Source: Octopus bimaculoides (taxonomy: Eukaryota). Taken from it: a DNA stretch of 64,000 bases. Where the stretch lies: NCBI RefSeq assembly GCF_001194135.2, contig NC_069000.1, positions 31,468,133 to 31,532,132 on the forward strand, in the 5' to 3' direction. This document shows, piece by piece, positions 1 to 64,000 of the stretch (positions are counted from its first letter, which is position 1; each line of letters opens with the position of its first letter). The translations under genes and the position numbers were made by a program. The notes beneath the pieces are model-generated. The model was not told the origin of the DNA. It saw nothing but the letters and a program-made list of their open reading frames with translations, and searched no databases.

Positions 1-156
1 AACATACAGAAAATTGCACTACTGGGTACTGCACACATTCTACGCAAAACACTTTCAATACAGTAAACATAAGAGCACCACAGCACATACCCAAGGCGCA
101 CAGAGCTGCGCTCGGTAGTGAAGTGAAAGCAAGTTATAAAAATAAAACTACTGAAC
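1..156 (+). mobile_element. 3' end of R4/Dong-type RLE non-LTR retrotransposon (ORF C-terminus, 3'UTR), subfamily D
   Basis: 1-66 translates NIQKIALLGTAHILRKTLSIQ*, the typical C-terminus of RLE LINE ORFs; ~90-bp UTR then (AAT)n tail from 157. Confidence 0.8.

Positions 157-225
<69 letters not shown>
157..225 (+). repeat. (AAT)n microsatellite: LINE tail and target site
   Basis: about 23 perfect AAT units between two LINE fragments. Confidence 0.95.
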
Positions 226-765
226 CCAGGGAGAAACGCTATCTCCACTCCTTTTCTGCTTGGCACTGACACTTTTATCTGATATGCTAAAAAGAACTGG
301 ATGTGGATACAAATGTTACGGCAAAACAATCAGCCACCTCTTACATATAGATGACCAAAAACTGTACGCTACAAATGATAAACAGCTGGAAACATTACTA
401 CAAACAGTACATGGATCTACCAAAGAAATAAACATGAAATTTGGCTTAGAAAAATCTGCCAAATCAACCTTGAAAAGAGGAAAACTAGTTAAGAGTGTCC
501 ACATTACACTACATAAAGCAAATGAAATAAAAGAATTAAACCAAAGCCAGACACACACATACTTAAGAATCAATGAACAAGATACGATACAATACGTACA
601 AATGAATGCGAAGAAAAGTTTACTAAAGATGAGTCAGATTAATACTGAAAACAGAGCACAATGCGAAAGACAAGTTAATAGATATCAACACACTAGCCCT
701 ACCATTTATAAGCTACAGCTATAATATTCTTAACTGGACTCTAAATGAACTCATCAAAATAGACA
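226..765 (+). mobile_element. 5'-truncated RLE LINE reverse transcriptase fragment (pseudogene)
   Basis: QGETLSPLLFCLAL...ISHLLHIDDQKLYA...MKFGLEKSAK (RT QGxxLSP and YxDD-like motifs); after a frameshift YSYNILNWTLNELIKID. Confidence 0.85.
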
Positions 766-1981
766 TTATTANNNNNNNNNNNNNNNNNNNNNNNNNNNNN
801 NNNNNNNNNNNNNNNNNNNNNNNNNNNNNNNNNNNNNNNNNNNNNNNNNNNNNNNNNNNNNNNNNNNNNNNTTATTATTATTATTATTATTAATATTATT
901 AATATTATTATTATTATTATTCATTGCACTGGCTATTGAAGTATTAGGGGGAAAATATACCGTTCGGATTGGAAAACTTTGATATAGGGGGTGGGGTGGG
1001 GGTTGATTTGTTATGGCTATTATTGCAATCAGGCTGTGATCGAGATATGCAAGATTCAAATCCCCTATAGTATGGTGATGACCGTTCTAATACTGTGATC
1101 GTGAATGAAATAAAGTATTAACCATATTCATATTTTATTGCACCTTCATGCAGAAATGTATACATACACACAATTACACAATCTTACTCACACACATACA
1201 GTCTTACACACACACACACACACAAAGTCTCGCACACTGGGACACACACACACACACGCACATACAGATATATATTACACAAACATACATACATGCACAC
1301 TCACACATATAAACATATATATACAGATACGAGTATAAAGAAATGCCCTTTAATGTAAACAATGCACGGATAGTAAATGGATTGTGTAGTATGAATTACA
1401 ATAATATGATAAAATCTATTTGGAAAATTTTAAATTTATCAAATTCTAAATTGAAACAATGAGTTTCACTGCTCCGATCGTCAGGAGAATATAAAATTAA
1501 ATCAAAATCGATAAAGACATTTATATACAAAATAGTCATATGAACAAAAAAAAAAAAAACTACCGTGTGCGGTGAAGCGCTGAACTAAATTAGTTTGGGG
1601 CATAATCACTGAACCGTTAGATATTTCTAAATAATTCAGCAAAAATTCAGATTCAAGTCCAGGTAAACAATAAGGCCTGGAGAGAGTATTTTGAAGGGTT
1701 TCCTTTGTAACAATAATTGTAGCTTCGTAGGGATGCGAGCAACACGCGTGCTCACACACACAGATACATACACACACTCACACATACACGTATTTACATG
1801 CCTGTGTGTGATGCGTATACGTACACACACACCCATATATACACACACACACATATATACATGTGTATACATATACAATGTACATATACTTTTATATATA
1901 TTATTTATATATGATATATACATATATATATATATATATATAGCTATATAAAATATATATATATGTGTGTATGCATGTATG

Positions 1982-2295
1982 TATGGCTGTGTTGTAAGGA
2001 GATTGCTTCCCAACCACATGGTTCCGGGTTCAGTCCCACAGTGTGCGTGGCACCTTGAGCAAGAGTGTCTTCTACTATAGCCTTGGGCCGACCAATACCT
2101 TGTGAGTGGATCTGCTAGACGGAAACTGAAAGAAGTCCGTCGTATATATTTACATGTATATATATTTTGTGTGTGTTTTTTGTCTGTGTCTGTCCCCCCA
2201 CCATCGCCTGACAAACGATGTTTGTGTGTTAATCTCCTCGAAACTTAGTGCTTCAGCAAAATAACCGATAGAATAATTACTACGCTTATAAAGAC
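1982..2295 (+). mobile_element. tRNA-derived SINE, family 1
   Basis: head ggctgtgttgtaag...ggttccgggttcagtccca (A/B-box-like), internal TA/TG tract, partial tail; homologous to 22165, 31490, 44070, 61365. Confidence 0.85.
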
Positions 2296-3333
2296 CTAGT
2301 GTCAATTTCTCATGTATATATATATATATATATACACATATATATATAAGATATAGAGATGAAAAAGGAATTAAGAATTATTGTTTATTCTTTTGTCATC
2401 TCATGTTCTGATTACCGCTCAGCACTCGACTAACGCTGCATTGTGAAGCATACGTATATTGAGGTGTACTCCAGGTTATTGGAATCGCAATGCTTAAGCG
2501 ATATATATATATATATANNNNNNNNNNNNNNNNNNNNNNNNNNNNNNNNNNNNNNNNNNNNNNNNNNNNNNNNNNNNNNNNNNNNNNNNNNNNNNNNNNN
2601 NNNNNNNNNNNNNNNNNNNNNNNNNNNNNNNNNNNNNNNNNNNNNNNNNNNNNNNNNNNNNNNNNNNNNNNNNNNNNNNNNNNNNNNNNNNNNNNNNNNN
2701 NNNNNNNNNNNNNNNNNNNNNNNNNNNNNNNNNNNNNNNNNNNNNNNNNNNNNNNNNNNNNNNNNNNNNNNNNNNNNNNNNNNNNNNNNNNNNNNNNNNN
2801 NNNNNNNNNNNNNNNNNNNNNNNNNNNNNNNNNNNNNNNNNNNNNNNNNNNNNNNNNNNNNNNNNNNNNNNNNNNNNNNNNNNNNNNNNNNNNNNNNNNN
2901 NNNNNNNNNNNNNNNNNNNNNNNNNNNNNNNNNNNNNNNNNNNNNNNNNNNNNNNNNNNNNNNNNNNNNNNNNNNNNNNNNNNNNNNNNNNNNNNNNNNN
3001 NNNNNNNNNNNNNNNNNNNNNNNNNNNNNNNNNNNNNNNNNNNNNNNNNNNNNNNNNNNNNNNNNNNNNNNNNNNNNNNNNNNNNNNNNNNNNNNNNNNN
3101 NNNNNNNNNNNNNNNNNNNNNNNNNNNNNNNNNNNNNNNNNNNNNNNNNNNNNNNNNNNNNNNNNNNNNNNNNNNNNNNNNNNNNNNNNNNNNNNNNNNN
3201 NNNNNNNNNNNNNNNNNNNNNNNNNNNNNNNNNNNNNNNNNNNNNNNNNNNNNNNNNNNNNNNNNNNNNNNNNNNNNNNNNNNNNNNNNNNNNNNNNNNN
3301 NNNNNNNNNNNNNNNNNNNNNNNNNNNNNNNNN

Positions 3334-3366
<33 letters not shown>

Positions 3367-3421
3367 GTATATATATGTATGTATATACATATGTGTGTGT
3401 TTGTGTATTTATATGAATGTT

Positions 3422-3457
3422 TATATTAAGGGCTGTGTAGTGCGCATATTCAAAATG
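3422..3457 (+). repeat. 36-bp direct repeat copy 1 (possible TTAA-flanked DNA transposon end)
   Basis: tatattaagggctgtgtagtgcgcatattcaaaatg, identical to 7748-7783. Confidence 0.8.
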
Positions 3458-3710
3458 TCGTAGTTCATTAGTCACTCAATTGCGCACGCTGAGGCATGTA
3501 TAAAATTTGCTTCAAATATTTTCCGTTGCTCTGATGTTGTTTATTTTCTGTTTTCAAATCAGTATTTACATGGATAATGGTATTTAATATCACTTGTGCT
3601 TATATACCCATACCCGCATCCACACACCTAAACCCACTCGTATACACCTACGGACAGCCATATAAATGAATAGATCATGATCCATTTTATATTACCATAG
3701 TTAAAATATT

Positions 3711-3791
3711 CTCATTTTGTTTTCTTTTTTAGGTAAGTCTTTTGAAGAAAACTACACGCTATTCTGTTCTGCAAATATGCTTCCGGTAATG
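3711..3791 (+). promoter_or_regulatory. candidate recursive splice site / RS-exon
   Basis: CTCAT branch-like motif 3711-3715, T-rich tract 3715-3730, AG 3731-3732 followed directly by GTAAGT; second donor CCG|GTAATG at 3786. Confidence 0.5.
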
Positions 3792-5823
3792 TGAACATTT
3801 ATTTTACTGTTCCGGTCTCTTCATTAATCTTCAGAACATGTGATTTATATGTTTTCTTTTCTCTTTCCTCATCTTTAAAAACCATGTAATCCTCGCACCC
3901 CTTAACATACCATTATTCCTCAAATTCTATGCGTCCATGATGCTTTCCTGTTCTAATTGAATTCTTTTATTCAATATTTCCTCTATACTTACTGTTGATT
4001 TTGTTTGTTTATTTCTAGAAAATTACATGAATGAATTAGAATATCCATTCCTTATATAAGTAGTATTCTTGTGTATAAATTGAAATTAGGATGCATGCAG
4101 CCCAAATGTTTAATACGCCAAATAGACAGCGCAAATAACATAGATAATCGATAAAGAAATGCAACATTAACATATATATGTGTGTGCCTATATGTATGAA
4201 AGTGCATTTTGTTTCATATATTTCTATGATATGTAATACATATACACGCACGTACATGGAAGTATACACACACAAATGAGGGCGTACACATACACACACA
4301 TACAATATCATTAGGATTTTTTCAACAAGAAAATCGTATGAACAGTAGCATTGGCCATCATCTTTGATTGCAGACCTTTCATGACTAGTGTCCATATGTT
4401 CTGGAATATATACATACAGGCAGACATATGCATACATACATAAATTGACATATACGTACTTATATACATATATTCAATCACACATACATACATACGTGCT
4501 TAGATACATACATATGTATACGTTAATATAATAGTTAAACGCAGAAAACAGATTCATAATCCGCAATCTTTCCTAAAATCATAAAAAGTGTTTGTTTTTT
4601 TTTCTCCTACTACAATATTGTATACCACATACAATTAGAATACCTGTACAGGTACAAACACTTGCGTTTCTTGAATAGTCATTAGAGGAAATCTTTTCCA
4701 TGAATGTTATAATGCGTAATATTCTGGCTTCTACTGGATGTTTTAGGAGGAAAGACGATTGAAGAAGTTTCAGATTAATTCAAAAGCATTAGCATGTCAT
4801 ATGGTATTACTAAGAAAGAGACAGCATTCGCTAAACAGGAAAAATATTTATGTTAAGTGCTTAAAACGATAGAGAACGACACGCAGAAGGGAATCCAGCC
4901 GGGGTGGCACACTTATGCTTTATCTCACAGCATGAAACCTCTTCTTTCTTCGAACTATTTATACTATTTTTCTTGGCGGAGATCATTAACATTTTCCTTT
5001 GATTCTACTGTTTTACATAAATTTATTTCATTAGTCGTGGTTCGGCGGTCTGTCGAAGCTATACTTTCCTCACTTTTCCCGAAGTGAATGGACACATGCT
5101 CGAGGCATGCGACGTAAATATAGACAAATCATTATAACCAAGTAAGCGTCTACTACATAGCTACTTCACTGGCTTGCTTTAACTGCCAGCTAACTCTCTA
5201 ACCATAACTCAACATCTCAAAAATAAACCATCAAACAAGAAAGAGAGGAAATACATCTCTGATATTATTGCAACTGTTGTACCTGTAATTTCAATGAACT
5301 ACTTAAGCTCTCATTCAATTGTTTATGTTACTATTGAGAATGTCGAGAAATAATCATCGAAACACGATGCAGAAATATCAATAAACAATGGGCATCTGAC
5401 GCAGTATGAGCTCCGCCTACTATCCTCTGAGACCAAAACAATCGCAGCCACCACGCATGCTGGAAAGAAATGAAAAGAGGTAACGATTATCAATAGGAAT
5501 ACATCGTTTTGGATTGTGTATTTGACGTAGTAAGCAGCAAAATATCCAAGAATGGCCAATGACAGTTCTATGTATATATGCCACAAATAAACATAGATCA
5601 AATATTTACGTCGAACTACGTTGTTGCTATACTACCAACTTACAAGAGGTCACAAATTGGTAAATCGCTCTTTAGAACAATAAGAGCAATAAAAACAGCT
5701 AAGACAAAATGTAGGCGGTTGCTTAGTTAAGTGCAAAAAAATGTTGGTTTGATCAATGAAAACTTTCCACTTGTGCATCATTTTTAGAATGTTTATGTCT
5801 GCCTCTGGGCAATATGCCAGGGC

Positions 5824-5882
5824 ACATACATACATACATACATACATACATACATACATACACACATACATACATACATACA
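5824..5882 (+). repeat. (TACA)n microsatellite
   Basis: direct reading. Confidence 0.9.
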
Positions 5883-6972
5883 AACATAAACACGAACATA
5901 TACACTAATATGTGTCCGTGTGTACATGTTAATAAAATATACATATTTGCATGCATATGCATATTTGCATACATGGATGTTCATACATGTATACATGCAT
6001 TCACATTGTACGCATTCAATGTTTCAACACACAAGTAAAAAATGGACAGACAACACTAAAATACTTGCTGGCAACCATACATACGGAAACCAAACGGACA
6101 ATCGCACTAAATCAGATTTCCACTCATAAACACATGCTTACATCATTTACATCGACGCATATACGCACGTATCCAGTTCTATTAACATAAGTCTTTCTTG
6201 CAGATATATTGCTTCAGAATAATACCTCACAATCTCAAGTGCAACATACGATATCTTTCCCAAACGCCATGTTATAATCACGTGATCAGGATGTTGGTGG
6301 CCATTTGCTTTTCGCATCATTTTATTTATAGACTATTTGAGTTTGTGTATGTGTATATGTGTGTGAGTTTGTGTGTATATGCTTGCGTATTTCTTTACTC
6401 TCAAATATTAAAATTGATTTCCTCATAGAAAGCTAAATTTTGCTGATCGGCAAATATTCTCATTGATCTCACTCATCGATTAACTGACGCCACAACCTTA
6501 ATCTAATGCTTTCTCCTCCTGTTGCTTCTACTTCCTGTGGTTACTGTTGCTATATTTTCTGTTCTCTTTTTTTATCTTTTGCGCAGCAGAAGATCGTGTT
6601 GTTGTTCTTGTTGCGGTCTTTAAAATGTCAATGATTTGTCAGTATCGTTTTAAATTGGCAGCGTTTGATGTTACTGTTGGTTGATTTTAGCCCTAGTTTA
6701 TCCTGTATTGAGTAAAATTATTATCAAAGGCGTTCCAATATTGGCCATCTTGATTCTTATTCAGACCTTTTGTTTCTAATACTACACTAAGCAATGTAGC
6801 TTTAGGTTATTTTTGTTAGACAGCAGAAGGAGGCGTAAGGGCGGTGATGGCTTCCCTTTCTCGAAGGCAGGACAGGCACGTACAGATTTCTTCTTTGCTT
6901 CGTTGTTATTGATTAAAGTGATACTGAGTATGTTTCTGCTATTGTCTTGTTCAAGGTATTCTTCTCAGTCGT

Positions 6973-7028
<56 letters not shown>

Positions 7029-7228
7029 TCTTCTTCTTCTTCTAGTAGTAGTAGTAATAGTGGTGGTAGTAGTAGTGGTATTAGTAGTTGTAGTAGCAGC
7101 ACTTTTGATCTGCCCTGTTTCATTCTTGTTCTGCTCTTCCTGCTTCTTCACATCCATCCACGTCATCGCATTTACCATGTTTCTCCGACCTCTCTATTCA
7201 ATCAGCACACTAAACCAATGTCACCACC

Positions 7229-7291
<63 letters not shown>

Positions 7292-7325
7292 GCTACTGCT
7301 ACTGCTACTGCTGCTGCTACTGCTC
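6973..7325. repeat. compound trinucleotide arrays (CTA)n-(TCT)n-(TAG)n and (CCA)n-(CTA)n-(CTG)n
   Basis: direct reading; source of the spurious poly-T/S/L/Y ORFs. Confidence 0.9.
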
Positions 7326-7747
7326 CCGATATCGATGGTTTTACTGCTACTCATCCTAATCCTGGTTCTGCTCGATTTTACGGAAGTTGCGAATCCGAAT
7401 CAAACATACATTCACAACATGATATTGCGATTGGTGCATTGACAGTTGAGTGTCTTGGCCAAGGATCTATTACAGTGAATTATTACCTATATACAACTAG
7501 CTGCCTTGTTGAACATGTTTCTTGGATATAGGCATACTACAGTGAATTATCTCACACAGCGCAGCGCATAAGTACTATGAAGATTGAGTGGATTGCTGAC
7601 AGTTAACCATTTTAGCTATGGACACAGTACAGAGAATATACAACACTGTTGTTTCTATATATAATTAAATTTCCTGGATTATTGATAGTTAAATTACTTG
7701 GTTGTGCACACGGTACATTGAATCATATCACGCTACGGGATCTAGCA

Positions 7748-7783
7748 TATATTAAGGGCTGTGTAGTGCGCATATTCAAAATG
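7748..7783 (+). repeat. 36-bp direct repeat copy 2
   Basis: identical to 3422-3457. Confidence 0.8.
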
Positions 7784-8658
7784 ATATGATTTAGGTATCA
7801 TGATCAGTACTTATTTATAACCAACCGAAGTAGATTATTTCCATAGTAGTATAGTGATATGGGTAAAGTATATTTACTGACTGGAGGCTCAATTGGAAAT
7901 GGACACGTGACTGTGGGGACAATGCCTCTAAAGTATAGGACTTTGATTTGAATATAAGAGTAAAATGTTAGGTCAATAAAAAGGTGGTGTGCCAAAAGCA
8001 GCGTGTTGCTCTCATGAAACATAACTTTGCGGCTGAAATTCTGTACATTCAGTTTTATTTATAGGTCTGATTTTTATAGGGATGTACTGTTGAATGAATG
8101 TAGTCAAGCGGAAATTGACAATGATAATGCTTCTGGAACTGGTACTACAGTTACCTATGATATTTTTCACATACCGTGGGATTTTGTGTACAAAGGTTCT
8201 TTCTCAGAAATACTACGGATCTATTAAACACTTAAATAAGCGTCCTAACACAGCATTTGAAAAGAGGCAAAACGGCATATTAACTACCATACAAGATAGA
8301 ATTTCGAGTCATTGACATCATTATTTCTTCGAGAGGAAAGGAAAAATACCACTGCCGTGACGATTAGCATCAAACAGAATTGTTACAATAGATTCCTTTG
8401 AATCTTCCGTAATGAGTTGAAAACTTAAACAAAACCCTTCTAAAATGTGTTGCCTATAGATATTAAATCTCGAAACGTAACAGGATTTTTACCGCAGTCC
8501 AATTTTTAAATCTGATTTTAGCAATGTTATTCATTATAAAAGTATTTCAGTATTATTTGCAGCATTTTGCTAGAAATATCGAGAACCAAGATATCTCTCA
8601 AATTGGCATGCCATTAACGAAAATACATCTTATTGTCTGATTGTCTAGAGACAAAAGA

Positions 8659-8704
<46 letters not shown>

Positions 8705-8989
8705 GTATATATATATACATACATACATACATATATATATNNNNNNNNNNNNNNNNNNNNNNNNNNNNNNNNNNNNNNNNNNNNNNNNNNNNNNNNNNNN
8801 NNNNNNNNNNNNNNNNNNNNNNNNNNNNNNNNNNNNNNNNNNNNNNNNNNNNNNNNNNNNNNNNNNNNNNNNNNNNNNNNNNNNNNNNNNNNNNNNNNNN
8901 NNNNNNNNNNNNNNNNNNNNNNNNNNNNNNNNNNNNNNNNNNNNNNNNNNNNNNNNNNNNNNNNNNNNNNNNNNNNNNNNNNNNNNNNN

Positions 8990-9047
<58 letters not shown>

Positions 9048-9519
9048 ACACACACACGCGTGTATGTGTATTTATGCTCACTAGCTGGAGCTGTGAAAAC
9101 TTCACCGAAAATATCAAAAATGTAAGCATCTGTAAATTTTGTGTTGCTGCCATGGGAAACGCCTCTATATTATGATACAGTAATATCCAATATTGTCTGA
9201 GGATCCAGTAATTAATTACACTATCGGAAAGTAATTAATTATATTGTAGGAAAGTAAAAGTAACATTCAATATTTGCTGTGGTTATGTATCAGTCTAATC
9301 TGAAATATAATTATAAATATTTGAAAACACAAAACAAACGTCACCTTCCTTTCAGTCAACACTTACTCTCTGACTCACCCCTTCTCTGTCCCTCCTCTCT
9401 CTTGCTTTACCGTTCACTTCAAATATCCCTCCTCTGTTTAACATCTTTTATTTTCATTATTTTCTACCTCTCCCTTCAACTGTAGAAAAGTAATAGTAGC
9501 ATCCACATGTATTTGCTGA

Positions 9520-9541
9520 GAGACAGACAGAGAGATAGACA

Positions 9542-9614
<73 letters not shown>

Positions 9615-9684
9615 TGTGTGTGTGTGTGTATGTGAGAGACAGAGGGGCAGACAGACAGAGAAACAGACAGACAGACAGACAGAC

Positions 9685-9730
<46 letters not shown>
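9520..9730 (+). repeat. compound (GA)n-(GT)n-(GACA)n-(GATA)n microsatellite
   Basis: direct reading. Confidence 0.9.
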
Positions 9731-12700
9731 ATAGGCCATTGTTAGGACTGGATTAACACCCATAGTGACCCTAACGACTAAAAAGATTTTCCTAGCCCTG
9801 TATTTGATCTTTTTTTCGTCTCCTTCCAGACCCTTGAAGGTTTATCTTGCTCCAGTCCACTCAGCTAGCCAAAATTAGTTGTAGCTGTAATTCAAAGGGG
9901 CCAGCCTTGTCATATTCTGTGTGAGGCTGAATCTACCTGAGTACTACGTTAATGGTATGCATGTCTGTGAATTACTCAGCCACTTGCGCGTTAATTTTAT
10001 ACTGGTGTGGTAATGAAAAGTGACAGTGACATCCTATATTTGCTGTAGTCATATGTCTTTGATTTACCAATGTATCTATGTATCTACTTTTCTTCTGATC
10101 TATGTATCTACTTTTCTTTCGATGTATGTATCAGTCTACTCTGAAAATACTGATATTTTCCCTCTTTTCCTTTCAGCCACCACTCACTCTCTCTTACTTT
10201 TCTCCTTCTCTGTCACTTCCCCTCTCTCCTTCCTCTCTCTTGCTTTGTACTTCTCTTTCTTTGTACCGCACCCTTCAACCTTTCTACCCCTTCCTTTGAA
10301 GTAAGTGTGACACACACTACAGGTACGTACAAAAAAAGATAATGAAAAGTTAAGTGTATTAATATTATTGATGAGTATATTGTTTTATTCTTGCATTTGT
10401 ATCAATATTCCTATTTATGAATGAATAAACCCATGCAGCATTTGTTTGCAAGTAAGTAAGGTTAATTTGGTTTGTGTCTGTGTTTGTGTGAGTGAGAGAG
10501 AGAGAAAGAGAGAGAGAGGGGGGAAGATAGAAGAAGAGAGTGAGTTATGTTTGTGTGTACGTGTGTATTACATTAGTAACACACCTATGAGGAATATGAA
10601 TGTCTTTTTATTGGGGGATTTGCTACTGTTTCCGGTGTTCCTCTTTATGCTTATTTTAAAACACGTGTTTCTAAATCTTTTTGTCCATTTAGGATTCAAG
10701 TCATCCACACACTGTGGTTCACAAATAAGAGATAGTGATAAGGGCGTGTTCTTCACGTTCTTTGTAATAGGCTGCAAAGTATTACGGAAAAAAAGTTTAT
10801 AACTAATAATATCATCAGCGTTAGATTTACAGATTTCACAACAATAATGACGTTTTAAAATTTGGGATTTAATATCTATAATCAAATAATTTTTACAGGA
10901 CTATGCTATTTTTCATTAAATCAGCTTGAAATAGAAAAATTTTTTTGCCTAAACCAAAAACTAGAAAACAACAAGCACATTAATAAATTACTGGATGAGA
11001 CCGTGGAAAAATAAACTAATGAAATCACGCAGACTGTTAGAACAATAGCTGCATTTACTGAAAATACTCAAATCACTTTATATGCTCTAACGATAAAAAG
11101 CATATTGGCTACAAAATGAACAATGCCATTGAAACACTCCTGAGATATATATCCCAATTAACCCCAGACTAAACGCTGAACCATATTACAAAACCATCAG
11201 AAGAAGCTTTTTATCAACACGAAACCAAAAATGGCAGACGACAGAATTTACAATTTCAGTGTCAACATGAATGTTATAAGCTTCATAAACTGAAATTTTA
11301 TATCAAACAAACAGATAGAACACTTTCTCGTCGGTTGAACATACATCTGCAATTCATTTCGTTATGTAGTGAGGAAGTTCGTTTCGCTGTAATGTGGTTT
11401 CTAGTCCAGTCCCATTGAAGGATACCTTGAGTAAATCTCTTCTACTATAATCCTAGACCACCCAGTGTCTTCTATGGAGGAAACTGGATGAAATCCAGCA
11501 TATATATGTATATATGTGCATATATATATGTATGTGTTAGTGCGTGTGTATGCGTGTGTTGCATATATATTTACGTGTGTGTGCGTGCATGTGCGTGCCT
11601 GCGTGTGTATTCATGTGTGTGTATGTCATGGTATTTTTTCACCAACTTGATAACCAAGGTTGGTCTGATTACGTCCTTGTATGTTAGCGGTTTGTTAAAA
11701 GAGATGTGTAGAATAAATACCAGACACACTTGAAAGAAAAAAAGTAGGTACATTCTAGGACCAATTACATCATCTAATTAGTAGTCTAATTACTGAAACG
11801 AAATAAAAAGGAATAAAAATTGATACTGAGCAAGAAATAAAATTAGATTTTAAAAAAAGAATAATTTGGAGCAGTACTGTTATATATAAACACCCCCATC
11901 ATCGCCACATGGAAAAGCAACATGGCAGTTTTATCAGTAGAAATTATAAATAAAATACGATCTCACGTATACACCAGGCCTTAACTAAATTATAAACTTT
12001 ATCAAGATTTAACCACTTTAAATCCGGGGATCACGATTTTATGAACTGTAATTCCATTGCGATGTGAAGACACCGAATATCATATAAAAACACACTAACT
12101 ATCAAGCTCCAAAGAACTTAAAGGTTAGAAGCAAGGTGGTTTGTATTCATAAAATTACTACACCCTTGATAAACAGCATATTCTTCACTATATATTGAGT
12201 ACACTTTACACTTTTCGTTTACAAAATATTGCATGTAAATTCATACATGTATACGGATATAAAAGAAATGCAAAAAGTACACACGAATTTACATGTGTAT
12301 ATCTATACTATAAAAGACAGATTTTCTGTGTGTGTGTGTTTGTGTGTGTGTGTGTATGTTTAAAATTCATACATTTACACAATTCCAAATTTCTTCGAGT
12401 AAACAATCGCAATTAATACAATTTGTTAGGTTACTGCGTCATTTTTTCAATCCAAAAATTTCCTAATAATGAATAAAATCCATAAAACTACAGGAGTAAA
12501 CATTTTCTCCCTAATAAAATCTAATTCCTCTTTCTAATACAAATCCTTTCAACTCCTACCTTCTCTTATGGACCTTTACGAACAATCCAACAACAAATAC
12601 AAAAAGAAAGGAAGGAGAAAAAGAAAACTATTTCAGTATCAAATCACGTTTCGATGCTGTAATGACAGATGCTAAAACTACATACAAAATTACTTTGCCC

Positions 12701-13028
12701 CTCTAAAATTAACTATTTCTATTCCTCTTACACATCGTTTCAATTGCTACTTTCTCTTATGAACGTTTACGACCGATCCAAGAAAAAAGACAAAGAAACG
12801 AATGAGAGTGAGAGTCAAATAAACAGACACACTACCAATCATACGTAAATACACACATATATATGTACCTATGGTTACCAATGACCTCATTCTAATTGGC
12901 GGGAATTGTAAGTTTACTATCCAATTCTAACACCGTCCTTTACCAGCGAGACATCATTCTCAAATACGATCAACAAACATTTATTCCCTACAAACTGAGT
13001 TTTTTTTAAAAATCTTTTCGTAAATCTT

Positions 13029-13114
13029 GAGATTAACACCCGCATCATTACCTACCTAACCCTAACAAATCCTAACCCTAACACTGTAGTGAAAATCGTA
13101 CGGGTGTTAATCTG
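13029..13114 (-). mobile_element. TIR-bounded mini-element with telomere-like CCCTAA repeats, copy 1
   Basis: gagattaacacccgca ... tacgggtgttaatctg (14/16 inverted match), internal taaccctaa units. Confidence 0.7.
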
Positions 13115-13416
13115 AAAATTTAACAATCTTTTTTAAAACACTTTTACTTACTAACATCTTTTTTATTTAGTGTGTGTGTTGCCCATATATATNNNNNNNN
13201 NNNNNNNNNNNNNNNNNNNNNNNNNNNNNNNNNNNNNNNNNNNNNNNNNNNNNNNNNNNNNNNNNNNNNNNNNNNNNNNNNNNNNNNNNNNNNNNNNNNN
13301 NNNNNNNNNNNNNNNNNNNNNNNNNNNNNNNNNNNNNNNNNNNNNNNNNNNNNATACACTTAAGACTTAGTTGTGGGCTGGGAGTTTGATCGGCAGAGGT
13401 CATTATTATTATTATT

Positions 13417-27175: not shown

Positions 27176-27789
27176 ATGCACACACACACACACACACACA
27201 AACACAAACACACACGCACACACACGCACACACACATACACACACTCTCACGCACACTCACGCACACTCACGCACACGCACTCACATTTATATAGGCGCA
27301 GGTGTGTGGCCTTTGTACCTCAGAATTGCTGGCCTTGTGCTGAAATTTCCCAACCCGGGTCAAGTGTAGGATAAGCTTGGAGATTCTGTACGGAAAATGC
27401 TGTTATCGGTCTCCGTCTCCTAGTAAATTGCCAATCAGATTGATGAAACGCCAGCCCTTACTTTGATTGTGTATATGTGTGATGACGTTGTAGATAGTGA
27501 CCAGTGGTTTTCGGTAGTGATACTGTGACAATCGTGAAGTGTGTTGGTGTGCTGCTCATCACATGTCATGAACGCACCAAAACCAACCTACAGATTGCAC
27601 ATCACCAACTGAATACAACCGGTGGGCAGTTAGCATTGTATTGTGGATGTGTTTCGGTGTATAAATACAAGCTTGATATTATCTAACGCGTTCTTGCTCA
27701 CAACTGGTGAAGCAAACTTTATGATCAGAGACATTTCTCTCGTGATCACCCTGCATCATCTTGGTATGGTTGACTTACCGTCCAGGGGA

Positions 27790-27990
27790 AGTGGTAGTGG
27801 TTTGGAAAACGCGTTAGTGTATCGGTTTTATTCCGTTTCTTTATTCTCCAAGTTCAAATCACATCGTGGTCAGCTTCATTTCTCATCCTTCCAGGTTCGT
27901 TAAAATAAAGTACCAGTCAAGTACTCGGATAAACTTAATCGAATGTCCTCTCGGCCCACATTGGTAGCCTTGTGCTTAAATTAGAAATCC
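27790..27990 (+). mobile_element. degenerate SINE family 2
   Basis: ccaagttcaaatcac...catccttccagg...aaaataaagtaccag...gccttgtgc resembles 31310-31485. Confidence 0.5.
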
Positions 27991-28354
27991 TTATTACCTT
28001 TGGTATCTTATCTTATATAAATCACTAGGGCGTAATTTATTTTTAGCGGGTCAAGCAACTACGTAGTAACTTCTCCAATGTTGATATACCACAGCATATT
28101 ACATAGTAACAACAGAGCTTTACATTATGGTGTGTTTTTGGTTGTTATGTTCGTGTGCTAATTCACGCGGAATATCCCTTCTTTATCATTATGGTATCTA
28201 GCGGAAGGGGACATTTCTAAGTTAGCAATGTGTTGTTAAGAGGGTTTGTTGCTGTTGTTAATATGGTTATTTTGCCAAAGATCAATCTTAATTCATCATG
28301 ATAACAACATGATAATAGTTATTCAAGTATTCAAGACTTGAACATTTGCCTACA

Positions 28355-28551
28355 TACACGTTGTTCATAAATTACCTTCACAATTGTTTTAATTTCAGAG
28401 GAAAGAAAAATGAAAAGTACGGATAACTTATCAGTCTTTTAGCAAATGACCTTTTATAAGAAGCATCAGAATACTTCAACGCGGGGTCATTTAGTTTCAC
28501 GCAACACATCTAATTCATATATGTAAAGACAATTTATGAACACCTTGTGTA
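28355..28551. mobile_element. Tc1/mariner-type MITE (~195 bp)
   Basis: left TA-cacgttgttcataaattaccttcaca versus reverse complement of right end TA-cacaaggtgttcataaattgtctttaca; TA at both ends. Confidence 0.65.
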
Positions 28552-29135
28552 TATATATATATATATATATATNNNNNNNNNNNNNNNNNNNNNNNNNNNN
28601 NNNNNNNNNNNNNNNNNNNNNNNNNNNNNNNNNNNNNNNNNNNNNNNNNNNNNNNNNNNNNNNNNNNNNNNNNNNNNNNNNNNNNNNNNNNNNNNNNNNN
28701 NNNNNNNNNNNNNNNNNNNNNNNNNNNNNNNNNNNNNNNNNNNNNNNNNNNNNNNNNNNNNNNNNNNNNNNNNNNNNNNNNNNNNNNNNNNNNNNNNNNN
28801 NNNNNNNNNNNNNNNNNNNNNNNNNNNNNNNNNNNNNNNNNNNNNNNNNNNNNNNNNNNNNNNNNNNNNNNNNNNNNNNNNNNNNNNNNNNNNNNNNNNN
28901 NNNNNNNNNNNNNNNNNNNNNNNNNNNNNNNNNNNNNNNNNNNNNNNNNNNNNNNNNNNNNNNNNNNNNNNNNNNNNNNNNNNNNNNNNNNNNNNNNNNN
29001 NNNNNNNNNNNNNNNNNNNNNNNNNNNNNNNNNNNNNNNNNNNNNNNNNNNNNNNNNNNNNNNNNNNNNNNNNNNNNNNNNNNNNNNNNNNNNNNNNNNN
29101 NNNNNNNNNNNNNNNNNNNNNNNNNNTATATATAT

Positions 29136-29360
29136 ATATATACGTATGTGTTTGTGTGTCTGTGTTTGTCCCCACAACATCGCTTGACAACCGATGCTGG
29201 TGTGTTTAGGTCCCCGTAACTTAGCGGTTCGGCAAAAGAGACCCATAGAATAAGTACTAGGCTTCTAAAGAATAAGTCTTGGGGTCGATTTGCTTGACCA
29301 AAGGCGGTGCTCCAGCATGGCCACAGTCAAAAGACTGAAACAAGTAAAAGAGTAAAAGAT
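29136..29360 (+). mobile_element. SINE family 1, 3' half (head probably in the gap)
   Basis: catcgcttgacaaccgatg...cttagcggttcggcaaaagag...ggcggtgctccagcatggcc...gaaacaagtaaaagagtaaaag. Confidence 0.85.
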
Positions 29361-30559
29361 ATATATATATATATATATATATCAAATTATTATGTATCGA
29401 ACTATATTATCTGTGTATTTTTAAGTTCAAAATTGAAGTGTAGATTGAGTGAGATTTGGCTACTATTCTAGCATATCTACGCACCACGTATCAGAATCTA
29501 CTTGCTTTTATATGAGCGCATAATGTATTTGTTTTAGTGATTATGGTTATATGGTTATGTGTTGGTGTTGTTTCGTACTATTTGTACATCACTATAGTAG
29601 TACTTAATAACATATTATTAAGTTGTTTTCAATGTGTTAACGGTGTGTTATTACCATGTTCATAAGTTGTGGATTAAAATTTGTATGATAGAAAATATTT
29701 TTGATTATATGACTGAATAATTTAATGATACGTTTACAGTCTCTTAATAACGTGATTTGTAAAGAACGGTTTACTTAATTATTTGTTTCATGTTTCCAAT
29801 GGTAAGAATTGTCAGTGTTCTGTTGTTGGTATGTTGATCAAATGGTGAAGATAATTGCAGTGACATATGCTCTGGAATTACTATTTCATGTTTGATACAT
29901 TGAAGGCATTTAAGAAAGCTAACGCATCATGTATGCCTCGTAAATTCAGGCATATCAGTGTTAGGTATTGTACGAATTCATACTCAACCAGATTTCATTT
30001 TACTGTATTAACCTGAGTTAATCAGAGTGCAACAATGACAAGAATGATTCTGCATCGGCAACTGACAATCAGTTAATCAGTAAACAGTTCTTAATCCACC
30101 TGACATTTTGACTTTACACTGCACTCTGTCTCAGGTCAAGTTACATTCAAATCGAACTGTGTCTACACTGCATAAACATAAATAATAGAAAGAGTATGGG
30201 TACAAAACAAATATCTGGACCGCCCAGACTTGACAGAGTACGGGTAAACGAGAACTCCATCGCCACACATCACAATAATATGTTCGTGAAGTCACCGCTC
30301 GAAAATACAAGTGGTTGATAAAGCTTATAGGTGGCTAATTCATCAGTGTCTGGATAATGGACTTGCAGGAGTTACCGTGTAGTGTAAGCGGTATTCAGTT
30401 TGTAAATGTGGATGAGAATGTCTAAATACACAAGACAGTAATTTCTGTTGTAGAGAAGCCAAACAGAAGCCATTGAAGTGGGGTTGGCTCTATGAGCTTC
30501 AGTTGTGTGTGGAGAGTGAAAGGGGACATACACACACACGCACACACAGACACACACAC

Positions 30560-30631
<72 letters not shown>

Positions 30632-30780
30632 CAATAACTAGCCTAGCGATTCTGACAGATCGAGTGTGAAGCACGCTCTGCAAGCGATAGTATCATAGAA
30701 TTAGTTGAGTTCCAGTAAGTAGATTTGTAGTGTTACCAGCCATTTTAGAGAACGTGTAAATCGATTACATCCACAGTATT

Positions 30781-30921
30781 CAACTGGTACATATTTTAAT
30801 AAATCCAGAAGGATGAAAGGCAAATTCTGCAACGGAAGAATTTGAATACAGAACATTAAAGACGGATGAAATGCTGCTAAGCAATTTTTCCGGCTTGCTG
30901 CGATTCTGCCAGCTCGCTGCC
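30781..30921 (-). mobile_element. tRNA-derived SINE family 2
   Basis: reverse complement reads ggcagcgagctggcagaatcg...gttctgtattcaaattc...gcctttcatcc...gtaccagttg. Confidence 0.75.
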
Positions 30922-30934
30922 GCTAATGCTGGTG

Positions 30935-31136
30935 TAAAATTTTGGCGCAAGGCCAACAATTTCGGCGAAGGCTTTAATTCGATTGCATCGACTCCAGTGC
31001 TCAACTGTTACTTATTTCATCGATCGAGGAACAATAAAAGACAAATTGACCTCAGTGGAGTTTGAGCTCAGAACGTGGAGACGGACAAAATACATCTAAG
31101 CATTTTGCCGCTAACAATTCTGCCCGTTCACCCCCT
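30935..31136 (-). mobile_element. tRNA-derived SINE family 2
   Basis: second tandem minus copy including tail (gagcactggagtcgatgcaatcg...ggccttgcgcc). Confidence 0.75.
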
Positions 31137-31309
31137 TCATTAGCTTTAATATTTAAAGTAATTTTCATAGTCTAAGTTCTATGCATGATTATAGCTATAT
31201 TATATACATACATACCATTATTGTAGAGCGGTAGGCAACAACGCTACACATTTACGGTGCTAGATGTATACACTCATTTATTGAATATACATCAATATTA
31301 AAAGTTTGC

Positions 31310-31485
31310 GAAGGCGGCGAGCTGGTAGAATCGTCAGCACGCCGGGCAAAATGCTTCGCTGCATTTCATTCATCTACACATTCTGAGTTCAAATTCTGCC
31401 GAGGTCAACTTTATCTTTCATCCTTCTGGGATCGATAAAATAAGTACCATTTGATCACGGACTTGCTGGTCTTGTGCCAAAATTT
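31310..31485 (+). mobile_element. tRNA-derived SINE family 2
   Basis: gaaggcggcgagctggtagaatcg (A box) ... ctgagttcaaattctgcc (B box) ... gataaaataagtacc. Confidence 0.85.
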
Positions 31486-31489
31486 GTAA

Positions 31490-31868
31490 GTAGGCGTATG
31501 AGTGGGTGTGTGGTAAGTACCTTGCTTACCAGCCACATGGTTCCGGGTTCATTCCCACTGCGTGGCACCTTGGGCAAGTGACTTCTACTATAGCCTCGGG
31601 GCCGACCAAAGCCTTGTGAGTGGATTTGGTAGACAGAAACTGAAAGAAGCCTGTCGTATATATNNNNNNNNNNNNNNNNNNNNNNNNNNNNNNNNNNNNN
31701 NNNNNNNNNNNNNNNNNNNNNNNNNNNNNNNNNNNNNNNNNNNNNNNNNNNNNNNNNNNNNNNNNNNNNNNNNNNNNNNNNNNNNNNNNNNNNNNNNNNN
31801 NNNNNNNNNNNNNNNNNNNNNNNNNNNNNNNNNNNNNNNNNNNNNNNNNNNNNNNNNNNNNNNNNATA

Positions 31869-31902
<34 letters not shown>

Positions 31903-32145
31903 TGTGTGTGTGTTAGTGTGTGTGTGTGTGTGTTTGTGTGCCTGTGTTTGTCCCCCCAACATCGCTTGACAACCAATGCTGGTGTGTTTACGTCCCCGTA
32001 ACTTAGCGGTTTGGCAAAATAGTTCGATACAATAAGTACTAGGCTTACAAAGTATAAGACCTAGGGTCGATTTGCTCGACTAAAGGCGGTGCTCCAGCAT
32101 GGCCGCATTGAAATGACTGAAACAAATAAAAGAGAAAGAGAAAGA
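31490..32145 (+). mobile_element. SINE family 1, full length, with expanded internal microsatellite (gap)
   Basis: complete head 31490-31660, TA/gap/TG core, complete tail to gaaacaaataaaagag. Confidence 0.9.
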
Positions 32146-35100
32146 GTTCGCATACTTGTAGGTTATACAATTCTCTCGCTCTCTCTTTTCGTCTCCTATT
32201 CCTTTCTCCCTCTCTCCCTTCCTCTGCCCGTCTCTCTTCCATTACTTTCTCCCTTCCCTTTTCTCCCTCGTCCGTCCCCGTCTCTGTCTGTCTGCCTGTA
32301 TCTCTTTCTGTATTCGTTTAAAACTCAACTTTGCTATTACGGGATTAAATTACATTCGAATAGCTAAGACTTACATCACCTCTAGATATACGTGTATAAT
32401 CACTTCGCATCTGTATATAATATATCATTTATAACATTATAAATCTTTATTATATAATCGTTATTATCAGTTCTAACAACAAAGCAAATACATCATACAG
32501 CATTTTAATTAGAGTCTGAAAAACAATATCAACATCAGCAACAAGTACAGCAGTAGCCATAGCACCAGCAAACAATAATATAATCATTAGGTAATATATG
32601 AAATCAGTCCGCTGTATTTCCCGGAGCTTAACCGCTTTCTTCACTTCTTCCTTTAGAATTGTAGTAGAAATTCAGACTTCAGAGCAGTTTAATACTAAAT
32701 AATTAGCTCGTTAATTAATTAATTAATTAATTAACTAATTAATTAGTTAAATAAATAAATTAATTAATAATAATAATAATAATAACAACAACAACGCTGG
32801 AATAAGGGTAATGAAGGGGAGGATTTATTGACCACACGGGCAAAAAGTATTCAGAACAATACCATGCTTTTAAAAGCACTAATTATTCCAAAAGAAAATC
32901 AACAAGAATCTTTCTGAACAGGGTCAGGTGTTCTTGCAGCGATGGTGTCAGCGGCAGTAAAGTCCATTGCCTCTTTCCTGTTTCGGTGATCCATTGTTCC
33001 ACACTTAGCATATCAGTTGTCCGAGCATTGATAAAGAGGTGCTGCTCCCCACTCACCCCATACATTTAGACGAATGTGACCCGTTTGAATGGACCTTTTA
33101 GAAGCAGGTCACTGTAGAATAGGGAAAACGGATGGTAGGTGGACACTTCCCAGCTTTACCTCAGAATTTTCCGGTGATCCAGGATCTGTGGTGCTCCTTG
33201 GTTAATATAGATAGATGTTTCCCTGATGAGGTTTTTTACGCTGTTATTACCTTAGCTATCATTGCTGCTCCTGTTCTTACTTATATTAGTGTTTATTAGC
33301 ATTTCCCACTATAAAGAAACAATAAATAAAATAAAAGTATATCAAGAAACATTCGCTTATCTCCTCCATACACGGGTTAGAAATCACTACTTATTTCGGA
33401 TTAAAGTATGTCACTTTTCCGCTTGTTCATGCTGGAACTTGGTGCAAACATTTTTGTTTTGCTTATTTTGTTTTGTTATTTACAGAATGGAACAATTTGC
33501 CACCCGCCCACGTCTTTCGAATATTCACATTTCAACTGACCATCATACTTAGATATTTTTCACTAAAAGTCTCTCGAGATTATATTTATTTTTTATCTCA
33601 CATCTGTATTATTAGTTTCACGAGAAAGTAGTTCGTTTCTCGAATGATTGATTCTCAAGTAATCGTTGATGCTGTTGTCCTTTGCTTCAGAGGCTTCTGT
33701 CCGGCCTCTTCTTTCTTTCCTTCTTTATATCCGGTGATTTTTCTTTCCACTCAAGTTCCAGCCCATTTCTATTGTCGCAAGATGATGGATTGTTGTGATC
33801 AGTGCAGTGAGTAGAGGTTTGTTTTTATTTGGTGTTCATGACCAACGGAAATACGAAATCCCCTTCCTGGGGTACGGCCGGTGATACTACAGCAGCTTAT
33901 ACTCCGGAAATTGTTGTTAGTCTTGTCTCCCGCTTTCTTCTTCCTTTTCCTCCTCTCTGTCAATGTTGGGTATTACGGAAGGAGCGTTACCTCGGCTTCC
34001 TAATTATATTGTGGAACTCAATACGAGTCAATTTTTCCCGACATCTCCTGAGCAACATCTGGTATTGCTACAGGACTAGGAATTTCCGTATTGTATCGTA
34101 GGGTCTTGTGAGGAGAAGGTCCTTCAATAACCTTTACTGCTACATGTGGCGATACTGTGTCGAAAGATTTAGATTGATTCAAATTGATCAGCACTCAGTT
34201 AAAGCCAAATCTATATCCTACATATTCTACGGTCTATCGCACAAGGCGGAGGAAATGGCGGATAGGTCTACTGAGAAGAACGTTTATGTTTGAGCCTCTT
34301 CTATCACATTACCGACGACAAGCACCATTCTGTTGGTGAACAAATTTACCAAAAGGTACACGGTCAGTAATTTGAGGGAAGGGAAACAATCGTTGATATA
34401 ATTTCCAGTAAATAACTGGTTCGTAAAATGCAATGCTGAGAATATCACGAGCCAGCAGATCGTTCAACTTTGAAATGCCACCAACATTAATACAATGGTC
34501 AAAGTCAATCGTTTATACCATTATTCAGCCCATAACTGAATATTTAAAGAGGAACAACGTCCTCAAAATAGAAATAAATCCTCGAAACTATACTTCTAAC
34601 AGAAAATAAATAAATAAATTGAAGTAATGCAGAAAAAAATTGGCAGTACTTGAAAGATATACTCATTTTATATCAAGTAATATGAAATATATGCAAAAGC
34701 AATGAATTCAACAGTGGGATAAACTCAAACCGAAAGGAAATATATTTAGTAAATCATCACAATTCAGAAAACGATCAATTATATTCAATTCTAAAACAAA
34801 CGGTAATAAATTCAATATCCGACGGACGAGGATATATAAAGAATGTCGTACTATGTGCTTAATGCGACCATGCTGAGAAACTAATGTAGCACGAGATTTT
34901 GATGAAATGCCCACCGCATACTGTTATCGTCTAATGATTTATATCAAAATTGCAAGAGAGCATTTTACAGAAGAACAACACATCAAAATAATACGCACAC
35001 ATTATATCCAGCATACACATAATAACAAGTGAAAAGGATTACGAATTATAGAAAGTAAAAAAAGAATGAAAAGCAAAAAGGAAAAGAAATCTAAACATAC

Positions 35101-36669
35101 AGTGAATATACAGAAATTGATAGCCAAACCATTATGTTCACATACACACAGACACACACACACACACACACACATACATATACATCCATCCATACATATA
35201 TGTGTGTATGTGTGTGTTCGTGTGTGTAGTGTGTGTATGTACTAACTATGTATCACATAGAAATTCTGACTAAAATTGTAGATCTGAACATTTTACTGAT
35301 AATGGAATAGTTTTGAATGCATATGATTCAATATGTGTGTAGCTTATAAAATGCTAATACACACATATAAATATATGTATAAGCAACAAAGAATACATAC
35401 AGCAACTTTATGCATTGTTAATTTCTATATGGCTGATGTGTATTATTGCCACAGGATGCATATGCATGCATAATAAACATAATTGCATCAACCGATCGCT
35501 GCTAATTTGAAACGGTTGTAAAGATCTATTTCAGACTATGTTAATTCTTCGTCAAATATATCTATGTTTAAGTTTATATACCATCTTTTATAATTCATAT
35601 GTCATATATACATACTTGTCAAATATTACACTTACGAGCTATACACATTTTATGATCAACTGCAGGTTCAGCAGAATACTTTTTACCATGTGTATAACGT
35701 GTGAGTCTAAGAATGTGGATCAGTACGATCCTTATTAAATACACGTACACACGCGTGCGCACAAATATGCACGCAGACATATATACATTCACACGCATAC
35801 ACAAAGACATAGAAACACACACACGTCATACAGACGTCACTAACACTGCGAATAACCCACCTTTATTATATATATGGATGTGTGTGCGCGTGTGTGCGTA
35901 TGCATGCATTCGTATATGCATGTGTATATATTTATGAATGTATGTATTACGTATCAGCCATTGAACAGCTTATTTGGCCGCAGTCTAATTCGTTTACTGC
36001 TGCAATAGTATACTTTTACATCTCTCTCGTATTGAGGTAAGCATACCAAAATGGCTACCCATCCACAGATGCAAAATATTTTCAACGTCATAACATTAAC
36101 GATGCAGGAAATAACATTTGTGAACTTCTTTGGTTTTAAATACTTCTGTATATCTGTCTAACTGTTAATCCACATTTGGTGTATGCATGTGTGTATGTAT
36201 TATGTGTTCACGTATGTATGCATGCATGTTCTAGGCATAACATTAAATTGTTTCCGGTGGCGAATCTCCATTTTGGGAATTCTGGACTTGTGGGAAGCAA
36301 GGAGTCACTTCCTAATTATCATTAGTTACAGATCTTTTCTGATTCATAAAGGCCGAATGTGAGACGGCTCTCATCTGACAAGATATGGCAATCCATATGT
36401 TCTCTTCTCTTTTTAATTATTTTGATTCTTCTGAGAAAGGAGCTGATTTCTAACAAAAATACAAAGCTCCATCTTTTGGACATACATTACTGAAAAAAGG
36501 TCATATTTTAAACTTGAAAAACGTATTGCCTGTTTTTAGTACTCCACTTACAAATATTATTTGTAATATGTAATTTCGTTGATTACGTTTTCTGAAAATT
36601 ATGGAGTGAATTTTAGGGCTTATAAATCTAATATTCTCCTATCCTTCTTTAATACCGGTTCCTATATGC

Positions 36670-36880
36670 TGTTCATTCAGCTCACTATAGGTCTTAATGA
36701 ATACCATCCTTGTGAATCTTAGGAAGACCGTGCATGTGTGGTAGTTTACTGTAGTGTTGAGTCAGTTGTCTATACTTCATTGGTGTAAAAGTGATCCTTG
36801 TTCTTGATCAAGATCTGTGACAAATTCCTCTCTGTTTTCAAAGTGGGGTCTTTCTTTACTTTGCTGTAGCTACCATCAAA
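36670..36880 (-). mobile_element. Penelope-like element reverse transcriptase fragment
   Basis: DGSYSKVKKDPTLKTERNL...YSKLPHMHGLPKIHKDG(I)..RPIVS matches the PLE RT signatures Y.KL..DPT and GLPKIHK.G.PLRPIVS. Confidence 0.8.
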
Positions 36881-36989
36881 ATAAGGGTAGAAGAACAAGG
36901 AAAAGCTGTGACACGGGGGAGATATTGATAAATCGGATACGGCTGATAATATATAGAAAAATGGAGACCACCTCCCCCTGTGGGAAGAA

Positions 36990-37095
36990 GTTAAAATATA
37001 TTGTTTTAGCGACAACTTCGTGTAGGAGAGGAAGCTTGTACCTTGATGCGATTTTTGGGCAGTTGCTAATCACACGTGAGATGTCTTCCACCGAA
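36990..37095 (-). mobile_element. RLE LINE zinc-knuckle fragment (different subfamily)
   Basis: EDISRVISNCPKIASRYKLPLLHEVVAKTIY resembles the H.IS.CP....Y..RHD.VAK motif. Confidence 0.5.
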
Positions 37096-37173
37096 ATATG
37101 ACATAATCTACATTGTCTCTATGTATGTATGTATGTATGTATGTATGTATGTATGTATGTGTTTGTGTGTGCG

Positions 37174-37213
<40 letters not shown>

Positions 37214-38765
37214 TGTGTGTGTTATTATTCAGTTTATTTCAAGACTTCTTGCCAATAGTGAAGGAACCGGTTTCCAGCCTAGATCCAAGGCTCCTTCATT
37301 GGAATTTCAACATCAACAGGGTATTATGTACGTACGTACGTATGTATGTATGTACATAATACCCTGTATGTATGTATGTATGTATGTATGTATGTATGTA
37401 TGTGTGTATGTATGTACGTATGTGCAAATGTGTATGTTTTATGTATGTCGTCTCATGCATATAGTTGTCGTCTATGTCTATACATCTCTGTATTATTTCT
37501 GTCACTAGTTGTATGTACATACATATACATATATACATATATTCATGATTGTGTGTGTATATATAGATCTATCTATCTATCTATCGATCGATCGATCGAT
37601 TGATCTACGTTTCTTTGTACGTGCGGGGATGTTATTGTGCAATCTGTTTAACTCCCGAACTACTTACTCATACATCTATTGTTCATAGAACTACCTACCT
37701 ACTTTCCCGACCAACTTACCTCTCTACTTATCTTCATTTCTTCATAGCTTCATTGCAATTCTTTTTTTTTAACTAGATATCCATGTGCAGGGAGATAATT
37801 ATCTCAGACGAAGGTGTGAGTTGTTCTCCATACTACTACTATACACAAAATGCATTAAACCTGTGTATGTAACACCGCTTTCTCACACAACTGAGTGAAA
37901 AGACACATAAAATCAAGAAGCTAAAATGAGATTATTACAAAGAATTTGTATGAGTTCAAGGTAGACAGGGGATAGATTTCCTTTTAAACGTAAGAGACAC
38001 GTTTGTTATACTTTGAGGCATTTTATTATAGATTCTTTTATTGGCACCCCAGTGTATCGTTTTGAAACCATACTTACTTTTCTCACTTCCTGCTTTAAGT
38101 GATGATGATATAAAAGATCTGTAGATAATTGATTTCTGAGTCGAACAACTCATATTTCAATCCACGAAGGAAGACTCAAACAAAGCACCATGCGATGTAA
38201 AAACATAAAGCACAAGTTAATATTGATTTCTCGAAAATATTACTGGACAATCTGTCCAACAGCCCACAAGAGATTTCGCCCAGAAAGCTATAACAGATAC
38301 TAGACAGACCAACATGCAAAGATACACATATTCATTGACCAAATAGCCTTGATTTTAGAATGGATCAATACGTTATTAAAGGAAACTTATGAAGAAGGAC
38401 TCGTGCATACGTAAAACCAGAAGCTTGGAAGCCAAAGAGGATGCATCAGATAATCGATGCAAATAAACAAATAACAATGAAACATGGAAATTGCAAGCTC
38501 TGTGAATTAAACACATTAGTAACATATTCTTCTCGGTTACACATATTTTAAGGACGAAAAGCCATTACATCGCATAATACAGAATTAGAAGCGAAACTAG
38601 GTAGCCAAATATGAATTGGTAAAACTACAATTTTATTTATTTTTAGTACATTCTGGCAAATACAACAGTGAATATGCTAACAGCCATTGTATTTCGTCAC
38701 AGAAGAACAGTTTCTCCTTTACGATGAACGTGCGTTCATAGCACACTCGATGCATTAGTACAAGT

Positions 38766-38817
38766 GCTTCTGAGACAACCGTTGTTTCGACATAATTATG
38801 TCTCCTCAGTTAGAGAC
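38766..38817 (-). ncRNA. type I hammerhead ribozyme candidate
   Basis: minus: gtctctaa-CTGAGGA-GACAT-AATT-ATGTC-GAAA-CAAC-G-GTTG-TC-tcagaagc; full core, helices II and III, GUC triplet; helix I has an A-C mismatch at pair 2. Confidence 0.7.
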
Positions 38818-39334
38818 TTTCTAACGCGCACTTCGAATCTCTCAATAAATGAGAGAGTTGATTACAATTTAAGCGAAATTGTTTGCTGATTAGTGCTGAT
38901 ATTAGCAATTCTATAAAAAAATTCAAAGAAATGGAGGGGAATTCATTTTCAAAGCTTAAAAACAAGTAATGTAGACTACGAATATCAAAATACTGGTTCA
39001 TGAAATATATTATGCATGTACATAAAGATTACTAAGATGAGAAATTTAAAATCCACTGCTGAGGGTTTTAACGTTTATAAAATTATTCCAGTGATCTAAT
39101 GCTACCTAGTAATAAACGCAAGGACTTTGCATCCTTACCGTGCCTTCATATATTAGAGAAGTTAAGAATATTATCGAATTCTAAAGAAACAAGAGTAGCA
39201 AGCAAGTATAAATTGGGGTTCTAAAATAGATCCACTACAAATTAAGATTTGAGTTGCAATGTATGTATGTATATATATATCTGTGTGTGTGTGTGTGTAC
39301 ATATATACACACAGCGTAGTTGTGTGTATAGGTA

Positions 39335-39775
39335 CAAGCGTGACTGTGTGGTAATATACTCGTTTCCCAACCACATGGTTCCGAGTTCAGTCCCACCAGC
39401 AACTGTCTTCCACTATAGTAACGAGTAAACCAAGGCTTTGTGAATGAATTTGGAAGACAAAATTTAAAGACGTCCGTTGTATATATATATGTGTGTGTGT
39501 GTGTGAGTGTGTGTGTGTGAGTGTGTGTGCATGTATGTATCCAGGTGTGTGTGTTATTGTGTCCGCTTTTATACCCCTATCATCGCTTGGCAACCGGTAT
39601 TGGTGTGTTTACATTCCAGTGACTTCACCATTCAGCGACAGGGAAACTATAGAATAAATACTAGGCTTAAAACAAATAAGCCCTGGGGTCCATTTATTCT
39701 ATCACAGCCCTTCAAGCCGGTGCTCCAGCATGGCTGCAGTCAAATGATTGAAACAAGTGAATGAATAAATAAAAA
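39335..39775 (+). mobile_element. SINE family 1, degenerate full length
   Basis: head ...cccaaccacatggttccgagttcagtccc, TG core, tail ...tgctccagcatggctgcagtcaaatgattgaaacaag. Confidence 0.8.
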
Positions 39776-41780
39776 ATACATACATGTATATATATATANN
39801 NNNNNNNNNNNNNNNNNNNNNNNNNNNNNNNNNNNNNNNNNNNNNNNNNNNNNNNNNNNNNNNNNNNNNNNNNNNNNNNNNNNNNNNNNNNNNNNNNNNN
39901 NNNNNNNNNNNNNNNNNNNNNNNNNNNNNNNNNNNNNNNNNNNNNNNNNNNNNNNNNNNNNNNNNNNNNNNNNNNNNNNNNNNNNNNNNNNNNNNNNNNN
40001 NNNNNNNNNNNNNNNNNNNNNNNNNNNNNNNNNNNNNNNNNNNNNNNNNNNNNNNNNNNNNNNNNNNNNNNNNNNNNNNNNNNNNNNNNNNNNNNNNNNN
40101 NNNNNNNNNNNNNNNNNNNNNNNNNNNNNNNNNNNNNNNNNNNNNNNNNNNNNNNNNNNNNNNNNNNNNNNNNNNNNNNNNNNNNNNNNNNNNNNNNNNN
40201 NNNNNNNNNNNNNNNNNNNNNNNNNNNNNNNNNNNNNNNNNNNNNNNNNNNNNNNNNNNNNNNNNNNNNNNNNNNNNNNNNNNNNNNNNNNNNNNNNNNN
40301 NNNNNNNNNNNNNNNNNNNNNNNNNNNNNNNNNNNNNNNNNNNNNNNNNNNNNNNNNNNNNNNNNNNNNNNNNNNNNNNNNNNNNNNNNNNNNNNNNNNN
40401 NNNNNNNNNNNNNNNNNNNNNNNNNNNNNNNNNNNNNNNNNNNNNNNNNNNNNNNNNNNNNNNNNNNNNNNNNNNNNNNNNNNNNNNNNNNNNNNNNNNN
40501 NNNNNNNNNNNNNNNNNNNNNNNNNNNNNNNNNNNNNNNNNNNNNNNNNNNNNNNNNNNNNNNNNNNNNNNNNNNNNNNNNNNNNNNNNNNNNNNNNNNN
40601 NNNNNNNNNNNNNNNNNNNNNNNNNNNNNNNNNNNNNNNNNNNNNNNNNNNNNNNNNNNNNNNNNNNNNNNNNNNNNNNNNNNNNNNNNNNNNNNNNNNN
40701 NNNNNNNNNNNNNNNNNNNNNNNNNNNNNNNNNATATATATATGTACATACATACATATATACATATATTGTGTAGGTAGATACTGATATCCGTTCGTTT
40801 GGTCTACATTATGAGGTTTCAATAAAACATGAATAGAGACAAACAATATGAATCACTGAAAAGGTAGTAATATATATACATATGAGTGCGTGTGAGTATG
40901 AAAGTGTGTGTGTGTGCCTACACACACACACATACACATATATATATATATCTAGATATAGAACAATAGATAGATAGATAGATAGATAGATAGACAGATA
41001 AATAGATGCATATTAGGAAATGTATGCTTACAGACACGAACACACATGCAAGTGAGCAGGTGCATGCACGCGCGCGCACACGCACAAACATACACACAAA
41101 CACACACACATAAAAACACAAACGCACACGTACAAACATACACTTATAAGTGTATGTGTGTAGGCGGGGTACTTGTTCAGGTTAGTCTTCAACATTTGCG
41201 AATCCTTCTTTTGAAAAATATCAAATCGTTCTGTATGTATGTATGTAGGTATGTATGTATGTATTTATGTATGCATGTATGTATGTATGCATGTATATAT
41301 GCATGTATGTATGTATTGTATGTATGTTAGCATGAATCTATGACCGCTTCTGTTCGTACTTGTTTGATGTCTCCTTTGAAGAAAGAGTTGGGTTCTAAAA
41401 AAACAACACTCTATTGTTGAATAGCAGACGAAAAATTTCAACTTTTGACCTTGAGAAATGTCTTGTATAATTTTCATCTTCCGCTTATTAATTCTATTTG
41501 GAATGTATGTTTATGTGGTTGGTTTCTTTTTCTGCAAGCGTTATCATTACCAGAATGTCTCCAAGACATGTACTTACAAAGCGAAATGTTTTATTTATTA
41601 TTAATATAAATGTGAATTATAATCTGTCTATAAAAGCAGAATGTTTCGAAGCTGTTATTTGTAATTGCCATCTTTCTTTTTTTTATTTTCGGAGAGAATT
41701 TTTCACATCATCAGGTCAGCTGACATCTATGTATATACATGTGTGCGTATATATGTATAAGTAAATAAATAGATAAATAA

Positions 41781-41818
<38 letters not shown>

Positions 41819-41944
41819 ATAGGCGCAGGCGTAGCTGTGTGCTAATAAGCTTGTCTCCAGCGCATGCACCGGTTTATTCACTGTGTTGATTTTTAACGCG
41901 AGAGACGGAATTCTTTGAGCGGCTTGGCAGCGGTTTGTCGGTGA

Positions 41945-42750
41945 GTGCTGTACCAGTGGAAAGGAATGTATTCGGCCCTTAGCGAATATGAGCTGTCCTC
42001 AGCAAAGGAGGAGCTCGTTAAGGCGGTAAATAGAAGGGACGAGCATTTGGAAAGAGTAAAGAGTTTTGCTGAGGCTGCAGAGCTGAAGAAAAGGGAAATG
42101 GACCTAGCCGGACTGAAGGAGCTGTGTGAGATGACACAGAAGGTGGGCGGTGACGTAAAGTTATTATCCCCGAAAAGGGTTATGGTAAATATGGAAAAGA
42201 AGACCATTACCTACAAGGTGTACGCAGTGGGGAGTAGGAAGGTGGATCGAATGGAGATGGGAAAAGCAGAAAAAGCACTGAAGGGGCTTTCGAAGGAAGT
42301 GACTTACATAGCGAAAGGAAATGGTTGTCCAGTTTAGGACAGCAGAAGAGGCAAAAAGGCTGGTGAGTGCAATAGTAAAAACGGAGGAAGTGGTACTTCT
42401 ACCCACGTACTTTGGAAGAAACACTTCTAATGTAGGGGTAGAAGGAATCCTACCCGATATAGAATTGGCTTGGGTTGCTGCAGCAGCCGTCCTCGTTGGT
42501 AGTGAGCAGGAGGTGGATGTCCTCCAAGCCACAGAGACGGGGGAAGGAGGATATAGAGAAAAAATATTGGAAATCATCATACAAGCGGAGGCGAAGCAGG
42601 TGCAAAAATGTGTCGGAGACGGTGACGTTGGGAAAAATAGTATTCAGAGTATGCGTTGAGGGCAGAGTTCCACGATGCTTTAAATGTGGCCAAAGAGGCC
42701 ACATTAGAGCTCAAGTCCAGAGAGTACCGAAAAGAGAAAGGAGTAGATAG
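41945..42750 (+). pseudogene. retroelement gag/ORF1-like remnant (RRM-like segment plus CCHC zinc knuckle), frameshifted
   Basis: three overlapping open frames 41945-42337, 42321-42659, 42475-42750; VVQFRTAEEAKRL (RRM-like); CFKCGQRGHIRAQ, where restoring one T at ~42715 gives CX2CX4HX4C. Confidence 0.75.
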
Positions 42751-43106
42751 TCCGGGAGAAAGCACGTACTTATATATGTAGAAGCTCATACGCCCACACA
42801 CACGCACCATTGAACATATCCGAATTGTTTCGCACTGTCGATGAAAACAAGAGGTAGTCGCACCCTCTAGAAGTGAGCGGAGATGTGTTGGCGCTAATAG
42901 ATTTTTTTCCTTTCGATTGTAACTACTTTGGGAATTTTATGTAATAATTAATGTGGTAGGGCACAAATCATTTGATAAGTGTCTGCGTTTTGGCATTGGC
43001 ACCGTAAAATATATCAGATTTTCAACAGATAATATTTACAAGAAATTGACGTTTTTACCCAGGGGATGTTATCTAACATTTTTGCGTATATATGCACGTA
43101 TGTAAT

Positions 43107-43182
<76 letters not shown>

Positions 43183-44069
43183 TGTGTGTGTGTTAGTAAA
43201 TTCTTTGAAAATTTCCCGAGAGAATTTGTGTTATTCCAAAAATCAACGTTTCACCACTGGAAATTTGGCAGCAATAATATAATTTATATTCTTTATGTTC
43301 CTGCTTGTAGACTTAATTTGCCGAAACTTGTTAACTTACCACATTTTAGTCTGCCTGAAGATTCCAATTTTCCAGAACGAATTATGTACATAGTAATGTT
43401 TTCATGTTTGCCTATAAATTCAGCTACGTCTGAAAATTTACAATTTGGTTTGTGTAGCTGTAAAATGCAACGAAAATTACCCATAAATGTTGGAAATGAT
43501 CATGTCAACTGCGTAGCTGACATGAGATATATTTTAGCCCCAAACAGACTTTGTGCTATTTCCCTAATTAAGGCTTAACTTAACCAAATTTAGGTAGACC
43601 TTTAATGAAAGATATTCAAGCTGTGACCATTCTGCCAGTTTCAAGCATTTGACAACAGAAATCAACATGTTACTATTTAAGGCAATGGTGAGCCATTTAG
43701 GAGTTCGAACAGAAAATTTCTGGTTAGATGATTGTGTTTTCATATGGCGCACTTTTTTGACTGAAGTGTTTCACCAAAATTGCTTGAATTGAGAAGCAAA
43801 ATTGTTTTTAAAAAGAGTCGTATGAGTACTAAATTCCTGATATTTTCTCTTCACTGTCTTATATAAAATATCTTCCTAGTGCATAATCAATATTTTCAGT
43901 ATTTCAGTATTCCGGGGATTTCCCAGTTTCGGGTATTTCGTAGCTTTTTCTTGCGTTTGTTTTGCAAAACATTATATTGGAAATGTGACGATTTCACGAT
44001 TATAAAGTCTGAAAGAAGTTACGCTATTAATTGATACAGGTTCAGTTCCCACACGTGATACTAGTTTTC

Positions 44070-44440
44070 TTTTATTCTTTCACTTGTTCCAGTCATTAGG
44101 CCACAGCCATGCTGGGGCACCGCGTTGAAGAATTTTTAGTCGAATGAATCGATCCTAGTGCTCATTTTGTTTTTTAAACAAGGGACTTATACCTTCAAAT
44201 CTTTTATCGAAGCAATAAGAGACGGGGTCATAAACACATCAACATCGGTTGTCAAGCTGTGGTGGAAGACAAATACAGACACAAAGCCACACACACACAC
44301 GCACACATATACGGGTTTCTTTCAGTTTCTGTCTACCAAATGAAATGACAAGGCTTTGGTCGGTCTGAAGCTGTAGTGGAATGTGCCATGCAGTGGGGCT
44401 GAACTCGGAGCTACATGGCTGGAAAGCAAACTTGTTACCA
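44070..44440 (-). mobile_element. SINE family 1, full length, degenerate
   Basis: tail cacttgttccagtcatt...ccatgctggggcaccgc; head ...gcagtggggctgaactcggagctacatggctggaaagc. Confidence 0.8.
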
Positions 44441-44973
44441 AACACTCCTTGCCAAGATGTTCTTGTGTCTTAGAAATCATATTTAGGAAGTGAGATTTTT
44501 TCAAGAATTATCGTTCATTTAAAAGGGAGATATTTTTTCACCGTTGCTTTTCAAGTCTTAGTTTATACATTTATTTTTGCTAGTGTGATTTATCTGAGTT
44601 GACAGTGATATTACAGGACAAATGATGGGCGTTTGGACAAATCGTAACCGTTTTGGCTAGTTATTCAGATGGAGGCCCTGTCAATGCCACTACTTCTATG
44701 GAAATTTCCACTTATGTCAAAATTCCGTGGACTTTAAAATAATTCGTGCGCATTTCCAAAATATGATATTGTGAAGATTCCATTTGTTGTTGCCGGCAAT
44801 GTTGCTAGAAATGCCTGTTAGATATAGTTTTGTTATAATAGGAAATCTAATACAATATCTTTCTAAATTCCCGTGTAAAACTGTTTCATCATACTATTTA
44901 TATTCATAACGGTCTTGTGCGATAGGTTATGAAAGCCTAGCTATTTGTAGCATTTCTCATTTGGAACAGGAGA

Positions 44974-45061
<88 letters not shown>

Positions 45062-45675
45062 CCATAGATGGAAATGTTTTTCATCTGAAAGATATTTTTC
45101 CCCTCTTCAAATATCAACTAGAAAGATTTTTTAAGATGAAATTCTATTCGTGTTTAATGAAATGTTTTTTATTAAATCCAAGTGCTTCTCGGCATAAGAA
45201 ATATTTCCTACGTAGTAAAGAAAATATTTCTTATACTGCAGCCTAGCATAATGTTTATATAGAGAAATTATGGTAAATGAAAAGCAAAACAAAGAGAGGA
45301 AGAAAGAAAGAGGAAAAAGAGAGAGTGTGTGCGTGCGTGTCTCTGTGCATATTCATTTGAAAGATTTATAGAATCAAAATAGCCCCACATACCCATCTTC
45401 CATCTGCATGCTTACCTAACAGCATATGGTTTGATAGCCAATGTCGTTGAAGGAATGGATTGATGGCTTGTGTAAATTTTTCGCATAATATTTAAGCAAG
45501 AAATGGGATTATAAATGTCTACTAAGTGCATGATTACATTCCATATTGCAGCATTTGTCTTGACTATGGAAAGTCAGTATGAGAAGTAAATATGAACCTC
45601 CAAAGTTCCTTTGAAATGAATGGGTCTGTGTAAACTATCAACATATGCATTTTAGCAATTTGTTGACATTTCGAC

Positions 45676-46233
45676 CAGTGTGTTTCTCAACCTATTTTCT
45701 CTCAGGCCCTACAATATCTTTTCATAAAAAAAGTATACCCCCACATGTGGTTTGGAAAAAGCATTTTATTTTTAATAAAGAATCTATCAATAACTCTCTT
45801 ATTAAGTACTCAGTACAAAAAAGAGTGTATATTATTGATTAAGTAAAAATGTGCATCAGTTTAATGAGAACGTTGTGCCTGGCTACTATGGCAGATTTTC
45901 TTGATTCGAGGACACCATTTTGCTAGCTTCAGCTCTAAATGAACACATTTTGTAATTTCAAGTTTGCTCCTCGTGGCTAGAAGCAAATCGTCAACAGCAC
46001 TAAAGCCACACTCAACCAAATGAGACGAGGGAAAATGAATCAAAAGTTCCTTTGTGAAGTTGCAGTGTTAAGGCATTTGCTTTCAACTTCATCACAAAGG
46101 CACATTTTCTTGCTGCCCTTCATTTTGAACAGAGTATTCACTGATTCTATTGTAATGAATCATGGAGCCCATTCCCCATAACAACGTTTCTAGGCCCCAG
46201 CAGTGGGGCGTATGCTCCATGTTGGGAATCTCT
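45676..46233 (-). mobile_element. hAT (Buster/Charlie-like) DNA transposon remnant
   Basis: 45861-46043 translates HFPSSHLVECGFSAVDDLLLATRSKL...HSSQAQRSH*, the hAT dimerisation C-terminus; end motifs cagtgtgtttctcaac and gttgggaatctct. Confidence 0.75.
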
Positions 46234-46234
46234 T

Positions 46235-46890
46235 ATTTAGACTATTGTTGGTTGTACGATGCAATGCAGTAATATTTGCAGTTCGAATAATGGTGTAGCA
46301 GTTGTGGTGCTTAGTTCCCATTGTTGAGTTTGTAGGGATGGATGATGTTCTGAAAGCCTTGCCTATCCTATTTTTTGCCTGAACTACTTCATCGCAGCTG
46401 TGAGTAGATTGACTACCTGAAGGACTTGAGTCTATAGTATTTATTGTGTGAAATGTGAAGCAAAATGCTTGAGCTGATGGTTTCAATTTACTCAAAGAGT
46501 TATGCTGCTAGCTACAGCATAAGGCCTCTAGAATTTCGGCAGGTCATATGACTTACAACCTCAAAGTGTTGAAGATTTTGGCTGTTATGTAGAGTCTGGA
46601 TGAGTTATGGGTAGCTTCGATAAGGTCCTGATCGGACGACCCGATAGTTGTTGAACACGTGATGGTCTCGTAGAAGTCGCATTAGGGTGAGAGAAAAGCG
46701 TCAAGAGTGCTTCGAATGTCAATATACCAGTCGTTGATGTATTTAGGGATGAAAGTAGTTGATGTAAAGGGTATAGCCTTAAAACATTCCAGATATCCGT
46801 TCCAGTGGCTTTAGAAAGGGACGTTTCTATGTGTTGTTAGGTTAAAATCACCGTGGATGATGACTTCGGCGATGGTTTGAAATATATTTG
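46235..46890 (-). mobile_element. APE-type LINE ORF2 remnant (endonuclease plus linker)
   Basis: EVIIHGDFN (46841-46852), STLDAFLS, IGSSDQDLI (SDH-like), then linker HSCDEVVQAKNRIGKAF...NCYTIIRTA; internal stops. Confidence 0.7.
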
Positions 46891-47423
46891 ATATCGTACA
46901 AGCAAGAAGAGGAGACATGGCTTGAAGAATAGCTGATGGTTTGAACAATTCAGGGAGTGGGAGATGGGGCAGTTTTCATATATGGTGCAGTCTAGATAAG
47001 AGTGGTTTCGAGCTAGGAACGGAGTCCACGGTTGTGAGGCAACAACAGGAAAACGTTACAGCAGCTATAGTTTTAGTTTTGAGTATCTAAGTGTATGTAA
47101 AACGTGTTGATACATCGTGAAGTCGAGGTAATCACCTTTTGGGAGGCTGGTCCGTATGCTTGCAATTGAGAGTTTGTCACTAACTGCTTTCATGGGACAT
47201 GTATTAATATATACCGAGGTGGTGTGATGTAATTACCTTCGCAACTCATAAAAATTTAGACACTTAACGTAATTTACATAAGAACTACAATAGTTCAATG
47301 GTGACCTAAAGTCAAACAATCTCTCTCTTCTCCACACACACACATGCTTTGCATACCAATGAGCGATATGTGTGTGTGTGTGTGTGTAGGTTTGTTGTGT
47401 GTGTTGTTTTGTGATTATATATC

Positions 47424-47462
<39 letters not shown>

Positions 47463-47464
47463 AC

Positions 47465-47529
<65 letters not shown>

Positions 47530-47699
47530 TACGCTCTTATTTATACACGCATGATTTAAAAGCATATACACATGCAATGTCACTAACTCCAAACGTTTTG
47601 AAAAAGGAAAATATATATCAAAAAATAACATTGAAATTACCAGAACACAATCAATGTGATATCCCTCTCTCCCAACGTTGGAAAATTTCGGTTGTGAAC

Positions 47700-48900
47700 T
47701 TTGGCAAACATTCAATCAGGAATACATTGGATAGCAATAATTTTGTTTCGTTTTCCTCCTCATCTCCATCTCCTTGTCTATGCCTGCTTTTGGCAGAGAC
47801 ATGATACATTGTAAAAAGCTTTCGTATCTTGACGATAACTTTGTTGATATCAGAGTGAGGTCAGTTAATAATATTGAAGCTATGTGATAATAGGTATGGA
47901 CAATGTCTTTATGATCTCAGTTTTGTTTCTGGTATTCAACTCGGTAACGGTCCTTCCTTATCTTTTCTCTCGTTATTGACTATTTAATCAAGTTTCCCTT
48001 AGCTGGGTGTCTCTATCTAGCGTGACAGTACATGTGTTTGATAGTTTTTCCCGCGGTCAATGTAGCCTTGGCTCATTTGTGTCAAGCGTAAATTCCAATT
48101 TGATGTCACTAAATTGTTTGACTGTGTGTAGGAGCGTTTTTAGTTGTCAGTCATATTTTTTCGAACAGTTTCAAGGTATCTATGTAGAGGAGATGTTTGT
48201 CGTTCTATACACTCTGTATCCATAATTTGTTTCCCTCAAAGTTCACTTCTAAGAAACAGTGCTAAACAAAATAACAAAGGAGATAATGAACCTCCTTGGA
48301 AGATTCCATAATTCGTATCCAGATGTAGTGTAAGTATTGAAAATTAATATCGTTTTCCAGATGCACAATACCTGATTATTAATGAGATTTTGAACATCTT
48401 CGAACATTCCTTTGTCCAGTTGTGAGGAAGACCTTCAAAGGCCTTCTTGTAGACTATCCAGGTTACTGAGAAATACGTTTTTCTGTTACAGTTTTCAAAA
48501 CCATTCTGTTAATCGACAATTGATGTCTGCATCCATAAGACCCAAGTTTACATCTGTTTTGTTCATCTGGGAAGATGAACAGCTGATGTGCAGCCTACGA
48601 TACTATGGCTTTTATGCTCTTCAACAATCTAATATTTTCCAGATGATTCTGGCCATTCCAACGTGGTGCACTTTTTTGGGGCATTCTATTTCCATTTCCT
48701 TTATATTCTTCCCAGTAAATTTCGATACTGTACTCAAGGTCCCAACAATAATCGGCATTATCTTCACGTTTTCTATCTTCTACAGTCCGGTTATCTTGTA
48801 TTTAAAAACATTCTTTATGTCTATTTTTTTTCGCATTCCTTCGTAACTACTCGTGGTCAAATGAGCATGCAACATCAAGTAGAGAGCACGTGTAATTTAA
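47700..48900 (-). mobile_element. R4/Dong-type RLE LINE reverse transcriptase remnant
   Basis: FPDEQNRCKLGSYGCRHQL, TWIVYKKAFEGLPHNW, GIFQGGSLSPLLFCLAL, SFNIIN..KIRKLFTM; many frameshifts; homologous to 226-765. Confidence 0.85.
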
Positions 48901-49039
48901 CTTGTTCAATTATTATTCTTGTTATTATTATTGTTGTTGTTGTTGTTGTTGTTGTTATCGTTATTATTGTTGTTGTTGTTGTTATCGTTATTATTATTAT
49001 TGTTGTTATTGTCGTCGTTCTTCGCCAGTCCTTAAGCTC

Positions 49040-49204
49040 TGAGTTAAATCCCGTCCTTAAGCTCTGAGCATAAATCCCACCGAGGTCGGCTTTGCCTTTC
49101 GTTCTTTTGGAGTCGATGTAAAATTACAAGTCACGCACTGGGGTCCATGCAATCGACTATCACCCTCCTCCAGTATGTCAGGCCTTGTGTCTGACGTAGA
49201 CAGG
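49040..49204 (+). mobile_element. SINE family 2, 3' part
   Basis: ccgaggtcggctttgcctttc...gcactggggtccatgcaatcgact...caggccttgtgtc. Confidence 0.75.
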
Positions 49205-49227
49205 ATCATCATCATCATCATCATCAT

Positions 49228-49535
49228 AGACGTCGCACAGTATCCCGTATCGTGATGTTGTGGATTGAAAATATTGTGTCTACCGGGAGTTTGTACTGTT
49301 TGTCAAGTCACAACACAGACATCATACAGACAGTACTTTACGCAATATTCATGCAGTTCGAAGTATAGCCAATTTTTACAATACACCTGTTTCTTCAGAT
49401 TGGGTGGTATTGAAACCAATGCTCCGATGACAATAGGGACATCCGTTATGTTTGACTCTGGCAGCTGCCACATATCGGCGATCTCAATTTTTCAAGTCTC
49501 CGTACCGTAATTATCACTCTTTTCTCTTGCTCTTG
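49228..49535 (-). mobile_element. 3' end of RLE LINE, subfamily E
   Basis: KEQEK..YGDLKIEIADMWQL...VPIVIGALVSIP...KLAILRTA*ILRKVLSV* (stop 49322-49324), UTR, then (ATG)n tail. Confidence 0.8.
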
Positions 49536-49538
49536 TAA

Positions 49539-49576
<38 letters not shown>

Positions 49577-49640
49577 TTACTACTACTACTACTACTACTA
49601 CTAATAATAATAATAATAATAATAATAACAATAATGGTAA

Positions 49641-50159
49641 ATACCCTGATGCAGTACCAGGCAGTGGCTTCATGGATTCTGATCTTAACTGATTGGAAGT
49701 GTTATCATGTACATTGTTTCGTTTTGGTATAAAAGATGGGCTACAGCAGATATTCTGCTCAATACCGTAGATTTGCTTGTCAGTTGTTTGATCTTAACCA
49801 GTTGAGTATGTCCCTTAGTGGTTGACAATATGTGCATCTTTAATCATGAGCAGAAGTATTTGGGGAGCCTCTGGGGTTTGGATAATTCACCTTTGGTAAC
49901 ATGGGTGTTTTGTATAACAGCCTTATTCAGGGACCTTTTGATCGCGATGGGCTACTGAACTTGAAGAATATTCTAACTGGGGCCCACCTGTAAGTTTGTG
50001 CGCTGTTAATCTTGATATGAGATCACTATGTCGCGTACATATGGTTGTGATGCATGTGTCTGGTGTACCCTTATCAGACGGGTAGTCATGATGGGTATAC
50101 TGGGCTTCTTATATTTTACCCCAGTGTCACTTTGATGGAATGCACTGCTCTCACACTCA
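49641..50159 (+). mobile_element. ORF-less (TAA)n-associated retroposon (element A), copy 2
   Basis: homologous to 24816-25330; preceded and followed by (AAT)n. Confidence 0.8.
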
Positions 50160-50189
50160 ATAATAATAATAATAGTAATAATAATAATA

Positions 50190-50457
50190 ATGCCCAAAAT
50201 GGCTGAAGTTCAAAAGATAGTGCTCATGGGAACTGCCCATATCCTACGTAAAATACTGTCTATGTGATCTCAAATTTTAAAGCAAACATAATTTTCTTAT
50301 GGTTTCTTAAACATTCACTTGAACAAAACTGTACAAATCCAAATATATGGTACCCTAGGCATAACACCTACATGAACTTCTAACTTGTTGTCTCTTGAGG
50401 TCTCTGGGTGAGACTTGGATCCAACTTGTACAAATGCAAAACAAAAGTCAAACATAA
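50190..50457 (+). mobile_element. 3' end of RLE LINE, subfamily B
   Basis: MPKMAEVQKIVLMGTAHILRKILSM* (stop 50265-50267), ~190-bp UTR, (AAT)n tail 50458-50550. Confidence 0.85.
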
Positions 50458-50550
<93 letters not shown>

Positions 50551-50551
<1 letters not shown>

Positions 50552-50860
50552 TCCAAGAAAGAAGGTGAAAAAATAGATTAAGACAACCTTCTTAAGTAGG
50601 AAATAGTCCGACTATGGAAAATAAAGAAGGTGAAGATAGTGTCAAGTATTGTTGGGTTCTTGGGGACAGTATCAGAAGGCATCAAGAGGAATATAAAGGA
50701 AATTGGAATTCAGTGCTCAGTAGAACTGTTACAAAAGGTTTGCCTCCTTGGCATGGCCAGAATAATCAGGAAAGTATTAGATAGCTGAAAAGAATGGATA
50801 GCATGGTAGCGTAGGCTGCAGGCAGCAATCTCGCTTCGCATGCAAGACTCCAGGAGTTTT
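50551..50860 (+). mobile_element. 3' end of RLE LINE, subfamily C
   Basis: KKEGEKID..EIVRLWKIKKVKIV..IVGFLGTV...LLQKVCLLGMARIIRKVLDS* (stop 50786-50788). Confidence 0.85.
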
Positions 50861-50879
50861 ATTATCATTATTATTATTA

Positions 50880-50943
<64 letters not shown>

Positions 50944-51556
50944 CATTACCATCATTATCATTATTATTAGTAGTCTTGGTGGTGGTGGTGGTGGTGGTGG
51001 TGGTGGTAGTAGTAGTAGTGGTAGCATCAACGTCTCTCACACCATGCATTTGAGTCAATAATAACACTATCAAAGAAGGCAAGAAAGAAGAGGAGGATCA
51101 GTAGAAGGACGGCTGTCTCGAGACTACAGAGTTATTATCGGCAACGGTTGAAAACAGAGAGAAAGAGACAGCATTTAGAGTAATGGTGTCTGCAAGATTC
51201 ATCAAGGAAGCTATAGACGGATTCAGTAGAAATTGAAAAACATATATTTTCCTATAATAGGATGTGCTCCCCAGTGATATCGACAGACAACAGACTTCTG
51301 TTGAGGTTTTATATTTTCTGTTTGTCATTTTCCATCATTTCATTATATTAGCGAATCTCATGTAAATATGATTGAATAATGAATAAACCATAATGGTCTG
51401 ACCATACTTACTCTAATACGCTAGATTCGAGTTTAGAGGAAGTAATGTGGTACGTGGAATGTGTGTATACATAACATATACATATGCTTATATATATATA
51501 AGTGTGTATGTGTATGTGTTTGTGTGCGTGTGTGTGTATGTGCGTGTTTTTGTGAA

Positions 51557-51860
51557 GGCTCAGTGATTAGAGCGTTGGGCTCAAAATCATGAAGTAGTGA
51601 GTTCGATTCTCGGATCGGGCTGTGTTTTGATCTTGAGCAAGACGCTTTATCTTGCGTTGCTACAATTCACTAATATGTAGAAATTAGTCGCGACATCACA
51701 CGTGCCAAACTGTACAGCCCTTTGCCTTTTCTTTGGGTAACATTGGTAACGTTGAGAGGAGCGGCTGCTAGGCTTAGGCGGCCTTGCCCGGACTTGAGCC
51801 GAAGAGGGTAACTTTGTAGTTGCAATCCCATGGTCATTCATGACCGAAGAGGGTCTTTCA
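51557..51860 (+). mobile_element. tRNA-derived SINE family 3
   Basis: ggctcagtgattagagcg (A box) ... gagttcgattctc (B box); homologous to 58149-58472. Confidence 0.85.
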
Positions 51861-51862
51861 CC

Positions 51863-51915
<53 letters not shown>

Positions 51916-52139
51916 TATTGGGAGCAGCGACTCCCATTGACTGGTGCTCATATATATCGTTTGACTTGGTTTCCACGACTGGATGCCATTTGTAGCGTCA
52001 ACCTCTTCACAATGTGTATTGAGCCTGTTTCCTTATGATATGAGCACTTGACTGACAGAACTAAGGGGCTGACCACTTCATTACAATATGCCCTGGGTCT
52101 ATGTTTCATGTCATCTTCACTAGAGAGGTTATAGGGCAC

Positions 52140-64000: not shown

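What the first reader, a model, noticed from the sequence alone, without database searches (positions are those of the whole stretch)
3711..3791. Branch point-polypyrimidine-AG|GTAAGT: candidate recursive splice site with RS-exon
Seen: ttCTCATtttgttttcttttttAG|GTAAGT. A yUnAy branch motif has its A at 3714, there is no other AG for 30 nt upstream, and a perfect donor follows the acceptor directly. A second donor (CCG|GTAATG at 3786) would define a 53-nt exon, open in two frames (one reads KSFEENYTLFCSANMLP). Known: this architecture is the ratchet-point/RS-exon signature of very long introns in Drosophila and vertebrates. Inference: the window may lie in a giant plus-strand intron that is removed stepwise, or contain a cassette exon starting with GTAAGT. 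I am not aware of this being characterised in cephalopods.
Basis: partly seen in the sequence, partly recalled or inferred. Interest (0 to 1): 0.7.

Follow-up and report, generated by a model that had tools for sequence, protein, structure and literature searches.

The report
Lone recursive-splice-site look-alike, unverified
The sequence really does contain a textbook-looking "splice acceptor joined to splice donor" motif, but a genome of this size should hold about a hundred by chance. Nothing available here shows that the region is transcribed, sits inside a gene or is conserved, so it remains an untested candidate.

Summary
CTCAT lies at 3711-3715 (A at 3714), a 16-nt T-rich tract at 3715-3730, AG|GTAAGT at 3731-3738, and no AG occurs in 3701-3730. 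A second donor, CCG|GTAATG (GT at 3786), delimits 53 nt.

The core is rarer than chance for one window. I expect 0.003-0.013 per 64 kb (both strands), and the tool's shuffles give 0.01. That still means roughly 45-220 per Gb, so about 10^2 or more in a multi-Gb genome.

The extras are ordinary:
- A yUnAy motif occurs upstream of 37-56% of AGs.
- An equal-or-better downstream donor follows 16-21% of AG|GT sites.
- At least 2 open frames occur in 40% of random 53-mers.

At sequence level the site matches every published trait of Drosophila ratchet points: TT at -5/-6, a ~50-nt out-of-frame cryptic exon, and a stronger first donor.

The defining functional features could not be tested: a host intron on the + strand, junction, saw-tooth or lariat reads, and conservation. 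The window is a gap-ridden, microsatellite- and transposon-rich draft with no detectable host exon on either strand and no strand asymmetry. No orthologous or transcript sequence was reachable.

Best estimates: fortuitous, unused motif ~0.6; genuine recursive site ~0.2; conventional or cassette exon use ~0.12.

The parts
3701..3730 (+). 30-nt AG-free zone upstream of the acceptor
   Evidence: The nearest upstream AG is at 3699-3700. A zone this long occurs at 17% of all AGs in the window.
3711..3715 (+). CTCAT, a candidate branch-point motif (yUnAy) with A at 3714 (-19)
   Evidence: Read directly. The motif class is found upstream of 37% of all AGs and 56% of strong acceptor-like AGs. The position lies just outside the -36..-21 range reported for fly ratchet points.
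3715..3730 (+). Polypyrimidine tract TTTTGTTTTCTTTTTT (15/16 Y), with T at -5 and -6
   Evidence: There are 18/20 pyrimidines upstream of the AG, and only 15 AGs in the window (both strands) reach this. TT at -5/-6 is present in 99.5% of fly ratchet points.
3731..3732 (+). AG, candidate 3' splice site (acceptor)
3733..3738 (+). GTAAGT, a consensus 5' splice site directly after the acceptor
   Evidence: As TAG|GTAAGT it scores 10.3 bits on an approximate consensus matrix recalled from memory. Only 7 plus-strand GT sites in the window score as high.
3733..3785 (+). 53-nt candidate cryptic recursive-splicing (RS) exon
   Evidence: Its length is not a multiple of 3. Frames 0 and 2 are open, which is ordinary since 40% of random 53-mers have >=2 open frames. 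Stops follow at 3787-3789 (TAA, frame 0) and 3792-3794 (TGA, frame 2).
3786..3791 (+). GTAATG, a weaker second donor (CCG|GTAATG)
   Evidence: It scores 6.2 bits against 10.3 for the first donor. Donors this good occur about once per 500 nt per strand. 16-21% of AG|GT sites have one 20-100 nt downstream.

Best explanation
Most likely this is a fortuitous juxtaposition. A T-rich tract ending in AG happens to be followed by GTAAGT, inside a locally pyrimidine-rich, non-coding, repeat-flanked stretch of a large AT-rich genome. The spliceosome does not use it, or uses it only as splicing noise. No step of any function is shown. What is shown is that the letters are there and that about 10^2 equally good sites are expected by chance in a genome of a few Gb.
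For: The core motif is expected 0.0026-0.013 times per 64 kb, which is about 45-220 per Gb on both strands.

The local 700-bp block 3458-4160 is pyrimidine-rich on the + strand, with AT skew -0.14 and GC skew -0.21. This raises the local odds of an acceptor-like tract.

All accessory features are common by chance.

There is no sign of a host gene:
- No Pfam-detectable exon appears among 254 ORFs of >=50 aa on either strand.
- Only decayed transposon ORFs were found.
- There are no Rfam or tRNA hits.
- The window shows no overall strand skew.

The window is dense in microsatellites (132 TRF rows) and in SINE-like copies. In a squid genome, simple-repeat content correlates negatively with gene density, and long gene deserts exist (PMC9068888).

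In large vertebrate genomes, motif-defined sites are rarely used. In human, 36,870 conserved AGGT sites with strong acceptors yielded 342 with junction reads and 16 with saw-tooth. Mouse brain has 19-20 sites, in fewer than 0.06% of long introns.
Against: Within this single window the core motif is unlikely (p about 0.003-0.013). It is the only one of 9 AG|GTRAG sites with a real pyrimidine tract.

The ensemble reproduces the published fly architecture in every sequence-level respect: TT at -5/-6, a ~50-nt out-of-frame downstream exon, and a first donor stronger than the second.

The site is not inside any repeat family recognisable in the window. A 64-kb stretch without exons is also what a giant intron looks like.

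If the species had several hundred ratchet points, as flies do, the posterior for function would exceed one half.
Confidence: 0.6

Rival explanations
1. It is a genuine intronic recursive splice site (ratchet point) in a very long plus-strand intron. The 53-nt segment 3733-3785 would be recognised by exon definition through the weak donor at 3786. The upstream exon would be spliced to 3733, which regenerates exon|GTAAGT. This stronger donor would then be used, so the 53 nt and the rest of the intron are removed and nothing remains in the mRNA. Every step here is inferred from fly and vertebrate work. None is shown here.
For: The site has a juxtaposed strong acceptor and perfect donor, and TT at -5/-6 as in 99.5% of fly ratchet points.

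The cryptic exon is 53 nt, against '~50 nt, out of frame' for fly RS-exons. The first donor is stronger than the second (10.3 vs 6.2 bits), as reported for flies and mammals.

The core is rarer than chance in one window. The site lies in non-repeat DNA. No exon was detected within 64 kb, which is compatible with a giant intron.
Against: There is no evidence of transcription, strand or host gene. Conservation is untestable.

The candidate branch A at -19 lies outside the -36..-21 range of fly ratchet points.

About 10^2 chance sites are expected per genome. Usage of motif-defined sites in large genomes is very low.

The microsatellite-rich, exon-free context also fits a gene desert.

No report of recursive splicing in any mollusc exists in the searchable literature.
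Confidence: 0.2
2. It is a conventionally used splice signal. One option is a 53-nt alternative, poison or untranslated cassette exon (3733-3785) that merely begins with GTAAGT. The other is a donor for an exon ending at 3732.
For: Both an acceptor and a downstream donor are present. Two frames are open across the 53 nt. Expressed exons that begin with a donor-like sequence are common in mammals (>6,400 cited).
Against: The 53-nt length would shift the reading frame, and stops follow immediately in both open frames.

The second donor is weak, lacking G at +5.

An exon ending at 3732 would end in a 16-nt T-rich tract with no convincing upstream ORF.

No protein-family signal was found anywhere nearby.
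Confidence: 0.12
3. The T-rich tract is the complement of the A-rich 3' tail of a decayed minus-strand retroposon whose body covers about 3733-4030. On this view the acceptor-like tract is a transposon by-product, and GTAAGT is simply the last bases of that element.
For: On the minus strand the sequence reads ...ACTTACCT-AAAAAAGAAAACAAAA. The window is full of LINE and SINE remains in both orientations.
Against: No other copy of 3458-4160 exists in the window. No target-site duplication or repeat boundary was found. No repeat library was available to test this.
Confidence: 0.06

Closest known systems
Drosophila intronic ratchet points with cryptic RS-exons (Ubx, kuz, Bx and others; Duff et al. 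preprint 10.1101/006163; Joseph & Lai PMC8605326)
   Same: Both have AG|GTAAGT with a long T-rich tract and TT at -5/-6. Both have a short (~50 nt) out-of-frame downstream segment ending in a weaker donor. Both sit in non-coding DNA far from any detectable exon.
   Different: Fly sites are defined by junction, saw-tooth and lariat reads and by strong conservation, none of which is available here. The fly branch-point range is -36..-21, against -19 here. The host intron and strand are unknown here.
Vertebrate recursive splice sites in long neuronal genes (nine saw-tooth sites of Sibley et al. as summarised in PMC6110456; 19-20 sites in mouse brain, PMC8797253)
   Same: Both show the AGGTAAGT core complementary to U1, a pyrimidine-rich 20 nt upstream, and an RS-exon with a downstream donor. 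Both occur in a large, repeat-rich genome.
   Different: Vertebrate sites lie in first or second introns longer than 50 kb of genes longer than ~300 kb and are highly conserved. Here neither the gene nor conservation is known.
Expressed RS-exons such as the 51-nt Ubx microexons mI/mII
   Same: Both are short exons (53 vs 51 nt) that start with a donor consensus.
   Different: The Ubx microexons preserve the reading frame (51 nt) and are ultraconserved coding sequence. This 53-nt segment would shift the frame and shows no coding signal.
Non-functional intronic or intergenic AGGT decoys (for example the 36,870 'putative' human sites, of which <1% had junction reads; PMC6110456)
   Same: It is a sequence-only match with no supporting RNA evidence, and sites of this kind are expected by the hundred per genome.
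   Different: This instance is at the strong end of the motif distribution, with a perfect GTAAGT and 18/20 pyrimidines.

Membership tests
Intronic recursive splice site (ratchet point) | [quoted passage not shown] | tested here: met
   TTTTTTAG|GTAAGT at 3725-3738. It is the only AG|GTRAG site of 9 in the window with a strong pyrimidine tract.
Intronic recursive splice site (ratchet point) | Prominent polypyrimidine tract with TT at -5/-6 (99.5% of fly sites) | tested here: met
   There are 18/20 pyrimidines, and T at 3727 and 3728.
Intronic recursive splice site (ratchet point) | Branch point upstream (fly ratchet points -36..-21; human 20-50 nt) | tested here: inconclusive
   CTCAT has its A at -19, just outside both reported ranges. 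The motif class is present at 56% of acceptor-like AGs by chance.
Intronic recursive splice site (ratchet point) | Downstream cryptic RS-exon (~50 nt, usually out of frame) ending in a donor weaker than the regenerated one | tested here: met
   The segment is 53 nt, with CCG|GTAATG at 6.2 bits against 10.3 bits. The same arrangement is also seen at 16-21% of random AG|GT sites.
Intronic recursive splice site (ratchet point) | Lies in a long intron (>11 kb in flies, >50 kb in mouse) of a gene transcribed from the same strand | not testable with these tools
   No annotation was available. No host exon was found on either strand. There is no strand skew. The source genome is absent from the protein and contig collections.
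Intronic recursive splice site (ratchet point) | Exon-to-site junction reads, saw-tooth coverage and lariats from and to the site | not testable with these tools
   No RNA-seq data were accessible.
Intronic recursive splice site (ratchet point) | Strong evolutionary conservation of the acceptor|donor motif relative to its flanks | not testable with these tools
   No orthologous sequence could be retrieved. The exact 26-mer is absent from metagenome contigs, and the protein-based look-ups were empty.
Expressed RS-exon or cassette exon beginning with a donor consensus | Frame-preserving length or a recognisable, conserved coding sequence | tested here: not met
   53 nt is not a multiple of 3. 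Stops follow at 3787 and 3792 in the two open frames. No family signal was found. A non-coding or poison exon is not excluded.
Expressed RS-exon or cassette exon beginning with a donor consensus | Presence of the exon in mature mRNA | not testable with these tools
   No transcript data were available.

The most novel reading that the evidence does not exclude
Position 3732|3733 is a working ratchet point with a 53-nt cryptic RS-exon in a giant plus-strand intron of a mollusc. This would be the first recursive splice site outside insects and vertebrates, and it would show that stepwise intron removal operates in lophotrochozoans with Drosophila-like site architecture.
Probability: 0.2. Interest if true: 0.55.

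Novelty: not a real feature. Interest (0 to 1): 0.25.

Why it matters
If the site were used, recursive splicing would extend to a third major animal lineage, one with very large, neuron-rich gene sets and long introns. It would also give a concrete site for mutagenesis. As it stands it is one sequence match of a kind expected by the hundred per genome. Its main value is as an entry in a genome-wide candidate list to be crossed with total RNA-seq and multi-species alignments.

Tried and rejected
1. Looking for the source genome or orthologues. Exact look-ups of three window ORFs found nothing on record. A homology search with the reverse-transcriptase fragment returned only 2 proteins, the best from a 568-nt ENA metagenome contig with 79% nt identity. 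An exact 26-mer scan of metagenome contigs gave 0 hits. I ran no further search on the low-complexity ORF beside the site, because one search showed the database holds almost nothing from this lineage.

2. Looking for host exons. I concatenated 254 ORFs of >=50 aa and scanned them against Pfam, with 0 families. The control shows that weak transposon hits of 20-21 bits are lost in that format, so only exons worth roughly 25 bits or more would have been seen.

3. Strand of transcription from AT/GC skew after masking microsatellites. There is no signal. Transposon orientation is mixed.

4. Repeat membership of 3458-4160. No other copy exists in the window, and there are no terminal repeats, only low-complexity matches.

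5. Rfam and tRNA scans found nothing.

6. Literature on recursive splicing in cephalopods or molluscs. None was found.

7. An exon ending at 3732 was rejected as unlikely, because the exon would end in a T-rich tract and has no upstream ORF.

Full report
**The observation**

Reading 3400-4100 confirms every letter and coordinate:
- CTCAT lies at 3711-3715, with A at 3714.
- TTTTGTTTTCTTTTTT lies at 3715-3730.
- AG is at 3731-3732 and GTAAGT at 3733-3738.
- The nearest upstream AG is at 3699-3700, so 30 nt are AG-free.
- CCG|GTAATG has its GT at 3786-3787, which delimits 53 nt (3733-3785).
- Frames 0 and 2 of those 53 nt are open, and frame 2 reads KSFEENYTLFCSANMLP.
- Both open frames meet a stop just beyond the segment: TAA at 3787 and TGA at 3792.

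**Is it more than chance?**

AGGTAAGT alone is not enriched: 2 copies against 2.06 expected. With eight pyrimidines in front it occurs once against 0.01 expected per window in dinucleotide shuffles.

Shuffles destroy real T-tracts, so I also counted the window's own acceptor-like AGs. With a 20-nt AG-free zone there are 15 with >=18/20 pyrimidines and 74 with >=16/20, on both strands. I multiplied these by P(GTAAGT|AG) = 1.7e-4 from a second-order model. That gives 0.0026 to 0.013 expected per 64 kb, or about 45-220 per Gb.

The core is therefore unusual for one window but expected about 10^2 or more times in a multi-gigabase genome. Of the nine AG|GTRAG sites in the window only this one has a strong tract. 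The runner-up is GAG|GTAAGC at 36036 (+) with 15/20.

The accessory details add little:
- A yUnAy motif at -15..-40 precedes 37% of all AGs and 56% of strong acceptor-like AGs.
- A 30-nt AG-free zone occurs at 17% of AGs.
- Donors at least as good as CCG|GTAATG (6.2 bits on an approximate consensus matrix recalled from memory) occur about once per 500 nt per strand.
- Such donors follow 16-21% of all AG|GT sites at 20-100 nt.
- 40% of random 53-mers have two or more open frames.

**Surroundings**

The window is a draft assembly with 15 N-gaps totalling 6,263 N. It has 132 tandem-repeat rows and GC of about 0.37.

The only protein-like ORFs are decayed transposon pieces (coordinates):
- a reverse-transcriptase fragment at 155-721 (+), RVT_1 with E = 2e-6;
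- a frameshifted gag-like region with a zinc knuckle at 41945-42750 (+);
- a Tc1/mariner-like DDE_3 pseudogene at 54419-55391 (-);
- several LINE 3' tails.

A SINE-like family has at least ten diverged copies. Neither that family nor anything else in the window matches 3458-4160. The site therefore lies in DNA that is unique within the window, between (TA/TG)n microsatellites.

That 700-bp block is pyrimidine-rich on the + strand, with AT skew -0.14 and GC skew -0.21. This locally favours acceptor-like tracts. The window as a whole shows no strand asymmetry (-0.017 and -0.020).

**Host gene**

A Pfam scan of 254 ORFs of >=50 aa found no family. Sensitivity was limited to roughly 25 bits or more, as the control shows. 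There were no Rfam or tRNA hits.

Both a giant intron and a gene desert fit these results. In a squid genome, gene density falls with simple-repeat content and long deserts exist (PMC9068888). That leans slightly towards gene-poor DNA.

**Related sequences**

The source genome and its relatives are essentially absent from the collections I could reach:
- Three exact ORF look-ups failed.
- The reverse-transcriptase fragment found only two proteins. The better one is on a 568-nt ENA metagenome contig with 79% nucleotide identity.
- The exact 26-mer around the site is absent from JGI metagenomes.

Conservation, transcription and the claimed cephalopod origin therefore could not be tested.

**Comparison with what is known**

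Fly ratchet points are juxtaposed acceptor|donor motifs with an extended pyrimidine tract and TT at -5/-6 in 196 of 197 cases. Their branch points lie at -36..-21. They sit in introns of 11-133 kb and are strongly conserved.

These sites depend on a cryptic RS-exon of about 50 nt that is poorly conserved, usually out of frame, and ends in a donor weaker than the regenerated one. Flies have more than 500 such sites, against nine clear ones in mammals.

The candidate matches all the sequence-level traits: TT at -5/-6, 53 nt out of frame, and donors of 10.3 against 6.2 bits. The exception is the branch A at -19.

Sequence alone predicts use poorly in large genomes. In human, 36,870 conserved AGGT sites with strong acceptors in long introns gave 342 with junction reads and 16 with saw-tooth. 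In mouse brain, 19-20 sites were found, in fewer than 0.06% of long introns.

No paper in the searchable library reports recursive splicing in cephalopods or other molluscs.

**Weighing**

Conditional on seeing the motif, the odds depend on how many true sites the species has. With the downstream donor included, the chance rate is about 0.0005-0.002 per window. A genome of about 2.7 Gb would need roughly 80-340 true ratchet points for the odds to reach even. That calculation is my own inference and assumes about a quarter of true sites are as strong as this one.

A vertebrate-like number (tens) gives about 10-20%, and a fly-like number (hundreds) gives more than 50%. The genome is large, repeat-bloated and locally exon-free and microsatellite-rich. 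On that basis my estimates are:
- about 0.6 for an unused chance motif;
- about 0.2 for a true recursive site;
- about 0.12 for conventional use as a cassette, poison or non-coding exon;
- about 0.06 for a retroposon-tail by-product.

**Verdict**

It is a single untested candidate with no supporting evidence beyond the motif. If real, it would be a new member of a known kind in a new phylum.

Noticed in passing
window 3422-3457 and 7748-7783: A perfect 36-nt direct repeat (ATTAAGGGCTGTGTAGTGCGCATATTCAAAATG...) lies 4.3 kb apart, and the flanks are unrelated. It may be a fragment of a dispersed element.
   Followed up: partly
window 36015-36046 (+): A second, weaker acceptor|donor juxtaposition, TCTCTCTCGTATTGAG|GTAAGC, lies on the same strand with 15/20 pyrimidines and a 26-nt AG-free zone. 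It is 32 kb downstream of the candidate. By itself it is compatible with chance.
   Followed up: partly
window 1922-2293, 22149-22673, 27021-27169, 29127-29382, 31496-32143, 39345-39797, 44062-44445, 53424-54004, 61359-61673: A SINE-like dispersed repeat of about 150-300 nt has at least ten copies in both orientations at 67-88% identity, often next to N-gaps and microsatellites. ARAGORN finds no tRNA-like head.
   Followed up: partly
window 155-721 (+): A reverse-transcriptase fragment (RVT_1, E = 2e-6) follows an (AAT)n run. Its closest database relative is a 568-nt ENA metagenome contig (ERZ23872314) at 79% nt and 74% aa identity.
   Followed up: yes
window 41945-42750 (+): A gag-like coding region is split over three overlapping frames and ends in a CCHC zinc knuckle (PF00098, E = 3e-4). 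It looks like a frameshifted retroelement remnant.
   Followed up: partly
window 54419-55391 (-): A Tc1/mariner-type transposase pseudogene (DDE_3, E = 7.5e-4) is broken into at least three frames.
   Followed up: partly
window 23939-24743 (-), 48598-48801 (-), 49306-49491 (-), 50596-50785 (+): Several copies of the C-terminal part of one LINE-like ORF family are present (motifs ...IVIGALG......LLGMARIIRKVL...). The pair 24782-25287 and 49712-50191 is inverted at 78% identity.
   Followed up: no
window 45864-46067 (-): This ORF resembles, from memory only, the C-terminal tail of hAT-type transposases (…VECGFSAV…LELKLA…). It has no Pfam hit.
   Followed up: partly
window 13449-13536: A degenerate 20-nt tandem array contains TTAGGG-like units (GTTAGGGTTACGGTTTTAGG). 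It may be an interstitial telomere-like repeat.
   Followed up: no
window 51557-51854 and 58150-58470: An inverted pair of a second ~300-nt repeat family has 73% identity.
   Followed up: no
whole window: There are fifteen N-gaps of 16-935 nt. Many directly abut microsatellites, which suggests that assembly breaks are caused by simple repeats.
   Followed up: no
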